Shown: positions 1 to 64,000 of the stretch, piece by piece | How positions within the stretch are numbered: the stretch's first letter is position 1 | How the letters are laid out: every line of letters begins with the position of its first letter | Virus record (IMG/VR): IMGVR_UViG_3300044625_001067 | Location: 1-64,000 of that record | Direction: 5' to 3' (one strand) | DNA length: 64,000 nucleotides | Program-made: the position numbers and the translations under genes | The notes under the pieces: model-generated | Told to the model about the DNA's origin: nothing | The model's database searches: none | The model's input: the letters and a program-made list of their open reading frames with translations, nothing else

Positions 1-495
1 GGAAGCGCTGCAAAAGTGCAGACCACTGCACAAATGTGCAACGGCTGTTTCAACGCAGACGAGTTTCCGGCGCTGCCCGTTTCAATTGCTGCGCTAACGT
101 CGGCAAATCTTATGTATGCTACAACCAATGCACGGCGGATTCCGCCATTCCCAAGCTCAACAGCAGGGATAACAAATATTAACGGACTGGTGCAAGGTAT
201 GCCTAATTTGCAAGAGCTGCCGGTAATCAATATGGCCGGAGCATCTAGCGCCGGAAACGGCAGTCTTACTGGTGGGCAGTCGGCCCCATCGCTGAAGCGC
301 ATGCGTATTTCAGGGATGCGGTTTTCGTTTAGCGTGGCAAACTTTCAGCTATCAGCGGCGGCTCTAAATGAAATCTTCACGGGGCTGCCAACCGTCGTAG
401 GACAAACAATTACGGTGACGGGTAATTATGGCACTAGCCAGGGCGGGTATAACCCTCTTATTGCAACAATGAAAGGTTGGACGGTGACGACATGA
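1..495 (+). CDS. C-terminal part of tail fibre / receptor-binding protein (runs in from window edge)
   Basis: Leucine-rich-repeat-like 'LQELP' units; C-terminus 'TITVTGNYG...IATMKGWTVT' typical of phage fibre ends. Confidence 0.5.
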   Translation, partial: GSAAKVQTTAQMCNGCFNADEFPALPVSIAALTSANLMYATTNARRIPPFPSSTAGITNINGLVQGMPNLQELPVINMAGASSAGNGSLTGGQSAPSLKRMRISGMRFSFSVANFQLSAAALNEIFTGLPTVVGQTITVTGNYGTSQGGYNPLIATMKGWTVTT

Positions 496-1004
496 CCAAC
501 ACAGCAGGCTTCTACAAATTCGAAAATGACGAGCTAAGGTACGCCAGTACCTCAGTACATGCACCCAACTTCACTTTGGTTGAAGCCAATCACGCCAACT
601 ACAATTATCCGGTCGAAGGTTGGTACTACTTTAACTCCTACGAAGACGCTGAAGCTTATTTTGAATTGAACGGCGCTAGTAACACCGATTGGGCGGGGTT
701 TCGGCACGCTATCCTGACCGAAAACGGCTATGTAGACGCATTGGCACGGGCTCTGGATTCTGAAAACAATAGCGCCAGGCTCGCGGTAACTTTTTCTCAT
801 TCTCGCCTTGACCGATTTCAGGATAAAGGGGACTTTGCCGAATACTTGCAAGGACTGCTTCTGATTGTTTCTGTACAACCTGATGAGTATAAAGCGCCTT
901 TGATTGAGGAATTTTTAGCCCTGTCGCAAAGGTTTAACTTGCCAGCGGCGTTCATGACTGCGCTTTATCAGGCCATAGTTGCTATAACGCCCTCCAGCGC
1001 CTAG
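492..1004 (+). CDS. phage protein downstream of tail fibre (possible fibre chaperone)
   Basis: ATG overlaps the upstream TGA; 'GFYK...YNYPVEGWYYF' motif; position after the fibre gene. Confidence 0.4.
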   Translation: MTNTAGFYKFENDELRYASTSVHAPNFTLVEANHANYNYPVEGWYYFNSYEDAEAYFELNGASNTDWAGFRHAILTENGYVDALARALDSENNSARLAVTFSHSRLDRFQDKGDFAEYLQGLLLIVSVQPDEYKAPLIEEFLALSQRFNLPAAFMTALYQAIVAITPSSA

Positions 1005-1286
1005 ATATGGAACTAAAACTTTTTGTAATAATGACCGTGGCGCACCTGGTTCTGTTCCCCGCAGCGTGGTGGGTACTCACTAAACCTGATGCGATTCGGC
1101 GCTGGATGGCTGAAAGGTTGAAATCGTGAGTACTCAACTAGCCACTAGACCCGAAACAGAGCGACGTCACCGTTGTTCTCGAAAGCGTCCGGGTTACTTA
1201 CAGAAGTAAAGAAAGATCAGTAAACGAAGTTTACTCTTACCCTTAGCCTTGAAACTAAGTTCAAGGCAAGGCAAATTCACCTGAAG

Positions 1287-2363
1287 ATGAAACCTACACT
1301 CCACCTAATCGGAATTTTTCACACACAACCTACTCAGGCGTATAGTCACTGTGCATTCACCGGAAAGGCCATGCGCTTTCCAAGGATGATGATGGCGCAA
1401 GGGTACAACGTAATCGAGTACGCGAATGAAGGTTCTGAGGCGAATGCATCGGAGCACGTTACAATGCTGACGGCAGACGAATTTGACAGACTATACGGCA
1501 ACCGCGACGATCGGGAATTCCATGGAGACGACGCCACAATTGGAACAGAGGGTCACCAACTCTTTGAGTCTCGTATAATTCCTGCGCTTCACGACCGTGT
1601 AAGACCTCGCGACATTATCTGCCACCCGTTTGGTCACGCCCACTCCGCTTTGCTGAGCGAGTTTCCCTCAAGTACACACGTTGAAACCGGTATTGGGTAC
1701 CCTACAACAATGCAGGGAACAAAGAAGATATACGAGTCCTACGCCTGGATGCACTATCACCAGGGGAAAGAGGGGAGGAACGGTGAGAACTACGAGTGGG
1801 TTATTCCCAATTATTTTGACACAAGCGAGTGGGAACCTTCGTTTGAAAACGGCAACTATCTCGCATTCCTGGGAAGAATAACCCCACTGAAAGGTCTTGA
1901 CACAATCAAGGCACTCGCAGACTACAGTCCCTGGAAAATCCGCTTGGCCGGACAAGGAGATCCAACACCTTGGGAACACCCTAACATTGAGTACGTGGGG
2001 CCACTCAAGGGCAAAGAACGTAGTACGTTCCTACGAAACGCACGTGCCTGCTTAATGCCGACCACCTTTACAGAACCGTTCGGGGGGTCTGGGGTTGAAG
2101 GAATGCTCTGCGGAACTCCTTTAATATCCGTAGACTACGGTGCCTTCACAGAGACCGTTGTCGAAGGTGTTACTGGATTCCGGTGTCACACTCTTCAAGA
2201 CTGGGTGAATGCTTTGCATAACGCAGGGGTCCTGGACCGCAAGAGGATACACGAGATTTCGGCAGCAAAGTACAGCCTGGACGTGTGCGGGAAGAAGTAC
2301 GCCAGAGTATTTTCCGACTTGGACAATTTGTGGGATGAAGGTTGGTATACTTTGAGTGTCTAA
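1287..2363 (+). CDS. glycosyltransferase, GT4/GT-B family
   Basis: 'FLGRITPLKG', 'EPFGGSGVEGMLCGTPLI', 'ETVVEGVTGF' GT-B motifs. Confidence 0.9.
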   Translation: MKPTLHLIGIFHTQPTQAYSHCAFTGKAMRFPRMMMAQGYNVIEYANEGSEANASEHVTMLTADEFDRLYGNRDDREFHGDDATIGTEGHQLFESRIIPALHDRVRPRDIICHPFGHAHSALLSEFPSSTHVETGIGYPTTMQGTKKIYESYAWMHYHQGKEGRNGENYEWVIPNYFDTSEWEPSFENGNYLAFLGRITPLKGLDTIKALADYSPWKIRLAGQGDPTPWEHPNIEYVGPLKGKERSTFLRNARACLMPTTFTEPFGGSGVEGMLCGTPLISVDYGAFTETVVEGVTGFRCHTLQDWVNALHNAGVLDRKRIHEISAAKYSLDVCGKKYARVFSDLDNLWDEGWYTLSV

Positions 2364-2402
2364 ATGGGGGTAAAATACCCTGTAAGAAGTGCTCAACCGA
2401 CC

Positions 2403-3023
2403 ATGGTTATGGACCGCAACCCTTCGTTCGCAAGAGACGAAAACTTTGAGATAAGTGCAAGGAAAGTAACAGATATGCTGTGGGAAGCTTCGAGAGGGGA
2501 CCTTGCTTCTATTCCGAACAGCTACGTTGAGGGCCTCTCCCACGACTACTCCGACGGTTCTGTGTCACTCTTGAATCTACTCAACCGTGTCACACTCACT
2601 GAGAAAACCTACGAGGAGTTTTCCGAGGTTGTTGAGCGTCTAATTTACACTCAGGATTCGGATTGGCCCGCGAAAGACAGCATCCTTGAAGTCCAGGCAG
2701 AAAAGCTTCTCCACGACTCTTGCGGCGAGGGTCTCAGCTTCAGCGAACTCGACTTTGATCTCAGCTTTGCCGAAACGGGCAACATGTCAGACAAGATCGA
2801 GCTTTTCCTTAAAAAGGTAATTTCCTCTGTCTACCTCGACGGTGTGTCGAGTGTCACGGACAGGGATGGAAACCCCCCAAACGAAAGTAACAGCTACCTC
2901 CAGTCCCCAGATGGGAAGTCCTTTTCCGGCACCTTCTTTGACAACTCGGACTCTGAAAAACCCAAAAAGTTTGACTTTGAGATAAATAAGGGATCAAAGG
3001 GGGACTGGACAATTAAGTATTAA
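2403..3023 (+). CDS. hypothetical acidic phage protein
   Basis: Open frame; ATG at 2403 follows a GGGTAAAA motif. Confidence 0.6.
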   Translation: MVMDRNPSFARDENFEISARKVTDMLWEASRGDLASIPNSYVEGLSHDYSDGSVSLLNLLNRVTLTEKTYEEFSEVVERLIYTQDSDWPAKDSILEVQAEKLLHDSCGEGLSFSELDFDLSFAETGNMSDKIELFLKKVISSVYLDGVSSVTDRDGNPPNESNSYLQSPDGKSFSGTFFDNSDSEKPKKFDFEINKGSKGDWTIKY

Positions 3024-3088
3024 GTGTCTGGAGAACGGTTCTCACCCCACAGAAAAGGGGTAAAACTCAGTCGAGTCACTGGAACACA

Positions 3089-3526
3089 ATGGAAGAAAAT
3101 TTCACGGTATACGCGAATAAGGCCCTTAAGTCTCTCAATGACGCAATAGTTGTCAGCCGATTGTCGCACTGGAACGTGAGAGGGCCAAATTTCTACGAGT
3201 GCCACCTTCTTTTCGAAAGAATTTACACCGACCTTTCCGAACAAATTGATGGCCTTGTTGAGAGCCTAAGAGCGTTTCAGCACAACCCCGACTTCGCACT
3301 CTTCAGTGGCCCTGGAATCTCGATGCAGAACTACGACTGCCGCTTCTTGGCCGAGCTTTCCCTTGACTTTTTAATGTCCCTGATCGCCACCCTGGCCCTA
3401 TTCTTCGAATTTGTTGAGAGCATCGAGGGTGACCCCCGTCTGGTCGCACTTTCCAATCGCATTCAAGGCATCTCTGACGCGGTTCTTACGGACCAGTACC
3501 TCCTTCAAGCTTACCTTGGAATGTGA
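3089..3526 (+). CDS. Dps/ferritin-like four-helix protein
   Basis: 'HWNVRGPNFYECHLLFERIY...IDGLVE' matches the Dps signature region. Confidence 0.8.
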   Translation: MEENFTVYANKALKSLNDAIVVSRLSHWNVRGPNFYECHLLFERIYTDLSEQIDGLVESLRAFQHNPDFALFSGPGISMQNYDCRFLAELSLDFLMSLIATLALFFEFVESIEGDPRLVALSNRIQGISDAVLTDQYLLQAYLGM

Positions 3527-4031
3527 GCCCTTTACCGACGTGTCGAGGCGCTAAGCTAGTCTCAGCTACTCGAGAACTATTATGTATTTGGTTGTTCGCG
3601 TTGATGGCCGAGTGTGGGATGGCTTCGGATGGAACGTAAAAGGCAAGAAGTTCTTCACAGTGGCCAGTGCAACCCGCTCTCTGCATGAGAATGGCGAAGG
3701 TGTCGAAAAGGCTGAGATTCGGCCTGCAGAGGGAATTCTGCACGAGTGGGCATCGCCTGCAGTACCATCCAATGAGCGCTGGCTGCACGAACCCTCGGCT
3801 GCAGCAGACCTGCAAGCCGCGATGGCCTGGTCCGTCAGCCAAGACTTAAAATGATACCACCAAGAAACTTCCCACCAGGTGTCCTAAAGCTGGTTGAAAT
3901 CGAGGGAAACCAGATAGTGAAGACACATGCAGAGTGGCCGTCAACTTCTCGGTACAGAAGCAAACTACAAAATATGAGAAATGACCTCCTTATGATTAAC
4001 CCTAAGTTGGACCTTCAAATTATCGAAAACA

Positions 4032-4217
4032 ATGCTTGAGCATAATAATGATAACCTTACAACGAAACTTTCTTCCGACGACAATGGTGACCTCATTCTT
4101 GACTTCCCTGAAGAGATCCTTCAAGCAGTTGGTTGGTCGGAAGGTGACACGCTCGGAATCGAGGTGTTCGCCGGACGAATCATTTTCCGAAAGATTGAAC
4201 CCGACGGCGATAGCTAA
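4032..4217 (+). CDS. AbrB/MazE-like DNA-binding protein
   Basis: 'GDLILDFPEEILQAVGWSEGDTL' swapped-hairpin motif. Confidence 0.7.
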   Translation: MLEHNNDNLTTKLSSDDNGDLILDFPEEILQAVGWSEGDTLGIEVFAGRIIFRKIEPDGDS

Positions 4218-4368
4218 GTTGAACATGGACGTTTTGTTAAGGCTTTGCGAGTGTGAGACTGAGATTTCTCTGCGTGAAGCGTCGAAAAACCGTTGCGACG
4301 ATCTCTGATCTCTAGCCCTTGGCTCCTGCGACCTGGGGGCAAGGGGGTGGATTCCCCCCCTCGCTCGG

Positions 4369-4412
4369 GGGCGGTTTCCCGGCTTGTTTCTGCGGCGCAT
4401 AACCGCTATAGT
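4369..4412 (+). promoter_or_regulatory. first copy of the repeated composite phage promoter (about 38 copies in window)
   Basis: GGGCGGTTTCCCGGC-TTGTTT-17 nt-TATAGT. Similar copies at approx. 5553, 7398, 10383, 10709, 11235, 13012, 13906, 15001, 15422, 16320, 17331, 19023, 19998, 20383, 21401, 23218, 23758, 24198, 29025, 29702, 30291, 31442, 32235, 33878, 34855, 38233, 39702, 40528, 40788, 43861 (+) and 49714, 52198, 54336, 57650, 58605, 58963, 61451 (-). Confidence 0.9.
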
Positions 4413-7400
4413 TACTTCAGTCTACGCAACCGACTGTGAAAAAGTCCACCCTTGACCTCTTTGAGGATAAAGCTCAGAAGGAAGACGAGCTTAAATTTGC
4501 ACTCTGCGAAGAGTTTGCATCTGAGATGGAATTGCCTGTAGACTACGTCTACGCTGAGTTTGTGGACCCCAACACCACCTCTTTACAAGAGGTTAAGTCA
4601 GTCCTTGATTCTTTCTAGGCTGCTTCGCAACGCTACCCCAACCAACTTCCCTGCAATGCCTGACACTTTAGACTTTAGTGGAAACCTTGTGACCTTTTTA
4701 GGTCTCATCGGTGTTACATCCACGCTCGTTATCTACGTGGTGGTATCAAGAACTTTCTGGTCTTCACCTTTTCGGCGTTAGCTCTCCGCAGTAACTTCGC
4801 AAAGACACACAACCACTCGGCCATGAGACTCAATTATTTCAACCTTCTAGCCACTCTCTGCATTGGGGCACTCGGCAGCTTAATGTTCCCACACGCCATT
4901 TTCCTGTTTGCCTTTGTTAATGGGTTTTGCGGTAGCACTTTGTACCCCATTGTTGAGTTTGAGTAGCACTAAGGAGCACTGAAGACGCTCGAATGCCTGT
5001 ACAAGGCCCCCACCTAAACACTCCGCACCCTTGTTGCGCCCCAAGCAAAATGGCAAGCTTCACCGACGAACGTTACATGGACCTGGCTACGGAAATTTAC
5101 CTTCACCTTATCCGGGAGAGTGGACCTCATGCACTTCTTGACTTCGAACTGAGGGAACTAGCTAAAAGGGCAGACGATGCTGCAGCTGCTCTGGCGGATC
5201 GATTCCTGGAGGAATGAGCCAACCTTGCATGAAAACATACCAATTTTGGTACGGATCCCCGCACGGTGATGGGTCAGAAGTTCACTATAGATCAAACCAC
5301 CAGCCGGTGTTCGAGTGCTACTGCGAAGGAATTGAAGAAGCAGTGAAGCTATTTGAAGCACAAACACAAAAGTCCTTCATGAGAGGGTACAGCATAAGTG
5401 TTGATTCGGACTTAAGCTTCCCGGAAGTGAACTACTACGATCGCCCGAACTTTGCACCTGTAAAGGGTTTCAGGGGTGTGAGTAGACTACGTTTGAGGTT
5501 AAGCTTTAAGCTATGGTGCGCCTACCGAGAAATTGTACATAGTTGGAGAGCTGGGGCCGGTTTCCCGCCCTTGCTATCTTGAGCAGAAAGCGGTATAGTA
5601 GAGTCAGTTAACCCACCTTTGGCCAACAGCCATGAACACCTCTAAACTGTGTCCCAACGCTCAAGAGCTGTACGACGCCGCAGAATCCACACTTAAGCAA
5701 TTTGGGATCCCCGAGGATACCCTTCGCACAGCGTTGGCCGCTGCCCTACACCGTCTTTCAGACAAGTGGGAGAGGGAAATTGGAATTTTCAATAACAAAC
5801 CAAAAACTGAGTTTATACGTGGGATCACAAACTGTACGACCTCTTTGACAGAGATTGCTGACGACTTAGATGGAAAGTCCTGATAACCATTTATACGGAC
5901 AAACCTGAAGATTACCACATGAAAAACACCACCTCAACCCACTCTGACAACTTGAGTCTTGAAGCTCAGCAAATTATGGACTTCATACAATTACGAGACT
6001 ACCAGAAAAGGCATGCTCAGCTAGTCGTCTCCGCTGCTTTCCAGGCTTTGGCTAACCTAACAAAGAGTGAAGTTTCCCGACTTACCCCTGAGTTACTAGA
6101 GACCCTCTCAAGAGAGTTTCAATGGAAAGCACAACACCTGTAACTACGTTGCATTGATGACCACTCCCAAAATTAAGTATGAGATCACCCCCGAAGACGC
6201 ACGTAGAGTCGCACAAGCTCTTCGTAACGAGGCTCACCAACTCGAAAATGAGAGCGAACGTGCCTGTGAAAAGGGCTTCGACGACTACGGCACCTTGCTC
6301 TGGAAAGAGTGTTCCCTTCACAATAAGCTGGCTGATTACTTCTACCCCTTAGGTTAAACAACTAAAGCCCCTTAACCCTCGAGATTACTATGGAAGTTCC
6401 AGTTTTGTTAGTGATTATCGTGTCCGCCGTTGCCGTTGCAGGTGTGGTGGCAACTTTAGTCCTGTACAATGTTCTTCAAGGTTTGACAAGGAGAAAATGA
6501 CGATTGACCCCTACGGTAACCTTCGTTCTTTACAAGAGGTTAAAGCCGCAACACAAAAGGTAGTGAGTGCGTTTAGCCATCGTCACAACCCTGAAGCTGA
6601 CTCCGGCTTTAGCGCCCTTGCTGAGGCCATCCGTGTTGCAGCCCAGGAAGCTTCACCGGTAGAATACGGCTCACTATACGGTTTTCCTATGGAATACAAA
6701 TGCCATGTACGTGATGCCCTGAACCTAATCGCGTCTGAGCTGGACGCTCTGGCCCTGAAACGCGAATCCTTTCTAAGGCAAGGCTCTGACTGATTACTGT
6801 CGGGTAGTCCCACGCAGCTCTTAAGCGAAATCAGCACACACTTCTCAGGTTAAACACCCCCGTAGCCAAATGTCTGGAAAGTTTTCGTTCAGCAAACTAG
6901 TTTTAGGTTTGACACGCCCCAAGGCGGTAACGTCAGGAGTCGTTGCGTACTACCTTCAACCACTCATACACGGCAACAACACCGCACTGAATATGCTATT
7001 TACAGCATTTTCCGTTCTAGCCTACTTAATTGCCATCCTGATTGTGGTGGTCGGAGATCCTTTTCTGATCCCACCGGGAAGCTGGAGGGTCGCCGAGGTG
7101 TACCGGGAACGTCTCAATAGACGATGGGCTCGCCACCAGGTACTCTTCCTGTCTTACCTTGTTACGCTCGGGCTTATTTTTATATCCGTGCTGGTGTTAA
7201 AAGCTGCTCCCACCCAAAGTATCTGGTTGGAACGAATATACCTGTTCCTTGGCATTCTCGCATTCTCCCATTCGCTGAGTATTCCAAGTGTTTTAATTGC
7301 TGCCCAAAGAGAGCGAATTGATTCTGTTATCGAGTCGAGGAGAAGGCAAGAAGGTATTGCCCCTCGAACCGATCTGGGAGAGGGGGGGACTTGGTTAGGG

Positions 7401-7466
7401 CGGTTTTCCACCCTTGTTTCTGCTCGGCAGTAACGTATACTTAATTCAGTTGAGACACTCGAACCA

Positions 7467-7979
7467 ATGACCCTCGCCCTCGCCCAGCCCCAAACTCTCA
7501 GCACAAAGGAACTTGTAAAGGGCCTAGTCTTCCATAACTACGCAGAGCGCAAACCCGAAGAAGGGTTATGCATCTGGAGGATGGCACACAAGAGCGAAAA
7601 GTTTACAATAGTGTTCACAGCAGAGATGCGGATTCGAGGCGCCGGGTTCAAAAACGTGCTGTCGCCTGAGTTTGACTACTGGGATGGCTACAGAGTGATT
7701 CTTCCCAAGGGGCTGATTGAGTGGGCGGAAATCCCGGCTGGTATGCCCTTGCCCCGAGGACTTGGTAACCACGTGCTTGATATTCCCGGCGTAGAGCACG
7801 AGAATTGCCCCTTTTGCAGGAGCCAACCTAAATGGCGAAGTGGGGGCTTCGGTGGCTATACTCCACTAAACCACACAGACTTTCACCTTGTGTGCTGCAA
7901 GTGGTTCAACGGAGAGCGCAACCGTTCCCACGACCCCGTAGCGTTAGCCGCAGCCAGAAACGCAGCTATAATCGGATAA
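7467..7979 (+). CDS. hypothetical protein with CxxC motif
   Basis: ATG directly after promoter copy at 7398; CPFC...CC. Confidence 0.6.
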   Translation: MTLALAQPQTLSTKELVKGLVFHNYAERKPEEGLCIWRMAHKSEKFTIVFTAEMRIRGAGFKNVLSPEFDYWDGYRVILPKGLIEWAEIPAGMPLPRGLGNHVLDIPGVEHENCPFCRSQPKWRSGGFGGYTPLNHTDFHLVCCKWFNGERNRSHDPVALAAARNAAIIG

Positions 7980-8323
7980 TGGGTCCGTACAACTTATTTC
8001 GGGCAGTTCAAGACCAGTTTCCCCTTCAAAGGGCACTTCGAAACTTTTTCGTCACCGGGTTCGCCTGGGGCCTTTTCTCTCGAAACTCTCACATTTCGCT
8101 CAAGAGTGGGAAGCCAAAAGTTGTATACAGCAGCAAAAGCTCAGCATTGAACGCAGCCGACTCGATGCAAAAGAGACTCGGTGGCACCTTCAGTGCGTAC
8201 AAATGTGCATTTTGCGACGGATACCACGTTGGCCGTAGTCGAACTCGACAAGAGGCGCGAGAGCGTTGCTCTCCCTTTCAGTTTACCATCCAAACTACAA
8301 ACAATGATCAACGTAATCCTTGA
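7979..8323 (+). CDS. small Zn-finger phage protein
   Basis: 'AYKCAFCDGYHVGR' motif; ATG overlaps the upstream stop. Confidence 0.55.
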   Translation: MGPYNLFRAVQDQFPLQRALRNFFVTGFAWGLFSRNSHISLKSGKPKVVYSSKSSALNAADSMQKRLGGTFSAYKCAFCDGYHVGRSRTRQEARERCSPFQFTIQTTNNDQRNP

Positions 8324-8972
8324 TAAAAAGCACTGGTTCATGTGCATGCTGGACACGAGAAAGCACATTGAGAGCTCGCTCGGGAAGCCAATGTCTCTTC
8401 CTCCTTCGATTCAAGAATGCGTGGAAGAAAGCGACTTTTCGGAGGACGCCTATGCGGACCTTGTTTCGGTTTTCAAGTTGATAAAAGGTTGCGAATACGA
8501 ACAAGTTGTACGAGAAAACACTTGCAACTTCGAAAACGACCTGTCTGATTTTTTCGTGTACACTGTATACGCGCCAGTTGGAAGTTCGGACTGGCTCTGG
8601 CAGCGCGATTGTTTCGTCACCGTGCAGATTGGTGATTCGGGTGATCCTCACTACGTTAGCTACGAGACCGCTCAAGTTTACGACATGTGCGACAACCAAC
8701 TCGCTGAGACGGGGTTCCTGAGTGACCGGTTAAGTTGGTACGCTCGCTACTTCCCGCACAGAGAATTTGAAGAAAACAGCGACGAAGCCAAGCTCCTTGA
8801 GAGAACCAACGAAGAACTCGATGCTACTTCTTCAGGCAACCCGACAAGTCGGCTCGGAGAGCTTTTCTACGCTGATCCGATATGGGTTGAAAAGTACCAA
8901 GGGTTCGTCGCAAGAGTAAAAGGGTCAAGGTTCCCAATGGTGTTTGTACCTACGGAGCCGTACTACGGCTAG
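8304..8972 (+). CDS. hypothetical protein
   Basis: Long open frame; probable start MINVILD. Confidence 0.55.
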   Translation: MINVILDKKHWFMCMLDTRKHIESSLGKPMSLPPSIQECVEESDFSEDAYADLVSVFKLIKGCEYEQVVRENTCNFENDLSDFFVYTVYAPVGSSDWLWQRDCFVTVQIGDSGDPHYVSYETAQVYDMCDNQLAETGFLSDRLSWYARYFPHREFEENSDEAKLLERTNEELDATSSGNPTSRLGELFYADPIWVEKYQGFVARVKGSRFPMVFVPTEPYYG

Positions 8973-9247
8973 TCCCCCACGGGTCTCGGTTTCTTTCGCT
9001 TAGGCGGGTCAACGAGTCGAGGAATCGGCCCGTAATACTCTAATGGGCTGCCTTGTGTCGAGTGTCCGCAGCGGAATGTGCGATCGAGTAGAACACAGAT
9101 TTGCTTTCGTGTAAGAGTAACTCCGTTTTGGGTTACTGTCCAATTCTCATTGTTTTCTTCTCTCTTGGGTTCCATAGTCGTCTCCGGAAAGTTTTGTAAC
9201 TTACTGAATAAAGTGTAGTGTGTTCAACAAGGTGGTAAATTTTAAGG

Positions 9248-10198
9248 CTAAGATAGATGGGGCCTCACGACTTCCTCGGGATACTTAGAAATCGCCTCCC
9301 TCGCAGCATCAACAAAGTCAGTGTCCCACTTTGCTTTACCCTCCATCTCCCCTACAGCTGCCATAGCTACAGCTACCCTCTCAAGCTCTAGGCCGTCTTT
9401 CCAGGTGTCTTCCCCAACAATGTAGCCTTCGTCTTTCAAAGCTTGAATCGCGTACTGACTCATTGGAAACCCCGCGTATCGAGACAATAGCTTTTTTACA
9501 ATCCTGTCATAGGAGCAGTCTTCCCAGAACGCTTCATACTCTTCCCTAGTCACAGAGAGACCCGTCTTTGCTGTCCAAGTTGCTAGTTCCCGACGAATAC
9601 TTTCGTTTGTGTAGCTACTTAAAGCGCAACTGTCAACTGCCAGGTCTTCGAGTCGAATCTTGTCGGACGGTAGTCTTTCTTTGACATTGAACATTCGTTC
9701 AACACACCAATTTTTCAAGTCTAAGAGACACTCGGACGTTTCTAGCTCCGCCCACTTATCCAGTAGTTTGTCGGGATCCGAATAAGCAGAGCCAAGATAT
9801 TCTTCAAAAGTCGGGTAGAGACTTTCAACTAAGAACTTGTCTATTCTTGCACCCTCTCTTAAATCACTGGTGACTCTCAGCTTTAAGGGTAAGCTTAGCA
9901 GCTCTGCTGGCAGGGTTTCTTCGTAATATTGCTTTGTTTTCCTCCTCCTTGATTCCGGGGTGGTCATTTTTAACCCCTTCTCCAGGTTACGTATGGAAGA
10001 GTATCCTAAGTCCTTGACAATTTGATCTTGGCGTCTTAATCTACGAAGCTCTGAGTTCACCTTTTGAACGAGTTGCTGAAGGTTCAACCCCTGAACATCT
10101 ACCCCACTTACGGCCAATGTATCCGTCAAAGACTGAATTTGATCCTCTATTTGTGATAGTGCCTTCGTTACAGAAGAGGTGAAGGATGAAGTTGCCAT
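9248..10198 (-). CDS. hypothetical protein (316 aa), minus-strand gene within the plus-strand block
   Basis: Long ORF with N-terminal coiled coil; preceded by CCGGGTAAAA on the minus strand at ~10280. Confidence 0.7.
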   Translation of the reverse strand: MATSSFTSSVTKALSQIEDQIQSLTDTLAVSGVDVQGLNLQQLVQKVNSELRRLRRQDQIVKDLGYSSIRNLEKGLKMTTPESRRRKTKQYYEETLPAELLSLPLKLRVTSDLREGARIDKFLVESLYPTFEEYLGSAYSDPDKLLDKWAELETSECLLDLKNWCVERMFNVKERLPSDKIRLEDLAVDSCALSSYTNESIRRELATWTAKTGLSVTREEYEAFWEDCSYDRIVKKLLSRYAGFPMSQYAIQALKDEGYIVGEDTWKDGLELERVAVAMAAVGEMEGKAKWDTDFVDAAREAISKYPEEVVRPHLS

Positions 10199-11234
10199 AT
10201 AGCGAAAGTAACAATTTGGAGGGGTGGAGGAAGTGCTGCCCCAGGGTTGTTACAGCCCTCAGCACTCCTCCACTATAATTTTACCCGGTAAAGTCAATGT
10301 TAGGGGGGGTACCCCCCCACCCCCCCTCAACATTGAAAACTTTTTTCGAAGAGTGCGAAGCATTATCTTCCCCCTCGCAAACGGACGGTTTCCACCCTTT
10401 GTTTCTGCGTCGCAGAAACGGTATAATAATAGTGTGTAAACGCTGACCCATGGAGAACCCCCTCACTCAGTTTAAATATGCTTTTCAGTTTTGGGCTGCT
10501 GCTGTTTTTGGTGTGTATTCACAACACTTTTACGAGTGGGATGAGTGGTTGTTCCGCGATACAAGGTACACGCAAGAAAATCTTACGGGACGGTTCTGGC
10601 AAGAGATCAATGACGGCTGGGATTGGATGCAACCTTATATGATTGAGCACCTTGCGGAATTTAACTCGTGGGACGAACTCACCCCTTAGTCACCATCAAC
10701 CCCGAAAACGGGCGGTTTCCACCCCCTAGTTTCTGCTTGGCAGAAACGGTATAATAATAGCATACAAACGCCAGACCCAATGCCGAACTACAAAACCGTG
10801 GAAACCAGCCCCGAAGTCTGGGCGGTCATTCGTGCTCGCCACCCTGAGCTTGTGCCGTTCGGTACTGCATCATTTGAAGGCGACATGTTTACAAGTTATG
10901 GATTCCCTGGGTGTGACTTTCCGGTGATGGAAGCTCGAACCACTTGGGACATCAACCCCGAGGAGAGGTGGAAGCGCAACAACGAGCAGCATCGCTACTG
11001 GCTGTGCTTGCCCATTGAGAACCAAGATTGAGAACCCATCCGCATGGAGGCTATACTGCAACTTGAGACCAATGACTGAGGAACAATTCTACCTGCTGTG
11101 GGAGAAATTCGCCTATTCGACCCTGGTGGATTCCCTGCCCGACGATGTCCCACAAGAGTGCGAAAGACTCGGCATTTCCGTTGATTACTTCCTCTTCGAG
11201 TTTATCTAGTAGAAACTTTGTCAAAAGGTTGGAT

Positions 11235-11300
11235 GGGCGGTTAACCGCTCGCTCTGGGGCGGTTTACCGGCTTGTTTCTGCAGGGCAGAAACGGTATAGT
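11235..11300 (+). promoter_or_regulatory. composite promoter with two tandem boxes
   Basis: GGGCGGTTAACCGC and GGGCGGTTTACCGG 22 bp apart; TTGTTT 11272-77; 17-nt spacer; TATAGT 11295-300. Confidence 0.85.
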
Positions 11301-13455
11301 AGTTACAGCGAACTTCACCAGCCATGGCCGTCACCCCTTACGCCCTGCTTCCCACCTTTGAGCGGGACTACATTATGACTGAGATTCTTCGCTACAACGA
11401 CGGCAAGGAGGTCGTCAGCAAAACCGCTGTGTGCCGCCTGACTGTAAACCGCGCCGCAAGCGTTACCCACCTCCCCGGCCACAAGCACGGCAGGGTTAGC
11501 TTCTGGCTCGATCACGACCCACGCATTGTTGCCGTCTCTTACACCTACGCGCTGGCCTGACCCACGGCTCGCCGGGGCTCCCCGGCAGCAATCCACCACC
11601 AATGACACCCTCAGATTTAATCGCCATGCCTGCCACTATTCCCGCCATCACTGGCCAGCCGACCCATGAGTTTAACTTTGATCACTGCGTCTACCGGGAG
11701 TTCTGGGCTGGAGAGTACCCTTACTCTAGTCATTGCCGCGCTCAGTTATTGGGACTAGACGGAACAGTTGTAAGAGAGTTTCATTTCTCAACGACCTTCA
11801 ATCGGCTCCCGACCGATGCCGATTGGTGCAAATGGTGGGCTAGGGATTACATACCAGCCGATGCCACCATTGATACTGTCGTGGACATGTGGACGCGCCG
11901 AGGAAAGACCGCTGAAGAACTGATGGCGACCTTAGGTAAAGCCGTAGAAGCAAAAAGAGCAGCAATATCCAGAGACAAAAGACCGCTGTTTTCGTACAAA
12001 GGCAATGCTTTACGCAATGAATGGCGTAAGATTTACGAAGAAAAGAAAGAGTGCAGAAGGTTTTTGGCACATCAGGGCCATTTGCTACAGCAGTTTTTGA
12101 CAGGTGGCAAGAATTATTTGCCTGGGAGCTTTTGACCCCAACCCCCGGCTAACCCCAACCCGCCAGACGCCGTGAGCTTGGCATCCCATCCCATTGCATC
12201 TCAACCATGGCCCAGCCCATCCCCACCGTTGCCGACATCCTGGCCAGCACGTGGCTTGGCGGCGATCTCCATGAATGGAACACCGACGCTGCCGTGATCC
12301 GCATCACCCGATCCGAACTCCGCTCGGCCCTTGAGAATGCCTACGACTCACTGATGCCCAACTGGCCCGCCATGGTGGAGATTGACGATGCCTGACCCCA
12401 CCATGACCACACCATCCGAACTGTTTACGCACCCACGCCCGCGCTGTGTCGTCACAACTGTCTACAGCGATCCCGCTGTCAGCTTGACCGTTCAGGCATG
12501 GCGCCGCGAGCTATGCTCTTACTACCTGCTATTTCGGATAGCAAATCAGTATTCATTGACCCTTAACGAAACTGCGGTTTTTTATTTTTTCCGCAGATTT
12601 CCAGACTGGTATATTCAGCCTCCAGGAGGCTGGGCCAAGCACACTTGGAACCCCGCCACCGATAAGCGGGTGTCGGCACAAGCGCTCGCCGTCGTAGAGG
12701 CTTGGCTGGCCGAGCAAGAGGCCAATGCCTGACCCCACCTGGCGCGACCACTGCCGCCCAATCATTACCGCCGTGATCCAGCGGGTCGGCACCGAGGACC
12801 GCAAAACACTGCAGCTGGCTCTGGACGCTGCCTACCCCCGCGACCGTGGCCGCGTTTGCTGCTTGACAGGCAGGGACGACGCCTACGATGTCTGGTGCGA
12901 TGAGGTCAGGCGCCAGCAGCTCTCGCTTCTGGGTGCCGAATGACACCTGGTCCTACCGGTGCCGATCTCCAGCGTCGGTGCCACGCCAGGGATTAGTGGG
13001 TCGTGGTCCAAGGGCGGTTTCCCGTTTGCCCTGGGGCGGTTTACCCCTTGTTTCTGCCCCGCAGAAACGGTATAGTAGTTACAGCGAGTCAGTTCAGCAC
13101 TGGCTCAATCGCGATTTCTAACCCGACCCTTTACTCTGAAAATGGCAACCACCTACATCAACAAAGCTCAACGCCAGACCTTGATTGATCAGTTCATGGA
13201 GTGTTGGTTTGACACTGAGAGTTATTCCACCGAAGACGCCGCAGAGGAAGAGGGTCGAGAAATGCGTGCTGAACTAGAATCCCTGAACAACAGCCAACTT
13301 ATGGCTGAAATTAAGAAAAGTGAATGGTCGATCTTCACGTTAAACGGTTGTTCCATCTAAGGCGGATCCCCCGTCTCACCTTTCCCCGTGAAACACCCTA
13401 AAGTAAGTAATGTGAACTTGACCATCCACCCCTCCACCCATACCTATTAAACACC

Positions 13456-13896
13456 ATGCCAGCCAACGACACTCAGGTAACACCAGTTCCTCACCTATGG
13501 GAAGTCAGTCACCCTTACTACTGTAACTTAGGAAACTACTACGCCCCTGGTGGCGCTAAAGGTTACCGAGAGTACAAGTCTATAGCCGACTTCCTGGTTG
13601 AAGAAGGCGATAGCGACATGGACTACAATCTTGTATTTCGATGGGACTGGGTGGAGGATCACGAGGAGGACTCCGAAGGGGCGCCATTTCCGCACGTGGG
13701 CGACGACAACTACCGCAACGGTAAGCTGTTCCTCTTCATTATGCAGCAACGCAGAGGCTTATACGAGTGGATTGAGATTGAAGTTTGTAGGGCTGACGAG
13801 CCCGCTGTTATCGCCTACCTGACTCCCAGGTGGGAACACATGAAAGCACTGTGGGAGCCACTTGGCGGAGCCTGCTCGAACGCACCCCTAAATTGA
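13456..13896 (+). CDS. conserved phage hypothetical protein
   Basis: 'HLWEVSHPYYC...DMDYNLVFRWDW...QQRRG' pattern. Confidence 0.6.
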   Translation: MPANDTQVTPVPHLWEVSHPYYCNLGNYYAPGGAKGYREYKSIADFLVEEGDSDMDYNLVFRWDWVEDHEEDSEGAPFPHVGDDNYRNGKLFLFIMQQRRGLYEWIEIEVCRADEPAVIAYLTPRWEHMKALWEPLGGACSNAPLN

Positions 13897-15497
13897 GTCT
13901 TGTGTGGGGCGGTTTCCCGTTTGCCCTAGGACGGTTTACCTCCCTGTTTCTGCAGGGCAGAAACGGTATAATAAATACAGCGAAACGACCCCGGCAGTGA
14001 CCACCCTCCAAAATCTGAGCCACGACGACACTCACAACCGTCCGACCCAGTACGAAATCGTGGTGGTTATCGACGGTGAACGGATTCTCGCTGGCTACTC
14101 GGCAAAGAAAACAAAGAAGGCTCTGCTCACCGTCGCACTCGACAACGATGATGTCCGCCTCCAAATGCTCGCAGCTCTTCCCGCCGACGACGCCTCAACC
14201 CCAACCTACACCGCTCGCAACGGGTGGGTTCTGGGCAACTCCGTCATTCGTTGGTCCGGTGGAACACTCCGTCACCCTGCCCTTAGTTCTTGACACAACC
14301 GCTTTAACTCGTTAGAACCCATTTCCAACTACCATGATTGAAGAAGCACTAGCCAGTTTAGACTGGGCACCATCCGGTTCCAAGTACATACTGGTCTCAG
14401 ACAACTCTGACGGTAGACGACTGCCGTACATTGGCCCTTTCTCTTCGCTCGCAGCCGCGTCCGACTGGCGCAGCGATGCTGAGAGGCAAGGGGTTATTTA
14501 CGCAAATCGCTACCACTTGAGAGCTCTACAGGAGCCCCAACCCCTGGAAGAATCACCGGCACTGACCAACTCTGCCGTCACTGACCTGCTAGACTATACT
14601 GACATCGGGAACGGTTACCACACTTGGCTCACCGAGGATGGCCCCATCACTGTCACTCGGGAAGAACTGCGCCGAGCTTTCGACAACGCCTACGACCCGA
14701 ACGAGCCGGACTGGGCGATGAGAGTGAAAATTGACGATTCCACTGTCCCCCTACGTTTGCTACCTTGAACTAGCATGGAAATCAACCTGCCCTACGTTCC
14801 CTTTCTGTCCTCCGACGTCCCGTTTAAGGGGAGGGTCTATCGCCCTAGGGGGCACTTTATTCAAATGCAAGTTATCGGCCCCATCTGGTGGGCTGGCGGG
14901 TACTGCTCGTCTCCCGAAATTGCTCGTGTAATTAGTGACCGTTTAAACGCCGCTTCCAAATCGACCCGTACAACATGATTCAAGCGTACGAAGACCTTTG
15001 GGGCGGTTTCCACCCCCTGTTTCTGCTCGGGAGAAACGGTAAACTAAGTGAGTTAAAAGGCATCCCACAATGACAGTCTCTGCTTCCGTGCTACTTTCAA
15101 TACTGTGTAAAGCCAAGGAGCTTGATGTTCGGGTAGTGTTTGATACCCGTGAGGAGTTCGGACGCTACAACGTAAACTTTCACTTCCCGGATCGCTACAC
15201 TGTCGATAAATGCTCCCTGAATCTCTTTAGTGAGAACATAGGGGAGGTAACCTTTGAGCAGGTGGCAGAAAGCCTCCTTTTAAGAGAAGATTCGCTGAGG
15301 CAAATAGAGCTGGACAGACAAGACAGCGAGAGGAAAGAGCTTCTGGAGCGGTTAAACCTATCCGACAAAGACAAGGAGTTACTTGGGTTGCAATCCTTGC
15401 CTGGCCATTAGACGGCAGGGTGGGCGGTTTCCCGGCTTGCCCTTTCCGCCAAACCACGCTATGGTAGTTACGGTGAATCGACCCCATCCTGAATCTT

Positions 15498-16262
15498 ATG
15501 GAAAAACTTTTAGTTGAAGAAATCAGCCTCACCATGGTGAAGATCCCGTCAGGCAGCTTTTTGATGGGCTCTCCTGAGGACGAGCCGGAGCGATCAGACG
15601 ATGAAGGCCCCCAGCATGGAGTGACGCTGGGCGCCTTCTGGATGGCCCAAACACCGATTACCCAGGCCCAGTGGCGGACGGTGGCGGATTGGCAGAAGGT
15701 AGAGCGTGACCTGGAGCCCGATCCATCGAATTTCAAGGGAGCGAACCGTCCGGTGGAGCGGGTGTGCTGGTTTGATGCGCAGGAGTTCTGCCGCCGCCTG
15801 AGCCAGCGCACGGGCCAACGTTACGTGCTGCCGAGCGAGGCGCAGTGGGAATACGCCTGTCGTGCCGGCAGCAGCACGCCGTTTCATTTCGGGGCCACGC
15901 TGACGCCAGATCTGGCCAACTACAACGGCAATCACGTTTATGGAAATGGCCCCAAGGGCACTTATCGCGAGCAGACTGTTGAGGTGGCCAGCTTTGCGGC
16001 CAATGGCTGGGGCCTGCATGACATGCACGGCAATGTCTGGGAGTGGTGCGCAGACCATTGGCATTACAGTTACAACTTCGCCCCTGGTGATGACCAACCC
16101 TGGCATATACCTGCCGCTGCTGATGATGAACCAAGGCTGCTGCGCGGCGGGTCGTGGGTCAACTTCCCCAGGTACTGCCGCTCGGCTTACCGCTTCATCA
16201 ACCACCCGGACTTCCGCGGCCTCAACGTCGGTTTCCGCGTCTGTTGCCTCCCCCAGGACTAA
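15498..16262 (+). CDS. formylglycine-generating enzyme (FGE-sulfatase/SUMF1) domain protein with DGR-type variable region
   Basis: 'FLMGSP', 'LPSEAQWEYACRAG', 'NGWGLHDMHGNVWEWC', 'LLRGGSW...CRSAYR...VGFRV'. Confidence 0.92.
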   Translation: MEKLLVEEISLTMVKIPSGSFLMGSPEDEPERSDDEGPQHGVTLGAFWMAQTPITQAQWRTVADWQKVERDLEPDPSNFKGANRPVERVCWFDAQEFCRRLSQRTGQRYVLPSEAQWEYACRAGSSTPFHFGATLTPDLANYNGNHVYGNGPKGTYREQTVEVASFAANGWGLHDMHGNVWEWCADHWHYSYNFAPGDDQPWHIPAAADDEPRLLRGGSWVNFPRYCRSAYRFINHPDFRGLNVGFRVCCLPQD

Positions 16263-16987
16263 TTCTTTACCCTTAAACCCTTTATATCTTTACACTTCAG
16301 CTGTTGGCTGTGTGAAGTTGGGCGGCTTTCCGCCCCCTGTGAACCGGTTTACCCCCTTGTTTCTGCGGTGCAGAAACGGTATACTAAATGAGTTGAAAGG
16401 CACTCCCCAATGACCTCACCCACAAAGTCTCTCCGCCCAACCATCGCCAACTTGGCCGCAGGTCAAATTGTACGCGCTGGATACAGTTACCATGGCGACA
16501 CATCCGGGGTCGTCAAATACCGTTTCATAGGCTTCAGGTACAACGACACATGGTTCAGCAACTTGAGGGATCTTAAGAATTTCATGGGTGCCACGACTCT
16601 TGCGAGCCTAGAACAAGCAGCCGAACGCAGGGGCACGGAGTCAATACATGCTGGGTTCAAGAGTGAGCAGGGTGAGTACCAGTGGGAAGCCTACCTCTGG
16701 AACGGTGCCTTCCAAGTTGGAACGAGTGCCGATCGCCTTTTGCTCAGGGCTGCCTAACCTCCTTATCTTTGACCTTGGCTATTATGGAACCAACCATTCT
16801 CCCCTACCGTGTGTGCAGCAGCGTTGGCGCCGAGCACGCTATCCTTGCACTGTTTTTGAACCGACGACTGGCCTACCGGTTTCGGGACATTCTCTGGTCA
16901 GACTAACCCGCTTGGGTAGCTAATCCGCCCATCTGGGTCGAGACCCTGACTCCGGAAGGGTGGCTGCGCGACCCTGACTGATAAGTT

Positions 16988-17043
16988 CCCTCAGCAAACC
17001 TCAGCAAACCCTCAGCAAACCCTCAGTAATCACACAGCAAACC
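16988..17043. repeat. short tandem repeat (CCTCAGCAAAC)n
   Basis: Three to four imperfect 10-11-bp copies. Confidence 0.7.
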
Positions 17044-19210
17044 TATGGGCAATTCAGGCAGGTCCGTCTACGGTGATCCCTTTGTACCAAGCACCTATAA
17101 CTGGGTCAGGGAAGGAGAAGTAGCTGTTGTAACTTACGGAGACACCGACGGCACTCGGTTCAGCATTCGCTACACCAAGGGGGCACTCCGACAGGCTCTC
17201 GTAGAGATTGAAAACAACTGGCTTCAGGGCAGTTCGTGGTTCTCCTGTGAACAGTCCTATGAATCCCTCAGAGCTTACTACCTGGCTGGCGGACAACTCT
17301 TTTCCTGGTAGCATCTCCGCTTTGGCTAGGACCGGATAACCGTTTGCTTAAGGGCGGTTTCCCGGCTTGGTTTCTCGAAGGAAAACCGGTATATGTAACT
17401 GTGATTACAGTTCACTTCAACTCTCCTATGCAAAACCCTTTCTCACCTGCAGCGGAAATCCTCCGACTCGACATTAACCCTGTGGACACGATTCACCACG
17501 AGGGGATGGTTTACACAGAGGTTAGTGGGTGCGACATATGGCTCGTACAGGGTTCCGAACCAAACCAGTTCTACGTTTCTAATGCGTTGGGGGTCCGTCG
17601 TTCGCAGATACGAGAGGACCCTACTGACGCGGTTCTCGACTTACTGGAGCTAGACCCAACGTTGTTAGGCCGCTGTAACACTTTCTTCCCCCGTACTAGT
17701 CCTGGCCCTGAAAACTTTCAACTTATCCCATCCGACTATGACTTTCGACTCAAAGACACCCTTTGATATTACGGTAGAGCTCTCAAAGGAGCAGGTTGAG
17801 CATATTGTCCAGGAAGCAATGCTCGAAAAGTTCCGAGACTACAACGTTGCAAAAGTTTCATTTGTGATCGGAACTGAGGAGGATCGAATGGGGTACACCA
17901 CCGGTCACTACCTTCGAACTGCAAAAGTTTCTCTGAGTAATAATCTGGGATCTGCTTCAAATGGACGTTGAACGTCAAACCTTGATGAGGAGCGAAATTA
18001 GCAGCGAAGTGGTACAATGACAATCCTTGCAAATTTCTCTTCGAGAAAACAAGCCGGTAAACCGTCACAGAGCAAGGGGTTGGGCCAGTGAAAGACGTAA
18101 CATACGTGAAGCTAAATGAGATTTGCAACCGTCACGAGATCACCCAATCCGCACGAGCAGAACTCCGAGAACTTTTCCGAGGTGTAATGAGCAGAGCAAA
18201 CTCAGACGAAGCCTTCCTTCGAGATTCCCTTGAAGACCGAGCAGAGCGTCAGCGACACCAAGACACTTCCTACCAGGGAAGTTGGTGAGTTACTCCGAAA
18301 GCCCACTCAACAAACAGTAAGATGGAAACCAAACGAGAAGGACCCCACCTCCACTTAACAGCAGATTGCTACGGGTGCCGATACGTGACTAGCGAGCAAT
18401 ACCGCTGCCAAAGCGACAGCGGGTCCGATGTTTATTGTACGCATCCCTCGTTTGAAACACGGCGCAGCATAGGCGACACTCGCTGGGTTACACCGGACTG
18501 GTGCCCCTTTGCAGCCCCAATGCTTTCCATACGAAAGCAACTTGAATCCCCCAAGTAACTTGAGTCACTCGTTGAGTCACTCGCAAACTCACAACTCAGC
18601 AAAATGACAACTCCCGCCGCAGCTGCCCTCTACCTTGCGCAGCACAACCTTACGATGGAAGGACGCAAAGTCGCAATTTTCAATCCAAACTCAAGAGACC
18701 TTGACCAGCTACCGGTAATCTTTGGTTTCAACAACGGTGGCTCTAGCGGATTCCTCGAAGGTGTTCTAGTGTCTGAAGATGGCACTTTTCTGGGCTCTCA
18801 CGCTTGCAGCAATGAAGCCTACATGTACCACGACCTTGGGATCTTGGAGGGTACTCGACCCGACCGCCACGAAAGGTTCCAAGAGCATTATCCGGTCGGG
18901 TACCGCATGGAGTTTGTCCCTTATGCGGACCTAAAGGAGCATACCGGACTCAATAAAGCCTTAGCTTTGCTCGACGCCAAAGGGGGACTGAATGCGTTTT
19001 CCTCCTATGATCCCTAAGAGGCTGGCTAACCGTTTGTTCTAGGGCGGTTACCCGGCGTGTTTTTCGAAGAGAAAACGGTATACTTAGTTTTTGGAGGAAC
19101 TCCTTCACAATGGCCAAGCTCCCCAGCACCGAGTTCCCTTACCACACGCAAAGCCGCTGGAACAATGCCCAGATACTTGCCCCTTAACAACCACCCTTAC
19201 ACACATTCCG

Positions 19211-19981
19211 ATGGTAACCCCCAAAGAAACACCCGTCCAGTTCACTCTCGACATGGTCAGAGCCACACAGGCTGGCCTAAAGACACAGATGCGGATTGTG
19301 GTAGACCCGCAACCTGACTGTGGGAGTGGGTGGGAGATGCACGAAACGGACGCCACAGGAATGTGGTTTAAACCCCGGTCAGGCCCAGTCTACCCTCTTA
19401 TACCCTGTCCACTCGGAAAGCCGGGGGACCGACTTTGGGTGCAAGAGATATGGGCTGCGCGACATGAGTACGATCACTGCAGCCCTACTGAGATACACCC
19501 CGGCACCCCGATTTGGTACAAGAGCGACAAGCAAGGTGACACCTTAGGAGGAGTCGGTTGCTGGCGACCCGCAACATCTATGCCCCGGTGGGCCAGCCGT
19601 TTAACCCTAGAAGTTTCCTCTGTGAGAGTGGGATTGCTACAGGGCCTCACCGAGGTTGATGCTGCTGCCGAAGGCGTGATTGAAGACTTTAGACCTGTGG
19701 CGGATAAGTGGGATCTGTGTTCCTTATATCGCAACGCTTATCGTGAGCGTTGGGTGTCCCTCCACGGCAAGGAATCGTGGGACGCTAACCCGTTTGTGTG
19801 GGTGGTTGAGTTTTCACCAATCGCGACAAGCAACGAACAACCTGACTTTCGGTCCTTGTGCGCCGAGCTTCTAACTGAGCTTCAGTTTATGAGAAGGGCG
19901 ATAGCGGACGAAGTCGGCTACCCGATCCCCCTTTCTCCCCTTGAAGAAAGAGTCAGTGCGCTCCTCCACAACGAGAACTAA
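19211..19981 (+). CDS. ASCH/PUA-like phage protein with appended C-terminal module
   Basis: 'GLKTQMR', 'CPLGKPGDRLWVQE', 'SMPRWASRLTLEV', 'SWDANPFVWVVEF'. Confidence 0.7.
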   Translation: MVTPKETPVQFTLDMVRATQAGLKTQMRIVVDPQPDCGSGWEMHETDATGMWFKPRSGPVYPLIPCPLGKPGDRLWVQEIWAARHEYDHCSPTEIHPGTPIWYKSDKQGDTLGGVGCWRPATSMPRWASRLTLEVSSVRVGLLQGLTEVDAAAEGVIEDFRPVADKWDLCSLYRNAYRERWVSLHGKESWDANPFVWVVEFSPIATSNEQPDFRSLCAELLTELQFMRRAIADEVGYPIPLSPLEERVSALLHNEN

Positions 19982-20476
19982 GCGTGTTGTCCCATATGGG
20001 CGGATAACCGCTTGCTCTGGGACGGTTTACCGGCTAGTTTCTGCGTCGCAGAAACGTTATAGTAAGGGATGGAAAAGTCCCTAAGAAACTCGTCTTAACA
20101 CAATGAAAAACGTCCAACAACCTAATTTCCGCGATCTGTGCTCCAGACTCGCTGACGAGCTGCATAAAGAGACGTGTCTCTACCCCGGTTACGCTAGAGA
20201 GTCGGTGAGAGAGGCTGATAAGGCCCTCAAACAACCTGCTCTTCAGGTGAGCCGTGGGGAAGTATCTTCCCTATACTATGAACACGGTGGTAATGACTGG
20301 TATGAGGGGTTTTCCTGTGAAGACTTCGAGCGTGCTGTAGGCACTCTTCTGGCTCGTCTCGGTTATGTTGTAGTTTAAGAAGACGGATAACCGCCCCTGA
20401 AGTGGGCGGTTTACACCCTTATTCCACTCAGGCGAAACGGTATAGTAAAGGGGTGGAAAACACCGCCCCCAACCCG

Positions 20477-20731
20477 ATGCAAACTCCTGAAGCCGTTGCC
20501 CTCGCCGCCACCATTCAGCTTCATGGCGAAATGCTCAACGACGAGTGCTTCGCCGGCTAAGATGGTGACAAGGATGCTTTCGACATTCTCTACCAAGAAG
20601 TCTTCGTGATTGCACGCGACGATGTTACTCTTGAAGTTGACCCGGTTAACCAAGTTGTTGACATGTTTTACGAGTACCATTCGGAAATCTGCGACGGCAC
20701 ACGCGAGGTCGACTGGTACCTCTATCGCTGA
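20477..20731 (+). pseudogene. small ORF interrupted by in-frame TAA
   Basis: ATG 20477 follows promoter copy at 20383; TAA at 20558-60; frame stays open and protein-like to TGA 20729-31. Confidence 0.6.
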
Positions 20732-22270
20732 GTTCTCACCGATTTCACTCTCTAGTTAACAATCAACCAACTCTTGAGAAAATGGAAAACCTTTCACCTG
20801 CCCCCGACAACACTCTCGACGACCCTTTCACCTCGTACCTTGAAAACGAGCTGCTAAGCTCTGAGGACGAAGGCGACCGAGACAACGAAGATTGCTGAAC
20901 TTTCCCACCCAAACCCACTCTAGGACTGTTACCATCATGAAACCTTCCGAAACCTACTACATTGGAGACCTTGGATACGTTATTCAGGGTGGCGCATGGG
21001 ACGAGGTTTGTAACCTCACCTTCCCCTGTATCGGTGAAGAACGCGAAGGAAGAATCGTGCTCAAGGATGGCCGAGAGCTTTTCATCTTCAGTACAGCTCA
21101 CGGAGACGGCGAGTTCAAGGACCAGTTTGGTAACACCTACGGTGTAGACTCTGGCACACTCGGGGCAATCCGCGTTGAGGATATTCGGGATGACACTCTG
21201 ATCGAGCTAGGGTGTTTTCACACGTTCGACCAACCACTTTCGGACGCTGAATGCTGCAGCGTAGAAGGCGTTGTCACCTTCGGTCACATACACATTGATA
21301 CCGATCCTCTGCAAGATGACGAGGAGGATTACTTGGATGAAGACTGGTACGTCGAAGACGACGAAGACGAAGACGAAGACTGAGCAATATTCCAAGGTAA
21401 GGGGCGGTTTCCCGGCTTGTCTTTCCCTGGAAAAGGCGCTATACTTAGTTCACTCGCCCCTTTCAGCCATGCTCTACGAAGAAAAGTACCCAGACGGACT
21501 GCAAATGAAGCAGTTCAAATGGGTTGCGGGCAATAAGTATAGTCATAACTACTATTTAGGGTTTGACAATGACCTGCTGCTGGCCGAGAGTGACGATGAC
21601 GATACAACTGAGTGGTTCCTGGCCCACAACGAAACCTTCCGATACTTGGGTGAGAGCAAGTGCTCCCGTGGAGAACTTCTCGAACGACACGAACAACCCT
21701 GCACTTGAACTGCCAACTTAAGTCATTTCAACCCTGAAGCAACCCCCCCCCCCCCGAAGCAACACAATGAGCACCATTTTCAGCAACTCCCCCGTAAGAG
21801 TGAATCTTACGAGAGCTCAGATAGAAGCGCTAATCAAGCAGGAGGTTGGGCGGTCCTTACCAAACTTCTCCGCAGATGTAATCTCATTCAAAGTTTCCAC
21901 TCAAACTGATATGAGACGCGAGATTTCTGGAACCACTTTTGAAGGTGTTGATATAGTTCTGAAGCCTTCACATCTCACACCATGGGATCGATGACTAAAA
22001 TCAAGCACTTTTCAAAAGTTGAACTCGACCTTGCCTCTGTCAAAGATGCCGTGATTTCTTCTCTGGAGACTCAGTTTCCGGGGCAGAAAGTTACGAGTAT
22101 TCTCCCTTTGTACTCAAGCCCTGTAGGATACTACGAGGACCGTTTTCCCTCACAGAGGGACTTTTCCGGGTTTGATGTTACTTTGGAGCCTGAGGGTTAA
22201 CCTGAAAGATTTCCTCAGGATCTCCACTAAAGGATCCTCAGACAAGCAAACAAAGCATCGGAGAAGCTCA

Positions 22271-23188
22271 ATGAGCACAGTTGAAGACATCCTCAAGCTG
22301 AAAGAGCAACGCAATGCCGTAATCCTGGCCCACTACTACCAGGTTCCTGAAATTCAAGAAATTGCGGACTTTGTTGGAGACTCGCTTGAGCTCGCTCGCC
22401 AAGCTGCGGGAACCAACGCAGACACGATCGTTTTCTGCGGAGTTCACTTCATGGCCGAAACCGCCAAAGTTCTCAATCCGTTAAAAACCGTTTTACTCCC
22501 GGACATCAACGCCGGTTGCAGCCTGGCTGATGCATGTTTGCCGGAGGACTTTGAAAAGTTTCGTGCTGATAACCCCGACCACTATGTAATTAGCTACATA
22601 AACTGCTCAGCAGCAATCAAGGCTCAGAGCGACCTGATCTGCACCAGCAGCAATGCCGTGCGCCTTGTTGGACAGGTCCCGAAAGACCGACCTATTTTGT
22701 TCGCACCGGACAAAAACTTGGGACGATGGGTCGCTGAGCAGACTGGTCGAGAGCTAACGCTCTGGAACGGAAGTTGCCAAGTCCATGAAGCTTTCAGCGA
22801 AGAGGCTCTCATGGAGCTATGGGTGAAACACCCCGAGAGCGAGGTTATCGCCCACCCTGAGTGCGAAGAGGCTCTGTTAAATCTGGCGGATTTCGTGGGT
22901 TCCACGAGTGCTTTGCTCCGCAGAGTGCAGGAAAGTACGGCGGAGTCCTTCATCGTCCTGACGGAACCAGGAATCATTCACAAAATGAAGCAGGTTGCGC
23001 CGAACAAGGTGTTTCTGCAGGTTCCTGGACGAGACGGTTGTAGCTGCAACGACTGCCCCTGGATGAAATTAAATACCCTGGAAAAAGTGCGGAATTGTCT
23101 GCGGGACTTGACTCCCGAGATTAACCTTGAAGAGGGACTGAGACTGAAAGCTTTGCAACCTCTTGAGCGAATGCTTTCTCTTTCTTAG
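22271..23188 (+). CDS. nadA: quinolinate synthase A
   Basis: 'AVILAHYYQ', 'GDSLEL', '[10 protein letters not shown]', 'AGCSLAD', 'YINCSA', 'AHPEC', 'CPWMK'. Confidence 0.97.
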
Positions 23189-25553
23189 TACCTCGGCCTG
23201 AAGCCAATGCGGCGAGCGGGGCGGTTTCCCGCCTTGCTCCCACCGCTAAAACACGCTATACTATATTCAGTGAACCGAACGGCCATGTCTCACGCTCAAG
23301 AGCTCCAGGCAATCTTCCAGATCCACGCAATTCCAGAGCAGGCTCAGAACGAGCTGCGCGAACTGTTCAAAAAGAGCAACAGAGACGGTTTTCAGGAAGG
23401 ATGGCGTGAGGGCCACGAAGACGGGTTTTACGAAGCTGTCGACGAGTGAGTCCCTGAACTTTTCTCTTTAATGGCGAGTCTCGCTCGTCTAGCACCTCTG
23501 AAAACCAACCATGGAAACAATTGACAAGTTAGTTCACCTGGTGCGAAGGACGGAGAACTTTGTCCCTCGTCTTTCCTCTGCCGACTTCTACGAAAGAGAA
23601 GGTGTTTCGGTTCTTGAGGAGGACGCAGGGTACTCCATTACCCTTCGAAGCCAAACTGGTGACTTACATGTTATTGACGGGTACGGTCCAGGTGGAAGAT
23701 TCATCGAGTGGCGGAAGGGTGATGAAACTGTTGCTCAAAAGTGGCTGGAGAAGCTAGGGGGTTAACCGCCCCGACTAGGACGGTTCCCCGCCTTGTTTTC
23801 CTATGGAAAAACGGTATAGTAAAAGTATGGAAAACAACCAACGCTTGGAGGGAAGCAGAATGAAAGGGACTCCAGTGAATGCCCCGAAGAGAGACACCCT
23901 GAGAGCCGCAAGTTACAACGCGCTCTGGTTCCTTGGCCCGTTGAACAAACGAGTGAAGCTCTCCCAGGCACTCGCAACTGGCACGGCGGATGACGTTCGC
24001 TTTGCCGCTCAGGCATCCCTGTCTGGCGTAACATGCCCCAAGGCCCACAAGCGCCTTGAACTTGCCCTGCGAGTGCCTCGTATATGACGTGCAGACCCGA
24101 TCCCCGTACCTTCCGGGGCACCAGCCAAGTATTCCTCCCCTGTATCGCATAATTCCTTTGTACGACCGAGTGCCTTCAGAGAAGCAAGCTGAGAGAAGGG
24201 CGGTTAACCGAACCGCCACGGGCGGTTTACCGGCTTGGTTTTCCGAAGGAAAAGCGGTATAGTAAGTGCATGGAAAACACCGCTCCCATGACCGCCACAC
24301 TCACCAAGGTTCTTCACGCCTACGGCAACCTTGAGGTTCAAGAAACGATGCGCTTCGCTAACATGTCAAGCGCAGCACGCTTTCGCCGCGACATGCTCAA
24401 CAAGCGTGTGGGCAGACCATGCGCCGGATCCGCCTACACCATCATTGCCGTTGAGTGGTGAGCATGGACACCTGTAAAGAGCCCGTGTGGGTTAGCCCTG
24501 CCAAGAGCACGCCCGAGCCCTTTGAGGAAGTTCAGGTGAGGGTGGGCGAGGTTGTCAACCCTCGCCGCTTTGCGAGGCAGTCCAGTTACGTTTTATCGGC
24601 CTATATTAACGGGATGGGGGAATGGCGCCAGTTTTGGAGCCCTTCTCGCGAGCCCTTGGTCGGTGTTGTGTCCTGGCGTTACCCTCCTAGAGCCAGGCCA
24701 TGAAGGAGAAAGACCGAAATACAACTCTAATCACCCTGATCGTCGGGGCCTTAGTAACCTTCCTTCTTGAGACCTTTTTCACCGCACCATGAAGTACGAA
24801 TTTCACCTCACCGCTAGAAATCCCCGACTTGTTCGCACTCTTAACTACGGGATTGAAACCTTTGAAGCAGGTACTCCAATTCTCGCGATAACAAACATTG
24901 ACGAAGACGGCTGCTCCCTCGCCACGGACTGGATGACCGCCCAGAAGGCTTCACTCAGTGACGGGCACATTGCGGCTTTACGCTACCTTTTCAACTCTCA
25001 AAACAAGCTCGGGTGGTACTACGGCACAATAAACGAGCCGGACCGCAAAAAGATCGAAGTTGAGTACAGCCCAGAATGCGCCCCGAAGGAATACCTTTAC
25101 ATTGAGACTCACTTTCAAGTAAGTGCAGAGGAAGCGAAAGAGCTAAAAACTGGTATCAGTCGCAATTTGTTCAGCGGAACCCTAATAGCTACAGAGAGGT
25201 GCTACGAATCGGGCAATTTCCACGAGTTTGCCCAGAGGCACGCAGCGTTAGGCCGCAAGGTCGAGTTGTGCTTGCTTGACACGAACGTCCGGCGCGACGC
25301 TGAGGGCCGGTGGATGAAAGTTCCGAAGAAAATTGGCATCATGTCAGAGGCGTCACGTAAGACTCTTTCGGATGAGTACGGCAAGGTGTCACGATCACGT
25401 AAACTTTGGGAGGTTTCCTAACTTTCTCTACCCGCACAAGACGAGCAGCCCTGGCCCATTAAACTACCTCAGCACCCTTGACTCTTGGCTCCCAATGACT
25501 GAAACCACCAAAGTCTTTCAGTATAGGATTCTTGAAGAACTCCTATTGACCAC

Positions 25554-26078
25554 TTGAGCGAGTTTAAGAACCACGACCGTTTAACTGTTTTTTATCACAA
25601 GGGCACAACGTGTGTTCAATGCAGTAGAACCGGGACTCGCCTCATTAAAGGAGAAGGTAGAGGCGGTTGCCATTGGGACATTTACACAGACGATCTATAT
25701 CCTCTTACTGTTGATCACATTATCCCTAAATCTCGTGGTGGTGGTGAGGAACTCGAAAATAAGCAACCAATGTGTGCGGGTTGCAACTTCAACAAAGGGA
25801 ACGGGGATAAGCCGTACAGCCGCACTGACTGGGTACCTGCAGGGTTCTCTAAATGTTCTCTTCTGAAGGACTTGAGCCTATTAGTGGGAAAGCCAGTCTG
25901 GAAGCGTTCCCCCAAACCAAACTCCAATCGAAAGCACAAAAAACTATACCATTTTGGAACTTGTTCTGAAGTTGCAATCAATCCGCTAACCAAGAGAATA
26001 GCCGCAGCTGTTGCAGAAAAGCCTGGCGTCTTATTTGACTTGAGAACTCTTTTTGTTCCACAAGGCGAGTATTCCTAG
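25554..26078 (+). CDS. HNH endonuclease
   Basis: CxxC...'LTVDHIIPKSRGG...NKQPMCAGCNFNKG'. Confidence 0.85.
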   Translation: MSEFKNHDRLTVFYHKGTTCVQCSRTGTRLIKGEGRGGCHWDIYTDDLYPLTVDHIIPKSRGGGEELENKQPMCAGCNFNKGNGDKPYSRTDWVPAGFSKCSLLKDLSLLVGKPVWKRSPKPNSNRKHKKLYHFGTCSEVAINPLTKRIAAAVAEKPGVLFDLRTLFVPQGEYS

Positions 26079-26343
26079 CTCCCTACCACCACTTAACTAA
26101 ACACTCATGAGCACCGCTAACATCAACACTAATCTTCCGGCGATGGCCGTCAAACGTACTTTCTTTTATGCTGGATTTGTCCAAATAGCTGACGGAGTCC
26201 AAGACTTCTTTCATGGATTCTACAGCACCGACAACTTCGACCCCGAGGCTGGGTTTGATCTTGTGCTAACCGAAATTACGCAGCATTTGGGCTCCGATCC
26301 GGGTAAAGTGCACATCTCTACCTTCACACCTTTGTAGTCTTAA

Positions 26344-26964
26344 ATGACGCACCCCATGGAAGACGATGCAACATCCTATAACCCTGCCGACGATAGTTTT
26401 GTCGCCACCGTCAACGAACTTGCGGTACGTACCGGCCAAAGCAAAGCAGAAGTTCTCGCGAATGCTGTGAACTTGTATTACGACTTTGTTGATAAGCAGC
26501 AAAGTACCGACCAAGAAAAAGTTGAGATTCAACCTGGTGCTACAGCGCTAATTCAACAGAAAGGTTCATGGTGGGTTGGATGGGTTGAAGAAGCCACCGG
26601 GGTGAACGCTCAGGAACGCACTCGTGACAGTCTTCTTGCGTCTTTGACAGAAATCCTTAGGGAAGAAGAGACACTTCGACGAAAGAAGAGGGAGAAACTA
26701 CCCTCGGACGAAACCCTGGTGTGGGGTATAGCTGAGCTGTTCTATCAGCTGAATGGTGACTGGCTGAGTGCAAACGATGTAGCAACTGGGCTTGGCATAG
26801 GTGTTAATCATGCGCGGTACATCTTGGAAGAATCCCGGCAGTTTCTCCACACAACGGGCTTCGGTCACCCTCGCCTGTACACCACCAAGAAAAAATACTT
26901 CAGGTGGTCTAACCTAAAGCATATAATCGCGGACTTTCTTTCGCAGCAAATTTCTGTTAAGTAA
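26344..26964 (+). CDS. chimeric protein: RHH/CopG-like + HicB-like segment + HTH-like C-terminus
   Basis: 'VNELAVRTGQSKAEVLANAVNLY' (RHH-like); 'TALIQQKGSWWVGWVEEATGVNAQERTRDSLLASL' (HicB/UPF0150-like). Confidence 0.6.
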   Translation: MTHPMEDDATSYNPADDSFVATVNELAVRTGQSKAEVLANAVNLYYDFVDKQQSTDQEKVEIQPGATALIQQKGSWWVGWVEEATGVNAQERTRDSLLASLTEILREEETLRRKKREKLPSDETLVWGIAELFYQLNGDWLSANDVATGLGIGVNHARYILEESRQFLHTTGFGHPRLYTTKKKYFRWSNLKHIIADFLSQQISVK

Positions 26965-28204
26965 GCAACTCTATGACCAATCTCGAACCAGAAGGTGAAA
27001 GTTATCCGTACAATGTGGGAGTAAGCGAAAAGGGCAAGAAGCACGCTGAAAGAATTGCAGCGTTACTGGAGCTTGACGAGTGGTGGCAAGCTTACGGTAT
27101 TGGTTTTCTTTTTGCGATAGACCACGCTGAAGCCCACGTCAAGGGTAGCACCGAAGTAGTATTTTGCAGGCCAGAAGTTAAGGAGCTGCTGGAGAACAAT
27201 CAGCAGTTTATTGAAGCACTTTGCGAAGAAGGTGTAGTCGAGTGGCTGACGCCGTTTGTCTTAGCCAAGTTGAAAAACAAGAGTACCACGCCAAACTAAC
27301 CAATCATAGATCTAAAATCATGAACATACTTCAGTCTATTTGCCGCGCCATTCGTGCTCCCTTAATAACCTTTCTGTGCCGCATCGGAGTTCATCAGTGG
27401 CACTTCCTGCTATCCGAGGTTGGTTACGTCCCCTTTAAAGGCTGGCCGAGTGGTACGACATGCCTTCACTGTAGAAAGCCACACCCTTGCTCCACCCCTA
27501 GTCTAAGAGACAAGAATGCTAGATGAACGTTTCATCGGGGGCGGCTTCGATGATTTCCTACGTGGAGAAGGATTCATATGCGGCAAAGAGACAGGGCTTA
27601 AGATAGCCGCAGGAAATCCAAACGTTTTCGTAACGAATCTCTGCGACTATTACGGTCCGTACATAATGAGGTATATAGGTATAATTGATCTGGCGGAAGC
27701 CCTTCGCCTCAATGACCTTGATGTAGTATACAAGTGGACAAAAAAGTTTCACCCTGTGCACTACTTCTCTAGCCACCTCCTTACGAACAGACAAAAGTGC
27801 GAGAGTGGGAGTGGGTGCATGAAGTGGGACGTGTGGACTGCCGTTACCGAGGACAACCCAGACTGGCGTGCTATTCCAGGAACACCCTACTACGGGAAAC
27901 TAACCGTCAGGAACCTTAGAAAGAAGTTACTCCCAATTGCCATAGACGAGAAAAAGGTAGAACAGTGGATTTCTGCTTCATCGGAAATTCCAGGGTTATA
28001 CACCGTATTAACCGTTTAACCTCCCGAATTTTGGCTAAACTAGTGCGGTAGGTGCGCTTGGCGCAACCCGCGAGCAAGTTTCATCTACAAATGTACAAGA
28101 GGCTCTCTCCGAGTACTCGTCGTACAAACAAGACTCATCCTAGCGCAAGCTTCAGCGTGCTCTGACTCGTAGGGGTCACACGTGTCGTTTCTTGTAGCAG
28201 AAGG

Positions 28205-28996
28205 GTGCATATAAACCAAACAACTATTCAAACAATGTTTAGAACTGATGGCTCCACACACTACTCCGGTGTGTTGAACGAACTTGAGACCATACGAGTA
28301 ATGCAGCAGTTGAACCTCCTGAGCGAGGAAACTACACGACTCGGGGGCACACGGCATAAGGCCGACTGGGAGGATAGAGGAGTTTCCTACAGTGCCAAAC
28401 ACAAGTCTTGCTTGGGTAAGGGATCCTTTGATTGGATTAATACAACACGCCTAGGACAAAGCGACACAGACATAGTTAAAAACTTTCTCAGAAATGTTCA
28501 CGAACTTTCCTGTAAGGTTGTTCCAGACAAGGCAAACACGGCAGTTGTGAAAACTGCACGGAGCCTTTTCTCGGATACCTCACGGGAACTTTTGGATGAA
28601 TGGACCTCGGACAACCTTTCTGATTTTCTGTCAGAACACCTTGTTGGACCCAACCGAAGTATGCAGTGTGTGATAACAGAGTCCAGCAAGCGAAAGTTGT
28701 ACATTTTTCCAGTGAGCAATCACCCTGCGGTCCGAATGCTGAAACAAGGATACACTCCAAAGTTGAGTGGCACCGCAAAAGGTTCTCGTAAAATCACGTT
28801 TTGCAAGGGGTCGGAAGAAGTAGAATCGGGACTTAGGCTTCGCCTAACGTTGAATAATGGTGTAAAAGCTCTTTTAGGGTTAGCTACGGATAAGGATGGA
28901 AGGAAAAAGCACAGCAGCTTGGTTGCAAAACTTCAGCAGGATAACATAAAGCAGCTTGTTGAAAGGAGCGACGCCGAAGTTTATGACTATGCGTAA
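28205..28996 (+). CDS. hypothetical protein (263 aa)
   Basis: Long ORF; no recognised motif. Confidence 0.6.
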   Translation: MHINQTTIQTMFRTDGSTHYSGVLNELETIRVMQQLNLLSEETTRLGGTRHKADWEDRGVSYSAKHKSCLGKGSFDWINTTRLGQSDTDIVKNFLRNVHELSCKVVPDKANTAVVKTARSLFSDTSRELLDEWTSDNLSDFLSEHLVGPNRSMQCVITESSKRKLYIFPVSNHPAVRMLKQGYTPKLSGTAKGSRKITFCKGSEEVESGLRLRLTLNNGVKALLGLATDKDGRKKHSSLVAKLQQDNIKQLVERSDAEVYDYA

Positions 28997-30376
28997 AAAG
29001 CTTAGCTTAAACGTCCCTTGCCAAGGGCGGTTTACCCCCTTTGCATTTCCGAAAGGAAAGCGGTATAGTTACTTTGTAACAACCTTGTCCCCCTATGACA
29101 ACTTGGCGCTACAGCGACCAAATGAACCCCTACGGGTTTAAAGACCTAGTAGAAGGTGTGAAAACTCCGCAGTCTCACCCGTACAGCTACGACCCTTTCA
29201 CGATCTGGAAGAACCGTGTAAAGTCGACAAATGCCGTCTACTCCGACCGACTTCTGAGTTGGGATCGCAAAAGGCACGACGAACTTTGCAAGAGACACTT
29301 CAAAAATCAAGGGCACGACTGGTCTCATCGCGATCCCCGCAAAATTGAACGCTTTCTGAGAGATTACTTCGACAGTCCCGCACTGGTTCTTTGCGAGGTT
29401 GTCCAGGGTTGCAACTTAAGTAATGGGTACCCCTACTGGGCCTTTCTCTACACTTCACCTGCACTTGAACAATGACCCACATTTCCTTCCTAACTCTCGT
29501 CCCTCTAGCAGAAACTCACTTCGACGTCACATCAGTGCCAAGGGTGGGAGATGAGATTTGCCTGGAAGCTCCTAATGGTGCTCTTGTGATGTTCAAGGTG
29601 AAAAAAGTCACATGGTACGCGGCAAGAGAGCCCTACAAGGGGCTTGAGGCAGAAGTTGATCTTTCGCTGGTGGGGCGCCAAGGGGGTCACCTCTTGCACT
29701 AGGGCGGTTTACCCCCTTGCCCCTGCTGCTAAACCACGCTATAGTAAATACAGCGAACCAACTCACGCACTCCAAAAATGAAGATCAACTTTCGCACCGA
29801 GTCATCGGTCAAACTTCAGAGGAAGTCCTGCAAATCGTCCGTAGTCCCCCGTGTAGGTGAAACGATTGAGTTACCTGCTCGAGACGGGGAGGAGCCTCTT
29901 ACGGCTGCGTACACAGTGAGTAGAGTAGTTTGGGAGATAAACGATTTCTACACGGATACAGATGACCTTCAAGTTACGGTCCACCTGGTTTTTCTCGGGT
30001 TTGAAGGACCCACGACCCAATCGCCATTCCCATTCCCCCTTCCCGCATGAACACCGAAGCCATCGAAGCGGCTTGCAACGAAGCTTGCCGAGACGTTGCA
30101 GGGCTGATACTCTCCCGCAAGGCTTCAGGTAGGCCCTTACCAACATCTGAGGTTTTAGCGGTTGGGCTGGAACGATTGCTTTCTCACGGGGTCACACAGA
30201 AAGACCTGTGGAACTGTGTAGATGCCTTGTTCAGGAGGGCCGAAGACCTGAAATTTCAGAAACTTGTAGAGTTTCGCACCCTAAAGTAGAACGGTAAACC
30301 GTTTGCTCCGGGGCGGTTTCCCCCCTTGTTTCTGCGTCGCAGAAACGGTATAGTTACTTTATTGACCTCCGACCCA

Positions 30377-31111
30377 ATGACCACCTTTCAGTTCTACGAA
30401 GTTGGCGGTTGCGTCCGAGATTCTCTCCTTGGCCTTTCAAGCAAGGACGTTGACTTCTCCGTTGTTGCTCCCGACGGCTTCAACACAGCAGATAGTGCCT
30501 TTCTGGCTATGGAAGCCCAGCTTACCGAGCAAGGCTTTCAAATCTTCGAGTCTCGCCGTGAGTTCCTGACTATTCGGGCGCGGGTCCCGAAGGGCCATGA
30601 ACTGGGAGCCCGCACCGCTGTCGCCGATTTCGTACTGGCCCGCCGAGACGGCCCTTACAGCGATGGCAGGCGGCCAGACTGGGTCGCCCCTGGTACCCTG
30701 GCCGATGACCTGGCTCGGCGTGACTTTTCTGTAAATGCACTCGCCCGAGGCGTGGACGGCACCCTGATAGACCTGTTTGGTGGTGTGGAGGATTTGGGTG
30801 CCAGTCTGCTGCGCTTTGTGGGTGACCCTACGAAGAGAATCGCTGAGGATGGCCTCCGTGTGATGCGTGGACTCCGCTTTCATGTAACCAAGGGGTTTGA
30901 TGTCGAGGCCGAAACTTGGAAAGCCCTTATCTCCGAGTTCGCTGCGGAGAAGCTCTCGAAAGTCTCCGTCGAAAGAGTGCGCGAAGAGCTGAACAAAATG
31001 TTCCGTGCAAACACCTTGCACTCTCTTCGTTTGCTCGGTGAGCTGCCTCAGCACACCCAAGAAGCGATCTTCCGCGACGGTCTCCGCCTCGACGCCACAA
31101 TGGCTCAGTGA
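30377..31111 (+). CDS. cca: tRNA nucleotidyltransferase (CCA-adding/poly(A) polymerase family)
   Basis: 'VGGCVRD.LLG...KDVDF', 'DLARRDFSVNALA', 'EDGLRVMRGLRF', 'VSVERVREEL'. Confidence 0.92.
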   Translation: MTTFQFYEVGGCVRDSLLGLSSKDVDFSVVAPDGFNTADSAFLAMEAQLTEQGFQIFESRREFLTIRARVPKGHELGARTAVADFVLARRDGPYSDGRRPDWVAPGTLADDLARRDFSVNALARGVDGTLIDLFGGVEDLGASLLRFVGDPTKRIAEDGLRVMRGLRFHVTKGFDVEAETWKALISEFAAEKLSKVSVERVREELNKMFRANTLHSLRLLGELPQHTQEAIFRDGLRLDATMAQ

Positions 31112-31688
31112 GGTCCTTGCTGACCTCTCACTCCTCACCTTAAACTAAACTAATGAACCTCTCACGCTGGCCTTCAACAAAAACCAATGGGCTGAAACCT
31201 TGGTATCTCATCCTAAAGTCTAGTCTGGTTTTTCCTTTTTCTTCTTTTTTCGGTATTGGCCTTTACCTGTGCCTTCTTATCGACCGGGGGAATGAAGTCG
31301 CAGTGTCCTTCAGAAAGGACTGGTTGGATATGTGATGTTTACTACACGTTGGCGGGAAACCCCATCTGTAAGTGAACCCCCGGAGTTTGGACCCGAAGAG
31401 GATCCGACTCAGTACCGTAAGGCTCAGTTAAACCCTTCCGTGGGGCGGTTTACCGCCCTTTCTTTTCCGTGAGGAGCACGGTATAGTTAGTGTGCAGCAC
31501 GAACAACCCAAGCCAATGAAAAATCACCCGAACATCAACTCGTTTCTCACGCTGGCTGAGGAGATTCAAGATCTGCAAAAGGCTAAGGATCTTCTTCAAG
31601 AGGTTTGGTTAGCTGATGGGCGAGAAGTGAATCTTTCCTTAGAACTGTCCAGGAAACTTGACGAGTACTTCGAGGTTGACGACAGCGA

Positions 31689-32156
31689 ATGAAGCCCGTT
31701 ATTTTGGGGAGTTGTCTTTATGAAGACCCTGAAGGTTTAGAATGGTTAAGGACTATGGCACATCAAGAGGAAAAGAACGACATACAGGAGACTTATAAGC
31801 TGAACACTTTCCCAAACTGTATTGGTGCCACTCTGAAAGAGTTAGCTCATTCGTGGGGTTACAAGCCACGAGTGTCCAGGATCGATGGAGAGGGTGCGTT
31901 CGTTCCAATTAGTGGGTCAGCAGGGTGGCATACCGACCCTGGTCTTGGCACCTTATTGTCTTGGATTGTTTGGACAACCCCCGCGAAAAATCCACCCCAA
32001 TTGATCACTTCACACGGTGCACTTCTCGTTGATAAAGGAGATATATTCGTCTTCAACGCCAACAAAGGCCACGCATGGTTTTCGAGCACTCGCTGTGTGC
32101 TTGCTCAGATTCCAGTATCAAAACTCCCCACGAAACCCCGAAGTCCCAAACCATGA
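31689..32156 (+). CDS. putative 2OG-Fe(II) oxygenase / cupin
   Basis: HxD ('GWHTDPG') and distal H ('GDIFVFNANKGHAW'). Confidence 0.6.
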   Translation: MKPVILGSCLYEDPEGLEWLRTMAHQEEKNDIQETYKLNTFPNCIGATLKELAHSWGYKPRVSRIDGEGAFVPISGSAGWHTDPGLGTLLSWIVWTTPAKNPPQLITSHGALLVDKGDIFVFNANKGHAWFSSTRCVLAQIPVSKLPTKPRSPKP

Positions 32157-32545
32157 CCATCGTACACAGCACTCCTGTCCTTCAGTCTACCACTCGCACA
32201 GGTAAAGCCAAGTTCTGGCAAGAGTGTGTGGCAAAACGGTTTCCCGACTTGTTTTCCCGAGAGGAAAGCGCTATAATAGGTTTATGCAAACAGGCCTGAG
32301 TACATCCTGATAAAACATGAGAGATACCCAAAGTAGCGTCCATACAACACACTGCTGTCGCAAATGTGGCTGCAAGTACTTTGACCCTGACTGTCCAGTT
32401 GAACTTGGTGTACTGGAAGCTGAGTATGACTGCGAGGATTGTCAGGGGCGAGAAGAAGAGCTACGAGAGCAATTTTCCAAAATGGACTTTCACGAGTTGT
32501 CACAAACTCTACACTTACTCCACAGTTTCATAGATGCTAAGACCA

Positions 32546-32881
32546 ATGAACGAAGATAAACTGGGCGAAGTCTCAGACGGTTACCACACCTTTGACGAAC
32601 TTTACGAGCACAGGCACAGCCTGTTCCTTGCCCTGATGCGTTGCCTGCCTTACTGCTCCTGGCTCAGCCGTTGGCACGATGATGGAACTTTCTTCGAAGG
32701 TATGTTCATTTGCGGCATCGACTTACCCCGCGCAGGCGGCACAGTAACGTACCACCTTCCAGAGAGGCTCTGGGCTACAGCGGTGGCCACAGGTGCGAAG
32801 AAACTAGAAAGAGCGCCTAAATGGGACGGTCACACTTCAGACGATGTCGTCTCACGTTTAATCCACTTTGCAACTTTTTAG
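32546..32881 (+). CDS. conserved phage protein with WDGH motif
   Basis: 'SDGYHTFDELYEHR...WDGHT'. Confidence 0.65.
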   Translation: MNEDKLGEVSDGYHTFDELYEHRHSLFLALMRCLPYCSWLSRWHDDGTFFEGMFICGIDLPRAGGTVTYHLPERLWATAVATGAKKLERAPKWDGHTSDDVVSRLIHFATF

Positions 32882-32957
32882 CTCAGCAGAGTATCCCGAC
32901 GGTTTAGCACAGAAAAAGTTCAGATTAACAAAACCCAAAGCAACACATTAAACAGCA

Positions 32958-33848
32958 ATGAGTCATTTCACAGTTATGGTTATTGGCCCCGACCCCGAGG
33001 CCCAACTTGCACCGTACCACGAGTTTGAGTGCACAGGAGTAGACGATGAATATGTCCAGGATGTTGACACCACAGAGGATGTCCTCAGCCGCTTAACAAT
33101 AGCGGGTGTAGACGGTAAGACGGAAACTTTGCAGGAAGCTCTTGAGTACGAGGGTCTCGAAAATAGGGTTGTTGGGGACTTATCTGAAGTTGAGACGGAG
33201 GGGGACCACAAGTACGGCTGGGTCCTTGTTCAAGGCGGTCAGTTAGTGAAAGCTGTGAGGAGAACCAATCCGAACGCAAAGTGGGACTGGTACCAAGTTG
33301 GCGGGCGATGGACTGGCTTCCTTAAGCTAAAATCCGGTGCAAAAGGAAGAGTCGGTGAACCAGGACTAATGACACAACCTGCCTCGGTTGGTAGGGCAGA
33401 CGCGGCACTTTTCGGCGACATAGACATTGAGGGAATGCGCCATGATGCCGGAGAAGAAGCCTCTGAGCGTTGGATTCGTGCTCGAAAGGTAGCACCGGAA
33501 CCTTGGGAGAGTTGGGAGTCTGTTCGAAACCGATTCGACTCCCTTGACGATGCGCGAGAGTTTTACCACGGTCAAAATGCCGTTAAAGCTTTGACTCGTG
33601 AGCAATTTTGGGACAGAAAGGACCAGTTTCTAACTGATCACGGCACCTACATCGAAGACGCACGAAACGCCGCACTGTCAACTTTTGCAATCATCTACCA
33701 AGGAACCTGGTACGAGCGTGGAGAAATGGGATGGTTTGGGTGTGTCTCCGACGAGAAAGAAAGGGATGTTTGGTTAGAAACCGTTGAGGAAATTCTGAGC
33801 AAGCTAACGCCCACCGATTTAGTCACAATTGTTGACTGCCACATTTAA
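32958..33848 (+). CDS. conserved phage hypothetical protein
   Basis: 'MSHFTVMVIG', 'NPNAKWDWYQVGGRW', 'GEMGWFG', C-terminal 'VDCHI'. Confidence 0.75.
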   Translation: MSHFTVMVIGPDPEAQLAPYHEFECTGVDDEYVQDVDTTEDVLSRLTIAGVDGKTETLQEALEYEGLENRVVGDLSEVETEGDHKYGWVLVQGGQLVKAVRRTNPNAKWDWYQVGGRWTGFLKLKSGAKGRVGEPGLMTQPASVGRADAALFGDIDIEGMRHDAGEEASERWIRARKVAPEPWESWESVRNRFDSLDDAREFYHGQNAVKALTREQFWDRKDQFLTDHGTYIEDARNAALSTFAIIYQGTWYERGEMGWFGCVSDEKERDVWLETVEEILSKLTPTDLVTIVDCHI

Positions 33849-34351
33849 CCCCGCGTCTACCCTATAAAACATAAGCAGGGCGGTTTCCCGAACATAAGCA
33901 GGGCGGTTTCCCGGCTTGTTTCTGCTCAGCAGAAACGGTATAGTAAGTTCATGAAAAGCAAAGCCCCGATGATCTACGCCACCGCCGCTCGCTCCCCAAT
34001 CGCGCACATCCTGGGCGGGTCCCAGTTCACCGCAGAACCTTGCGACTCTCCCGCAAAACAGCGGAGGCAGTGGTGGGACGTGTGTGAGCGCCCAGACCAA
34101 GACATTTGCCTTGAGGACGGCGAGTTTCAGCTTTCCGGACCGCACGGCTTCCGCAGAATCGCACGGTTTACAGGGCGAATGCGCTGGGTCAACTCCCACA
34201 CCTGCGCCCCCACAGTCGAAGTCTTCGATGTGGAAACGGTAGTTGCAATGGTTGGTGACCTGCCTGTGATCCTGGGGTGCCGAGGCGAGCGCATCAAGGG
34301 AACCTGGTGGACTCACTGGAATGCTGTGAACCACGATGTTGTTGCCTTGCA

Positions 34352-34816
34352 GTGAAGAACGTGAAAGTTTTCCTTGACGATGAAAGGCCCACGCCAGACG
34401 GCTGGGTCCGTGCCTTCACAGCTCCTGAAGCCATCGATCTTCTTAAAACCGGAAAGGTTACACAACTTTCCCTTGACCACGACCTTGGGCCGGAAGACGC
34501 AGGAACTGGATACGACGTTTGCCTGTGGGTGGAAGAGAAAGTCTTCTCTCAAGACTTTTGTACTGAGGACCCTTTTACACCTCCAATCATGAGTGTGCAT
34601 TCCGCCAACCCTGTTGGCCGGCAACGAATGGAATTTGCTATTCAAATGATTTACCATCACTTCAAGGTTACTCAGCCTGTGGTGTGGGACTCCTTTAAGG
34701 AAACCCTCCAAGAGAAGCGACGTAGCGGGTCCAGAGAAGCCTTAGATGCCCTTGCAAAGCTTGGCCAGGAGTCTAATGATTACGGTGATGATTACGGACC
34801 AACGACGCGAGACTGA
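34352..34816 (+). CDS. cyclic-phosphate-processing receiver-like domain protein
   Basis: 'VFLDDER', 'LSLDHDLG', 'TGYD', 'VHSANPVG'. Confidence 0.8.
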   Translation: MKNVKVFLDDERPTPDGWVRAFTAPEAIDLLKTGKVTQLSLDHDLGPEDAGTGYDVCLWVEEKVFSQDFCTEDPFTPPIMSVHSANPVGRQRMEFAIQMIYHHFKVTQPVVWDSFKETLQEKRRSGSREALDALAKLGQESNDYGDDYGPTTRD

Positions 34817-35448
34817 ACTCGCTTCAGATTCCAACACGAGGACAGACCGTTGCCGGTACGGTTTTCCGCCCCCTTATTCCCTCCACAAAAGGGGCTATAG
34901 TTAGGGGGTAAGAAACACGAACAAAATGGGCGTCATTGCCGACTCACTCCGCTCCACACTTCGAGAGCTGGCTCAGGCCGATGCCCGGCTCTACCGGGGC
35001 CTGGCCGACGAGCTTGGGTCTCATGCTCCAGCGCTCCCTAGCGCCGTGACTGAGGCGGAACTGGCCGCTGCTGTCGCGCTGCTCAAGGCTAACGGGTACC
35101 GGGTCACGCCGCCCAAAACCTGAGATTCCCTGCCCCCCGCACTCTATCCTCATGGAAAACCCCACCGACGCAGAAATCGAAGCTCTCCTGCAGGAGGTAG
35201 ATGCGGTTATCGCCGCATCGAACGCGCTAGACGAACGCACCGAGCGGCTCCTGCGGGGTGGCAGCGTGGCGGTCCGCATGGCCGATCTGGCCCTTCAGAT
35301 GGACCAGGGCCGGCAGGAGCTGGATGAGATCGAGCGGCAGCAGGCCGCCATCGAAGACGAGATCGAGGCAATGGAAGCAGAGTAGCGGCGCAAAATGATA
35401 CCTGAATTCCTACGCCTGCGAACACAGGAAGACACTTAAATCATCCCA

Positions 35449-35928
35449 ATGAAAACCCTTAGATACACAACTATTAACCGACAAGCCTTGGGTTGGCCAT
35501 CTGGCCCGTGGGACAATGAGCCCGACAAGGTCCAGTGGCCTGACATGGCGACCGGACTCCCTTGCTTAGCAGTTCGCAACCCTCTCTCAGGGCACTGGTG
35601 TGGCTACGTTGGCGTTGCCGACGAGCACCCTTGCTTCGGCAAGTACTGGGATGACGTTCCGGGTATAGATGTCCACGGCGGGCTCACTTTCTCCGACCAC
35701 TGTCAACCAGACTCCGAAGAGACAGGGATATGCCACATTCCGGGTGAGGGACAACCCGACCACGTTTGGTGGTTCGGCTTCGACTGCGCCCACTACGGTG
35801 ATTCTTCACCGCAACTACAAGTTTACTTAGGTACGGAACGCCACCAAGAATACAGAACTCTTGAGTACGTGAAAGAAGAGTGCGGTTTTCTTGCACGCCA
35901 ACTTTCTCACCCTATCCGACTCGCGTAA
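35449..35928 (+). CDS. conserved phage protein
   Basis: 'GHWCGYVGV...VHGGLTF...WWFGFDCAH'. Confidence 0.7.
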   Translation: MKTLRYTTINRQALGWPSGPWDNEPDKVQWPDMATGLPCLAVRNPLSGHWCGYVGVADEHPCFGKYWDDVPGIDVHGGLTFSDHCQPDSEETGICHIPGEGQPDHVWWFGFDCAHYGDSSPQLQVYLGTERHQEYRTLEYVKEECGFLARQLSHPIRLA

Positions 35929-36702
35929 AGTGGAAAAGAATCTTCTCGACGCTTTTAACCTTGAAGAGTACGACTACGAAGTCGCCTTTGAGTTTCGCGA
36001 CTCTAGCTTCTTTCGCCGACTTTTCACTCGCAAAAAAGATTTCTTGGTGTATTACATTCGCCGAGTGCCGAAGATTGCGTCTGACCCGGCGAAAGAGAGT
36101 CAGGGGGAGAAGGTTCTATCGCACAGGTACAGTTCTCAGGATGGCGAGAAGATCTATGCCTTTGGCTCAGTAAATGACAAATGGGATTTTATGTACTGGG
36201 ACACATCAGACGAACCTCAACAGTTACTCATGAGAGTATGCCTGAAGCTTCGGCTCTCAAGCGACAACGTTACATTTTCTACCGCGACTCACTAGAGTTT
36301 GCAGCACACTGAATTAAAACTTTGACAATGGTAAACGTACCACTCAGTAATTTTGATTTCGACCGCTACAACTATGTGGTAGCATTTGAGTTTCGCAATT
36401 CGGGGTTTCTTCGTAGGCTTCTCACTCGAAAGAGTGATCACCTGTTGTACTACATTCGACGGGAATGCAAGCTGAAATCTCAAAACCAAGACGGAGAGGA
36501 AATCCTGTCCAGCTACTTCACTCTTGAGTATCTTGAGAGATACGTTTGTTTCCTGTCGCGAGAGGAGGACAACTACAAACCCCTATACTGGAACAATCCC
36601 ACTGAACCTCAGGAGTTTCTCACTCGACTGTACATGAAACTCAAACCTTCTCAAGACAACGTTACTTTTTCAACCTCAAGCCTCAGTTTCACGGAACAAT
36701 AA
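35929..36702 (+). CDS. two tandem paralogous hypothetical genes (about 35929-36295 and 36322-36702)
   Basis: 'YDYEVAFEFRDSSFFRRLFTRKKDFLVYYIRR' vs 'YNYVVAFEFRNSGFLRRLLTRKSDHLLYYIRR'. Confidence 0.7.
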
Positions 36703-36714
36703 TAGCATAGCAGT

Positions 36715-37497
36715 ATGGCACACACTGACACCCTTGGAGACCTTCTTAAGGCTCAAGAACAGGCGGAAGCGGGGCGAAAAGCCGACCCGTTACTCCCCCT
36801 TATGGCACGTATCGACGGTAGCTGCTTCAGTGCTTTCACCAAGGGGCTAGAGCGACCATTTGACGAGCGATTTGTGCAGTTAATGATTGAAACCACCAAG
36901 TTTCTCGTTGACAAGAGTGAAGCCCAACTCGGTTACTGCCAAAGTGATGAAATTACATTGTTCTGGTACCTCGACAAGGAAAATTACTCGAACAGAGAGC
37001 TGTGGTTCGGTGGCAAGTTTCAAAAGCTGACCTCGATCCTGGCCGGCTCCGCATCGTCATACTTTAGTGCGAACATTCCAAAAGTTCTGCATGAAAAGCA
37101 AGGGTGCTATCCCGTGTTTGACGCGAGAGTGTGGAATGTCCCGGACTTAGAACACGCATACCTAAACTTTGTCTGGAGACAACAAGATGCGCAGAAGAAC
37201 TCCGTATCCATGTACGCTCGCCACTTCTTCTCCCACAAGTCTCTTCAGGGCAAAACCTGCCGAGAAATGAAGGGAATGCTTGCCGAAGTCGGAAAGCCAT
37301 GGGAAGAACTCCCTAAGTTTTTCACTCACGGAACGTTCGTGCGAAGGCAGCGCCGTCTTGTCAACCCCGAGGATCTTGTTGGCATTCCCGAGAAGTACCG
37401 CCCGACCAAGGCAATCGTTCGCACTGTTGTTGAAAAGTGGGAGCCTTATGGGGAACTTTCCTTGAGCGACTTTGCTCCTTGGGCTTTTGCTCGGTAA
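36715..37497 (+). CDS. thg1: tRNA(His) guanylyltransferase Thg1-like 3'-5' polymerase
   Basis: 'RIDGSCFSAFT', 'GYCQSDEITL', 'GKFQKLTS', 'FDAR', 'WRQQDAQKNS'. Confidence 0.93.
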   Translation: MAHTDTLGDLLKAQEQAEAGRKADPLLPLMARIDGSCFSAFTKGLERPFDERFVQLMIETTKFLVDKSEAQLGYCQSDEITLFWYLDKENYSNRELWFGGKFQKLTSILAGSASSYFSANIPKVLHEKQGCYPVFDARVWNVPDLEHAYLNFVWRQQDAQKNSVSMYARHFFSHKSLQGKTCREMKGMLAEVGKPWEELPKFFTHGTFVRRQRRLVNPEDLVGIPEKYRPTKAIVRTVVEKWEPYGELSLSDFAPWAFAR

Positions 37498-37661
37498 CGG
37501 ACTCATATGGGAAATCACCCTGAGCGACTTTGCTCCTTGTGCCATTGCGCTGTAACGGATTCACCCATGAAATGTCCCTAAGCCACTTTACTTCCTGAGT
37601 CCCTTGCGCTATACTGATTTCACCTGGGAATTTACTCCTGAGTCCCTTGCGCTGTAGCGGA
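37445..37661 (+). repeat. degenerate ~58-bp tandem repeat (about 3.7 units)
   Basis: Core TGAGCGACTTTGCTCCTTG...TTGCGCTGTAACGGA repeated from the thg1 3' end to tRNA-Gly. Confidence 0.75.
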
Positions 37662-37678
37662 GGCACCGGCAAACCAAT

Positions 37679-37750
37679 GCGAGTGTAGTTCAGCGGTAGA
37701 ACGTTAGCTTCCCAAGCTAAATGTCGCCGGTTCAAGTCCGGTCACTCGCT
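37679..37750 (+). tRNA. tRNA-Gly(CCC)
   Basis: GCGAGTG/CACTCGC acceptor; anticodon loop TTCCCAA; T loop TTCAAGT; no encoded CCA. Confidence 0.95.
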
Positions 37751-38306
37751 CTCTTTCCCGCACAGCAAATATCTTTATGCAACCTTCAAACGAAGACCCC
37801 AGCTCAGTGGAAAAGATTGAAAAGGAAGTTATTGAGTTCTTGAACACAAAGGGAGGACGTGCAAAGCTTCGTGAAGTTCAAACTAGGTTTGAGCAGGAAA
37901 CAGTGAAGTCCATTCAAAACCTCACAGTCGCACCGGGGTCTGTAGTTCTCGACATGATTGCAAACAACAAGCTTTGTCTCAATTCCGATTGGGAAGTTGG
38001 TGTTAGACCCACTATTCCCATAAGCACGGCATCACCCAGGTACGTAACAACTGGGAGTTTTTCCGTGCGCAACGATATAAACTGCCCACGCTGCGATCTT
38101 CAGCATGTCGACCGGGGCGACTGGGCCAAGAGACTGCACAGGAAGCACCTCTGCGAACGGTGCGGCTGCATCTGGCAGCCTGAGGACGGGTATAGCTTCG
38201 GAATCTGACCCTAAGTGTTCAATTCAGTGAGCAGGGCGGTTACCCGCCTTTACCTTTCCGGGAGAAGGCGGTATGATTATAAGGTAACCAGTTTCGGTCC
38301 GGTCTG

Positions 38307-39008
38307 ATGGCTTCTTCCTCAAAAGTTCTTGACCTTGTTCGTTACGTTGGGCAGACCTTGTCGGTTAAACGAAGGAATGGCAGCATCGTCTCCTTAAGAA
38401 TTTCAGCTTCAACTAGTAACCCCCTTTACCCCTTCCAAGACTCCTCCGGAGGATTTTACACCCCTGAAGGGTGCACCTTCTTTGGCCAAAGGTCTCCCGA
38501 CGATATTGTGAAGATTCTCGGTATCAGGAAACCGGGAATGGGTAGGACTGAGCTTAGAGATTTTATTTCCCAGACCGAAGAGTATGCGAGACAACTTAAA
38601 TTGGAATTGTCTCGCCGGGAGTCTTGCCCAACTTTACAGGAAGCCTCAGAAGGTGATGTACTTGAAGATGACTCCATTGTTCTCCTCAAGTGTGCTAACA
38701 ACGCAATACTCGTATCCCCCTCATATACAGAAACCGAAGCCACATGGAGTGATACTTTTCTGGAGCTGAATGATTCCCTAAAGGAGGGTGGATTTAATCC
38801 TTCTGAGTGGTTTGTACCCTCCAAGAGCCTTCTTCACTTGGCTATGGCGACCCATAGAAGGTTTTTTGAAGAATCATGGTATTGGAGTTCCACTGAGTAT
38901 GACGACACCAGGGCAGAGGCTGTGGACTTTAGGGATGACGGAAGCTACGAGCTTCACCCAAAGACCTATAAAGGTTCCGTTCGTGCCTTTCGCTCCGTCT
39001 ACTTTTAA
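38307..39008 (+). CDS. protein with C-terminal DUF1566/C-type-lectin-like end
   Basis: 'WFVPS...WYWSSTE...VRAFR'. Confidence 0.6.
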   Translation: MASSSKVLDLVRYVGQTLSVKRRNGSIVSLRISASTSNPLYPFQDSSGGFYTPEGCTFFGQRSPDDIVKILGIRKPGMGRTELRDFISQTEEYARQLKLELSRRESCPTLQEASEGDVLEDDSIVLLKCANNAILVSPSYTETEATWSDTFLELNDSLKEGGFNPSEWFVPSKSLLHLAMATHRRFFEESWYWSSTEYDDTRAEAVDFRDDGSYELHPKTYKGSVRAFRSVYF

Positions 39009-40527
39009 CCCCCGAAAGCCCTAAACCAATGGTAGACCCTGCACAAACTGACTTGTTTACTGCCCCGGTGACTTCAGACTATCAAGTAAAGACCCGCTGG
39101 GGTTTCATGGGGTTCGAGAATCAGTATTGGGATAAGACAAAAATAGGGGAGATAATCACACTTTCCGGACCGCGAGTTGATGTAGATCACAAGAGAAAGA
39201 ATACGTTTAGTGGGTATATTCTTGACCTAGAGTTTCTTACTTGCGAGGATTATAGCAGGGTTCAAGGGGAGTGGACAGCGCCGAAACACATGGATTGCGC
39301 TATTGCAACTATGTGGACTTTTAAGGGAACCGCCGCTAGACGTAAAATGACGACACTACTTAAAAGTGGGCTTGGCATTGGCGTCTCAATTGAGCATGGC
39401 GGTAGAAAGCCTAAAAGAACCATAGGTCCTTGCATAACAGTCACCCATTGCCCCCAAAACCACGATGCATGGGTTATAACTGGAGCCATCGCAGGAAAGT
39501 TCTACAGCAATTTGTATCCAAAGAACAAAACACTTCCGGACTCAGTTTTGAACTGTGCACGGGAGCAATACGAGAAGCACGCTAAACAAGTGTTTCATAC
39601 ACGTGGGAATAGAGATTTCATTCGTGCCCAGCTAGAGTGGGAACCTGGCGGGTCTTACTACAAGTTGTTAAATCCACCCTGTCGAGGGTGAGGTTAGTCG
39701 GGTACGGTCAACCGCACCCCTGAAGGCGGTTACCCGCCTTGCCTTTTCCAGGAAAGTAAGGCATAATTAACGAGAAACTGAACGATGGCCCTCGAACAAT
39801 GAAGTCCACATTTTACGTGAAGAACGAAAAGGTTGAGAGCACAAAAGCTCTCGTTCGCCAACACGCAACTCTAAGATTTCTACAAAACCCTTTACAGGTG
39901 GGTTCCTCAACCGAATTCTGCTTAGAAGGCGATGTCAAAGACTTTAATTCTCTCAACGTTATGCTGGAGGAGCTAAACGTCGAAGAAAAACCAGAACCAG
40001 GGAGCTTTGTTGAACATTTCTGGTCAGTTGTAAGGGGTTCCCCTCGCAATCGCAACCTGTGATTGCCGCAGAAACGGTTAGCCGGCCCCATCCGTTAGGT
40101 CCTTTTTCGGCCTTTGCAAGTAAACACGTCATTCTACTAGCATGGACATTAAGTCACCCTTGACTGACATAGGCTTGCGTAACTTGGCTCACGCACCCCG
40201 TCCCACTGCGGCAAGGGCTCGAAAGCAGATTAGAGAGATTAAAAAAGGGTCCGGCGTGTCTGTGAACGATTGGACGTTTAGAGGTAACATGAAGTACTCT
40301 ATAAACTGCGGAAGTCTAGAAGACACTTCTACAGCCGTATCTTGGCTGAAAGAGAAGAGTATTGCTGTTCTTGAGTGCCCTAAGATACTTGACGCCACAG
40401 CATAGGGCGACGGATGGATTGCTTATTTGGTTAGACCTATAGCGTGAAGGCGGTTTCCTGGCTTGTTTGCTTGGGGGACTCCCTCTGACAACCCTGCGGC
40501 ACTCAAGTCGAATTCTCCCGCCCAACG

Positions 40528-40572
40528 GGGCGGTTACCCGCCCTTTTGCCCCTCGGCGAAACGGGCTATAGT
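40528..40572 (+). promoter_or_regulatory. composite promoter 1 of RNA island
   Basis: GGGCGGTTACCCGCC...TATAGT; no plausible ORF follows. Confidence 0.8.
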
Positions 40573-40600
40573 AAAGGAGTGGTTGAGAGCTTCGCTCCTC

Positions 40601-40785
40601 GCCCCCCTTGCGAAACGAACCTCGAAAAGATCGCGTCTTTGTAAAAGACCTAAGTAGCATACCCCACGAATGTACCTCGTTAGTCGTGCTTGGCGGGTTA
40701 AGCGTAAATGCTTCCGTAAGCTGGGGAAAGGGCTAGGACAAATTGCTACTACAATGACGCAATCTTCGAGACTTCGCCAAGGGGC
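40601..40785 (+). ncRNA. ~185-nt rod-shaped structured RNA of unknown class
   Basis: Nested pairings GCCCC/GGGGC, CTCG/CGAG, AAGAT/ATCTT, GCGTC/GACGC, AGTAGCA/TGCTACT, CCCCA/TGGGG; lies between two promoters. Confidence 0.65.
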
Positions 40786-40787
40786 AA

Positions 40788-40831
40788 GGCGGGAAACCGC
40801 CCTTTACTCCCCTAGCCAAACAAGCTATAGT
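40788..40831 (+). promoter_or_regulatory. composite promoter 2 of RNA island
   Basis: GGCGGGAAACCGCC box, TTTACT, TATAGT 40826-31. Confidence 0.8.
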
Positions 40832-40911
40832 AAAGGGGTGGTTGAGAGAGCTTCGCTCCTCACTCTTTCCCCGGTCTCTCCGGGGGCAACTTGAAAATTT
40901 AAGATTTACAC

Positions 40912-41006
40912 ACACTGGTGAGTACACAGGTTGGGGTACGACCAAGTGCTACCGTGGTCGGGCTTTTACCCTGGTAAGGGGTGAAAGAGTTGGTAGCAGC
41001 CAGTGT
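40912..41006 (+). ncRNA. pseudoknotted multi-stem RNA of unknown class
   Basis: ACACTGG/CCAGTGT closing stem; three internal hairpins; loop TGCTACCG complementary to TGGTAGCA. Confidence 0.55.
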
Positions 41007-41017
41007 TAAGACCAAAA

Positions 41018-41140
41018 GGTTAACGAGAGAGAAAGATCACGGTTCGAGTCCGGATCCAGCAGTAATTGAGCCCGTCAAGGGCATTCCTAGCCATGGTTGC
41101 GGGGTAGTTTAAGTGGCCTAAAAACATTCTCTCTTTTACC
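41018..41140 (+). ncRNA. circularly permuted tRNA-like element 1
   Basis: Order: GAGAGAG, T arm (TTCGAGT), acceptor closed by a linker, TA-GTTT..AAAC D arm, TTCTCTC. Confidence 0.65.
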
Positions 41141-41219
41141 CAGGGGACAATGGCGGTCGCGGCTAACGCCAAGTGCGACTAAGCCACGTCTCATGACCCC
41201 GGTTGATCCCGGGGTATAC

Positions 41220-41293
41220 GCTGCAGTAGGCGAATTGGTTAAGCCGCCAGACTTTCAATCTGGAAATTACGGGTTCAAACCCCGTCTGCAGTA
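41220..41293 (+). tRNA. tRNA-Glu(TTC)
   Basis: GCTGCAG/CTGCAGT; CCAGA-CTTTCAA-TCTGG; ACGGG-TTCAAAC-CCCGT. Confidence 0.9.
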
Positions 41294-41422
41294 TGACCCT
41301 GTGGTTTAACCCATGGGGCACCCTGTGGTTCAACCCGTAGGGCAAATCCACCTTGCCTCTACAGATCGGGAGATAGCATCAAAACGAGTCATCGTGGAAG
41401 AGGGAAGAACTCGGTGGGTTCC

Positions 41423-41548
41423 TGACTAAGAGTGTTAGAGGTTAGCATGTTCCTTTGGGCGAAAACAGTAAGATAGAACGAAGGCCAAGTTCCGTATCTG
41501 TGAGTAGTTTTGACAGAGGAGGTTGAGGTTCGAATCCTCGTTAGTCAC
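41423..41548 (+). ncRNA. tRNA-like RNA with ~50-nt hairpin insertion in the anticodon arm (Gln-like)
   Basis: TGACTAA/TTAGTCA acceptor, D arm, TGAGG-TTCGAAT-CCTCG T arm; extended anticodon arm. Confidence 0.7.
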
Positions 41549-41695
41549 TTGCCCCTCGGCAACAGGGTGCTTCGTTATGCCCTGACCATCAAACATAACG
41601 CCGCTTCTCGTGACGGTAAGATCGAGACTCTGCATCCCTGAGTAACGGGACGCTTAATGTTTGTCGGACAAACATCCTTGGCAACTCAACAGGTT

Positions 41696-41790
41696 AAGAC
41701 GTTGCGAGTCACAGCTGGTAACTGTGACAGGGGACAAGTCTGGTTGACGTTCTGTGCACAAGAACCACGGGTTCGATTCCCGGCGTCTTC
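41696..41790 (+). ncRNA. tRNA-like RNA with extra arm (Cys GCA-like loop)
   Basis: AAGACGT/GCGTCTT; GTCACAG/CTGTGAC hairpin; GTTCT-GTGCACA-AGAAC; CGGG-TTCGATT-CCCG. Confidence 0.6.
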
Positions 41791-41816
41791 GTTGGTTTGC
41801 TTTCGCAAACCCTTAC

Positions 41817-41865
41817 TTCCGCTCTTCTGAGGCCGAAAGCCACGGGGTTCGAATCCCGGCGGAAA
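41817..41865 (+). ncRNA. miniature tRNA-like element (acceptor + T arm, GAAA hairpin)
   Basis: TTCCGC/GCGGAA; GGC-CGAAA-GCC; GGG-TTCGAAT-CCC. Confidence 0.55.
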
Positions 41866-42097
41866 CTGCTCTAAGGGGCAATCACAGGCAAACGCGAGAG
41901 AAATTATGGACAATAGAGCCCGAGGATTTCTCGGATACTCACCCGGCTCCCCTTCGGGTCCCTTCAAGGGATAATTCCTTAGCCTCATAATGTGAGGGTC
42001 CTTTGGGCAACAGTTTCGATTGATCGTAAACCCTCGTTTGGAAAGTGCGGCGCATAACTAAGTCCGTGCGGAAGACAGCAGTGGGTGACCGTCGAAG

Positions 42098-42177
42098 TTG
42101 AAACGGAGCTGGACGCTCGTACTCGTACAGGATGGCCTCTGTGCGAGCAATGCAGGTTCGATCCCTGCCGTTTTAAT
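42098..42177 (+). ncRNA. D-stemless tRNA-like element with long anticodon-position stem
   Basis: TTGAAACG/CGTTTTAA; GCTCGTAC/GTGCGAGC; GCAGG-TTCGATC-CCTGC. Confidence 0.6.
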
Positions 42178-42244
42178 TGCCCAAGATAAACCCACTGGCT
42201 AACCCTGGTACGGTTAATCGCAAGGCAATCCCTCCGGAGGGGAA

Positions 42245-42309
42245 GGTGCGTGGCTTAGTGGTAAAGCTGGTCCGAAAGGCTGAACGCAGGTTCGATTCCT
42301 GCCGCACCA
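42245..42309 (+). ncRNA. tRNA-like element with GAAA tetraloop replacing the anticodon loop
   Basis: GGTGCG/CGCACC; canonical D arm GCTT-AGTGGTA-AAGC; GCAGG-TTCGATT-CCTGC. Confidence 0.7.
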
Positions 42310-42310
42310 C

Positions 42311-42951
42311 TTGGAGTGAGATTCGAGAGTTAGTCGCCTCGATACCCGCAGGGGTATAGCTTAAAGACTCCCTAACAGAGCGCACTCAACCCCAGTTATC
42401 CCACGGCGCTGGTCGCATAGCCGAAGGCACTTCCTGAAGAAGGAACAACTACCGCTGGCGGACCTGGGGCGGTTTGTTGTAAAACAATTGGTATTCAGTA
42501 GCGTCTCGCGAGCAACGCTGATACAACCAGGTCCTGCGACCCTAAGTTAATGCCTCCACGTGGCAGGGTTGGTAACTTTCCCTTTAGGAAAGGCCAAATT
42601 AACAGGGAATTTCTCATCCCGTACGTGAGAAACCTCGACCAAGGTGAGAAGTCAGTCGCTCAGGACACTCTGGGAAAACCTGCCAAGGGTTAATTTGGAC
42701 GGAACTTTCATCCGTTACGTGAAAGCTCTCCTTTGGATTTCGAAGGAATCCGGGGTACTTTGACAGCGATTTGCTCTAAAACCTTCAACAGGTCTGGCAA
42801 TTCGGTGAGTTTGATTCCCGCTTACTCCATTGGATTTTCTCAAATCCGACACCCCCAGAAAAGTTTACTACCTTTGGTAGTGACTATAATGGATGAGTCA
42901 CTGCTCTGCTTGGGCGAAAGCTAAACGGATAACCGGACCGTTCAGCTCCAA
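42311..42951 (+). ncRNA. large ornate structured RNA (~640 nt) with several pseudoknots
   Basis: Terminal stem TTGGAGTGA/TCAGCTCCAA and many long-range complementarities (see findings); no credible ORF. Confidence 0.7.
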
Positions 42952-43208
42952 GTATCAGGTTTCCCCTGGGTTAGCACCCAGGGGTTTAACCCATTCTAGA
43001 AACTGGGATCGTAAGGAAAACGTCGTTAAGTTCCCGTCACTGCCCTGTAAACAGACGTTAACATGGGGTGCTTTCTTGAGGGCTGTCTTGCCGCTGGTAT
43101 CGCTAGATGAAACACTCTTACCGGCCAGTTTGCGAGCCCTGCTGAAAGCTTAGTCCCCTCTGTGCGGCATTGGTTCGCCAAGGCCACGGGATTAGCCTCC
43201 CGTGCTAC

Positions 43209-43284
43209 CCAGGTATCGCCTAACTTGGCTATGGCACCTCTTTCGGGAAGAGGAATAGTCCCGGTTCAAATCCGGGTGCCTGGA
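43209..43284 (+). tRNA. tRNA-Pro(CGG)
   Basis: CCAGGTA/TGCCTGG; CCTCT-TTCGGGA-AGAGG; CCCGG-TTCAAAT-CCGGG. Confidence 0.9.
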
Positions 43285-43355
43285 TGTCCCACTAACGTGG
43301 GAGCAAGGAAACTTGATAACTAAGTAACTATTCTGTCGCAAATGCGATAGCATTT

Positions 43356-43429
43356 GGGGTCTTAGCTCATTTTGGTAGAGCATCTCTGTGGCACGGAGAA
43401 GGTGACCGGTTCGATCCCGGTAGATTCCA
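43356..43429 (+). tRNA. tRNA-Ala(GGC)
   Basis: GGGGTCT/AGATTCC with G3:U70; loop GTGGCAC. Confidence 0.92.
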
Positions 43430-43457
43430 CTTTGTGGGCAACCACAAACTAGAGCAA

Positions 43458-43531
43458 GGGCTTACATGTACCAAGGCTGGCGAGATTGCTTTGCAAGCAA
43501 ACTGTGAAGAGTTCGATTCTCTTTGGGTCCA
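43458..43531 (+). tRNA. tRNA-Ala(TGC), atypical D arm
   Basis: GGGCTTA/TGGGTCC with G3:U70; loop TTTGCAA; AAGAG-TTCGATT-CTCTT. Confidence 0.75.
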
Positions 43532-43552
43532 CTTTCGCTAACGCGAAAACAC

Positions 43553-43668
43553 GAGGGAGAAATGCCGGTTCAAGTCCGGCTCTGGGGGTCCTATAACGTG
43601 GGGTCCTGGGTAGTTTAACTGGTGCCAAGGACTTGTTATCAGTACGCACAAGTCCAAAAACTTCTTTC
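43553..43668 (+). ncRNA. circularly permuted tRNA-like element 2, with hairpin inserted in the D loop
   Basis: GAGGGAG, GCCGG-TTCAAGT-CCGGC, closed acceptor hairpin, TA-GTTT-AACTGGT..[GGACTTGT/ACAAGTCC]..AAAC, TTCTTTC. Confidence 0.7.
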
Positions 43669-43674
43669 CCACAA

Positions 43675-43747
43675 CCCCTCATAGTGTAGCGGCCAAGCAC
43701 GCACCTCTGTCTAAGGTGTATCACGGGTTCAAATCCCGTTGAGGGGG
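43675..43747 (+). tRNA. tRNA-Asp(GTC)
   Basis: CCCCTCA/TGAGGGG; CACCT-CTGTCTA-AGGTG; G73. Confidence 0.92.
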
Positions 43748-43783
43748 TTATTCCGAGGGGTGGCCACCCCAATGACGAATAAA

Positions 43784-43843
43784 GCCAGAGTCCCTGGATA
43801 GGGAAGAGTCGCGACAACGGGGTTCGAATCCCCAGCTCTGGTG
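43784..43843 (+). ncRNA. tRNA-like element lacking an anticodon arm
   Basis: GCCAGAG/CTCTGGT; CCCT-GGAT-AGGG; stub GTCGCGAC; GGGG-TTCGAAT-CCCC. Confidence 0.6.
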
Positions 43844-43860
43844 TTGACGCCCTGGATTGA

Positions 43861-43925
43861 GCGGTTAACCGTTTGCTCCGGGACGGTTTCCCGCCCTTTC
43901 ACCTTTCTGCGAAACGGGTTATAGT
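43861..43925 (+). promoter_or_regulatory. composite promoter 3 of RNA island
   Basis: GCGGTTAACCG and ACGGTTTCCCG boxes, TATAGT 43920-25. Confidence 0.8.
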
Positions 43926-44070
43926 AAAAGGGTGGTTACGGGAGTTTCACTCTCGGCCCCGAACGCTGCGGTTAGGTCTCTGCGTTAGTGAGACTGGCAG
44001 GAGCCCGCCTCCCAGGGCGATGCTTAAGAGCTAGACCCCTTTCTCTGGTTCCCGGAGAAAGATTCCCCGA

Positions 44071-44120
44071 TCCAACTGGTGGTTTGCCTCCGGCAAAGCA
44101 GGTTCGAGTCCTGCCTTGGA
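44071..44120 (+). ncRNA. miniature tRNA-like element
   Basis: TCCAA/TTGGA; CTGGTGG D-loop remnant; TTTGCC/GGCAAA; GCAGG-TTCGAGT-CCTGC. Confidence 0.5.
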
Positions 44121-44213
44121 AATTGGTGCGAAGATCCCTAAGTCTTTATGCCATCTCGTCTCAGAATCCAGCTGTTTGCTTAGGGGCGAACGATCTCTGG
44201 TGAAAAGAGCGAG

Positions 44214-44287
44214 TCTCTCATCGACTAATTGGTAATGTCACCGCCGGGTTACTGGTGGGAATCCAGGTTCGAACCCTGGTGAGAGTG
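44214..44287 (+). tRNA. tRNA-Asn(GTT)-like with 8-nt anticodon loop lacking U33
   Basis: CTCTCA/TGAGAG; CCGCC-GGGTTACT-GGTGG; CCAGG-TTCGAAC-CCTGG; G73. Confidence 0.7.
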
Positions 44288-44316
44288 TTTGCTCTAGTGT
44301 GCTAGAGTGATTAAAA

Positions 44317-44390
44317 GCCCGAGTAACCCAGCGGAAGAGGTGCCTGACTTAAAATCAGGAAGTCGTAGGGTTCGAATCCCACCTCGGGTA
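44317..44390 (+). tRNA. tRNA-Leu(TAA), short variable loop
   Basis: GCCCGAG/CTCGGGT; CCTGA-CTTAAAA-TCAGG; A73. Confidence 0.88.
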
Positions 44391-44441
44391 TTGCTCCTTT
44401 GACCTGGGCCTGGAAGCTCAGTGAATAAGGAACAAACAATC

Positions 44442-44516
44442 GCGTATGTACCCCAACCGGAAGAGGGGCAACACTGAGACTGTTGTTATGTGGAGGTTCG
44501 ACCCCTCTCATGCGCA
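44442..44516 (+). tRNA. tRNA-Leu(GAG), short variable loop
   Basis: GCGTATG/CATGCGC; CAACA-CTGAGAC-TGTTG. Confidence 0.85.
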
Positions 44517-44589
44517 TTTTCCTTTTACCACCCTTCACATAGTGGCGGTAGCTTGGAAAGAACCCTGCGGTTGAAAACCATGGGCAAAA

Positions 44590-44660
44590 TCTCGAATCGA
44601 CTAGTGGTAGGTCGCCTGTCTCTGAAACAGGAAACTTTGGTTCGAATCCAAATTTGAGAA
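44590..44660 (+). tRNA. tRNA-Gln(CTG)
   Basis: TCTCGAA/TTTGAGA; CCTGT-CTCTGAA-ACAGG. Confidence 0.9.
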
Positions 44661-44715
44661 TAACGTTTGGGGCACATCTATGTGCCCTTGCGTACGTTTC
44701 TCGTAGAGAAACCTT

Positions 44716-44804
44716 GGAAGAGTGGTCGAGTGGCTGATGACGATTGCTTGGAAAGCAATTGAGGCGCAAAAGCGTCTCCGGAGGTTCGAATCCTCTCTCT
44801 TCCG
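44716..44804 (+). tRNA. tRNA-Ser(GGA)
   Basis: GGAAGAG/CTCTTCC; loop TTGGAAA; long variable arm; G73. Confidence 0.95.
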
Positions 44805-44862
44805 TCTCACCTGAAAGTAGTACAGCAATAGGGTAAATTATAGGAGTCAATACGTATTTACC

Positions 44863-45564
44863 ATGTCGCTAGGATACTTCTCAGACGAGGTAGTTGAGTG
44901 GCTGTACGAGAACTACTCGGAGTTGGCCGGCAGTATTCTCTACGAATTTACAACGTGCCAGCGACCCAACGGAACTGTATACGGCACGGCAGGAACTTGT
45001 CGAAAAGGTTCCGAGATAGAACAACGGCGCCAGGAGTCAATAACTCACCTGAACACTACCCTGGCTTCCTTAAGGAACAAGCGTGATAACTCACCCGAAG
45101 AGAGCAGGAGCAGGATAAATAGATTGATCACCAAGCTGGAAACGGACCTAAAGGCTATTCAGGGTGTTAAGGGGGCGGAAAAGAAAAGTACGGGGGTCGG
45201 TAGTAGAGCAACGGGTCAGGACCCTATTCGAAATCCCGTGGATCATTCTGCGATGACGCCTGAAAAGACTCAAAATGAGACGTATGGGTTTTACGGTACT
45301 ACTCGAGATGCGAAACCCAAGGAAGTGGAAAAGCGCTGGCGTCACGCATCACGAGCGATTCAGTCTCAAGGGGTGCTTCCGATACACGCACGACGCCTGC
45401 TCGACGCGTCGTGGGGTAGGCATTTGGCAAATGAGCTGGGGAAGACACCAACTGACAAGGTATGGAAGACGGTTCAAGAAATGCTTGAGAAACGTGATTC
45501 ACCAGAACGAAGAGACTTCCTGAAGATTTTGAGGATGGTCACAAGAGAGGACTACGAAGACTGA
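44863..45564 (+). CDS. hypothetical protein with N-terminal 'CQRPNGTVYGTAGTCRKG' motif
   Basis: 233-aa ORF preceded by GGGTAAA motif; last plus-strand gene before the strand switch. Confidence 0.7.
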   Translation: MSLGYFSDEVVEWLYENYSELAGSILYEFTTCQRPNGTVYGTAGTCRKGSEIEQRRQESITHLNTTLASLRNKRDNSPEESRSRINRLITKLETDLKAIQGVKGAEKKSTGVGSRATGQDPIRNPVDHSAMTPEKTQNETYGFYGTTRDAKPKEVEKRWRHASRAIQSQGVLPIHARRLLDASWGRHLANELGKTPTDKVWKTVQEMLEKRDSPERRDFLKILRMVTREDYED

Positions 45565-45805
45565 GCCTTAGCCTGCAGGGCTAGCGTCATGACATCGGCA
45601 AGTACGGGTCATGCACTCTAAACGTACACGGATCCCCATCGTTGAAATACGGGGCGTACTGAGACCAATGTACGGCCTTAATGGCAGGGTTCTTTTCCCA
45701 GAACTCAGCAAAGTACTCTTTTAGCCTCTCCTGAGCGACCTTTTGGAATCTCTCTTGTTGCTCTGTAAACTCTTGAATAAGTAAGTCGAGGGATTGTGAC
45801 ATGGT

Positions 45806-46168
45806 TTAGTCTCCGATTGGAATGAATTTGGTTTGTTTGTTGGGTGACTTGTTAGTGCCAGACATCCACGGTTGTGCAACCATGTTGTTTAGGTACTTTT
45901 CGACCGTGGGAATGAACCCGAGGTCTTGACTAATGTGATCTTCGGCGATGTCTCGGGGAGAGTAAGTTATTCCAGCAGAGTTTGTGCGTGTGCGACCGAA
46001 CATCTGCTCAACGACAAAACACCCGAACGACGAGTGAAGCAATGCCCGGTGACGAATGTCGGGAAAGGCAATCTTGCTACTGTCAATAAAGTCGTCGATA
46101 TCGGCGTAGTCGTTGGGGGAGCCTCCATACTTTCTGGCATGTATCCTCCCGTGTAGAAAAGGTTTCAT
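45806..46168 (-). CDS. DUF6915-like His-rich phage protein
   Basis: 'HARKYGG...DFIDSSK...RHRALLHS...IAEDHI..DLGFIP'. Confidence 0.65.
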   Translation of the reverse strand: MKPFLHGRIHARKYGGSPNDYADIDDFIDSSKIAFPDIRHRALLHSSFGCFVVEQMFGRTRTNSAGITYSPRDIAEDHISQDLGFIPTVEKYLNNMVAQPWMSGTNKSPNKQTKFIPIGD

Positions 46169-46184
46169 ATCAAATGTGGAAGTT

Positions 46185-46988
46185 TTAACAAAGTTTTTCG
46201 TCAGTCTTGCAAGATCGTGGCTGACTCCATGAGGTCTCCCGCTCAAGCCGAACTTTGTAGGTTTCTTTAGAAGTGTCGTACCAAAACTCGGGATCTTTTA
46301 CTCGGCACGGTGGCACGTCCGTGAAGTTCGCCTCTCGTGGCAAAAGCTTGGATACTAGTCGTATGCATTCCCGTGTAATCTCGTCAACCGTTTGACACCC
46401 GTCGATTGTAACCACGGGGTAACATTTCAGTCCCAGTTGTTCGTTAGGGGTTTGAAACCCTGTAAGCAAACGGTCGAAAAAAGGTCGTTCTGACCGCTCA
46501 AACCTGTCTCGGACAGTCAGCCCGTCGTTTTCTCGCCTTGAGAGCCGTCTCATGGACTCATCAACGGGAACGTCGAAAAACAGTTCCAAGTCAGGGTACA
46601 AGACTCCGCAGGCAAGTTCGTGGGCTTTCTCTACCACTTCAGGCCCCAAACCTCGTCCCCACCCTTGATAGGCTAAGGTGCTCGCGTAAAATCGGTCGCA
46701 TAACACCCAGTTACCTTTCTCCAGCTCCGGCATTATTACTGTTGCAACGTGTTGAGCCCGGTCGGCCATGAGCAGTAAAAGTTCGGCTTTCGGTGTGATC
46801 GCAGCCTTAGGGTCCTTAAGCAAGTCTCGCACACCTGGTAAACATCCTGGCTCTCGAGTTGTGACAACTTTCACCCCCCCAGGTAATTGACCACTGCTCG
46901 AAAGCCACTCAGAAACAGCCTTAAGCTGAGTTGTTTTTCCGCAGCCGTCAAGACCTTCAAAGGTTATTAACTGTCCTGTGTAACTCAT
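46185..46988 (-). CDS. tmk: thymidylate kinase
   Basis: 'ITFEGLDGCGKTTQ', 'TREPG', 'ADRAQH', 'VLCDRF..STLAYQG', 'DRFE'. Confidence 0.95.
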   Translation of the reverse strand: MSYTGQLITFEGLDGCGKTTQLKAVSEWLSSSGQLPGGVKVVTTREPGCLPGVRDLLKDPKAAITPKAELLLLMADRAQHVATVIMPELEKGNWVLCDRFYASTLAYQGWGRGLGPEVVEKAHELACGVLYPDLELFFDVPVDESMRRLSRRENDGLTVRDRFERSERPFFDRLLTGFQTPNEQLGLKCYPVVTIDGCQTVDEITRECIRLVSKLLPREANFTDVPPCRVKDPEFWYDTSKETYKVRLERETSWSQPRSCKTDEKLC

Positions 46989-47156
46989 AGCGAAATTGTT
47001 TGAATATAGTTTTGGTAACGGGTGAAGCGACCTACAGACGCTTTCACGTTTAAGCTTCGACAAGCTTCACAGTAGGAGAGAAACTCGTACCATGGGGTCG
47101 TGGGATCTAAAGTCTCGAGCTTGGCCTCTGCCCATGTCTCAGAAGTACCATGGCCC

Positions 47157-47465
47157 TTAGTCATGTCTCAGCCACGGAGGCGCCCTGAAAAAGTTTGCAA
47201 GATCGTCTGGGGATTGGGGTCCAACTAAATGAGAGGAAGGATCCGCAAAGCCGAGGTTCATCCCGTCGATAAGTTCGTCGAGAGACCCCGGCTCAGGCTC
47301 CCCCGAGATTGCCCTCCGACGTGCTTTCTGAAGGATCTCGTAGGCGTGGCGATTGTGGTCTGACCATTTCTGAATAAGGGAAATCTCCTTAAGGGAAATC
47401 TCCTCGTGTCTTGAGATACGGTCGGCAATATCTTGTAGCTGGAGTCGTGTGTCAGTGGACAACAT
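47157..47465 (-). CDS. conserved cyanophage hypothetical protein
   Basis: 'MLSTDTRLQL...ARR...LGFADPSSH' resembles a cyanomyophage conserved family as I recall it. Confidence 0.6.
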   Translation of the reverse strand: MLSTDTRLQLQDIADRISRHEEISLKEISLIQKWSDHNRHAYEILQKARRRAISGEPEPGSLDELIDGMNLGFADPSSHLVGPQSPDDLANFFRAPPWLRHD

Positions 47466-47930
47466 TTGACTGAAGGGTTGGGGTACTAACCTGGAAGTTG
47501 AGCTCCGCTCAGCGTCTGTGCTCAAAGGTCGAAAGACGCCAGGGAATGTGCTAAACAGATTTCGTCTGATGCTTGCTTGCATTGCTCGGCGCAATCAATT
47601 AGAACTTGAGCGTAGTCAGCCCTACCGATGTCGTCCACTCGGTCAATGTCACGTTCGAAAGACGCTTGCTTCTCCTTGAGAAGGTCGTTTATGAGCGACC
47701 ATGTCTCGCGAGGAAGTGAAACAGAAATAACGGAATCAATTTTCATGGTTGTTGTTTGGCGTTGAGGGTGTTGTTTTGGCAGGTGGGAAGCACCACGAAG
47801 TTGCTCTACCATAAGGTTTGCAACAAGCTCCTGTCTCTCTGGCACGACATTAGGTAGGTGGAAGCTCATTTCGGCCATGGTAGCCATTATTTCTCTTCTT
47901 TTCCTAGGGGGTGGTGCGAGTGTGTATGAA

Positions 47931-48332
47931 TCATTGCATAACCTGAACACAAGGAATCCCAAGTTCTCTCACAACTTTACAGTTGTCTTGGTTGTCGTCG
48001 TACCAAAGCGAAGGGCGTCCGAAATCTTCAATAATTGCGAGAGCTTGCTCGGTCTTAACGTAGTGGTCGGGGAGATCGTCCCCGTCCTCTCTCATGTATA
48101 AGGCGTCGAACTTAACACCCACACTTTGTAGCCAGTTTTCTGAGCCGGCTCGAAGACGATTTGGGCGAGCAGTGGATATAAGGATTGTAACACCGGATAC
48201 AGCTAGAGATACTGCAAGTTGAACGAGTGGCAAATTGGCTCGAAGCGTTGCAACATTGTCTTCGTAATACCACTCACTCGTGAGTGTCATGTCAATATCA
48301 AACACCACTAAGGGGTTATTTTTAGGCGTCAC
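47931..48332 (-). CDS. HAD-family phosphatase (T4 Pnkp 3'-phosphatase-like)
   Basis: 'VFDIDMTL', 'STAR', 'LYMREDGD..PDHYVK', 'YDDN'. Confidence 0.8.
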   Translation of the reverse strand: MTPKNNPLVVFDIDMTLTSEWYYEDNVATLRANLPLVQLAVSLAVSGVTILISTARPNRLRAGSENWLQSVGVKFDALYMREDGDDLPDHYVKTEQALAIIEDFGRPSLWYDDNQDNCKVVRELGIPCVQVMQ

Positions 48333-50072
48333 GACATAAGGGCAATGTGAATGCTGTCTAGCTGTTGAAGCAATATGTTCATTTTCGCTGCCTCGCTCAC
48401 AGCCAAATCAAGCTGTCCACGTGTCACATAAGTGGCAACTACCTGACTCGCTTGTGCCCTAAAGGTGGAGGAAAAGGCTTCGGCACACTGAGCTAAAACG
48501 AGCCAGTCTGAGTTGGGGAGACTCACCGAACGGTGAATTTCTTCACCTTCACCTTGTGTAAAGACCTGTGTAATCGCGGAAGTATGGCTCATGGGTTAGG
48601 ATTGTGGTTTTTTGGCCATTTCAAGCTGAGCCTTGTAGAGTGCCACCCTCTTCTGGGTACCCTTCTTAACAAGGTTCAGATGGTTGAGTGTTCGAGTGGG
48701 GTTTGTTGGTTTCATTGGGTATGGTGTCGCCTCTTGTGAAGTTGGTTTAGGAAGAGAAAGCCCCCTATCTTAGTGAAAACCTCGATTGGTTGCCACCTTA
48801 GGTACGAAGAGGTAAGATACCACTTTCCTTCGGCATTTTTGTAAACTTTCCCCACGAGTACATCCGTAGTGGGGCACTTGTAGGTTACGAACGATGGGAA
48901 GTTAAACCCAACTCGAAGGGGTGACTTGTACGGGGCAGGTTTATCGTACACGGTTGACCTCCTCCCAGTAGTCTGATCGTGGTTTGCTGGTTTTCGTCAC
49001 ATCTCTGACTCGGACCGTAGCTTTTCGCTTTCTAAGCATTTCAGCCAAGGTGGCCCTGAGTTTAGGGTCCGTGGTGGTATTATAGGCTTGTTCGAGTCTC
49101 TCGTAAACTGCGTCCCGGTTCGGGATCTGCAGGTTTTCCTTGTTCAGTACCTCAGAGCTGAGGTCCAGGGTTCCTAGTTTACCTTGGATTTTGTTCCTTC
49201 CGAAGTTCCCCGAGACTCTGCCGTTCGTTCGCAGTTTCGGCTTAATTTTGCTTAAGTTGCTGTTTTCCATGTCCTACACATGCTCCACAGAAAGATCGCG
49301 AGAAGCTTCGCATGAGTATTGGAAAGCCAAGTCCATGAGGTAGTCCTCTACTTGCCTGAGCTTTTCAAGAGCCGCTTCCCGTTCCTCGCAGAATAACTCC
49401 CATGCTTCCTCATCCCTAGTACCGCGAGATGGGCAGTTCGCTTGGATAAGTTTCTTTCGGGCATCGTGAACAGACGCCCAAACCCCGTTGTACTCAGACG
49501 CAAGGGTAGAAGCATTAGTTTCACTCTTCTCAGTGGCAGGGGTGCAGGTCATTGCTTTGCTTGCGGATGGGACTGAGGGGTCAACTTTTGAAGGAGGCAG
49601 GCGCGGCGAGCTCTCGCTTGGCGAAGAGCTTGGGGCTTGGCCCTGCCTTTTCGTTTTCGGCCCTTTTGGCGGGGTCCAAGTTTGGAGCGGACTGAGTCGT
49701 TTTCCATACATTTACTATACCGTTTCTGCGAGGCAGAAACAAAGGGCGAAAACCGCCCCATGAAGGAGGGTTAACCGCCCACTCTCCCACAAGGACTAGT
49801 TAGGGACTGGACTGTGTATTAACCCAAAGACGTTCAGGGTTATTCCAACTACGATGACAGCTACCACATCCCACTGCTTTTTCTTTACAAAGAAGGGAAG
49901 GCTCAGAGTGCTCCCTGTAATCAGAATTAATAGGCCCACCTTACGGTCCAAGAAAAGCAAAACAAATTGTCCAACTACCAGCGCAATATTTCCAAGGATG
50001 CGGAGGTAAGTGAGTCTGGGGCGGACACGTGGGTATTTCATGGTCCGAAGGTGTGATAGGTAGTTATTCGTC

Positions 50073-50957
50073 CTACGAAACAACCTTGAGTGTTTTCAGA
50101 ATCTTGCTCAACCGTGCTGGCTTCAAGTACGACTTGAACTCTAAACCCTCAAAGAGTGCTTCTACACTCTGTTCAGACGGCGGTGAAGACGCGTACCACG
50201 ACAAATCGGGAACATCGTCCTCAAGAGTGACCAAGCGAAGGTTACTAAAGAATGTGGACGCAGTTGAAACCACCTTAGGATGGAACGCGATTCGATCAGC
50301 GAGCGACAGCTCTGAGTTTGTACCGCTGGTGTGGCACTCTTGGATTATCTTCACAGCGGTCTTCGGGCCAACGCCGGAGACACCTGATATGTTATCTGAG
50401 GAGTCCCCAGACAAAGCCTTGAAGAACTTGACGTCTGAGGGGGGAACACCGAAGTGCCCCTTAACACCCTCAATGTCAACCAGCTCCATTTTCTTAGCTG
50501 AGTTGAAGAGAAGCACCTTTACTCTGTCGTTGACAAGCTGAAGCAGGTCCTTATCGCAAGTCAAAATGTGTACTTCACTGTACCCAGGAGAGTTACGAGA
50601 AATATGAGCTACAACATCGTCCGCCTCAAAACCCTGGGCACCCACTGGCGAAAAACCAAGAGCTGGAAGGACGTCTTCAACCAGGAGGGAAAGGTCGGAG
50701 TAGTGCTCAACGCTGGCTTTTTCTCGATTCGCCTTATAAGTACCGGATTCTTTCTTGCGAAAGTTTCCACCTTTATCTGTACAAGGAACTACGCAATCGT
50801 ACTCGTACTGAGCCATCACGGCAAGTAAGGCGTTGCAAAACCCATAAGTCCCAGTTACTGGAGCTCCATAGCTCGTAACCATTTCACCCATAGCTCGACG
50901 GAGAGCTGAGCGCGAGCGAAAAAATAGCGCGGATGTGTCTACGAGAAGCAGTTTCAT
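50073..50957 (-). CDS. 5'-3' exonuclease / flap endonuclease (PolI N-terminal-like)
   Basis: 'LLVD', 'YKANR', 'EADD', 'DKDLLQL', 'GDSSDNISGVSGVGPKTA'. Confidence 0.93.
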   Translation of the reverse strand: MKLLLVDTSALFFRSRSALRRAMGEMVTSYGAPVTGTYGFCNALLAVMAQYEYDCVVPCTDKGGNFRKKESGTYKANREKASVEHYSDLSLLVEDVLPALGFSPVGAQGFEADDVVAHISRNSPGYSEVHILTCDKDLLQLVNDRVKVLLFNSAKKMELVDIEGVKGHFGVPPSDVKFFKALSGDSSDNISGVSGVGPKTAVKIIQECHTSGTNSELSLADRIAFHPKVVSTASTFFSNLRLVTLEDDVPDLSWYASSPPSEQSVEALFEGLEFKSYLKPARLSKILKTLKVVS

Positions 50958-51002
50958 TGTTTAGGTTCTGGTGTGGTTTTAGTGTCGGAACTTGGCTCCA
51001 GA

Positions 51003-51725
51003 CTAGTCCTTGCGAGGTTGCCGTGAAAATTGGTGAAAAGTATTTTGAGTGACGTTGTAAGCGGTTAGGCGACCCTTCGTCTTAATAAACGCACCCGTAT
51101 CTATATTTACGCGTTGTCCCGTCACAACGGGAAGGTGGTCCTGAGGTGGTTCCTCGAAGTTGGTTGGTGTGTGACCATGAACGACTTTCTTCAGTCGTGG
51201 GTTCCACCCTTCGAACTCCGGCCCGTATCTCAGAAAAGGTTGTCGAATCCACAGGAGTGCCTCGCCTCTCCCATCGACAATGAGCTTTGCAGGGTCGTGG
51301 CCAGGGTACACCCCTGCGTGAATGAAAAGGGTATCTCCAATTGTCATATACAAGGGTAGATTTCGAATCCACTCCTTATGTTCCCTCTCCATGTCACCCA
51401 CTTGGTCATAGTTTCCCCCGTTTCGAATCCACAGAACGTAACTACTTGGGTCGTCAAGGGCGTCAAGAAACATCCTCTCGTGGTTCCCCATCAGGGCATA
51501 AAAGGCTTGAAGCCCCCAACTTTCCGGATCGTAGAGGAGCTTTTTCGTATACTCCAAAACTTTCAGGTCGCCCCTACCACGATCAATCATGTCACCTAAA
51601 AGTATGACGGTGGCTTGAGACCCTTTCACCCAATTTAGAAATTGTTCGAAAAGAGTCCAGGTCGCGTGAATGTCCCCCAGAGCAACTACGTCCCCCGGCT
51701 GTATTTTGTTGTCGTAAGTTATCAT
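51003..51725 (-). CDS. calcineurin-like metallophosphoesterase
   Basis: 'GDIH', 'LGDMIDRG', 'GNHE', 'HAG', 'VHGHTP', 'NIDTGA'. Confidence 0.92.
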   Translation of the reverse strand: MITYDNKIQPGDVVALGDIHATWTLFEQFLNWVKGSQATVILLGDMIDRGRGDLKVLEYTKKLLYDPESWGLQAFYALMGNHERMFLDALDDPSSYVLWIRNGGNYDQVGDMEREHKEWIRNLPLYMTIGDTLFIHAGVYPGHDPAKLIVDGRGEALLWIRQPFLRYGPEFEGWNPRLKKVVHGHTPTNFEEPPQDHLPVVTGQRVNIDTGAFIKTKGRLTAYNVTQNTFHQFSRQPRKD

Positions 51726-51729
51726 CTTG

Positions 51730-52191
51730 TCAGTATATGAAGTCAATACGGTGGAAGGGTTCGTTGATATTCTTAAGGGAAGCTTGTAAGGAGGCGTGCA
51801 TGCGCTCAATCACTTCTTCCGGAACCCTACGCTCGCGAGAAGCATTCTGGCGCAGGCAAACGGTGAGGGGCTTGTCAAGGACAACAGCGGTGATTTTGCA
51901 GTAACCGTACGAGTTTAGCATAGCAACTGCTTCCTTGCGGTAAGCTGCCTTGTAGTGGGTACCATCCATAACTATAGTCCGACCTACACTCTCCTCCAGA
52001 ATCTCAAGCATGCGGTCGTGGATTTCTACGTAATTTCCTTGAATGTCCGCGTTCCCGTAGAGCTCAGCGCGGATTTCATCGCCGGAAATTACAACGGCAT
52101 CTGGGTGAAGCTCTAGTAGCTTAGCCACATGGGTTGACTTTCCGGAGCCAGGGGCACCGACCATCACGTATGCTTCGAGGTTGTTTTCCAT
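51730..52191 (-). CDS. P-loop polynucleotide kinase-like (AAA_33)
   Basis: 'VGAPGSGKST', 'SGDEIR', 'DGTH', 'RNASR.R.VPEEVI'-type motif. Confidence 0.85.
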   Translation of the reverse strand: MENNLEAYVMVGAPGSGKSTHVAKLLELHPDAVVISGDEIRAELYGNADIQGNYVEIHDRMLEILEESVGRTIVMDGTHYKAAYRKEAVAMLNSYGYCKITAVVLDKPLTVCLRQNASRERRVPEEVIERMHASLQASLKNINEPFHRIDFIY

Positions 52192-52441
52192 ATTTATATT
52201 ATACCGTTATTCCTCGTCAGGGCAAGGCGGGAAACCGCCCAAGGACAAGCGGTTTACCGGCCAACTTTAGCTTTTGGTCTCAGACCGGAAAAAGTTATAC
52301 TCTTCAACCCACTCATGAAGAGGGTCCTCATTCACAACGTCCCCACTGTTGTTCACATAGTCTTGAACCACCCAGGCAATCTCTCTAAACTCCAGGTCGT
52401 TCCAGGGCCATGACGCACCCACTTTGACGCCAGGGCAGCCC

Positions 52442-52945
52442 TTAAGCAGACTCCTTAACTTTTCTTTGAGCTTTTCGGAACTTTTCATTGTTTCTCAAGA
52501 GTGTTGCAAGTTTTAAAGCGTACCTGTTCCCCTGAAAAGGTGCAGGGTTTTTGCCTTGGTCTAAAACCTTTCTCAGCGCCGTGCTCGAACCACTTCGTTC
52601 GTTCCCATGAAAAGAGACTCCGAAGGTGTGCGAAAGCTGCAATCCGAGTGAAGCTTGGTCGGACCCCAGAACGAGAACCACCTCGCTTGGCTTCCTGCTT
52701 TTTAGAACATCTGACAACCCCGCATAGGGATCGATGGCCTTTAGAAATGATACCCTACTCAGGTCAATGCTCGCTTGGCGGCACAGCGTCCGCAGAAGTA
52801 AAACTCGAAGGTCCCAGTCGTTGTTCTGTCTCCCTAAGGACACATAAACTTTAGCGGTCGAACCAAGGGTGAGCAACTTTTTAACTAGCTCAACATGGCC
52901 GGGGTGGCCTATGTTAAACCTCCCGAACGTTACAGCGGTTTTCAC
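52442..52945 (-). CDS. cytidylyltransferase-like (HxGH) nucleotidyltransferase
   Basis: 'TFGRFNIGHPGH', 'VLGSD', 'SSTALR'. Confidence 0.75.
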   Translation of the reverse strand: MKTAVTFGRFNIGHPGHVELVKKLLTLGSTAKVYVSLGRQNNDWDLRVLLLRTLCRQASIDLSRVSFLKAIDPYAGLSDVLKSRKPSEVVLVLGSDQASLGLQLSHTFGVSFHGNERSGSSTALRKVLDQGKNPAPFQGNRYALKLATLLRNNEKFRKAQRKVKESA

Positions 52946-52954
52946 AGATGTTTT

Positions 52955-53551
52955 CTAAGTGTCAGGTGTTTTAGGGTCCGGTTGTCCCGTCAGGTCGAGC
53001 AAAGGGGCGTCAGGGTCGTAGTGCACGTATCCCTTTCGAGAACCTTGCCACATTCGACTAGGGTCCATGCTATGCTTGTCCGCCACCCCCTTCCCAGCTA
53101 ACGCGGCAAGTGCTTTGATAAAGCCATGAGTTTCTTCGTAGGAAACATTTAGATTCACGTTAACTTTCCACAGGAGTCGGTATGAGCTTTTTCCGGGGTG
53201 TTGGCCGTCAGAAAACGTTCGGTAAGCGAGCCAAGGCTTGTAGCCTAGCTCAGTGTAAAGCTTGACCATTTTCTCGGGATGAACTTCGCACTTGTCAAAG
53301 TCCACTCCAATGAGAGTTTGCGTATGCCAGCACAAACGCTGATACTGAAGTTCCATGAGGTCGAGTCCTTTGAACAGGCAACCGTAAAAGGTGCAACCTT
53401 TCTCGGTAACTAGCTCAAGGAAGACCCCGTCACTGAGCGACTCCCAGGGCCTTTGAATCATGTAGTCCCGAAGCTTTCCGTACTCCTGAAGTGTTTCAGG
53501 TTTTTGTAGGCGCCCTCGGGGGTCAATTTGGCAGAGAATACTTTTCGGCAC
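52955..53551 (-). CDS. primase/replication-protein-like N-terminal domain
   Basis: 'GVDFD', 'YRTFS', 'YRLLW', 'D.SRMWQG' pattern. Confidence 0.5.
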   Translation of the reverse strand: MPKSILCQIDPRGRLQKPETLQEYGKLRDYMIQRPWESLSDGVFLELVTEKGCTFYGCLFKGLDLMELQYQRLCWHTQTLIGVDFDKCEVHPEKMVKLYTELGYKPWLAYRTFSDGQHPGKSSYRLLWKVNVNLNVSYEETHGFIKALAALAGKGVADKHSMDPSRMWQGSRKGYVHYDPDAPLLDLTGQPDPKTPDT

Positions 53552-53780
53552 CTTTCACTTGTCGGTTGGTTAGTTGAAGATGAATCTTTCGTTAAACTCA
53601 GCTTTTATGTCCTGAAACTTTGCCCTAACCTTCCTTTCTAAATCAACTTCAGGCAAACCGTAGATAATCGCAGGCCAAAATAAGTCCGCAATTCTGCCGT
53701 CTCCGCCACCATCCCAGTTGTTAAAGGAATGTTGTGCAACTTGTTCGACGAAAGAATTAAGTGGGAGAAGTTTTGGCATA

Positions 53781-54305
53781 CTAAACTTTGTTGAGGGGGC
53801 TAACGATAAAGAACCAGCAGCCGTTGGCCATCCAAGAGTGCGTTTCCCTATCGTCAAAAACTAGCGCGTCCCCTGGCCTCATCAATGTCATTTTTCCGCC
53901 AGCGTAAAATTCGCCTTCAGATATGAGCTGGCTGCCGTAGGGTGCCTCGTCGTCAGGGGTGTGCCCCCCGAGAAAAACCAGGAGAGACAAACCAGTCATT
54001 TCGTAGTCTTCGTGCGAACCTACGGACCCTTTCCCGTACACAACCGTGGCGCCCTCGCGACGCATATTTTCAGTCGGGGATGGAAACCTGTATTGCTGTT
54101 CTGCACGATTTAGAAGCGAAAGTGCCTCTTGCAAAGTGGAGCGAAGCCAGTCCGGCACTGGCTTGGACCCGACATCGCCGAGAGTCCACAACCGTGGGTC
54201 GGACCTACGAGTGCCCGCTGCGTCTTCTGACACCGACCGCAGGAGTTTTTCAATAGTGAAATTAGGGACAGTAACCTTGCCGTCAATTTTGATGGCACGC
54301 TTCAT
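53781..54305 (-). CDS. putative 2OG-Fe(II) oxygenase
   Basis: 'GSHED', 'GDALVFDDRETHSW'. Confidence 0.55.
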   Translation of the reverse strand: MKRAIKIDGKVTVPNFTIEKLLRSVSEDAAGTRRSDPRLWTLGDVGSKPVPDWLRSTLQEALSLLNRAEQQYRFPSPTENMRREGATVVYGKGSVGSHEDYEMTGLSLLVFLGGHTPDDEAPYGSQLISEGEFYAGGKMTLMRPGDALVFDDRETHSWMANGCWFFIVSPLNKV

Positions 54306-54972
54306 ACTTGGAGAACTAAGCTCGCTTACACACCCATTATAGCCCCCCTTGATCCGGGAAGGCAAGGGTGGAAACCGTCCCTTTTCACAGGGTTTTAAGT
54401 ATAGTCCGCAGAATCTGCGATTCTTGTTCTTGGAGCTCTACTCTCCTCTGCCTCAGTTTCCGCTTAGTTCGCCTCAGTTCTCTTACGCGACTTTCCAAGG
54501 ATAGTGCGCGCTTCTCTGCTAAAAAGGACGCTTGCCTCAGAGGCAAAAGCCAGTCAGTCTCGTCTAGGAAGGGGAACATTCGTCCGGGCACAGACCAACG
54601 TCAAGGTTAAGCTCGTCAAGAGCACTTTGAACTTCCGACCTTCCTTTGTTCTCGTAGACCACACTTCCCTCACTACCCGAGAAACCCTCAACAAATTCGT
54701 CAAGGTCGTCTAAGTCAGCGTACTTTTCAATCAGGTCTGTGTACCCCGCGTTAAGCACGGCCTGAAAGAAGCCGTCGTCGTCAAGTTCGTCAATTGCCGC
54801 TTTCACGGAGAGAGAGTATACGCGGAGAACTTCGCTTATTGGTGCGTTGTTAATCACCCGTGAAATTACTTCATTCACGAATTCCGGTTTGTCTTTAATT
54901 GTCATTTTGCATGTGTATAACGGTTTCTTTAGCGCCGTTGAATCTCTATGTGTTCAAAGGGGAAACCGTAAA

Positions 54973-55057
54973 CGGAAGAGGGGGGATTTGAACCCCCGGA
55001 GGTTTAACCCTCTACAGTGTTCGAAGCTGCTGCTTTCGGCCGCTCAGCCACTCTTCC
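54973..55057 (-). tRNA. tRNA-Ser(CGA)
   Basis: GGAAGAG/CTCTTCC; loop TTCGAAC; long variable arm. Confidence 0.9.
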
Positions 55058-55147
55058 TTGTCACCGTGGTGGGCCACTCCTGTGTCGTTCACCGGATATG
55101 ACCTGTGGGTGTGTTCTTTAACGAGTTTTCGAGGACTTGAAACTAAG

Positions 55148-55236
55148 TAGGCGTGTAGGGAGTCGAACCCTAACTAGCCGGTAATCTGCCGGAGAGGACT
55201 GTATAAGGGTCCCTGTGCACCGTACACCACACGCCC
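55148..55236 (-). tRNA. tRNA-Ile(TAT) with long variable arm
   Basis: GGGCGTG/CACGCCT; loop CTTATAC; V arm CCGG-CAGATTA-CCGG; TAGGG-TTCGACT-CCCTA. Confidence 0.8.
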
Positions 55237-55484
55237 AGGAAAGGGAACCACCGTGTGGGATGGAACCCAAGGTAAAGCTCAGACAGAGGGAGTTTGAACT
55301 CCGAATGCCAGGTCAAATTCGTCAAGGGCACTTTGAACTTCAGTGCCGGTGCTTGCCTCACTGAGCTTCAGAAGGAGCTTTGCTCCCCTGGGGCTTTTGC
55401 TGCTAATTCGTGCGGCACGATCAACTATAGAAAGATTTGCCATTTTGTATTGTTGTTGTTTAGTGTGGCTGCAAAGGCAACCGA

Positions 55485-55556
55485 CGCCCTGAGAGGGATT
55501 CGAACCCACGACCGGTGTCTTAGAAGGACAGTGCTCTTCCACTGAGCTACCAGGGC
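55485..55556 (-). tRNA. tRNA-Arg(TCT)
   Basis: GCCCTGG/TCAGGGC; loop CTTCTAA. Confidence 0.93.
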
Positions 55557-57746
55557 TTTCATAACTAGAATAGCGTCCCACAGAGGGTAGTAAACCTTAT
55601 CTGCAAGGCACCCCTTACTTAAGCCTTCTCTCCCGCGTCATTAGACTCCCCTCTCACCCACTCAACCCAGTAGTCTCGTGGGCACCGCATGTTTGCCATT
55701 GTTGTCTTAGCGGGAAGAAAGCATCCGCACTCGTCACAGGTTGAACTTTTTTCTTCAAAGGATCCGCACACATTGCTCTCACAAAGTGCGAGTCGGTCCT
55801 TTGCCACTTGGCGAGGGGCAAACGACGGATCTTCCAGCATTCGTTTAGCTGTGTCAATCAAGGATGCGCCGAAACTTCTGCGGCAACATTCTGGCTCTTT
55901 ATTCGTTTGTTCCAACGTTGCTCTCTGCGAAAGGTCTGTATAGTGTAATTTACCCGGATCAGTCCGTAAAGGTGCACAAGACCGAGAGATGCTTGTACAA
56001 AATACTCTCATCGAAAAACCGGTACTCCGACGAAAACTCTTCTCTCTGCTGAAAGTGTTCGAGCTCTTTTAAGGTGGCCCTAACGACCGGGCAGTCTGAA
56101 ACGTAATCCTTGTACCAGAAAGTGTTGAACTTTGGAATGTACTTCCACCTATCTCCGTGCGGAATCCAAACTTTTTCAAATTCTATTTCGAATAGCGAGA
56201 ACGGGTCGTCCCATTCTTCAGGATTTACGACGCTTAACTGCTGAACGATATCTTTCGTATCGTCGAGAAACCACTGAAAGTGCGTGCTGTTGGGGGATAC
56301 TTTCCATGTTAGGTTGACAATAAGATAGGGGATGTCGGGAAAGTCCCCTGACTGCACCGAAACCTTCTCGGCCACCCTTAAGCTAGTGATTGCCGTTTTC
56401 ATCTTCCTCCGAAATGTTTGAAACTTCCGGGGTTCCCCTCAAAAGAAGCGTCTCAAAGAATTCGACCACGTCTATGCGATTAGTCGTATCAACTCCCGCC
56501 GTGCGGCAGAACTCGATTGCTTCGTACTCAAAGGGGAAGAACGGGTTGGACAAGCCGAAAGATTTAAGTCTCTGCAGGAAACAGTCTCGGATTGCGCCAT
56601 AAAGGGGCGGGAAATCGGACTCGTTAAGTTCGACGGTGCGTTCAACTTTCGACGGTGCGTTATACGTGATTTTCATACTACTCAGTGGGGTGTACTGAAT
56701 GGGAATTACGTTCAATAACTTGTTCCAGGAAAACAAGTGCTTGTTCGTCAGTGTCGAAGAAGTGGCCTGCTGCATTCGATCCGAGAAGCACCTCTCCCGC
56801 TTCTTTAGGTGTGAGAGTAAAAGCACCAACCCCTCCCATAACCTGCGCGAAGCCCGCCAGACAGTGAGTGGTCCCGCACGTGTGAAAACCTGCTTCGTTC
56901 GATGGTTCCTTCCAGAAGGACCAATCTTCGTAAGTTGTTCTGTCAGTGTCAAACCAGAGCTTGTGCCACCTCTCCATGTGGAGGTTTTTCCGGTCGCGCT
57001 CAACAATCCATAGTGCGACATGGAGGAGATTGGCTTCCTGTTGTTCGGGTGTCAACCCTCCCAAGTCTTCTACGTTTCTGTACGTGCACTCCTCTAAGGC
57101 GTCAAGGGCGAGTAGGAAATTCGCCGGGATATGCGGGAGCGGAGGGAGCCCTTGTGATGTGCACATCCGGTGAGCAACCCGAGTGGCTTCAGCTGGCGTC
57201 AGTGCTTCGGTGCAAGTTGCTGTGGTCATTGTTTCGTTCGAAAATACGTTGGTTTGTTTGGAAAAGGTGAACGGTGCGTGGTTTTCCTCGCCCAGCAAAC
57301 CTAGGGGAAAGGTTTACGCGTTACAAAGTAAGTTGAGACCCCTTGGTCGTTGCAAATGTGGAGGCTTAGGGGCCTCTCGGTTATGTACGGGTCTGCACGA
57401 ACTGAGTTACTCACCAGCTTGCACTTTTCGGCTAAGACCTTCGCTTCTTCCCTCTCAATCTCAGCGGTGCTCTCTTCGAGTCTACGACTGGCCACGCTAA
57501 CCGCACCGACCCCTAAAAGAAGTAGGCCGACTATGAAGGCTATGATCACAAAGCCAGCGACAATACCAATATACGGATTCTCAGTTTTCATACTTCGTGT
57601 CGAATGCGAAACTTCATTGAGAGGTTGGCGGTGGAAGGTAAGCTGATTAACTTTAGCGTGTGCCCGGTAAGGGATGGGGGCGGAAAACCGCCCATTCCCC
57701 TTGGTAAGATCTTGGGAGCGGGACCCTTGGGCCCGGTGCCCTAGGG

Positions 57747-58574
57747 CTAGACAGTAGCCATATCAAGGGCTACTTCCATGGCCCGCTGGTTGATGGTTGC
57801 GCCTTGGCCGAAGTTTGCGTAGCCAAAGCGTCCGGTCTCGCTCTTTCGACTACGATTGGAACTAAAGTCCGTAACCGCATTCATGGCATCGTAAAAGGTG
57901 CGACCTTCGTTACCAGCGCCGTTGTAAAACAGGTCGTTGAGAACGTTGACATTGCGCATTTTGTCCGCTTCTTTCTTGTAAGTCGCCTCAAGGAAGGCAC
58001 GGAATTGGGCGGAAGTGCAAGTTGCCGAGGCGATGACTTCAACTCTTTTAGAATACATCTTCATGGCGCTATTCACAAAGTCAAGCACTGCGGTGCTCTC
58101 AAGAATGCGCTCGTTCACTCCGGAAGAGTGGCGGAATTTTTCTCCGATGTTAGAGTAAGCCATCGAAAAAGTGTTGCCGCAAATTACGCGAGTGGCAACC
58201 GGACCGATGGCCACGGAGGCGTTTCCCGTGTGCCCATTCAGAAGAGTAATGTAGGCGTTGTAGTCCTCGCCAACTACACGAAACTCCTGGTTGATTTTCG
58301 CCTGTGCAAACACCTTGGCCCCGTGAGCCAAGTATCCCATGTTTTCCACTACCAGAAGCCCCTCTTCAACCATAGGGTTGATCATCTGGAGAAGCTGGGC
58401 ATTTTGCACCACCTCGTACCCGGTGGAAACATATCCGAGGCGTTCGTCGGTGTCGTCTCGGTGTATCGCTTTGCGGTCTGGGTCCGCAACCCAGACTCCC
58501 TGGGAGTTAAGCGATGCCGTGGGCCTTGGGGAGACGGTCCAGTTAAGGTCGTTGGTGATGGCGAAAGCGGGCAT
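57747..58574 (-). CDS. DUF932 family phage/plasmid protein
   Basis: 'LGYVSTGYEVVQN', 'LLNGHTG', 'RVICGNT', 'T.YDAMNAVTDF'. Confidence 0.85.
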   Translation of the reverse strand: MPAFAITNDLNWTVSPRPTASLNSQGVWVADPDRKAIHRDDTDERLGYVSTGYEVVQNAQLLQMINPMVEEGLLVVENMGYLAHGAKVFAQAKINQEFRVVGEDYNAYITLLNGHTGNASVAIGPVATRVICGNTFSMAYSNIGEKFRHSSGVNERILESTAVLDFVNSAMKMYSKRVEVIASATCTSAQFRAFLEATYKKEADKMRNVNVLNDLFYNGAGNEGRTFYDAMNAVTDFSSNRSRKSETGRFGYANFGQGATINQRAMEVALDMATV

Positions 58575-59296
58575 GGTTTGTGAGGGGTTGCTTGGACTGA
58601 AATAACTATACCGCTTTCCTGTCGGAAAGGAAAGGGGGGTGAACCGCCCGAGGAAAACGGTTTACCGCTCTTGGATCGAGCTAGTGAATCGACTCTCTAG
58701 CTCAGCGGCAATACCAAGGAGGGACTCACGGACGGAGTCGTTCCTTGCTTCTAGACCATTGTCCCACTCAACGTGCCCGGTGAAAGACGCGTAGTCCTCG
58801 GGAACAATCGAGTCAGCAGCAGCGCGAAGAGTGGCTGCTACAATCAGGTCAATTTCGGTCGTAGCTCTGCTCCGATACGCATTGATGGCTTGAGCACGAA
58901 TTGCTTGTGCTTTGGGGGAGAGATTTGTGAGCTGCTCCATTGGACTTTCTCGGCTACCCTATAATCATACCACCTTTCTCTCAGACAGGCAAGGCGGTAA
59001 ACCGCCCTTCCTCTGGGGCTAAGACCCGAACCTCAGTCTCTTTCCCACAATTGAGAGCACCGTTGACTACATTTCACCGGTCTGAGCGGGTAGCTCATTT
59101 TGGTTTTGAACGCATTTCTTTGTACTTCTTCTGCGTTCCTACCTGTAATCACTACTTGGGTCTTGCACAATGCCTCGTTGCCAGATAAAGCGGTGCAAAG
59201 CGCCAAGATCGCAATTGAAACTCTGTTCATTTTTCGTGTGAAAAGGGAAGCGGCGGGACTCGAACCTGAAACCGAGCCTTAGACCTCCGAAGTACC

Positions 59297-59839
59297 TTAA
59301 CTTGCGGGCTTTTCCGGCGAAGAGCCAAGTTCCTGGGATGCGGCTAGATAGTCTTCGATGGCTGCATGAAAGTTGGATTCAAATTCAGCTATCGTTTCGC
59401 CGTGAAACGAGATAATGTCGTCGATGTCTAGGACACGACCAACAATAATCTTGTCTTCAGTATCGAAGACCATACTGGCTGTGTAGTCTTTGTAGGCCAT
59501 GGAATTGATCATGGCTTTCCGCACCCATGTAGAAGAATACGGTTCAGTAAGCATGTACAAACCTTCCTCAAACTTCCCAGTAGAGAGAATGATTTGGAGG
59601 GCTGTTTGAGTTTGTTCGTGAAGTTGCCTGTACTCCTCTTCCTGTGACTCGGTCAATTCTTCTAGGTCTTCTCCAGTCAGAATTTCGTGTATGTCTCCGA
59701 TAACCCAACTGTTACCATACGGTCTTTTCGGGTCTATTTCCGGAGCACCGAATTCACAGTTTCTCCACCCAACGTGCATTCTTCTCAGCAGTTTCAGGTG
59801 GTTTTGAGTTAGGAGAAAGAAGGTCTTGCTGTTAGTCAT
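59297..59839 (-). CDS. phage domain fused to truncated HicB antitoxin domain
   Basis: C-terminal 'YKDYTASMVFDTEDKIIVGRVLDIDDIISFHGETIAEFESNFHAAIEDYL...PEKPAS*' is HicB N-domain-like and ends before the DNA-binding domain. Confidence 0.75.
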   Translation of the reverse strand: MTNSKTFFLLTQNHLKLLRRMHVGWRNCEFGAPEIDPKRPYGNSWVIGDIHEILTGEDLEELTESQEEEYRQLHEQTQTALQIILSTGKFEEGLYMLTEPYSSTWVRKAMINSMAYKDYTASMVFDTEDKIIVGRVLDIDDIISFHGETIAEFESNFHAAIEDYLAASQELGSSPEKPAS

Positions 59840-59853
59840 AACAAAAATGGGAA

Positions 59854-59965
59854 TGGGACCGGCAGGACTCGAACCTGCAACCGCGCCTTTAAAAGAGGTA
59901 ATTTAATTGCTGATGTATCTTTGTCAAGATAACTTTTCGTGCTCTACCAGTTGAGCTACGGTCCC
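59854..59965 (-). tRNA. tRNA-Lys(TTT) with 39-nt insertion in the anticodon stem
   Basis: GGGACCG/CGGTCCC; CG[39 nt]CCT-CTTTTAA-AGGCG; GCAGG-TTCGAGT-CCTGC. Confidence 0.8.
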
Positions 59966-60696
59966 GTATTTGATCCGAAAACTACCTGGAGCGATATTGA
60001 AAGTTTTTTCTCAGCCCCCTGAGCTACTCTCCAATGTTAATGGGTTCAAAGGTTAAGTTAAACCACTCCCCGTCAGAGTTACAGAACAAGAGCTTAGAGT
60101 CGCTATCGTCGGGGTAATACCAGATCAGCATGTTCTTTAACGATTTGTTTTGGGAGTTTTTGGGCAGGGTCTCACCTCGCTTCAGTCGATACAATACGTC
60201 ATGCCCTATCCCTTTACTCGGCACGTCTAACCGTATGCCCTTGTCACCGTCAAAACCTGCTTCAGTGGGTGTCATATCTTTTTGTTAGGTCTACGTTCGC
60301 TTGGCAAATTACTTGGATCGATAATAAAGGTGTTTAGCCCCCAAGTTCTAGAGCCTATATGAGTCCACACAAACATTCAGCATCAACACTTTTCTTTTGG
60401 GCAGGTTTTCACCGGGAAAAGAGTAAGGATGTAACTTCACACCCGTTTGATTTTCAGGGTTAGCATAGAAACAATTGTCATAGTAGTAGCTCGGAAGATC
60501 ATACTCGTCTTCGGGGTCGAGAACTGCTACAATGTCTTCCTTAATGCGAACTCTCCCTTCTACCTTAGTGAGGGGTATGTGATCGGGAGGTAAAGATAAG
60601 AGTACACCAACAACAACTTCCATGTTATCCGGGAAGTCGCTCAGTCTTTCCTTCAGGTCTTTTACTTTCATTCTGTTTACAAAGTCTGAGTTTAAC

Positions 60697-60746
60697 TAGA
60701 TAGTTGTTTTTCCCAAGAGAGTTAGGGTAAATCGCTGAACTATCTA
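60697..60746 (-). ncRNA. hairpin with TCAGC/AAAAACA internal-loop motif
   Basis: TAGATAGT-TCAGCGA...AAAAACA-ACTATCTA. Confidence 0.65.
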
Positions 60747-60764
60747 TGTTTGCCGAAGGCAAAG

Positions 60765-60886
60765 TCGAAGAGGCAAGATTCGAACTTGCGTATGGCGGTT
60801 CCTTTTGCGTATTGGGTAATTGCTGAATTACCTAAGCTAGGTAATCTTTTTGCATTACCACTGCCTAACCACTTGGCTACTCTTCG
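60765..60886 (-). ncRNA. tRNA scaffold whose anticodon loop is replaced by an AAAAAG-hairpin-TCAGCAATT module
   Basis: CGAAGAG/CTCTTCG; GCC-AAGTGGTTA-GGC; GTGGT/ACCGC; GCAAG-TTCGAAT-CTTGC. Confidence 0.8.
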
Positions 60887-61759
60887 GTTTTTCGCACCGC
60901 TTTGCTGGGTGGAGGTTAAGGGGCGAGGAGTGGAACCTTGAGCTCCACATCCGTATCATAGGTTGAGGGTGCTAGGGGTAAACGGACTCAAGCAGAGACC
61001 CTCACTCGGGGCCTATCGCGGGGCACCACTCATATACTCTCGAAAGGCGTTCATAAAGTACCTTACGTCCTCCTCGTAAGATGTGTCAGGGTCGTACCAC
61101 GAGAAGGGGACTTTTTGCGATATCTTCTTGGAGAAAATAAGGTCATACTTGGCTTCATCGGAGAGCTTAGACTCGTAGATTGAGTTGGCCTCCCTGTACA
61201 CTTTGCTTAACTCCTCAAAGCCCTCTACCTCCTCGTTCGAGTCCAAGGCACCTTCATACCACTCTTCGAGGGACTCCACAATTTCTCCAAGCCTTGCGGC
61301 GTAGGTGTGTTGGTCGTCCCTCAGTAAACTGTCACGAAAAAAGCGCAATTGACTCAGGGGTTTGTTAAACTTCCACATTGCTTTAGGGCTAACTGAGAAA
61401 GGAGGTATCCCCGAGAAGATGCTGTATACTGGGGTGTTTTCCATACGTGAACTATAGCGGTTTTGCTGAGCGAAGGAAAGGGTGAAAACCGAACCGCTAG
61501 GGGCGGTTAACCGCCCTGGCTCAAATTTGTTACTCGTCGAGTCCCCTTATACAACTCGATAACTTCACCATCTTCCGACACTCTTACGTCGTAATGGCGG
61601 TACTCGGTTGGTATTTCGTGTCCAACTAAGGGTGTGAAGTCTCTTAGAAAGTTCTCCCAAGAAATAACATTGTCTAGGCCACGACTTCGTAAGTTTTCTA
61701 CAAGACTGTCGTACTCCTCCCGCAAAGAAGAGGAAAAGGGAGCCCACTCGCTATGCGAT

Positions 61760-62137
61760 TCACTTGGTTGACCTTGCATACAAATTCGACAGTAGCAGAA
61801 GCAGAATGAGTGACAAAATGGACACAGAGCCTAAGATTACGATTGGGCTAAACACTGAGAGCCATGGCCAGGTTATTTGCCCCGTTAATTTCAACCCGAG
61901 GAGGAGACCCTGGGCTGTCATTAACGAAACTGCGAGATTCTCAAACATTAGTTATTTCTCATGCGAAAGTAGTTGAAGAATCATCCAAAGGGCTCCCAAC
62001 CCAAGTAGAAAAATTGGCACAAGGGTTGGTGAAAGCACTGTGAGCCAGGGCCAGGAAACCTGACCCGTTACTTTCATAGTCATGAATACGGTTTGCAGAA
62101 CGATGCAGAGGGCACCCGGCAATTTGATCCAGATCAT
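61760..62137 (-). CDS. two tandem paralogous small membrane proteins (61952-62137 and 61760-61948)
   Basis: 'KVTGQVSWPWLTVLSP' vs 'KLTGQITWPWLSVFSP'; first overlaps the DUF2828 stop. Confidence 0.7.
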
Positions 62138-63612
62138 GCTCCTTCAGCAAATACGGCACCGACAGCGTCGTACCTTTCAGTGTAAACAGCGTCACGCATA
62201 GCCCCTACAGGCGTAATTACCCCGCCAGTAAGCACAGCTTTCAGGATTGAAGGGCTGCACCCGGAGACCAGGCAAGTTCCCGTGTCGTGCATTTTCATAG
62301 GTACGTTGCCGCTAGAGTTAACATTCCAGAAGACAAGTTCCGGCAAGGAATACCCAGCTTGAGCGTACTTGATTCGCACCGCCTCAAAGTTTGTCACTGA
62401 GTTGTTTCTGCAGCAGGAATCAAACTGCATGTCTGAGACAATGATGAGCTTGCGCGGCATTTCCCCCTCAGGAATATGGTTCATCGTGGCGGTAGCCAAC
62501 ACAAGATTGAAGACTGCTTGCAGGTCTGTATTCGCACCCCAGTCGGCCCGGCTAAGGTTACGAACACGCTCAGCAACGTTTCTCCCTGTAACCGACTGCA
62601 ACTGCGGTCTTCCGGAGAAGGTTAGGAACTTATCCTTCCATGCCCCGGTGTTACGCTCAGCGATGTACATCGCCAGCGAGATTGAAACCGCCATGGGCAT
62701 GCCGCCGTTATTTCCCATTGATCCTGAGACGTCGGCAATTACCAGGCCGTTCAGCTGCTCTCCTTCCATGTAGTTGGGTAGAGCCTCCCACATTAAGTTT
62801 AGAGTCTGATCGCTCCTCTCACCCCCGTAAAGGTACTTGTGCACGATCTCGTAAGGGTAGATCGTACCGGCATTGATTTTTGCCTCACCTTTCTCTACCG
62901 AGTCAAGGTAGGATTGGTAGCGGTCGCCGTCGCGCTTGGCGAAAGCTTTACGATACATGAAGCCTGCCCGAGAAGGCAACTTGCTATAGTCAATGCTTTC
63001 CCACTCACGGGCACACATTGGCTGCTCAACAATCTTGACTTGTGACCTGAGGGCAGTCAGTGCCTTGCGGTACTGCCTCTCGGTCCAACCCATTGCTTCG
63101 GCAATTTTTCGGCCAATCCTCTTAGAGTCCTGGCTGGAAGCGTTAATGGAAGGCAGCCACTTTGCCAGAAGTGAAACTGACTTTCCAACTTCCGTATTTA
63201 GGTCGGCGTTCAGTTGTGCCTTAATTGCTTCGAGTGCGATGCCCCAAACTAAGGTACCGTCAAGGGCTACCACATCATCCCAGCGACCGTACTGTGGAAT
63301 CAGGCTAACTAGCCTGGCACCAATTGCAGCATCATTTCGAACCAGCTCCTTGAAAACTTCTCGAAAGATCTTTCGCTCTCCCTGGCCCCCACGAATGTCG
63401 CGTGCCCAAAACAAGATTCGAGTTGCGGTCTCAGGGTCTTCTGCGTAGGCAAGGTTGAACAGTCGAGTTGCTTCGCTGATTTTGTCACGGCAAGCTGCAA
63501 TCTTTCCAAAAAGGTCCAGGCACTTAGACTCGGTGGACTTGTATGCCTTTGCACCGTTTGCAGTGGTAGTTTGGTTAAACTCGTTTTCGAGTGCGTTTAA
63601 AAAGGTTGTCAT
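62134..63612 (-). CDS. DUF2828 family protein (TROVE/Ro60-like helical domain + vWA)
   Basis: 'TANGA...ST..CLDLF', 'RDIRGGQGER', 'YGRWDD', 'AKWLPS', MIDAS 'DVSGSM', 'SDMQFD', 'VFWNV', 'VSGCSP'. Confidence 0.88.
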   Translation of the reverse strand: MTTFLNALENEFNQTTTANGAKAYKSTESKCLDLFGKIAACRDKISEATRLFNLAYAEDPETATRILFWARDIRGGQGERKIFREVFKELVRNDAAIGARLVSLIPQYGRWDDVVALDGTLVWGIALEAIKAQLNADLNTEVGKSVSLLAKWLPSINASSQDSKRIGRKIAEAMGWTERQYRKALTALRSQVKIVEQPMCAREWESIDYSKLPSRAGFMYRKAFAKRDGDRYQSYLDSVEKGEAKINAGTIYPYEIVHKYLYGGERSDQTLNLMWEALPNYMEGEQLNGLVIADVSGSMGNNGGMPMAVSISLAMYIAERNTGAWKDKFLTFSGRPQLQSVTGRNVAERVRNLSRADWGANTDLQAVFNLVLATATMNHIPEGEMPRKLIIVSDMQFDSCCRNNSVTNFEAVRIKYAQAGYSLPELVFWNVNSSGNVPMKMHDTGTCLVSGCSPSILKAVLTGGVITPVGAMRDAVYTERYDAVGAVFAEGA

Positions 63613-63618
63613 TTTCTC

Positions 63619-63662
63619 AAGTTGATTGTTTGTTAAGATACAAATTAAAGCTGTATCAACTT
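63619..63662 (-). promoter_or_regulatory. 5' leader hairpin of the DUF2828 gene with ACAGC/AAACA motif
   Basis: AAGTTGAT-ACAGC...AACAAACA-ATCAACTT ending 6 nt before the ATG. Confidence 0.65.
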
Positions 63663-64000
63663 TGCGCTATGGGTAAGGACTCGATGGTCGAATGGTGGAG
63701 GAAATCCTCAAGGGTTTCTGAGCCATCGACACCCAAGCATAGTTAAAACCTAATGCAGTAAATCCTGGGAACTACCAGGAGGCCCGGTACACGAACCTCC
63801 AGCTATAGTCCTCCTCAGGAATCGCGGGGTGGTTGAGGACTTTCTCCAGGACTTTGACTGTGTGTTCAAGGTCGGCGTAGTAATTCTCACCGTAGTCTGT
63901 CGAGCCGAAGAAGAATCCCCCTTCGGTGGGTAGGATCTCCGCAGGGTTTACTGTGTTTGTTTCCGCAGGGGTGTCCCTACTTTCGAGGAGTTTTTTGCAC

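Follow-up and report, generated by a model that had tools for sequence, protein, structure and literature searches.

An RNA gene array in a lake jumbo phage

The stretch of DNA analyzed here (the window, 64,000 nucleotides) comprises the first 64 kb of the 277-kb genome of a lake jumbo phage. Between 40.9 and 44.86 kb lies a 3.9-kb array of RNA genes that is free of ORFs and includes promoter modules (Table 1). The array holds nine canonical tRNAs, from a total of 49 in the whole genome, and about ten orphan T arms. Seven of these, located on the plus strand between 41.5 and 44.3 kb and lacking an ARAGORN tRNA call, have a perfect 5-bp stem and a GGTTCRANNCC loop. Chance T-arm matches are roughly 100-fold rarer per kb in the rest of the 277-kb genome than those of the array; the orphan T arms of the array are genuine and far above chance level.

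Table 1. Features of the array and the evidence for each, in window positions (L012, L013, and L023 are relatives)
Feature	Position	Strand	Basis
Terminator-plus-promoter module, copy 1 (5' of array)	40526–40600	+	consensus
109-nt conserved structured RNA domain	41026–41134	+	93.6% identity to L013 13688–13796
125-nt tRNA-like RNA	41423–41547	+	kept in L013 (87.6%) and L023
96-nt tRNA-like RNA	41695–41791	+	fold z = -2.4
E1, 49-nt mini	41817–41865	+	fold; L023 orthologue
E2, 77–79-nt cloverleaf without usable anticodon loop	42098–42176	+	fold z = -3.7; orthologues
Conserved spacer RNA, E2–E3 interval	42177–42243	+	85–97% identity in L012, L013, and L023
E3, 67-nt tRNA look-alike	42244–42310	+	Rfam tRNA score; relatives
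227-nt RNA, E3 3' end to predicted ribozyme cut	42311–42537	+	inferred boundaries
HDV-like self-cleaving ribozyme candidate	42538–42604	+	RF02682, below threshold
tRNA-Ala(UGC), probable decoder	43458–43531	+	87% identity to tRNA-Ala annotated in Pseudomonas phage VCM
E4, 57–60-nt mini	43784–43843	+	fold; L023 changes
Terminator-plus-promoter module, second	43879–43935	+	repeat of the 40526–40600 module
E5, weakest member	44071–44120	+	perfect T arm
73-nt cloverleaf, additional member	44214–44287	+	fold z

The terminator-plus-promoter module preceding the array consists, in order, of a GC hairpin, TTT, a -35-like box, a TATAGT -10 box, and a conserved GGRGTGGTTG leader. Five copies occur in the genome, every one at a tRNA array, and a pattern scan of IMG/VR found no match outside this phage's own lineage. 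We infer the promoter role from the consensus alone, and the array appears to be transcribed from these sigma-70-like modules. In short-form relatives, positions 40606–43879 have been deleted by recombination, with the second module as one partner. The 3.27-kb block carrying E1 to E4 is absent from near-identical (99%) phages in two independent samples and is thus dispensable. Deletions and block boundaries coincide with element ends, and strain variants also break at element boundaries.

Several other structured RNAs lie among the tRNAs. The 109-nt domain has a T-loop hairpin, a D-loop-like GGGUAGUUUAAGUGG motif, and a closing stem of 7–8 bp, in which GAGAGAA/TTCTCTC is replaced in compensatory fashion by GAGGGAA/TTCCCTC in L013. 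In the 125-nt RNA, a long, nearly invariant insert is enclosed by an acceptor of 7 bp and a perfect T arm; in relatives, the acceptor pair A6-U is changed to C6-G and the T-stem U•G to U-A. The 96-nt RNA runs from an acceptor through a long D-like hairpin and a 5-bp stem (7-nt loop, GUGCACA) to a T arm, and differs from L023 by one change at an unpaired middle position (41735) and one G-C to G•U change. The tRNA-Ala(UGC), which has G3:U70 and an aberrant D arm and is missed by ARAGORN and Rfam, probably decodes and falls outside the anticodon-less set.

Architecture of the anticodon-less elements

The preliminary description had placed E1 to E5 in a single family of anticodon-less mini-tRNAs (50–80 nt), each with an acceptor-like stem on a T arm. 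None of the five has a canonical 5-bp anticodon stem with a 7-nt loop (U33, purine 37), and ARAGORN makes no call for any of them. The anticodon position is occupied by 4 bp with a GAAA loop in E3, 10 bp with a 6-nt loop in E2, 3 bp with a CGAAA loop in E1, and 6 bp with a 3-nt loop in E5, while E4 has no arm there. The two CGAAA/GAAA loops noted previously are thus those of E1 and E3, and the D stem is indeed missing from several elements (E1, E4, and E5). An acceptor stem stacked on a T arm is retained, in some cases together with a D arm. In E2, the canonical arrangement is complete: a 7-bp acceptor is stacked on a T arm whose stem has 5 bp and whose loop has 7 nt. E3 departs from it in that 1:72 is unpaired, and E4 in a C•A mismatch of the T stem. 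The arrangement is absent from E5 and from the window copy of E1. The five elements share no single architecture, and the word "family" is therefore too strong.

E3 is a confirmed, solid member of the anticodon-less set. It scores 40.4 bits against the Rfam tRNA model (RF00005; gathering threshold, 29 bits), whereas a 9.5-kb search with the cutoff relaxed to E ≤ 10 still gave no match for E1, E2, E4, and E5. E3 has an acceptor with 1:72 unpaired, a canonical D arm, and a T arm. Where a canonical tRNA has a 17-nt anticodon arm, E3 has 12 nt, which fold as 4 bp with a bulged U and a GAAA loop. Its sequence is identical in L023.

E2 folds into a cloverleaf with a 7–8-bp acceptor, a 4-bp mini D hairpin, and the 10-bp stem described above. 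With this architecture and a length of 77–79 nt, E2 is real but was misdescribed as a mini-tRNA, a label that suits E1 and E4. An alternative 8-bp pairing in E2 (42115–22 with 42141–48) is disfavored, being broken by two changes in L023. The orthologues of E2 in L012 (8051–8121) and L013 (13971–14041) score 37.8 and 40.5 bits, respectively, against Rfam tRNA, and ARAGORN gives them only a 2-nt "tRNA-??? (aa)" call. Across relatives, one acceptor pair of E2 changes from A-U to C-G, a single compensatory pair. Between lineages, the acceptor, T arm, and downstream spacer are kept and the middle part is swapped.

Comparison with L023, which is 90% identical, indicates that E1 and E4 are true minis of 50–60 nt. 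In E1, a linker of 8 nt separates the 5–6-bp acceptor from a GGC-CGAAA-GCC hairpin, and the T arm is imperfect. In the window, the T stem of E1 has a G•G mismatch and its acceptor is equaled by shuffles (P = 0.38–0.58); in the L023 orthologue, both the acceptor (7 bp) and the T stem (5 bp) are perfectly paired. E4 has a 7–8-bp acceptor, a 4-bp hairpin (CCCU-GGAU-AGGG), a linker that contains the palindrome GUCGCGAC (43808–43815), and a T arm. Its T stem is CGGGG/CCCCA in the window and UUGGG/CCCAA in L023, involving a compensatory change from G-C to U-A and a repair of the C•A mismatch to U-A. The G-C to U-A change is also present in a contig of RNA run X20.

Apart from its T arm, E5 has a 5-bp acceptor-like helix with a C•C mismatch and a 6-bp hairpin with a 3-nt loop. 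The acceptor is at chance level (P = 0.87 against shuffles), and E5 is 100% identical in all related contigs, leaving no variation by which to test its pairing. In its T arm and trailer, E5 is weakly similar to E2. A longer, 73-nt form of E5 (44049–44121) is ruled out, as its 5' strand is tied up in a 9–10-bp hairpin.

There are additional anticodon-less members beyond these five. The element at 44214 has a 7-bp stem with a 4-nt GUUA loop at the anticodon position and a U•U mismatch at 1:72; its fold has a z of about -1.9 to -2.8, and neither ARAGORN nor Rfam makes a call at 44214–44287. Another, family F, occurs only in relatives and has a D arm, a conserved linker, and a T arm (Rfam tRNA, 40.6–44.5 bits).

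Structural conservation and distribution

Compensatory double changes number 11 across six families: four in E3, three in family F (of seven acceptor pairs), and one each in E2, E4 (plus the mismatch repair), the 125-nt RNA, and the 109-nt domain. Disruptions fall almost all at terminal pairs. Such compensatory changes in stems point to selection on the RNA. Together with the orthologues, they support the interpretation that E2, E3, E4, and the E1 lineage are probably tRNA-derived and have kept an acceptor/T-arm module while losing decoding; the core of the earlier proposal is supported for these four. When tested as single sequences, none of the acceptor helices is significant against shuffles, and the minis are no more similar to L023 than are many spacers. 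In E3 and family F, conservation of the middle sequences exceeds what the helices alone require. Pair 1:72, in a check anchored on the T arm, is open in E3, E3-like elements, E2 orthologues, and the 44214 element, and is paired in 40 of the 42 canonical tRNAs that could be resolved.

The design of E3 is repeated in a second lineage (L044 and L142–L145), with the four compensatory pairs counted above. The E3-like element there lies within a tRNA array, with the ORF of an HNH_3 endonuclease 21 nt downstream. A scan of GTDB genomes with the E3 pattern gave no hits, and a looser E3 pattern gained no further members in IMG/VR. E2 and family F remain conserved across phages whose flanking Thg1-like proteins share only 69–71% identity. 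The spacer between E2 and E3 is more strongly conserved than the body of E2 in L012, L013, and L023, and its pattern was found in IMG/VR and JGI metagenomes only in three lineages plus L023 and L025. A 60-amino acid ORF (42177–42359) over the spacer and E3 is ruled out because relatives carry frame-breaking indels.

Comparable tRNA look-alikes with truncated arms form at least 52 clusters in a scan of IMG/VR, and this crude pattern scan suggests that they may be common in phage contigs. Among the matches listed, 10 of 85 distinct middle segments have a GNRA cap (1.3 expected from shuffles), and GNRA and UNCG caps combined are enriched about 7-fold. Most members among the matches listed are solitary, so these would not punctuate arrays, and in some, ARAGORN assigns a 2-nt anticodon to a 6-nt loop. 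No consistent downstream gene was seen among the matches listed (they include small terminase subunit, scaffold, capsid, DUF6353, and TnpB). Our literature searches turned up no account of tRNA look-alikes without anticodons in phages. It is conceivable, if doubtful, that nondecoding tRNA-body mimics are a distinct class widely encoded by phages, consisting of cloverleaves with a short stump for an anticodon arm, often closed by a GNRA or UNCG tetraloop, and often with an open 1:72. Going beyond processing, such mimics might act in trans, either against host immunity that targets tRNAs, as uncleavable decoys or as inhibitors, or with tRNA-repair enzymes of the phage, for instance the syntenic Thg1-like protein, as their cofactors or substrates.

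Proposed processing and mimicry, and alternative readings

The acceptor/T-arm minihelices are embedded in a longer transcript and adjoin conserved non-tRNA RNAs, which flank E1, E2, and E3; contigs from RNA libraries extend across elements and neighbors alike. Downstream of E3, the ribozyme candidate is the sole match to RF02682 in the genome, at 25.6 bits against a gathering score of 44 (E = 0.0014). P1 (with G•U at its base), P1.1, P2, P3, P4, and the J4/2 C can all be drawn from the cmscan alignment, and variation in L023 is confined to the P4 loop. Cleavage is predicted 5' of G42538. E3 had been proposed as the 5' end of a 640-nt RNA; that RNA is probably cut by the ribozyme at 42537/42538, in which case E3 would set the 5' end of a 227-nt RNA. 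The sequence of the latter is 95% identical in L023.

In four metatranscriptomes, word depth is 10–30 over 41.3–43.1 kb, as compared to 0–5 in flanking coding sequence. Among the assembled contigs, which show presence rather than ends and may derive from unprocessed precursor or DNA carry-over, those of three RNA runs start at 42226–42265 and stop at 42527–42531, and those of four metatranscriptomes end at 42527–31 or begin at 42549–54, at the predicted ribozyme site. Logan contigs continue through E3 into the RNA downstream. The phage encodes a CCA-adding-type nucleotidyltransferase, whose gene lies at about 30.4 kb, a Thg1-like protein, PNKP, and a T4 Rnl1-type ligase as tRNA-handling enzymes; RtcB was looked for in the phage and not found.

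We tentatively favor the reading that the elements are derived from tRNAs, have lost the decoding part, and serve both as processing punctuation and as tRNA-body mimics. RNase P would read the acceptor/T-arm minihelix and cleave on its 5' side, 3' nucleases would shorten the element to the discriminator base, and a CCA-adding enzyme, such as the one of that type encoded by the phage, would lengthen its 3' end. By virtue of these proposed steps, the elements would act as punctuation marks that free their neighbors in a polycistronic transcript, and E3 and the HDV-like ribozyme together would delimit the 227-nt RNA. The elements themselves would be freed as small stable tRNA-body mimics that are not readable on the ribosome. 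The A site of the ribosome cannot read an RNA that lacks an anticodon, and for this reason the stringent-response role that had been suggested for the elements is unsupported. Acceptor/T-arm structures serve as RNase P/Z processing signals, setting the ends of adjacent RNAs, in plant mitochondrial t-elements (Forner et al. 2007, PMC1920247) and in mascRNA, the tRNA-like structure of MALAT1 (PMC8457004). A proposed role as processing signals fits the context here, given a promoter-driven array, interleaved conserved RNAs, a ribozyme candidate, and the phage's own CCA-adding-type enzyme.

Other observations run against this reading. E3 and family F have conserved middle sequences for which punctuation alone has no need. 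The E1–E4 block is dispensable, acceptor helices lack significance against shuffles when taken as single sequences, and the identity of the minis to L023 does not exceed that of many spacers.

The similarity to t-elements and mascRNA extends to being tRNA-derived and nondecoding, to having an acceptor stem and T arm, and to lying in longer transcripts. These RNAs differ in being eukaryotic, nuclear or organellar, and in having had their cleavage shown by experiment, whereas the case here is a phage array read from sequence, with a D arm and a capped stump in several elements and a conserved middle sequence in some. Also comparable are the small stable RNAs named species 1 and 2 in the T4 tRNA cluster and phage RNAs processed by RNase P, such as the C4 RNA of P1/P7; these are non-tRNA RNAs that are reportedly matured by the tRNA-processing machinery. 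Like the elements, they are transcribed together with phage tRNAs or lie beside them, but there is no sequence relationship. Canonical tRNAs (RF00005) share the acceptor stem, the GTTCRANNC T arm, and, with E3, family F, and E2 orthologues, the D arm; their 5-bp anticodon stem and 7-nt loop occur in no member. The tRNA-like domain of tmRNA likewise lacks an anticodon arm while having an acceptor stem and a T arm, but the elements have no G3:U70, mRNA-like part, or pseudoknots. This phage does encode a permuted tmRNA, at 104.3 kb, with none in the window according to ARAGORN and Rfam. The ribozyme candidate resembles theta ribozymes in being HDV-like, within a phage tRNA array, and predicted to form the 3' end of an upstream RNA (PMC10879173). 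Published theta ribozymes sit immediately after tRNAs and have to date been reported solely from gut Caudoviricetes (PMC10879173), whereas this candidate is in a lake phage, lies 227 nt past the 3' end of E3 (42310), and scores below the Rfam threshold. The Bacillus cereus pseudo-tRNA "tRNA-Other" (PMC3399842) is a bacterial tRNA-like gene that has a phenotype although it is nonfunctional in translation; it differs in being chromosomal, a single gene, and of other architecture.

The mimics might instead be the sole point of the elements, although we think it unlikely on balance. As free-standing decoys of the tRNA body, they would, once matured, bind and titrate proteins that read the acceptor, T arm, or elbow, whether host defense nucleases that target tRNAs, nucleotidyltransferase toxins, or phage repair enzymes. 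Such decoys would present no anticodon loop to cleave and would stay out of translation. Consistent with decoys, the E1–E4 block is an accessory presence/absence polymorphism in otherwise 99%-identical phages, its neighbors include genes of tRNA repair and maturation (Thg1-like, PNKP, and CCA-adding-type enzyme), the middles of E3 and family F are conserved above the needs of their helices, and wider-class members are mostly solitary among the matches listed. The open 1:72 of E3, E3-like elements, E2 orthologues, and the 44214 element likewise favors decoys; in initiator tRNA, a 1:72 mismatch disfavors EF-Tu binding. Most characterized anticodon nucleases recognize the anticodon stem-loop itself, the very part that these RNAs lack, which argues against decoys, and no candidate defense or partner protein has been identified. 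Phage tRNAs do counter anticodon nucleases (PMC10264068), which provides a precedent.

We also consider it unlikely that the elements are functionless, being decaying tRNA pseudogenes or scars left by recombination in an array that evolves fast. Decay would account for E5, which is a T arm with only a chance-level helix, and for the window copy of E1, which pairs less well than its L023 orthologue. L023 also has a tRNA-Asp with a 5-nt insertion in the anticodon loop, implying ongoing loss of decoding. Block edges and deletions that coincide with element ends, the dispensability of the E1–E4 block, and the frequency of partial tRNA genes in prokaryotic genomes (PMC9897764) point the same way. 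Decay is opposed by the 11 compensatory double changes in six families, with disruptions nearly all at terminal pairs, and by the retention of E2 and family F despite a Thg1-like protein at 69–71% identity. The recurrence of the E3 design in an unrelated lineage and the approximately 7-fold enrichment of GNRA/UNCG caps among the matches listed are also contrary to it.

A role at the DNA level, with the elements being cleavage-immune target variants or cargo of homing endonucleases, or else recombination modules of the array, is improbable. The HNH_3 ORF 21 nt downstream of the second-lineage E3-like element and the breaks of strain variants at element edges would agree with it. The window array and its surroundings carry no HNH remnant, nor does the rest of the genome, downstream genes of the wider class are diverse among the matches listed, and compensatory stem changes imply selection on the RNA. 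It is most improbable that the elements decode in an unusual way, through anticodon loops of short or long form or as frameshift suppressors, or that they are split or permuted tRNA halves joined by the phage ligase: the T4 Rnl1-type ligase and PNKP, D-arm-only motifs resembling 5' halves at about 41100 and 43607, and the 2-nt anticodons that ARAGORN calls in some 6-nt loops of the wider class speak for them, but the loops here are 4–6 nt or absent, without U33 and purine 37, the genome already has its 49 canonical tRNAs, and halves are ruled out in that each mini has both acceptor strands and the 5' motifs have no complementary 3' strand.

Phage tRNA genes are now viewed as weapons in the conflict over host defenses that cleave tRNAs, and annotation pipelines drop elements that lack an anticodon. 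As this locus shows, elements dropped in this way can be conserved, under structural constraint, and represented in RNA libraries. Should they prove to be processing handles, they would account for the cutting of long phage RNA arrays into tRNAs, RNAs bounded by a ribozyme, and other small RNAs. Should they instead be decoys, they would represent a new type of RNA-based counter-defense.

Elements of the second tRNA array

The genome (277,244 bp, lake water, estimated 98% complete), of which the window is the first 64 kb, has 55 Rfam tRNA matches, 54 above the family cut-off, and 49 ARAGORN tRNAs covering nearly all amino acids. Its main tRNA array (121–141 kb, minus strand) is almost entirely canonical. 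A second array (40.9–44.86 kb, plus strand), in which we found no convincing ORF, is the site of the elements studied here. ARAGORN calls nine canonical tRNAs for it (Glu, Pro, Ala, Asp, two Leu, Gln, and Ser, plus a ninth, Gly, located upstream at 37.7 kb), and about ten T arms of the array lie outside any called tRNA. Both ARAGORN and Rfam missed a probable tRNA-Ala(UGC).

Features of the second array and phage-encoded RNA enzymes (window coordinates unless marked genome)
Feature	Position	Strand	Remarks
PolyA_pol-type (CCA-adding-type) nucleotidyltransferase	30395–30814	+	
Thg1-like enzyme	36715–37497	+	
~70-nt module	40526–40600, 43879–43935; genome 135331, 138790, 140713	genome copies −	five copies, at tRNA arrays; the three genome copies are in the main array
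T-loop-bearing domain, 109 nt	41026–41134	+	one compensatory change vs relative L013
125-nt element	41423–41547	+	one compensatory change vs L013
96-nt element	41695–41791	+	further tRNA-like member
E1	41817–41865	+	genuine 50–60-nt mini: acceptor, one small hairpin, T arm
E2	42098–42176	+	7–8-bp acceptor, 4-bp mini D hairpin, 10-bp stem with 6-nt loop, perfect T arm; z = −3.7
E2–E3 spacer	42177–42243	+	best-conserved piece over three phage lineages (85–97%); closed by UUGCC/GGCAA
E3	42244–42310	+	firmest element; Rfam tRNA 40.4 bits
HDV-like self-cleaving ribozyme candidate	42538–42604	+	Rfam HDV-F-prausnitzii 25.6 bits, below gathering score of 44; sole match in genome
Probable tRNA-Ala(UGC)	43458–43531	+	G3:U70, aberrant D arm; 87% identical to annotated tRNA-Ala of Pseudomonas phage VCM
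E4	43784–43843	+	genuine 50–60-nt mini: acceptor, one small hairpin, T arm
E5	44071–44120	+	perfect T arm; acceptor 5 bp plus C·C mismatch
73-nt cloverleaf	44214–44287	+	7-bp stem with 4-nt loop at anticodon position
PNKP, HAD-type	47931–48332	−	
T4 Rnl1-type RNA ligase	genome 86036–86602	−	

The preliminary description placed one family of anticodon-less mini-tRNAs at five loci (E1 to E5). tRNA-like elements are real at four of these and occur beyond them, and their homogeneity was overstated. When the upstream 100 nt were shuffled, a helix equal to or longer than the acceptor stem arose with P = 0.04 for E2, 0.06 for E3, 0.14 for E4, 0.38–0.58 for E1, and 0.87 for E5. As these helices are unimpressive on single sequences, it is the comparison with relatives that carries the case. 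Phages with a 47–82% identical protein were retrieved with the Thg1-like gene, 3.4 kb upstream, as anchor; homologous array pieces occur in two of these, L012 and L013 (71% and 69% identical, respectively). A metagenome scan with the conserved spacer yielded L023, a 2.3-kb contig 88–96% identical to 41444–43893.

On the Rfam tRNA model, the acceptor, D arm, and T arm of E3 align, and 12 nt replace the 17-nt anticodon arm, folding as a stump of 4 bp that has a bulged U and is capped by a GAAA tetraloop. E3 is identical in L023, and its design recurs in an unrelated second group, 82–146-kb contigs detected by a pattern scan (L044 and L142–L145). In the alignment with this group, three acceptor pairs and one T-stem pair are changed on both sides and every other pair is kept; conservation is highest in the stump region. 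No copy pairs 1:72, the first position of the acceptor (A·A or G·A). In L145, the element (975–1042) sits 21 nt upstream of an HNH_3 homing-endonuclease-type ORF (1064–1618, +), and the array also holds a CTA (amber-reading) tRNA.

E2 is a full 77–79-nt cloverleaf rather than a mini-tRNA. ARAGORN calls its orthologues in L012 and L013 'tRNA-???' with a 2-nt anticodon, and their Rfam tRNA scores are 37.8 and 40.5 bits. The T arm, 3' acceptor strand, and 55-nt downstream spacer are 85–87% identical to theirs, whereas the D and anticodon parts are unalignable with these relatives, which have a canonical D arm and a 3-bp stump. In the acceptor, one A-U pair has become C-G and one G·U pair G-C, and 1:72 is C·A in both relatives. 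In L023, E2 differs at three sites, each either unpaired or in the long stem's terminal pair; an alternative pairing within E2 is broken by these changes.

The L023 copy of E1 pairs perfectly in its 7-bp acceptor (UUUCCGC/GCGGAAA) and in its T arm (ACGGG/CCCGU) and retains the central hairpin unchanged, the window copy being a less regular variant. The E4 T stem, CGGGG/CCCCA, becomes UUGGG/CCCAA in L023, which is one compensatory double change plus repair of a C·A mismatch; the double change also occurs in a contig of a lake RNA run, X20. A family of the relatives only (family F; L012, L013, and L023) consists of an acceptor, a D arm, an invariant 18–19-nt linker CAUCGCAGAGUACUCA(n)UU, and a T arm. 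Its substitutions outside the D loop are all in the acceptor stem except for one linker position, and three of seven acceptor pairs covary. Perfect 8-nt palindromes (GUCGCGAC and GAGUACUC) occupy the anticodon-arm position in E4 (43808–43815) and in the family F linker (L012 8244–8251); each resembles a stem whose two strands abut directly, with no loop between them, and could permit dimerisation.

Compensatory double changes total eleven over six families, and disruptions are nearly all at terminal pairs. The 1:72 pair is open in about half of the non-decoding families (E3, L044/L145, L012 8051–8121, L013 13971–14041, and window 44214–44287); among the genome's canonical tRNAs, it is paired in 40 of the 42 that can be resolved. 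An open 1:72 disfavours EF-Tu binding in initiator tRNA, and would offer a Thg1-like enzyme a site for template-directed repair.

Putative promoter modules and variation of the array

The ~70-nt module runs from a GC hairpin and TTT through a −35-like box and a TATAGT/TATACT −10 box to a conserved GGRGTGGTTG leader, a consensus from which we infer a terminator plus sigma-70-type promoter. Recombination between two copies deletes 40606–43879 in near-identical phages: two independent samples (contigs L005/L002 and L007) have a short form that runs from 40606 into 43879 via the repeated module, so that the 3.27-kb block with E1–E4 is a present/absent polymorphism. The 233-amino acid flanking protein has matches in near-identical phages only. 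The E2–E3 spacer is non-coding and has no Rfam match; strain breakpoints lie at its 3' end (42226–42228).

Opposite window 43675–43747, the tRNA-Asp of L023 (reverse strand) differs by a 5-nt insertion and three substitutions, none of them outside the anticodon loop and its closing stem pair; the remainder is identical save one stem change (the relative is 95% identical). This gene is a decoder caught losing its anticodon loop. In four other tRNA genes, the acceptor, D, and T arms are normal and the anticodon/variable region carries 40–85-nt inserts (window 59854–59965 and 60765–60886; genome 137882–138000 and 138412–138570; all minus strand). Group I introns would need more length than this; both window genes share the motif UCAGCAAUUA, and the gene at genome 137882 has an orthologue in L012 (9946–10063). 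A permuted two-piece tmRNA of cyanobacterial type (genome 104340–104723, minus strand, 54.7 bits, below the Rfam cut-off; L013 20239–20471, above thresholds) hints at a cyanobacterial host.

Probable transcription and a candidate ribozyme

Of the lake runs listed, 12 are RNA libraries in which roughly half of the words sampled from the array, or more, are present. In contigs of four RNA runs over 39600–45500, which lack end information and possibly include DNA, word depth is 10–30 at 41.3–43.1 kb, as compared with 0–5 in flanking genes; it is near zero at the compact canonical tRNAs (44.1–44.8 kb), as expected of mature tRNAs in standard libraries. Contigs join 41373/41792, 42009/42097, and 43671/43943, skipping 418, 87, and 271 nt, and two of these three junctions coincide with tRNA-like element boundaries. 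Cassette variation between strains may account for the junctions; the flanks are short, and RNA-level joining is conceivable.

The candidate ribozyme has placeable P1 (G·U at its base), P1.1, P2, P3, P4, and J4/2 C, and its core is invariant in L023, where the sole difference turns the P4 loop into UUCG. Contigs end at 42527–42531 in three of four RNA runs and start at 42549–42554 in all four, which fits an RNA break at 42537/42538; contigs pass through E3 unbroken. If the ribozyme cuts there, E3 and the candidate would bound a 227-nt RNA, in place of the 640-nt RNA whose 5' end E3 was proposed to define.

A wider class and its possible function

We scanned IMG/VR for D and T loops 3–11 nt closer than any canonical tRNA permits and obtained at least 116 loci, a pattern-biased and incomplete sample, like that from cellular genomes, that bears on the existence of a class and not its frequency. 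Among the 117 matches listed, 78 combine a perfect T stem with six or more of the seven acceptor pairs (total lengths 54–80 nt). ARAGORN leaves 64 of these 78 uncalled, gives 11 a 2-nt 'anticodon', and 3 a normal one. By sequence they group into at least 52 clusters, and 49 of the 78 lie more than 2 kb from any canonical tRNA. Of the 119 cellular matches listed, 24 pass the same filter. Middle segments (85 distinct among the matches listed) contain a helix of at least 3 bp with a GNRA cap in 10 and a UNCG cap in 3 (1.3 and 0.5 in shuffles), and downstream genes are diverse. By sequence pattern, the scans show a class of truncated-arm tRNA look-alikes beyond the window.

The elements of the array retain the acceptor and T arm, with a middle that is either free or shrunk to a capped stump; between them lie conserved non-tRNA RNAs, and the same transcript contains a self-cleaving ribozyme candidate. 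This pattern is best fit by tRNA-like processing signals, which is the best supported reading of the sequences; the preliminary description had proposed it among other roles. Acceptor/T-arm minihelices suffice as substrates of RNase P and the CCA-adding enzyme. CCA is encoded in none of the tRNAs and look-alikes as read in sequence, and the phage's nucleotidyltransferase, Thg1-like enzyme, PNKP, and ligase are a predicted tRNA maturation and repair toolkit. The Thg1-like gene adjoins tRNA arrays in four relatives (L012, L013, L014, and L017).

Punctuation alone does not account for three observations: E3 and family F have conserved middles, 1:72 is repeatedly open, and the wider class includes solitary members. 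For this reason, the main rival that we retain is a function in trans, as decoy or cofactor. E5 is identical in seven of seven related contigs and hence uninformative for covariation; for it and for the window copy of E1, simple decay must be taken seriously.

In the literature covered by our searches, there was no description of phage-encoded anticodon-less tRNA look-alikes. A theta-ribozyme paper is among the closest (PMC10879173); a survey notes viral contigs with unclassified 'tRNA or tRNA-like' structures (PMC10690425), and an anticodon-loop-mutation hypothesis exists for phage tRNAs (PMC10264068). Known tRNA-like processing signals include plant mitochondrial t-elements (PMC1920247) and the MALAT1/mascRNA structure (PMC8457004), all of the acceptor/T-arm type to which we liken the elements of the array. 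Like these, the phage elements would act as RNA-processing punctuation in the array transcript.

Follow-up and report, generated by a model that had tools for sequence, protein, structure and literature searches.

Among the ribozymes described in phages, the theta ribozymes are the nearest case to the one considered here. In gut phages, these HDV-like ribozymes are associated with clusters of tRNA genes, and they have been proposed to process the 3′ end of the RNA that precedes them (PMC10879173). They are minimal and lie within ~5 nt of the 3′ end of a tRNA, often a suppressor tRNA of a recoded phage (PMC10879173). The present locus shares with them a predicted HDV-like fold, a phage genome and a link to a tRNA cluster. 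However, the nearest upstream tRNA-like 3′ end (42310) lies 227 nt before the predicted cut instead of within ~5 nt, P4 is full-sized, and clear stop-codon recoding is not seen. In the intervening segment 42311-42537, the tRNA model was unmatched at E<=10. Throughout the window (the whole stretch of DNA that was analysed, 64,000 nt), no single stop-codon reassignment gave a clear lengthening of the open reading frames.

Other described RNAs resemble parts of the locus. GOLLD and ROOL are, like the RNAs reported here, phage-encoded, pseudoknotted and located beside tRNA islands; the linker of GOLLD may hold a tRNA. In contrast to GOLLD and ROOL, the conserved units of the present locus are smaller (227, 66, 78 and 58 nt) and separable, there is no single closed fold, and a predicted self-cleaving ribozyme is included. 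The mascRNA on MALAT1 offers another parallel, as a cloverleaf devoid of a working anticodon arm, placed beside a longer non-coding RNA and suited to recruiting RNase P and RNase Z, by which the end of that RNA is defined. Here, the setting is a bacteriophage, the cloverleaf-like element stands 5′ of the RNA that it would delimit, and the 3′ end of this RNA is proposed to be made by a ribozyme. A literature search found no published description of a ribozyme combined with a 227-nt RNA in this arrangement.

The window belongs to a 277-kb freshwater jumbo phage. + strand tRNA genes called by ARAGORN fill about 41000-44860, where long ORFs are absent, and the interval 42311-42951 lies inside this + strand array. 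The phage encodes a Thg1-like tRNA-His guanylyltransferase, a thymidylate kinase, a 5′-3′ exonuclease, NadA and a Ro-like 'RNA-binding protein'. In its relatives, genes for Thg1, a nucleotidyltransferase of the CCA-adding type and a ligase adjoin the array, as would suit intensive processing of the tRNA type. We propose that the interval is a cassette of independent + strand RNA modules, released from array transcripts by tRNA-type processing and by a dedicated ribozyme; a probability of about 0.7 is given to this processing model as a whole.

The homologues on which the analysis depends were contigs encoding proteins that neighbour the array, namely the Thg1-like enzyme and a 233-aa protein downstream of the array. 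Searches of a phage GenBank collection, by blastn with the region and by megablast with 20 kb around it, gave no matches. Pattern scans of IMG/VR, with the twin hairpin loops, the core of tRNA-like element 2, two ribozyme-core patterns and a 5′-domain pattern, returned the source phage or chance matches only, and a scan of GTDB genomes returned chance matches only. One metagenome scan with the ribozyme core yielded 59 loci, 57 of them chance matches (mostly one recurrent human-gut metagenome sequence) and two near-identical relatives.

The cassette, window positions 42228-42959, was found again in other phage contigs with 71-97% identity and at the same position in the array. L022 and L023 are 97% identical over 42244-43208, and L029 and L031 are 71% identical over 42244-42959. 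L024, L067 and L107 are 93-97% identical and are devoid of window positions 42617-42831. L096 and L111 are further lineages, in which the middle differs, and L010 has a counterpart of 42717-42913 only, located between two tRNA-Leu genes. Altogether, the homologues span four more phage lineages; since those independent for covariation number three to four only, the covariation support is thin. The conserved block begins at ~42228, and upstream of this point the window differs from L022 and L029; the arrays are thus mosaic, and the block acts as a cassette in them. Its features are as follows.

42231-42242, + strand: small hairpin CCCUCCGGAGGG at the left edge of the cassette, invariant in the window, L022 and L029
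42244-42310, + strand: tRNA-like element 1, with acceptor, D and T arms and an anticodon arm cut to 12 nt
42311-42537, + strand: 5′ domain, a structured RNA of ~227 nt with helices conserved across lineages
42538-42603, + strand: predicted HDV-like self-cleaving ribozyme (weak Rfam match, covariation)
42604-42751, + strand: linker with hairpins, two of which share a conserved 9-nt loop, UCC(C/G)(G/U)UACG
42752-42829, + strand: tRNA-like element 2, which retains the acceptor stem and the T arm and has short hairpins in place of the D and anticodon arms
42832-42847, + strand: hairpin GGAUUUUCUCAAAUCC, right-hand partner of the repeat at a natural deletion
42864-42890, + strand: probable promoter (TTTACT, 15 nt, TATAAT), hexamers kept and spacer length fixed
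42901-42958, + strand: local extended hairpin of 58 nt (CUG/CAG, UGCUUGG/CCAAGUA, AGCU/AGCU, AACGG/CCGUU)
42963-42984, + strand: GC-rich hairpin CCCCUGGGU-UAGC-ACCCAGGGG, then UUUAA; the stem persists in L029 and L111, where its sequence varies

In an earlier note, the same interval had been viewed as one ornate RNA of ~640 nt, closed by a stem 42311-19/42942-51, containing at least three pseudoknots and perhaps forming a new class akin to GOLLD and ROOL. The nine pairs of arms on which this view was built are all present at the stated coordinates, and eight of them are perfect reverse complements. Their number is nevertheless that of chance: in the 641 nt, perfect arms of 7 nt or more number 10, as compared to 10.4 +/- 3.3 in dinucleotide shuffles, and the one 10-mer arm is matched in 39/300 shuffles, so that the listed pairings are no more than expected by chance. 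Minimum free energy (MFE) z-scores are alike on the two strands (-3.1 for the + strand and -3.2 for the - strand) and therefore single out neither. Most helices drawn by eye from the single sequence turned out to be chance pairings, and homologues were needed to sort them. A coding role of the region was rejected, as relatives sharing 97% identity are separated by 1-nt indels and the stems show compensatory changes.

With Rfam 15 at gathering thresholds, tRNAs alone were matched in the whole window. At E<=10 with lax filters over 41250-43250, the models of GOLLD, ROOL, OLE, RNase P, tmRNA and group I introns remained unmatched, as did those of GOLLD, ROOL and OLE in the corresponding parts of L029, L096 and L111. 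Hence the reluctance of the earlier note to place the RNA in GOLLD or ROOL was justified. No tmRNA was called by ARAGORN in the window, and an RNase P RNA identity was discarded as there was no model match whatsoever.

Comparison with the homologues separates two of the nine helices from the others. GGACCTGG/CCAGGTCC forms an 8-bp helix that has its own sequence in each of three lineages, once the alignment register is corrected, and ACCGC/GCGGT, which crosses it, becomes UUCGC/GCGAA in L029; together they are, as judged from these changes, one real pseudoknot. The other helices are broken, missing or partial in at least one lineage. GGTCGCA/TGCGACC is only partly kept and overlaps P1 of the ribozyme. 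ACTCA/TGAGT retains 2/5 pairs and GTTATCC/GGATAAC 4/7 pairs in L029, and partners of TGGCAGG/CCTGCCA and of the 10-bp CCAAATTAAC/GTTAATTTGG are deleted or altered. Two of the crossings seen by eye are mispairings of strands that belong to the HDV-like ribozyme predicted at 42538-42603.

The closing stem exists in the window (7/7 pairs, one of them G-U), it is part of the MFE fold of the window together with CAGAGC/GCTCTG, and 6/7 of its pairs can form in L029, L111 and L067. However, it drops to 4/7 in L022, which is 97% identical overall, through three uncompensated changes. CAGAGC/GCTCTG shows a C-G to U-A replacement in L029 but is broken in L111 and L096. The bases of the unconserved long-range helices are taken up by conserved local ones, GAGUG/CACUC (H1), GCUU/GAGC (H4) and the 58-nt hairpin. 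In L111, a G-to-A change in AGAGC strengthens H4 and breaks the long-range pair. The local hairpin also accounts for the A that replaces G at 42908 in both L029 and L111, since a G-U pair of this hairpin becomes A-U. GOLLD is likewise made of a 5′ part, a linker able to hold a tRNA and a conserved 3′ part. Yet, at the present locus, a 215-nt internal piece is dispensable and absent from close relatives, the middle is replaced in other lineages, and the interval contains a predicted self-cleaving ribozyme and a probable promoter. With an arm number at chance level and the defining long-range helices unconserved, a single closed molecule of ~640 nt is considered very improbable. A contact between the 5′ and 3′ parts may conceivably occur in read-through transcripts, CAGAGC/GCTCTG and the closing stem being still mostly pairable in L029 and L111. 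What stands of the earlier proposal is a conserved, non-coding, structured RNA region with real pseudoknots in a phage tRNA cluster.

The segment 42538-42603 is probably an HDV-like self-cleaving ribozyme that had not been recognised before; its class is known, its setting unusual. Its parts can be described as follows.

42538-43/42565-70, + strand: P1, GACCCU/AGGGUU, opened by a G-U pair
42546-51/42598-603, + strand: P2 (pseudoknot), GUUAAU/AUUAAC, with a J1/2 of two nucleotides
42552-54/42562-64, + strand: P3, GCC/GGC around the loop L3, UCCACGU
C42556-57/G42571-72, + strand: P1.1, GG after P1 with CC of L3
42576-81/42587-92, + strand: P4, CUUUCC/GGAAAG
C42594-C-A-A, + strand: J4/2, directly before the 3′ strand of P2; C42594 is the putative catalytic C

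The Rfam family HDV-F-prausnitzii (RF02682) matches 42539-42604 with 25.6 bits (E 0.043), and the L096 homologue with 19.4 bits, both below the gathering score of 44; the RF02682 model does not score P2 and P1.1 as pairs. All five helices of the HDV nested double pseudoknot (P1, P1.1, P2, P3 and P4) can be drawn in the canonical order. As in the HDV-like class, of which RF02682 is an example, the cleavage site is marked by a G-U pair, P3 is GC-rich and 3 bp long, the 7-nt L3 obeys UCCNCGN, GG pairs with the CC of L3 in P1.1, and J4/2 starts with C-N-R-A. The present case differs from this class by a score under the Rfam gathering threshold, by a P1 of 6 bp instead of the usual 7 (5 bp and a C-C mismatch in L029), and by a setting in the tRNA array of a jumbo phage, directly 3′ of a 227-nt structured RNA.

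Across five distinct sequences, 98.3% of the pairing cells are occupied by pairs, versus 25-59% when the partners are slid by 1-3 columns. Compensatory pairs number five: three belong to P4, one to P1 (top pair U-A versus A-U) and one to P2 (U-A to C-G in L096). Covariation scores 0.192, versus 0.079 in shuffles, a value attained by 0/500 of them, in a comparison that contains three independent lineages only. P3, L3, P1.1, the C of J4/2 and G42538-U42570 are invariant, and every sequence has CAA, UAA or UGA after C42594, in agreement with C-N-R-A. The stretch from P2 to J1/4 has just one or two differences between the window and L029, in a cassette that is 71% identical overall. A covariance model built on the ribozyme finds exactly one copy per genome (90-98 bits), which in every case immediately follows the 5′ domain; no other significant match was present in the 449 kb searched.

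From this fold, the predicted cut between 42537 and 42538 most likely sets the 3′ end of the 227-nt RNA. A regulatory variant may be envisaged, in which the 5′ domain would be a sensor and the pairing of GGUCGCA (42411-17) with UGCGACC (42535-41) would sequester the first four bases of P1 and turn cleavage off, with a ligand or a protein on the 5′ domain as the switch. This pairing could hinder cleavage. In favour of the variant, the helix is perfect in the window and overlaps P1 by four bases, a shifted helix GGUUAA/UUUGACC read from the alignment is possible in L029, and the 5′ domain and the ribozyme are always fused. However, the helix is weakened by uncompensated changes in L067 and L107 (GGUUAUA) and in L096 (GGUAAAA, 4/7), and no riboswitch family was matched. 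Furthermore, the UGCGACC strand is invariant for reasons of the ribozyme itself, so that the apparent conservation of the helix tells little. Such gating is considered very improbable.

The processing preferred here would delimit an RNA whose own architecture is conserved. The helices of the 5′ domain are as follows.

42314-18/42383-87, + strand: H1, closing a four-way junction
42323-27/42338-42, + strand: H2, in the four-way junction; 4/5 pairs compensatory in L029
42343-47/42352-56, + strand: H3, in the four-way junction; stems wholly different in each lineage
42359-62/42378-81, + strand: H4, in the four-way junction; loop of variable length
42392-96/42408-12, + strand: H5, following the four-way junction
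42431-34/42442-45, + strand: H7, after H5
42451-55/42469-73, + strand: PK1, crossing H8; ACCGC/GCGGU versus UUCGC/GCGAA
42460-67/42527-34, + strand: H8, 8 bp in three lineages with three sequences
42491-98/42518-24, + strand: H9, inside the H-type pseudoknot; two compensatory pairs in L096

These helices occupy the same relative positions in L029 and L096, and in L111 for the first half, with mostly changed sequences; ten local helices, the pseudoknot included, are kept in three to four lineages. RNAalifold, folds made lineage by lineage and a helix-by-helix check concur on them. The check was carried out sequence by sequence, MAFFT indels shifting the helices of L029 and L096 out of register. 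The four-way junction appears again when L029 and L096 are each folded by MFE. H8 can be extended to the last two bases before the cut site in the window and in L096. In L111, the first half of the domain is found alone, and no ribozyme is recognisable. No Rfam family was matched by the domain in any of the lineages examined (window, L029, L096 and L111), and no paralogue was detected in the window or in the relatives, each genome having one copy.

The 227-nt domain is thus presented as a candidate new RNA of narrow distribution. The further proposal of a new class, defined by a four-way junction and an H-type pseudoknot and with ends made by a tRNA mimic on the 5′ side and by a dedicated HDV-like ribozyme on the 3′ side, is put forward tentatively, with odds slightly short of even. 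Such a class would imply a stable RNA with a function of its own in the takeover of tRNA and translation biology by the phage. As a working guess, this RNA would be stable and would have as its partner a protein or another RNA of the tRNA and translation machinery. We know of no earlier HDV-like ribozyme dedicated to the maturation of a structured RNA other than a tRNA in a phage.

On the 5′ side of this domain, the Rfam tRNA match of element 1 (40.4 bits for a threshold of 29) ends at 42310, so the interval does start right after a tRNA-like element, as had been noticed. In this element, 12 nt replace the 17-nt anticodon arm. ARAGORN did not call it; with its shortened anticodon arm, this points to a tRNA-like element and not to a decoding tRNA. 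Its T stem covaries (GCAGG/CCUGC to GUAGG/CCUAC in L029), and its homologue in L111 is a full-length tRNA. Element 1 is probably a processing signal for RNase P and RNase Z. A Y-RNA-like identity of element 1 and its flank was rejected, YrlA scoring ~17 bits in L029 and L096 for a threshold of 69.

On the 3′ side of the ribozyme, the linker is 79% identical in L029, with one compensatory pair in the second hairpin, and is replaced by unrelated sequence in L096 and L111. A natural deletion of 215 nt (window 42617-42831), present in three separate metagenome contigs (L024, L067 and L107), removes the linker and tRNA-like element 2 and retains the 5′ domain and the ribozyme. It breaks within the repeat GGA(A/T)TTTCTCA, located at 10741-10751 in L024. 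To judge by these contigs, the linker is dispensable.

In tRNAs, G3-U70 and A73 are alanine identity marks common to tRNA-Ala and tmRNA. Both positions are invariant in tRNA-like element 2, of which six sequences from five lineages were compared. With the acceptor of tRNA-Ala and the tRNA-like domain of tmRNA, element 2 shares the framework GGGG...CUCC-A, these two marks and a T arm; as in the tmRNA domain, an anticodon arm is missing. Compensatory changes are found at acceptor pairs 5 and 6, CCA is not encoded, and an A-C mismatch in the T stem of the window copy is absent from L022. The element thus carries the alanine identity marks, and its acceptance of alanine is putative. The L096 copy of element 2 weakly matches the tmRNA model through its tRNA-like ends (22.6 bits, below threshold); the other sub-threshold matches lie near element 1 in L096 (15.3 bits) and in L111 (7.3 bits). 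Unlike tmRNA, element 2 is one contiguous piece of 78 nt that has neither a message-like reading frame nor its own pseudoknots.

Since HDV-like ribozymes remain on the 3′ product of their cleavage and have a role in 5′ processing in retrotransposons, the ribozyme might instead serve the downstream RNA. It would then give a defined 5′-OH to the piece made of ribozyme, linker and tRNA-like element 2, or insulate modules of the precursor from each other. The linker hairpins with their conserved loops, which directly follow the ribozyme and are well kept in L029, agree with this idea. However, L024, L067 and L107 have lost the linker and element 2 yet keep the ribozyme, the 5′ domain and the ribozyme are still together in L096 where the linker is replaced, and element 2 occurs without the ribozyme in L010. 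A downstream role is therefore regarded as unlikely, and the maturation of the upstream 227-nt RNA is preferred.

The 3′ part of the cassette has its own local structure. The 58-nt hairpin occupies the 3′ strands of the long-range pairings drawn by eye (closing stem, GCTCTG and GGATAAC). It is the RNAalifold consensus of five sequences, with C-G to U-A changes in two lineages, G-C to U-A in one lineage and a G-U to A-U change at the base; the G-to-A change at 42908 in L029 and L111 fits this hairpin. The GC-rich hairpin 42963-42984 failed the T-run rule of the terminator scan and may be considered as a candidate weak terminator or 3′ protective hairpin. In L010, element 2 and this 3′ part are present without the 5′ domain or the ribozyme.

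Upstream of the 58-nt hairpin, the hexamers of the probable promoter at 42864 are kept in L029, L111 (TATATT) and L096 (TATGCT), and the spacer varies in sequence. With 15 nt, this spacer is short for sigma-70. A scan for consensus promoters called the copy at 40803 and left the 42864 copy uncalled because it requires a spacer of 16-18 nt. The motif TTTACT-N14-18-TAnnnT is found six times in the window for 1.7 expected.

37587-37615, 40803-40831 and 42864-42890, + strand: copies of TTTACT-N14-18-TAnnnT
55567-55594, 63736-63762 and 8891-8920, - strand: copies of TTTACT-N14-18-TAnnnT

Three copies are just upstream of tRNA genes or of the array start, the 42864 copy is upstream of tRNA-Pro inside the cassette, and one copy precedes the Ro-like gene. 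From these positions, the motif looks like the promoter of the phage for its RNA genes.

The comparison shows where the modules begin and end, which helices are conserved, and that the HDV-type fold is complete; on this basis, the following course of transcription and processing is proposed. The array precursor would be transcribed, probably from the TTTACT-17-TATAGT promoter at 40803, and host RNase P and RNase Z would cut around tRNA-like element 1. The HDV-like ribozyme would then cleave itself between 42537 and 42538. The product would be the ~227-nt pseudoknotted RNA 42311-42537, ending with a 2′,3′-cyclic phosphate and helical up to the cut. The ribozyme would remain on the downstream piece, with the optional hairpin linker and tRNA-like element 2, a piece that would itself be freed by RNase P and RNase Z. 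Finally, the promoter at 42864-42890 would restart transcription and yield the 58-nt leader hairpin and the downstream tRNAs. We infer this scheme from the anatomy of the locus, in the light of existing knowledge on HDV-like ribozymes and tRNA-like processing signals.

The locus thus offers a probable self-cleaving ribozyme in the tRNA array of a jumbo phage, with a role other than tRNA trimming. It would be a concrete case where phages may excise defined non-coding RNAs from tRNA-array precursors, with tRNA mimics and a ribozyme as punctuation. It also draws attention to a small conserved pseudoknotted RNA without a known family and to a tRNA mimic with alanine identity marks. Both the 227-nt RNA and element 2 are short enough for direct biochemistry and structure determination.

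Several further observations concern the array and its surroundings. In addition to the called tRNA genes, T-arm-like sequences GGTTCGAnnCC without an ARAGORN call are found at 41029-41053, 41511-41537, 41762-41794, 41836-41858 and 42147-42179, and further on at 43555-43579, 43811-43833, 44093-44125 and 44258-44290, which indicates an array with numerous degenerate or non-canonical tRNA-like elements. The 24-nt repeat unit ACCCTGTGGTTTAACCCATGGGGC and its variants are located at 41296-41343 (two tandem copies directly after tRNA-Glu), at 42976-42999 (after the cassette) and at 44562-44585 (before tRNA-Gln). Upstream of 42228, the window contains other tRNA-like pieces, unrelated to the sequence found there in L022 and L029, where tRNA-Pro(tgg) adjoins the cassette (13933-14008 and 15272-15347, respectively). 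Window positions 42152-42228 are 85-87% identical to sequence of L009 and L010 whose start falls within the 3′ end of 'tRNA-???' calls. The array blocks conserved with the window come in a different order in L010, where a permuted tmRNA is called by ARAGORN at 20218-20521.

Outside the array, the Rfam tRNA model matches 112 nt at 59854-59965 on the - strand (48.5 bits), with no ARAGORN call; this may be a tRNA with an insertion or an intron. On the same strand, 62134-63612 encodes a protein of 492 aa that belongs to DUF2828/DUF7788 (PHROG 850, 'RNA-binding protein'), a family annotated as Ro-like in other phages. Together with the weak matches to YrlA, a Y-RNA-like family, its presence gives a hint that this protein may bind some of the tRNA mimics. 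Finally, a photosystem reaction-centre gene (Photo_RC, 11079-11525) is present in the relative L094, whose Thg1 is 73% identical; this suggests cyanobacterial hosts for this group of phages.

What the first reader, a model, noticed from the sequence alone, without database searches (positions are those of the whole stretch)
43553..43668. Second permuted tRNA-like RNA, homologous to the first, with an extra D-loop hairpin
Seen: the same architecture and similar ends (ACGAGGGAGAAA...GGGTAGTTTAA...AAAACTTCTTTC vs ACGAGAGAGAAA...GGGTAGTTTAA...AAAACATTCTCTC), a perfect GCCGG/CCGGC T stem, an acceptor closed by a short loop and an 8-bp hairpin in the D loop. Two diverged copies argue for a functional family rather than an accidental rearrangement.
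Basis: seen in the sequence. Interest (0 to 1): 0.76.

Follow-up and report, generated by a model that had tools for sequence, protein, structure and literature searches.

The report
Permuted tRNA-like RNA family in phage
The flagged 116 bases encode a real, conserved small RNA that is built like a tRNA but with its parts in rotated order. It has no anticodon and no free acceptor end, so it most likely acts as a tRNA look-alike, as bacterial Y RNAs do, not as a decoder in translation.

Summary
Window 43553-43668 (+) folds as a four-way junction: a 7-bp terminal stem, a perfect T arm, a closed acceptor-like hairpin, and a D arm carrying an extra 8-bp hairpin.

The window is the first 64 kb of a 277-kb jumbo phage. 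It holds three paralogues: this one, 41025-41135, and one outside the window at genome 141263-141354 (-).

A covariance model finds the same RNA 20 times (19 distinct sequences) in related freshwater phage contigs and in cultured Synechococcus phage B3. It always lies inside tRNA arrays. Compensatory changes support the terminal stem, T stem and D-loop hairpin (92% of cells paired against 70% when shuffled).

It cannot be a decoding tRNA. There is no anticodon loop, the acceptor is closed, and CCA is not conserved.

The arm order is exactly that of YrlA, the tRNA-mimicking Y RNA of bacterial Ro60. The phage and its relatives encode a divergent Ro60-like protein (DUF2828 plus vWA). However, the RNA lacks both the canonical Ro motif and the ACAGCAA motif that I found in RNAs next to DUF2828 genes.

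I commit to a Y-RNA-like tRNA mimic, but with only moderate confidence in the Ro link.

The parts
43553..43668 (+). Whole permuted tRNA-like RNA (copy 2, subtype B). The covariance-model match spans 43550-43673.
   Evidence: (83.9 bits).
43555..43561 (+). 5' strand of the terminal (closing) stem, GGGAGAA. It occupies the place of the 3' strand of a tRNA anticodon stem.
   Evidence: It pairs with 43662-43668 over 7 bp, two of them G.U. The helix shows compensatory changes across the family: 10 of 12 pairs.
43564..43580 (+). T arm: 5-bp stem GCCGG/CCGGC and loop TTCAAGT.
   Evidence: Four of the 5 stem pairs covary.
43581..43610 (+). Closed acceptor-like stem-loop (AS): a 7-bp helix (43581-87 with 43604-10) plus an apical 5-bp hairpin with a triloop.
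   Evidence: The helix base C/U-G plus CUGG/YUGG is conserved, and the apex varies (a pentaloop or an extra hairpin in relatives).
43611..43661 (+). U8-A9 equivalent (43611-12) and D arm. The stem is GTTT (43613-16) with AAAC (43658-61). The D loop carries G18/G19 equivalents and an inserted 8-bp hairpin (43629-36 with 43648-55).
   Evidence: The inserted hairpin covaries in 4 of 6 modelled pairs. The D stem is invariant, so comparison neither supports nor contradicts it.
43662..43668 (+). 3' strand of the terminal stem, TTCTTTC. Six nucleotides later tRNA-Asp begins (43675).
41025..41135 (+). Paralogue copy 1 (subtype A). It has a 9-bp terminal stem, a degenerate T stem, a long irregular AS, and the same D arm without the inserted hairpin.
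   Evidence: It is a weak match to model R1 (20.4 bits). Apart from a near-identical variant (L396), a counterpart from a second lineage is L198:703-804, next to a subtype-B copy.
43460..43547 (+). Upstream neighbour: a tRNA-Ala(UGC)-like gene (43460-43530) and a 6-bp spacer hairpin (43532-43547). These probably set the 5' end of the element.
   Evidence: Weak Rfam tRNA match (17.4 bits). 87% identity to annotated tRNA-Ala genes of Pseudomonas phages. The hairpin was read from the sequence, and the same spacer precedes copy 3.
43675..43747 (+). Downstream neighbour tRNA-Asp(GUC). Its RNase P site would set the 3' end of the element.
   Evidence: In relatives a tRNA follows within 0-14 nt, tRNA-Asp in 9 of the 17 subtype-B places examined.
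62134..63612 (-). Ro60-like protein (DUF2828 helical domain plus a vWA domain with DVSGSM). It is a candidate protein partner; this is inferred, not shown.
   Evidence: Pfam. In the fold search the top 12 PDB matches are all Ro60/TROVE. It co-occurs with the RNA in four independent phage records.

Best explanation
The element is one of three paralogous genes in this phage for a stable, non-decoding, tRNA-shaped small RNA. Its arms come in the order terminal stem, T arm, closed acceptor-like hairpin, D arm, terminal stem.

It is transcribed as part of the phage's polycistronic tRNA array. It is freed passively when host RNase P cuts at the 5' end of the next tRNA (tRNA-Asp, 6 nt downstream) and when 3' processing trims the preceding tRNA-Ala-like gene. 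The 7-bp terminal stem then protects both ends.

The conserved T loop and the GG of the D loop would give it a tRNA elbow. It has no anticodon loop and no free CCA end, so it can be neither charged nor used for decoding. It therefore acts by being recognised as a tRNA.

The most likely role is that of a Y-RNA-like (YrlA-type) tRNA mimic. It would work in the phage's tRNA repair and quality-control toolkit, probably together with the phage's divergent Ro60-like protein.

Shown here: the structure, the conservation, the genomic context and the co-occurrence. Inferred: the processing route, the tRNA-like fold in three dimensions and the protein partner.
For: - Structure and paralogues.
- Family: 20 matches (19 distinct sequences) from other viral and metagenome contigs and from Synechococcus phage B3, at 60-120 bits.
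- Covariation: 92.2% of cells paired against 70.5% in shuffles. 18 of 27 pairs show double changes. Slid controls reach at most 64%. RNAalifold recovers the terminal stem, T stem and D-loop hairpin on its own.
- Context: always inside tRNA arrays, 11-25 nt after one tRNA and 0-14 nt before the next.
- Distribution: no exact match of a strict sequence pattern taken from the family's conserved blocks in 185,579 bacterial and archaeal genomes.
- Expression: lake metatranscriptome contigs cover 43322-43900 with uneven depth along the array.
- Arm order identical to YrlA (Chen et al. 2014, PMC4201824).
- Ro60-like protein at 62134-63612: the top 12 PDB fold matches are all Ro60, with probability 1.0. 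Homologues are annotated 'Ro-like RNA binding protein'.
- Co-occurrence: RNA and protein are both present in all four independent records large enough to judge (G000, G001, G002 and phage B3; a fifth record, G003, carries the same element as G002). They lie 3.3-3.6 kb apart on the same strand in two of them.
- Other lineages: unannotated RNAs with T-AS-D order lie next to DUF2828 genes in mycobacteriophage Whirlwind (sub-threshold Rfam YrlA match, 38 bits), Felix-O1-like wV8, Enterococcus phage EFGrNG, Sinorhizobium phage phiM12 and Bacillus phage PBC2.
- Repair toolkit: the genome also encodes a Thg1-like enzyme, a cREC domain, a CCA-adding enzyme and an Rnl2-type ligase.
Against: - The RNA lacks the GNCGAA motif that marks Ro60 binding in YrlA.
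- It also lacks the ACAGCAA motif that I found in the RNAs lying directly beside DUF2828 genes. These include two normal-order tRNA-like RNAs in this window (59854-59965 and 60764-60886, minus strand). Those RNAs are better candidates for the protein's direct partners.
- In this genome the element is 18.5 kb from the Ro-like gene and on the other strand.
- A relative with a 66% identical Ro-like gene inside a 30-tRNA cluster has no match to the model within 10 kb.
- The co-occurrence could simply reflect shared ancestry within one phage clade.
- The Rfam YrlA model does not match the element.
- The D stem never varies, so comparison gives it no support.
- The RNA-seq evidence comes from assembled contigs only. 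No RNA ends were mapped.
Confidence: 0.5

Rival explanations
1. It is a Ro-independent tRNA mimic. The RNA would act alone as a decoy, sponge or regulator for a protein that recognises the tRNA body. Candidates are a host tRNA-targeting defence nuclease, RNase P or RNase Z, a modification enzyme, or the phage's own Thg1-like or CCA-adding enzyme.
For: It carries neither the GNCGAA nor the ACAGCAA motif. It lies far from the Ro-like gene in this genome and in phage B3. Unpaired sequence in the D loop (GGUGCAAAG) and tandem G.U pairs at the base of the acceptor-like helix are very strongly conserved, which suggests a specific protein contact of its own.
Against: No candidate target is identified. 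The same rare arm order is the hallmark of Ro-associated YrlA and recurs beside DUF2828 genes in five unrelated phage groups. The RNA co-occurs with the Ro-like gene in every sizeable record.
Confidence: 0.3
2. It is a two-piece tRNA-like RNA. RNase P would cut at the 5' side of the acceptor-like helix, as it does in Mycobacterium smegmatis YrlA. This would give two fragments held together by base pairing, with a 3' end that could receive CCA.
For: The acceptor-like helix is 7 bp and stacks on a T arm, which is the main RNase P determinant (Chen et al. 2014). Copy 3 and L198b have the loop UCCAU, which reads as discriminator plus CCA. The phage encodes a CCA-adding enzyme.
Against: CCA is not conserved: other members have UCAAU or UGAAU. 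In many members, including this copy, the helix continues into a further hairpin instead of single-stranded leader and trailer.
Confidence: 0.08
3. It is a true circularly permuted tRNA gene. The transcript would be circularised or its ends joined, then opened at the acceptor to give a working tRNA, as in the red alga Cyanidioschyzon merolae.
For: The 3' half precedes the 5' half, and the acceptor-like helix is 7 bp. The phage has an RNA ligase.
Against: The outer ends form a continuous 7-13 bp helix, with no 7-nt loop, no conserved anticodon and no bulge-helix-bulge motif. Only 2 nt separate this stem from the T arm, and there is no position-26 nucleotide. The D loop carries a 27-nt insertion. 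The acceptor apex is a conserved closed hairpin.
Confidence: 0.04
4. It is decayed debris of the tRNA array: the T arm of one dead tRNA beside the D arm of another, with no function.
For: This 4-kb region holds many orphan T arms and odd tRNA-like pieces. Tandem tRNAs can imitate the T-AS-D order: my descriptor produced such false hits in phages LP-125 and S13.
Against: There is no room in the flanks for the missing halves. There are three paralogues, and 19 distinct homologues in other phages keep all helices through compensatory changes.
Confidence: 0.02

Closest known systems
YrlA, the tRNA-mimicking Y RNA bound by bacterial and phage Ro60 (Rfam RF02553; Chen et al. 2014, PMC4201824)
   Same: The arm order is identical: terminal stem, T arm, closed acceptor-like stem-loop, D arm, terminal stem. 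Both have tRNA-type T and D loops, an acceptor-like hairpin of variable sequence, and a length of about 100-125 nt. Both occur in phages that carry many tRNAs and a Ro60-type protein.
   Different: There is no GNCGAA motif and no V arm. The terminal stem abuts the T arm, with only 2 nt between them, and there is an extra hairpin in the D loop. The Rfam model does not match. The element is embedded in tRNA arrays rather than lying beside the Ro gene. The protein in this phage is the DUF2828 type, which the TROVE Pfam model does not detect.
Circularly permuted tRNA genes of Cyanidioschyzon merolae and some other algae and archaea (from established knowledge of that literature, not tested here beyond the features listed)
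   Same: The 3' half of the cloverleaf is encoded before the 5' half.
   Different: Those genes mature into ordinary decoding tRNAs through a circular intermediate. This element has no anticodon loop, and its acceptor is closed by a conserved hairpin.
Phage T4 stable RNAs species 1 and 2 (rnaC, rnaD)
   Same: They are small stable RNAs of unknown function, encoded at the end of a phage tRNA cluster and processed with the tRNAs (annotation).
   Different: They show no similarity to this family. Model R1 gives nothing there above noise. rnaC has its T arm at the 3' end, in normal order.
Two-piece (permuted) tmRNA
   Same: It is a circularly permuted tRNA-like domain in which the T arm precedes the acceptor 5' strand. 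This phage has one at genome 104340-104723.
   Different: The element has no tag reading frame and no pseudoknots, is about 116 nt long, and is not called by ARAGORN or by the Rfam tmRNA models.

Membership tests
YrlA (Y RNA-like A, RF02553) | Arm order: terminal stem, (V), T arm, closed acceptor-like stem-loop, D arm, terminal stem | tested here: met
   Read from the sequence. Kept in all 19 distinct family members.
YrlA (Y RNA-like A, RF02553) | tRNA-type conserved nucleotides that allow an elbow (T-loop UUCRANU, GG in the D loop, U8/A14, a 15:48 pair) | tested here: met
   T loop TTCAAGT, TA before the D stem, AA then GG in the D loop, and A15 with the U preceding the T stem. These are invariant or nearly so in alignment A6. 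The three-dimensional fold itself was not tested.
YrlA (Y RNA-like A, RF02553) | GNCGAAN0-1G motif near the 5' end (the presumed Ro60 contact) | tested here: not met
   Copies 1 and 2 have ACGAGRG, which does not fit. The other members have no CGA at all.
YrlA (Y RNA-like A, RF02553) | Encoded within about 4 kb of the Ro60 gene and on the same strand | tested here: inconclusive
   There is no TROVE (PF05731) gene in the genome. A fold-level Ro60 homologue lies 18.5 kb away on the other strand. In relatives G001 and G002 the gene is 3.3-3.6 kb away on the same strand, but in phage B3 it is about 70 kb away.
YrlA (Y RNA-like A, RF02553) | Match to the Rfam covariance model at its gathering score (69 bits) | tested here: not met
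   No match at these coordinates even at E = 10.
YrlA (Y RNA-like A, RF02553) | Bound by the Ro60 protein in cells | not testable with these tools
   This needs immunoprecipitation or gel-shift assays.
Circularly permuted tRNA genes | The 3' half is encoded upstream of the 5' half | tested here: met
Circularly permuted tRNA genes | The outer ends can be joined to restore a 5-bp anticodon stem with a 7-nt loop and an anticodon | tested here: not met
   The ends form an uninterrupted 7-13 bp helix with no loop, and no triplet is conserved.
Circularly permuted tRNA genes | The sequence between the acceptor 3' and 5' strands is a removable spacer with trailer and leader character | tested here: not met
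   It is a conserved closed pentaloop or an extending hairpin, and CCA is not conserved.
Canonical tRNA (RF00005) | Cloverleaf in normal order, detected by tRNA models | tested here: not met
   ARAGORN and Rfam call the neighbouring tRNAs but not this element.

The most novel reading that the evidence does not exclude
The element may be the motif-less, circularly permuted member of an undescribed phage ribonucleoprotein system. The system would consist of DUF2828-type Ro60 paralogues plus arrays of tRNA-like RNAs.

The protein family is present in about 700 cultured phage genomes, including Felix O1-like, Listeria P100-like, KVP40-like and cluster L mycobacteriophages. The RNAs occur in both normal and rotated arm order, and most carry a conserved ACAGCAA motif that would be the protein's recognition site.

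In this reading, the permuted family found here keeps only the tRNA-shaped 'effector' half. It would compete with, or regulate, the Ro-bound RNAs for whatever tRNA-binding enzyme the particle recruits during infection.
Probability: 0.3. Interest if true: 0.8.

Novelty: new variant of a known kind. Interest (0 to 1): 0.62.

Why it matters
Phage tRNA arrays are usually read only as codon-usage or anti-defence supplies, and unannotated gaps in them are ignored. This gap holds a conserved structured RNA that current tRNA finders and Rfam both miss.

The RNA also links to a large protein family that is annotated only as 'Ro-like' or DUF2828 and has no described RNA partner. If the link holds, Ro/Y-RNA biology would extend to hundreds of well-studied phages. 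A cultured system, Synechococcus phage B3, is available in which to test what a viral tRNA mimic does during infection.

Tried and rejected
1. Rfam at both gathering and permissive thresholds found nothing at the element. The YrlA model alone, run over the whole genome, matched only ordinary tRNA parts.
2. Pfam TROVE is absent from the genome. A sequence search of the PDB with the DUF2828 protein gave nothing; only the fold search revealed Ro60.
3. The loop UCCAU in copy 3 looked like an encoded discriminator plus CCA. I rejected this because relatives have UCAAU or UGAAU.
4. A fourth genomic match to the model (131743-131837, 23.7 bits) is the 3' part of tRNA-Thr plus its trailer, so it is a false positive.
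5. T4 rnaC and rnaD are not related to this family.
A subtype-A pattern found no new lineage; L414 is a chance match.
7. The contig IMGVR_UViG_3300044675_005175 is identical to the window, so it adds no comparative information.
8. RtcB is absent from the genome.
9. A relative's Ro-like locus (L421) has no match to the model.
10. Supplementary tables of Chen et al. 2014 are not held, so I could not check whether any DUF2828 phage was in their list.
11. Literature searches for DUF2828, permuted tRNA in phages, and Ro-like proteins found no description of this RNA.

Full report
**What is in the sequence**

The window is the first 64 kb of a 277,244-bp phage record that is 98% complete. The genome has about 55 tRNA genes and a permuted tmRNA. 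Positions 40.7-44.8 kb are a gene-free stretch filled with tRNAs and tRNA-like pieces.

The flagged element reads, from 5' to 3', as follows:
- a purine-rich strand GGGAGAA (43555-61);
- two nucleotides, AT;
- a perfect T arm (43564-80);
- a hairpin that starts immediately after the T stem (43581-43610);
- TA;
- a D stem GTTT (43613-16) that closes with AAAC (43658-61) around a loop holding GG and an inserted 8-bp hairpin;
- without any spacer, TTCTTTC (43662-68), which pairs with the first strand.

The one correction is that the acceptor-like helix in this copy runs on into a second small hairpin rather than ending in a short loop. Folding energy alone is unremarkable (z about -1.8).

**Paralogues and homologues**

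Copy 1 at 41025-41135 shares the end blocks, the T loop and the D arm, but lacks the inserted hairpin and has a weak T stem. A scan of the whole genome for T arms that no tRNA finder claims turned up a third copy on the minus strand in the second tRNA region, at genome 141263-141354. It has the same spacer hairpin in front of it as copy 2.

Pattern searches of viral and metagenome contigs, screened with a covariance model (R1, built on five sequences), gave 20 matches (19 distinct sequences) of 60-120 bits. One match (78.8 bits) lies in cultured Synechococcus phage B3, in an unannotated 132-nt gap between tRNA-Lys and tRNA-Trp. A strict sequence pattern taken from the family's conserved blocks had no exact match in one genome for each of 185,579 bacterial and archaeal species.

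In one phage (L198) a subtype-A copy and a subtype-B copy lie 100 nt apart, so the two subtypes are old paralogues.

**Support for the structure**

The figures below come from the model-fitted alignment A6, which holds 20 matches and 19 distinct sequences.
- 92.2% of cells form standard pairs, against 70.5% in shuffles.
- 18 of 27 pairs show changes on both sides.
- Sliding the partners by one to three columns drops pairing to 39-64% and the covariation score from 0.53 to at most 0.18.
- RNAalifold, run on the same alignment without my structure, recovers the terminal stem, the T stem and the D-loop hairpin, with 13 of 17 pairs showing double changes.

The acceptor-like helix had to be analysed sequence by sequence because its apex varies in length. 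In 18 of 19 distinct sequences it is a C-G or U-G pair followed by 5-7 further pairs, sometimes across a 2-3 nt bulge. These pairs have a conserved CUGG/YUGG core with tandem G.U pairs and compensatory changes further up. The apex is a pentaloop (UCCAU, UCAAU or UGAAU) or an added hairpin.

The D stem never varies, so comparison says nothing about it. Because the alignment was fitted to the model, these counts lean somewhat towards the structure.

**Why it is not a tRNA**

Neither ARAGORN nor the Rfam tRNA model calls the element. Several features rule out decoding:
- The outer ends form an unbroken helix of 7 bp here and up to 13 bp in relatives, so there is no anticodon loop.
- The acceptor is closed, and CCA is not conserved.
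- Only two nucleotides stand where the variable loop should be.

The flanks leave no room for missing halves. The upstream tRNA-Ala(UGC)-like gene ends about 20 nt before the element, and tRNA-Asp starts 6 nt after it.

**Context and expression**

In the 19 places examined (17 of them subtype B) the element lies on the tRNA strand. In most it sits 11-25 nt after a tRNA, often with a small spacer hairpin, and 0-14 nt before the next tRNA. That next tRNA is tRNA-Asp in 9 of the 17 subtype-B places. The simplest route to a mature RNA is therefore passive release by the enzymes that process the neighbouring tRNAs. This is inference.

Assembled contigs from four lake metatranscriptomes cover 43322-43900. 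Depth along the 4-kb region is very uneven, which fits RNA better than contaminating DNA. However, the contigs give no RNA ends and no strand information.

**The Ro-like protein**

The arm order is that of YrlA, the tRNA-mimicking Y RNA bound by bacterial Ro60. [quoted passage not shown]

The Pfam TROVE model finds nothing in this genome. However, the ORF at 62134-63612 (minus strand) carries DUF2828 plus DUF7788 and a DVSGSM MIDAS motif. An AlphaFold model of it is of moderate quality (mean pLDDT 69). It matches Ro60 structures in the first 12 places of a PDB fold search, over the full length, at probability 1.0 and E from 8e-8 to 1e-4. Homologues at 39% identity are annotated 'Ro-like RNA binding protein' in mycobacteriophages, and the family is present in 695 phage records.

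The protein is present in all four independent records that hold the RNA and are large enough to judge. In two of them it lies 3.3-3.6 kb downstream on the same strand. The phage also encodes a Thg1-like enzyme, a cREC domain, a CCA-adding enzyme and an Rnl2-type ligase, but no RtcB. This fits the RNA-repair context described for jumbo phages (PMC7824862).

**DUF2828 genes in other phages**

In nine unrelated cultured phages the DUF2828 gene lies beside tRNA genes. A simple descriptor for T arm, 7-bp hairpin and D arm found unannotated RNAs with this rotated order on the gene's strand in five of them:
- Whirlwind, which also gives a sub-threshold Rfam YrlA match of 38 bits;
- wV8;
- EFGrNG (two RNAs);
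- phiM12;
- PBC2 (two RNAs).

The background rate of the descriptor was 56 hits in 5.76 Mb of other viral loci. Some hits are tandem tRNAs and therefore false.

All these RNAs, and further repeats beside the gene in all nine phages, share a motif of the form AAGR, a few bases, then ACAGCAA.

In this window two normal-order tRNA-like RNAs lie downstream of the Ro-like gene on its strand (59854-59965 and 60764-60886). Each carries a small hairpin followed by UCAGCAAUUA in place of the anticodon arm. Their counterparts form arrays with several CAGCAA motifs directly after or around the gene in the relatives L421, G001, G002 and B3. Some of these RNAs have the same unusual D arm (TAGTTTAAT...AAAAC) as the permuted family. 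No ARAGORN-called tRNA of this genome has that D arm.

**What this means for the finding**

The rotated tRNA-like order is a recurrent companion of Ro-type proteins. The element also shares a D-arm type with RNAs that are physically linked to the Ro-like gene.

But the element itself lacks both the GNCGAA and the ACAGCAA motifs. It is far from the gene in this genome. It is also absent within 10 kb of a 66% identical Ro-like gene in another relative.

I therefore rate the claim that it is a real, conserved, non-decoding tRNA mimic at about 0.9. I rate the full preferred explanation at 0.5; its core is the more specific claim that the RNA works as a Y-RNA-like partner or adjunct of the Ro-like protein. 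The main rival, at 0.3, is a tRNA mimic that acts on some other tRNA-binding protein. The two-piece, true-permuted-tRNA and debris readings are minor.

**Novelty**

I found no description of this RNA, or of any RNA partner for DUF2828 proteins, in the searchable literature. The kind of molecule, a Y-RNA-like tRNA mimic, is known. This is a new variant: it sits in a new setting (inside tRNA arrays), lacks the canonical motif, and co-occurs with a divergent Ro paralogue.

**Limits of the work**

- Homologues were collected by exact DNA patterns, so the family's true spread is underestimated.
- The covariation counts are not corrected for phylogeny.
- The protein model is of moderate quality.
- No RNA ends were mapped.

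Noticed in passing
window 59854-59965 (-) and 60764-60886 (-): Two normal-order tRNA-like RNAs lie 1.2-2.3 kb downstream of the Ro-like gene on its strand. Each has a 7-bp acceptor, a D arm and a T arm, with the anticodon arm replaced by a small hairpin plus UCAGCAAUUA. ARAGORN calls them tRNAs with introns. Counterparts form arrays right after or around the Ro-like gene in relatives (L421, L403, L404, L401).
   Followed up: partly
L409 6493-6700, L410 6723-7400, L415 5675-5840, L416 2440-5830, L417 5833-5910, L418 3345-5960, L419 8164, L420 5297-5820, L411 1612 and 4975: A shared motif (AAGR, 3-6 bases, then ACAGCAA, often followed by UUA..AAC) is repeated 1-8 times in the non-coding DNA beside DUF2828 (Ro-like) genes. 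It occurs in nine phages of hosts from several phyla. It is possibly the recognition site of this protein family.
   Followed up: partly
NC_022052.1 42225-42279; NC_012749.1 26860-26911; MW004545.1 76243-76294 and 76575-76629; NC_027204.1 100443-100502; L416 3652-3704 and 4042-4094: Unannotated RNAs with the YrlA arm order (T arm, closed 7-bp hairpin, D arm) lie next to DUF2828 genes in cultured phages Whirlwind, wV8, EFGrNG, phiM12 and PBC2. In wV8 the RNA lies under a hypothetical ORF annotated on the opposite strand.
   Followed up: partly
window 42539-42604 (+): There is a sub-threshold Rfam match to an HDV-like ribozyme (25.6 bits, E = 0.1). In all four metatranscriptomes, contigs end at 42530-42533 and new ones start at 42549-42555. 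That is what self-cleavage at the ribozyme's 5' end would produce.
   Followed up: partly
window 41767-41783, 41843-41859, 42152-42168, 43818-43834, 44098-44114, 44263-44279 (+): Further well-formed T arms are claimed by no tRNA finder. Some belong to acceptor-plus-T-arm minihelices without an anticodon arm (for example 43785-43843 and 41816-41868). The one at 42152 has a homologue in another phage contig (L388:336-432).
   Followed up: partly
window about 40826-40850 (+), 43917-43945 (+), 61455-61490 (-): A repeated promoter-like motif (CCCTTT, a spacer, then AAACNNGCTATAGT) heads the tRNA and small-RNA arrays and one ORF. It is probably a phage-specific promoter.
   Followed up: no
window 30326-31111 (+), 34277-34816 (+), 36715-37497 (+), 51003-51809 (-); genome 71728-72207 (-): The phage carries an RNA-repair toolkit: a CCA-adding enzyme, a cREC (cyclic-phosphate processing receiver) domain, a Thg1-like 3'-5' polymerase, a metallophosphoesterase and an Rnl2-type RNA ligase. 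RtcB is absent.
   Followed up: partly
genome 104340-104723 (-), outside the window: ARAGORN calls a permuted (two-piece) tmRNA with the tag ANNIVKFERIAVAV. It also calls a tRNA-Gly with a 709-nt insertion at 141493-142298, which may be a group I intron.
   Followed up: no
L411 2790-2850 (Vibrio phage phi-pp2): An unannotated acceptor-plus-T-arm minihelix lies in an intergenic gap 2.2 kb upstream of the DUF2828 gene. It resembles the minihelices seen in this window.
   Followed up: no
L151 about 2482-2590 (G005): A normal-order tRNA-like RNA ending in GCCA has a D loop (GTAGTTTAAAGAGGTGCAAAAG) that closely resembles that of the permuted family. It may be an unrotated counterpart. ARAGORN does not call it.
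   Followed up: no

What the first reader, a model, noticed from the sequence alone, without database searches (positions are those of the whole stretch)
59854..63662. Candidate new RNP system: DUF2828 (Ro60-like) protein plus tRNA scaffolds and leader hairpins sharing one RNA junction motif
Seen (minus strand): four copies of one motif within 3.8 kb. Two tRNA scaffolds carry AAAAG-[hairpin]-TCAGCAATTA in the anticodon arm (59899-59937 and ~60800-60853). Two free hairpins carry the circularly permuted form stem-(T/A)CAGC...AAACA-stem (60697-60746, and 63619-63662, which ends 6 nt before the DUF2828 ATG). The stem sequences differ completely but stay paired, while the CAGC and A-rich strands are conserved, as expected for a protein-binding site. 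Established: Ro60/Rsr proteins (TROVE + vWA) bind Y RNAs, and bacterial YrlA Y RNAs mimic tRNA. Inference: DUF2828 is an RNA-binding Ro-like protein, the modified tRNAs are its Y-RNA analogues, and the leader copy autoregulates its translation.
Basis: partly seen in the sequence, partly recalled or inferred. Interest (0 to 1): 0.92.

Follow-up and report, generated by a model that had tools for sequence, protein, structure and literature searches.

The report
Phage Ro60-like protein with companion RNAs
A lake cyanophage encodes a protein predicted to fold like the RNA-binding Ro60 ring, next to four small RNAs (two built on tRNA bodies) that share one helix-plus-CAGCAA motif, and the same motif lies beside this protein's gene in many unrelated phages and bacterial genomes, pointing to a widespread, undescribed protein-RNA partnership.

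Summary
All four copies are at the stated coordinates. TCAGCAATTA occurs twice in 64 kb against 0.08 expected. Both "scaffolds" score as tRNA, with a 39-40 nt insertion in the 5' strand of the anticodon stem.

The interpretation passes every test I could run.
- **Protein fold:** the DUF2828 model (pLDDT 93.7) matches only full-length Ro60/TROVE structures (E 8e-7 to 1e-5).
- **Other phages:** the motif is a helix with 5' strand WAGRY.., then 0-3 nt, then CAGC(A/G)A, with an A-rich return strand. It recurs on the gene strand next to DUF2828 genes in about ten other phage lineages.
- **Hold-out set:** in 80 bacterial and archaeal genome loci there are 131 hits on the gene strand and 25 on the opposite strand. 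77 lie within 500 nt upstream, and 69 of 80 loci are positive.
- **tRNA-like bodies:** many longer copies enclose one, as in YrlA Y RNAs.

No Rfam family covers the motif, and I found no paper describing it. A 2024 preprint reports that a Ro60-like protein of phage Bas63, most likely the Felixounavirus homologue, counters the Ppl defence, and it guessed that neighbouring "tRNAs" are Y RNAs.

Protein binding, translational autoregulation and the biological role remain untested. I class this as a new variant of the Ro60/Y RNA kind.

The parts
62134..63612 (-). DUF2828/DUF7788 protein, 492 aa. Predicted Ro60-like fold: all-helical ring domain (about residues 1-277) plus a vWA domain with a complete MIDAS site.
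   Evidence: Pfam PF11443 (2.5e-37) and PF25043 (3.6e-50). PHROG 850 'RNA-binding protein' 3e-152. AF2 pLDDT 93.7. Foldseek top hits are all Ro60/TROVE. MIDAS residues invariant in 88 homologues.
63619..63662 (-). Leader hairpin. P1 is AAGUUGAU/AUCAACUU, the 5' junction is A-CAGC, the 3' junction is AACAAACA. It ends 6 nt before the ATG. Candidate translational operator.
   Evidence: R1 hit of 51.2 bits. P1 and position are conserved in all cyanophage relatives including Synechococcus phage B3. Weak fold, -6.4 kcal/mol.
63681..63729 (-). Possible fifth, degenerate copy: hairpin UCGAUGG-CU-CAGAAACC...CCAUCGA. It reads CAGA here and CAGC in close relatives, and has no A-rich return strand.
   Evidence: L004, L010 carry CAGCAAC at the same place. 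MFE -20.6, z -1.9. Low confidence.
60765..60886 (-). tRNA-like RNA S2 (type C). It has an acceptor stem, D arm and T arm. The anticodon stem GUGGU/ACCGC encloses a 40-nt insertion (60817-60856): GCAAAAA, P1 hairpin GAUUACCUA-GCU-UAGGUAAUU (60826-60846), then CAGCAAUUA.
   Evidence: RF00005 41.9 bits. Fold gives z -2.8. Orthologues with compensatory P1 changes in L013-L018. Removing the insertion does not give a canonical tRNA.
60697..60746 (-). Free hairpin H1: P1 UAGAUAGUU/AACUAUCUA, then CAGCGAUUUA, an inner hairpin CCC...GGG, then AAAAAC. It lies 18 nt downstream of S2.
   Evidence: R1 hit of 47.8 bits. MFE -12.8, z -3.2. Orthologues in L012, L013, L014 and B3.
59854..59965 (-). tRNA-like RNA S1 (type A): a tRNA-Lys(UUU) body with a 39-nt insertion (59899-59937) between positions 28 and 29 of the anticodon stem. 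The insertion reads AAAAG, P1 hairpin UAUCUU-GACA-AAGAUA, then CAU-CAGCAAUUAAAUUA. A mini anticodon hairpin CCU-CUUUUAA-AGG follows at 59886-59898.
   Evidence: RF00005 48.5 bits. Deleting the insertion in silico gives ARAGORN tRNA-Lys(ttt). Relatives have CGUUUAA, ACGUUAA or AGGUUAA loops. Metatranscriptome contigs span the insertion unspliced.

Best explanation
The 492-aa DUF2828 protein is a divergent relative of the Ro60 ring protein (HEAT-like helical ring plus vWA/MIDAS). The neighbouring non-coding RNAs are its Y-RNA-like partners.

Each RNA displays one recognition module. It consists of a 7-11 bp helix (P1) whose distal end reads 5'-WAGR-3', a junction strand beginning (U/A)CAGC(A/G)AUU, and an A-rich return strand. 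The module is mounted in three ways:
1. As the terminal stem of a simple hairpin (60697-60746, and the leader at 63619-63662).
2. As a hairpin grafted into the 5' strand of the anticodon stem of a complete tRNA body (S1, S2).
3. In relatives, as the terminal stem of a tRNA-like body, in either domain order.

*Inferred mechanism:* the RNAs are transcribed with the gene and with tRNA-like neighbours, and are released by tRNA-processing enzymes. The protein then binds P1 and the junction. The tRNA-like bodies tether or present tRNA-handling factors, or act as tRNA mimics. The copy abutting the start codon lets the protein repress its own translation.

*Inferred role:* RNA or tRNA quality control, repair or counter-defence during infection.

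*What is shown:* the fold similarity, the motif itself, and its strand-specific association with DUF2828 genes across lineages. *What is not shown:* binding, processing, autoregulation and the role.
For: **Fold.** Foldseek hits with E<=0.001 are only Ro60/TROVE, over the full length. The only PDB profile matches, though not significant, are TROVE proteins at the MIDAS motif.

**Motif in the window.**

**Cyanophage relatives.** 18 viral loci at 75-100% protein identity, plus phage B3. All carry long tRNA-likes and hairpins downstream of, and on the strand of, DUF2828. Locus L014 has 7 motif-bearing elements in 3.8 kb.

**Other phage lineages.** Bacillus PBC2, mycobacteriophage Aegeus, KVP40, Felixounavirus Andreotti, Listeria LP-124, Campylobacter F355, Ralstonia RSP15, Aeromonas LAh_6 and locus L020. 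The Staphylococcus phage is added by model R2.

**Statistics.** In phage loci: 56 hits on the gene strand, 6 on the opposite strand, 10.95 expected from shuffles. In the hold-out of 80 genome loci: 131 versus 25, with 105 of 131 within 1.5 kb upstream. Features I did not seed are also conserved: A at CAGC+1 in 91%, A at -1 in 77%, AAAGRYRC in P1, and a fixed 10-nt frame in 91 of 128. Across 100 kb of LAh_6, 8 of 12 gene-strand hits fall in 4.4 kb next to the gene. The window's other tRNA clusters (37.6-44.8 kb and 55 kb) have no copy.

**tRNA-likeness.** 22 of 55 long elements carry a T arm, against 0 of 73 short ones. A sub-threshold YrlA match in PBC2 is enclosed by a P1+CAGC copy. LAh_6 has the same tRNA-with-insertion at L029:3527-3645.

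**Gene context.** RtcB and RNA ligases lie near the gene in Listeria and Aeromonas phages.

**Literature.** Y RNAs are encoded within about 2 kb of Ro60 on the same strand and contain tRNA-like domains (PMC4201824). Phage phiLo Ro60 binds two upstream Yrl RNAs (PMC12135203). Bas63 gp130 is Ro60-like, lies directly upstream of the tRNA stretch, and counters Ppl (10.1101/2024.10.10.617714).
Against: - There is no binding, expression-end or phenotype data for this phage.
- Sequence searches do not link DUF2828 to TROVE: Pfam TROVE gives no hit, and the PDB profile E-value is 1.4.
- TM-scores of 0.50-0.58 with rmsd 8-9 Å indicate a similar architecture, not a close match.
- The canonical Ro-site motif GNCGAA is absent, and Rfam YrlA and Y_RNA do not match the window.
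- The model trained on bacterial-locus copies (R2) does not detect the window's own copies, even with filters off. The cyanophage model (R1) gives only marginal hits elsewhere. The identity of the window's motif with the general one therefore rests on shared features and on marginal hits in relatives L013 and L014.
- My descriptor seeds on CAGC and on pairing, so CAGC invariance and P1 pairing in the collected sets follow from how they were collected.
- The leader hairpin is no more stable than shuffled sequence.
- Two lineages show no copy: Acinetobacter ME3, and the giant-virus MAG locus L019.
- RNA-library contigs may derive from DNA.
Confidence: 0.72

Rival explanations
1. S1, and perhaps S2, are genuine tRNA genes interrupted by a short intervening sequence that is removed to give working tRNAs. 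S1 would be the phage's tRNA-Lys(UUU). The shared motif would be the recognition site of a processing or splicing activity, possibly DUF2828 itself or a host RNase plus a ligase such as RtcB.
For: - Removing the 39-nt insertion in silico gives a perfect 73-nt tRNA-Lys(UUU).
- None of the 13 ordinary tRNAs in the window is tRNA-Lys.
- RtcB or RNA ligase genes lie near DUF2828 in Listeria and Aeromonas phages.
Against: - The insertion is at 28/29 in the stem, not at 37/38 or in the loop.
- At 39 nt it is far too short for a group I intron.
- Orthologues of S1 have loops without U33 and with changing 'anticodons': CGUUUAA, ACGUUAA, AGGUUAA.
- S2 gives no canonical tRNA after removal.
- The same motif occurs in free hairpins and as the terminal stem of tRNA-like bodies, where nothing can be spliced.
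- Contigs from four lake metatranscriptomes span both insertions without a joint. This is weak evidence, because contigs drop rare forms.
Confidence: 0.1
2. The elements are cis-acting signals of the transcription unit, for example RNase E/III/P processing sites, attenuators, or a leader that senses something other than the DUF2828 protein. On this view they accompany DUF2828 only because that gene sits in or beside tRNA operons.
For: - Most hold-out copies are in the 5' leader.
- Copies often sit in spacers between tRNAs, in Felixounavirus, PBC2 and Ralstonia phages.
- Some are followed by U-runs, for example the B3 copy at L001:7976-8035.
Against: - The window's two other tRNA clusters have no copy.
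- Mycobacteriophage Aegeus and Staphylococcus phage CoN_Ph12 have tandem copies directly after DUF2828, with no tRNA gene within about 2 kb of them.
- Copies also lie downstream of the gene and embedded inside tRNA bodies, which a leader sensor does not explain.
- The motif follows the gene through hosts from Cyanobacteria to Firmicutes, Actinobacteria, Proteobacteria and an Asgard archaeal contig, whose RNases differ.
Confidence: 0.12
3. The copies are a small selfish repeat (MITE-like or a homing-site remnant) that spreads within the region and happens to insert into tRNA genes.
For: There are multiple copies per locus in variable numbers. HNH homing endonucleases are common in these tRNA regions.
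Against: - Copies are strictly strand-specific relative to the gene: 131 versus 25, and 56 versus 6.
- The stems differ with compensation while the loop strands are conserved, the reverse of what recent transposition would leave.
- Copies are confined to a few kb next to one gene in a 100-kb genome.
- Orthologous positions are kept between phages at 63% protein identity.
Confidence: 0.03

Closest known systems
Bacterial and phage Ro60 (Rsr, TROVE+vWA) with YrlA/YrlB or Yrl Y RNAs (Chen et al. 2014, PMC4201824; Thermus phage phiLo, PMC12135203)
   Same: - Ring-type helical-repeat domain plus vWA/MIDAS protein.
- Several small RNAs encoded within about 2 kb on the same strand, often upstream.
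- One class is a simple hairpin and another contains tRNA-like D and T arms.
- A conserved purine-rich single-stranded motif sits next to the terminal helix.
- RtcB or RNA-ligase genes lie nearby in some genomes.
   Different: - A different protein family by sequence: Pfam DUF2828+DUF7788, with no TROVE match.
- The RNA motif is WAGR-helix plus CAGCAA, not GNCGAA/CGAA, and there is no Rfam YrlA or Y_RNA match in the window.
- In this window the tRNA-like RNAs are complete, non-permuted cloverleaves. Their ends lie in the acceptor stem and the module is grafted into the anticodon stem. In YrlA the ends lie in the Ro-binding stem and the acceptor stem is closed by a loop.
Bas63 gp130 (Felixounavirus), PhageMaP preprint 10.1101/2024.10.10.617714
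   Same: It is described as structurally Ro60-like, lies directly upstream of the tRNA gene stretch, and its authors speculate that some 'tRNAs' are Y RNAs. The Felixounavirus homologue I examined (Andreotti gp96, 37% identical to the window protein) has the same layout.
   Different: The preprint defines no RNA partner or motif. In the Felixounavirus locus the motif copies lie in spacers between tRNAs, not in the annotated tRNAs. That gp130 is the DUF2828 orthologue is my inference from synteny; I did not check it by sequence.
Phage tRNA genes and tRNA introns (Rfam RF00005; group I introns in cyanobacterial tRNAs)
   Same: S1 and S2 pass the tRNA covariance model. S1 minus its insertion is a tRNA-Lys(UUU).
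   Different: The insertion is in the anticodon stem at 28/29, is only 39-40 nt, forms a conserved hairpin module shared with non-tRNA RNAs, and the residual anticodon loops drift among orthologues.
Translational operators of RNA-binding phage proteins (MS2 coat protein, T4 RegA, T4 gp32 type autoregulation)
   Same: A copy of the protein's presumed binding hairpin abuts or overlaps the ribosome-binding region of its own mRNA.
   Different: This is purely inferred here. In many lineages the leader holds several tandem copies up to 500 nt upstream, which looks more like co-transcribed Y RNAs than like a single operator.

Membership tests
Ro60/TROVE protein family | Helical-repeat ring domain followed by a vWA domain, similar over the full length to solved Ro60 structures | tested here: met
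   AF2 model with pLDDT 93.7. Foldseek hits 9kop, 1yvr, 9nf8 and 9nep at E 7.7e-7 to 1.3e-5, prob 1.00, TM 0.50-0.58, over 526-569 aligned columns. The next hits are vWA-only at E>0.02.
Ro60/TROVE protein family | Sequence-level match to the TROVE domain (Pfam) or to Ro60 chains | tested here: not met
   Pfam at E<=10 gives only DUF7788, DUF2828 and a weak VWA_2. phmmer against PDB gives nothing. The profile against PDB gives TROVE chains only at E 1.4.
Ro60/TROVE protein family | Complete MIDAS motif (DxSxS...T...D) in the vWA domain | tested here: met
   D294, S296, S298, T362 and D394 are invariant in 88 homologues.
Ro60/TROVE protein family | Binds Y RNA helices and misfolded RNA ends | not testable with these tools
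   Needs EMSA, RIP-seq or a complex structure.
YrlA / Y RNA (Rfam RF02553, RF00019) | Covariance-model match at or near the gathering score | tested here: not met
   No YrlA or Y_RNA match at E<=10 in window 59700-64000 or in L014. There is only a sub-threshold YrlA hit (37.8 bits against 69) in Bacillus phage PBC2.
YrlA / Y RNA (Rfam RF02553, RF00019) | Encoded within about 2 kb of the Ro-type gene on the same strand | tested here: met
   In the window, the leader copy is 6 nt upstream and S2/H1 lie 1.2-1.4 kb downstream on the same strand (S1 is 2.2 kb downstream). The same arrangement holds in the other lineages.
YrlA / Y RNA (Rfam RF02553, RF00019) | tRNA-like D and T arms | tested here: met
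   S1 and S2 match RF00005 over positions 1-71. 22 of 55 long elements elsewhere carry a T arm.
YrlA / Y RNA (Rfam RF02553, RF00019) | 5' and 3' ends form the protein-binding stem (permuted topology), with a GNCGAA motif on the 5' strand | tested here: not met
   The window's S1 and S2 have their ends in the acceptor stem. The motif is CAGC(A/G)A, not GNCGAA. The topology is met only in relatives (L012-L014, L040, L045, L046, L062, PBC2).
Functional tRNA | Cloverleaf scoring above the Rfam tRNA threshold | tested here: met
   48.5 and 41.9 bits against a threshold of 29.
Functional tRNA | Uninterrupted 5-bp anticodon stem with a 7-nt loop (U33), and an anticodon conserved among orthologues | tested here: not met
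   There is a 39-40 nt insertion in the stem. Loops in orthologues read CUUUUAA, CGUUUAA, ACGUUAA and AGGUUAA.
tRNA intron | Spliced form detectable in RNA | tested here: inconclusive
   No joint at either insertion in contigs of 4 lake metatranscriptomes. Contigs omit rare forms and may derive from DNA.

The most novel reading that the evidence does not exclude
DUF2828 proteins and P1-CAGCAA RNAs form a second, very large branch of Ro/Y-RNA ribonucleoproteins, with about 7,000 protein cluster representatives in phages, prophages and archaeal contigs. Its RNA partners include whole tRNA bodies carrying the protein handle in the anticodon stem. In this phage that body is a tRNA-Lys(UUU) mimic. 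The particle would work as a phage counter-defence device: it would present tRNA mimics to, or recruit repair enzymes against, host nucleases or other defences that target tRNA. The preprint's report that a Ro60-like protein of phage Bas63, most likely the Felixounavirus homologue, counters Ppl would fit this.
Probability: 0.3. Interest if true: 0.9.

Novelty: new variant of a known kind. Interest (0 to 1): 0.8.

Why it matters
Ro60/Y RNA particles are conserved from bacteria to humans, yet their function is poorly understood. Y RNAs have been hard to find outside the canonical TROVE family.

This work does three things:
- It gives DUF2828, a 'domain of unknown function' present in hundreds of sequenced phages (702 of 50,697 records) and in about 7,000 protein clusters, a concrete and testable partner: a defined RNA motif with predicted binding determinants.
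- It explains 'pseudo-tRNAs', doubtful small ORFs and long leaders in many phage annotations.
- It shows a new way of building a tRNA mimic, as a full cloverleaf with a protein handle in the anticodon stem.

A Felixounavirus protein that is most likely a homologue has a reported anti-defence phenotype. The RNAs identified here are therefore the obvious missing component for working out that mechanism, in genetically tractable phage-host pairs.

Tried and rejected
- **Rfam.** Searches at gathering score and at E<=10 on the window and on 20 related loci found only tRNAs, one permuted tmRNA and one sub-threshold YrlA. No family covers the motif.
- **Sequence link to Ro60.** phmmer and a profile search against PDB chains gave nothing significant. 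Only the fold comparison worked.
- **DNA near-match in phage GenBank.** None. The closest relatives are IMG/VR contigs and Synechococcus phages B3 and B23.
- **Cyanophage-only model R1.** It finds the two free hairpins in the window but is too sequence-specific to transfer. The best foreign hit has E 0.11.
- **Model R2, trained only on bacterial-locus copies.** It transfers to eight phage lineages at E<0.01, but it fails on the window's own copies even with filters off. I did not build a unified model of both topologies.
- **MAFFT alignment of copies from all lineages (A2).** The 3' ends came out ragged, so I did not use it for pair counts.
- **Metatranscriptome contigs.** They show the region in RNA libraries and no spliced form, but give no strand, ends or abundance.
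- **Promoter and terminator scan.** No more sites than in shuffles.
- **Intron, MITE and plain processing-signal readings.** Considered and ranked low, for the reasons given under rival explanations.
- **A GC...GC closing pair for the junction.** This is suggested by the S2 fold, but it is not general in the 3'-junction frequency table.
- **Literature.** 'DUF2828', 'PF11443', 'DUF7788' and 'Ro60-like' searches found no description of the RNAs. Subscription journals are not covered.

Full report
**What is in the window**

On the minus strand, a 492-aa ORF (62134-63612) matches Pfam DUF2828 and DUF7788 and PHROG 850 'RNA-binding protein'.

- Six nucleotides before its ATG ends a hairpin (63619-63662): AAGUUGAU-A-CAGC...AACAAACA-AUCAACUU.
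- About 1.2 kb downstream lies a 122-nt tRNA-like gene, S2 (60765-60886; RF00005 41.9 bits).
- 18 nt after S2 lies a second free hairpin, H1 (60697-60746): UAGAUAGUU-CAGCGAUUUA-[CCC..GGG]-AAAAAC-AACUAUCUA.
- 0.7 kb further lies a 112-nt tRNA-like gene, S1 (59854-59965; 48.5 bits).

ARAGORN finds neither S1 nor S2.

Both tRNA-likes have normal acceptor, D and T arms. Each carries a 39-40 nt insertion in the 5' strand of the anticodon stem, reading A-rich strand, hairpin, TCAGCAATTA.

The 3' strand of the inserted hairpin plus what follows it (AAGAUAC-AU-CAGCAAUUA; UAGGUAAUU-CAGCAAUUA) is the same sequence element as the 5' strand of the free hairpins plus what follows it. One helix (P1), a CAGC-strand and an A-rich strand are closed by a loop on one side in the tRNA-likes and on the other side in the free hairpins.

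TCAGCAATTA occurs twice against 0.08 expected. No other hairpin of this type exists on either strand of the 64 kb. The window's two ordinary tRNA clusters carry none.

**Relatives**

There is no near-identical DNA in GenBank phages. The protein is 63% identical to Synechococcus phages B3 and B23. IMG/VR holds 16 contigs at 75-100% identity, plus two distant relatives at 31% and 39%.

Every cyanophage locus has 110-128-nt tRNA-likes, in three types, on the gene strand downstream of the gene. B3's is annotated 'tRNA-Pseudo'. Each locus also has free hairpins and the conserved leader hairpin.

L012, L013 and L014 add a fourth form, in which P1 is the terminal stem of a D-arm/hairpin/T-arm body.

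P1 covaries. In 16 free hairpins, 99.2% of cells are paired, 5 of 8 pairs change on both sides and 0 of 500 shuffles reach this. In 15 inserted hairpins, 86.5% are paired, 4 of 9 pairs change on both sides and 0 of 500 shuffles reach the covariation score.

The distal P1 positions (A2, G3, U5) never vary, so part of the helix is sequence-constrained.

**The protein**

With an 88-sequence alignment, AlphaFold2 gives pLDDT 93.7 and pTM 0.92: an all-helical domain followed by an alpha/beta domain. The four Foldseek hits with E<=0.001 are all full-length Ro60/TROVE: Thermus phage phiRo60 (9kop), Xenopus Ro (1yvr) and human Ro60 (9nf8, 9nep). Later hits are vWA domains only.

The MIDAS residues are invariant. 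Sequence methods do not see the relationship.

**Generality**

The gene is present in 702 phage records and in about 7,000 representatives of a protein library clustered at 50% identity. It sits beside tRNA clusters in most phages I looked at.

Reading the flanks by eye, and with a fixed descriptor, I found the element on the gene strand in these lineages. The descriptor is CAGC.A[ACU]; P1 of at least 7 bp ending 0-3 nt before it; partner strand up to 140 nt downstream, or forming a hairpin just upstream; and at least 4 A in the 8 nt before the partner.

| Phage | Copies and position |
|---|---|
| Bacillus PBC2 | at least 8, in the tRNA cluster and leader; one encloses a sub-threshold YrlA match |
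| Mycobacteriophage Aegeus | 3 tandem copies right after the gene |
| KVP40 | a leader copy whose P1 includes the AUG |
| Felixounavirus Andreotti | 4, in tRNA spacers |
| Listeria LP-124 | 3 in the leader; RtcB and an RNA ligase lie downstream |
| Campylobacter F355 | 2 in the leader |
| Ralstonia RSP15 | 3 strict hits, 5 with the relaxed filter |
| Aeromonas LAh_6 | 8, plus an unannotated tRNA-like with the same anticodon-stem insertion |
| Locus L020 | 2 |

Across 18 phage loci the counts are 56 on the gene strand, 6 on the opposite strand and 10.95 expected from shuffles. Across 100 kb of LAh_6, 8 of 12 gene-strand hits lie in 4.4 kb beside the gene.

**Hold-out test**

I fetched 80 loci from bacterial and archaeal genomes with the protein alignment, before any RNA inspection.

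- 131 hits on the gene strand against 25 on the opposite strand.
- 69 of 80 loci are positive.
- 77 hits lie within 500 nt upstream and 28 more within 1.5 kb.
- Features I did not seed are conserved: AAAGRYRC-NN-A before CAGC, A after CAGC in 91%, and a fixed 10-nt frame in 91 of 128.
- Lengths are bimodal, around 55 and around 105 nt.
- 22 of 55 long elements contain a T arm, against 0 of 73 short ones. Both domain orders occur, including the YrlA order T / acceptor-like hairpin / D.

A covariance model trained only on 26 of these hold-out elements (R2) finds significant copies in eight phage lineages. These include three tandem copies after the Staphylococcus phage gene that my descriptor had missed. 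33 of 38 hits are on the gene strand.

**Caveats**

- R2 does not score the window's own copies, and R1 barely transfers. The cyanophage version (9-nt frame, UAGAU.. P1) is a divergent sub-type.
- CAGC invariance and P1 pairing within descriptor-selected sets follow from how the sets were collected. Enrichment, strand bias, position and the unseeded columns are the independent evidence.

**Intron question**

S1 minus its insertion is a textbook tRNA-Lys(UUU), and the window has no other tRNA-Lys. Against splicing:
- Orthologues lose U33 and change the loop.
- S2 is not rescued by deleting its insertion.
- The site (28/29) and size fit no known intron class.
- The motif exists where nothing can be spliced.
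- Contigs from four lake metatranscriptomes span both insertions intact.

The only joint seen there is a 345-nt replacement that removes ORF 60348-60671 in a strain variant.

**Literature**

Y RNAs near TROVE Ro60 genes, with tRNA-like domains and a GNCGAA motif, are known in bacteria and some phages (PMC4201824). Thermus phage phiLo Ro60 binds two upstream Yrl RNAs and PNPase (PMC12135203).

A 2024 preprint found that Bas63 gp130 is Ro60-like by structure, lies directly upstream of the tRNA stretch, counters the Ppl defence, and 'possibly' uses some tRNAs as Y RNAs. That gp130 is the DUF2828 orthologue is my inference from Felixounavirus synteny.

I found no description of the RNA motif or of the DUF2828-RNA pairing, and no Rfam family.

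**Conclusion**

The most likely picture is a divergent Ro60-like protein with its own class of Y-like RNAs. These RNAs share a helix-plus-CAGCAA handle that is mounted on hairpins, on permuted tRNA-like bodies, or, in this phage, inside the anticodon stem of complete tRNA bodies. Binding, processing, autoregulation by the leader copy and the biological role (RNA quality control, repair or counter-defence) are inferences that ordinary experiments can test.

Noticed in passing
window 63681-63729 (-): A further hairpin 20 nt upstream of the leader hairpin: UCGAUGG-CU-CAGAAACC...CCAUCGA. Close relatives (L004, L010) read CAGCAAC at the same place. The window has CAGA and no A-rich return strand. 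It may be a decayed fifth copy.
   Followed up: partly
window 60336-60680: Contigs from three lake metatranscriptomes replace these 345 bases (ORF 60348-60671, 107 aa, no family) with 18 other letters. This is a strain variant lacking that ORF, not splicing.
   Followed up: partly
window 59297-59839 (-): The C-terminal 70 residues of this 180-aa ORF, just downstream of S1, match PHROG 9151 'HicB-like antitoxin' (1.3e-21).
   Followed up: no
window 61952-62137 and 61760-61948 (-): Two paralogous small ORFs of 61-62 aa (phrog_1374, unknown function), hydrophobic by eye, directly follow the DUF2828 gene. A similar ORF follows it in L014 (about 6500-6690).
   Followed up: no
window 42244-42310 (+): A tRNA found by Rfam (40.4 bits) but not by ARAGORN, inside the ordinary tRNA cluster.
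   Followed up: no
window, whole: None of the 13 ordinary tRNAs in the 64 kb is tRNA-Lys. The only Lys(UUU)-type body is S1, with its insertion.
   Followed up: partly
L029:3527-3645 and L029:4945-5015 (Aeromonas phage LAh_6, NC_048774): Two unannotated tRNA-like genes. The first has the same anticodon-stem insertion (GCAAAAAC-hairpin-UA-CAGCAACCC) and an encoded CCA. The annotated DUF2828 start (5908) overlaps two motif hairpins, and the real start is probably near 6004.
   Followed up: partly
L002:5484-5627 (Aegeus gp61) and L026:7519-7608 (Staphylococcus phage CoN_Ph12 CDS0026): Small annotated 'hypothetical protein' ORFs coincide with tandem motif hairpins right after the DUF2828 gene. They are probably RNA genes, not coding.
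   Followed up: partly
L022:3311-3433 (Bacillus phage PBC2): The annotated tRNA-Ile (3353-3425) matches the tRNA model only over positions 6-65 and is enclosed by a P1+CAGCAAUUACAA copy, so it is likely a Y-like RNA. The tRNAs of this record are annotated on the strand opposite to the one Infernal finds.
   Followed up: partly
L020:488-745: A permuted tmRNA (RF04321, 82.7 bits) about 4.3 kb upstream of the DUF2828 homologue in an IMG/VR contig.
   Followed up: no
window about 61484-61497 (-) and L014 about 8153-8168: The box UUCGGUUUUCACCC recurs upstream of non-homologous downstream features in both loci. It may be a phage-specific promoter element.
   Followed up: no
NC_048774 position 39239 (-), i.e. 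L030: One good-looking extra copy (AGAAUCC-GUU-CAGCAACACCC...UGUUAAAA-GGAUUCU) lies 40 kb from the DUF2828 gene of LAh_6, in a block of tiny ORFs.
   Followed up: no
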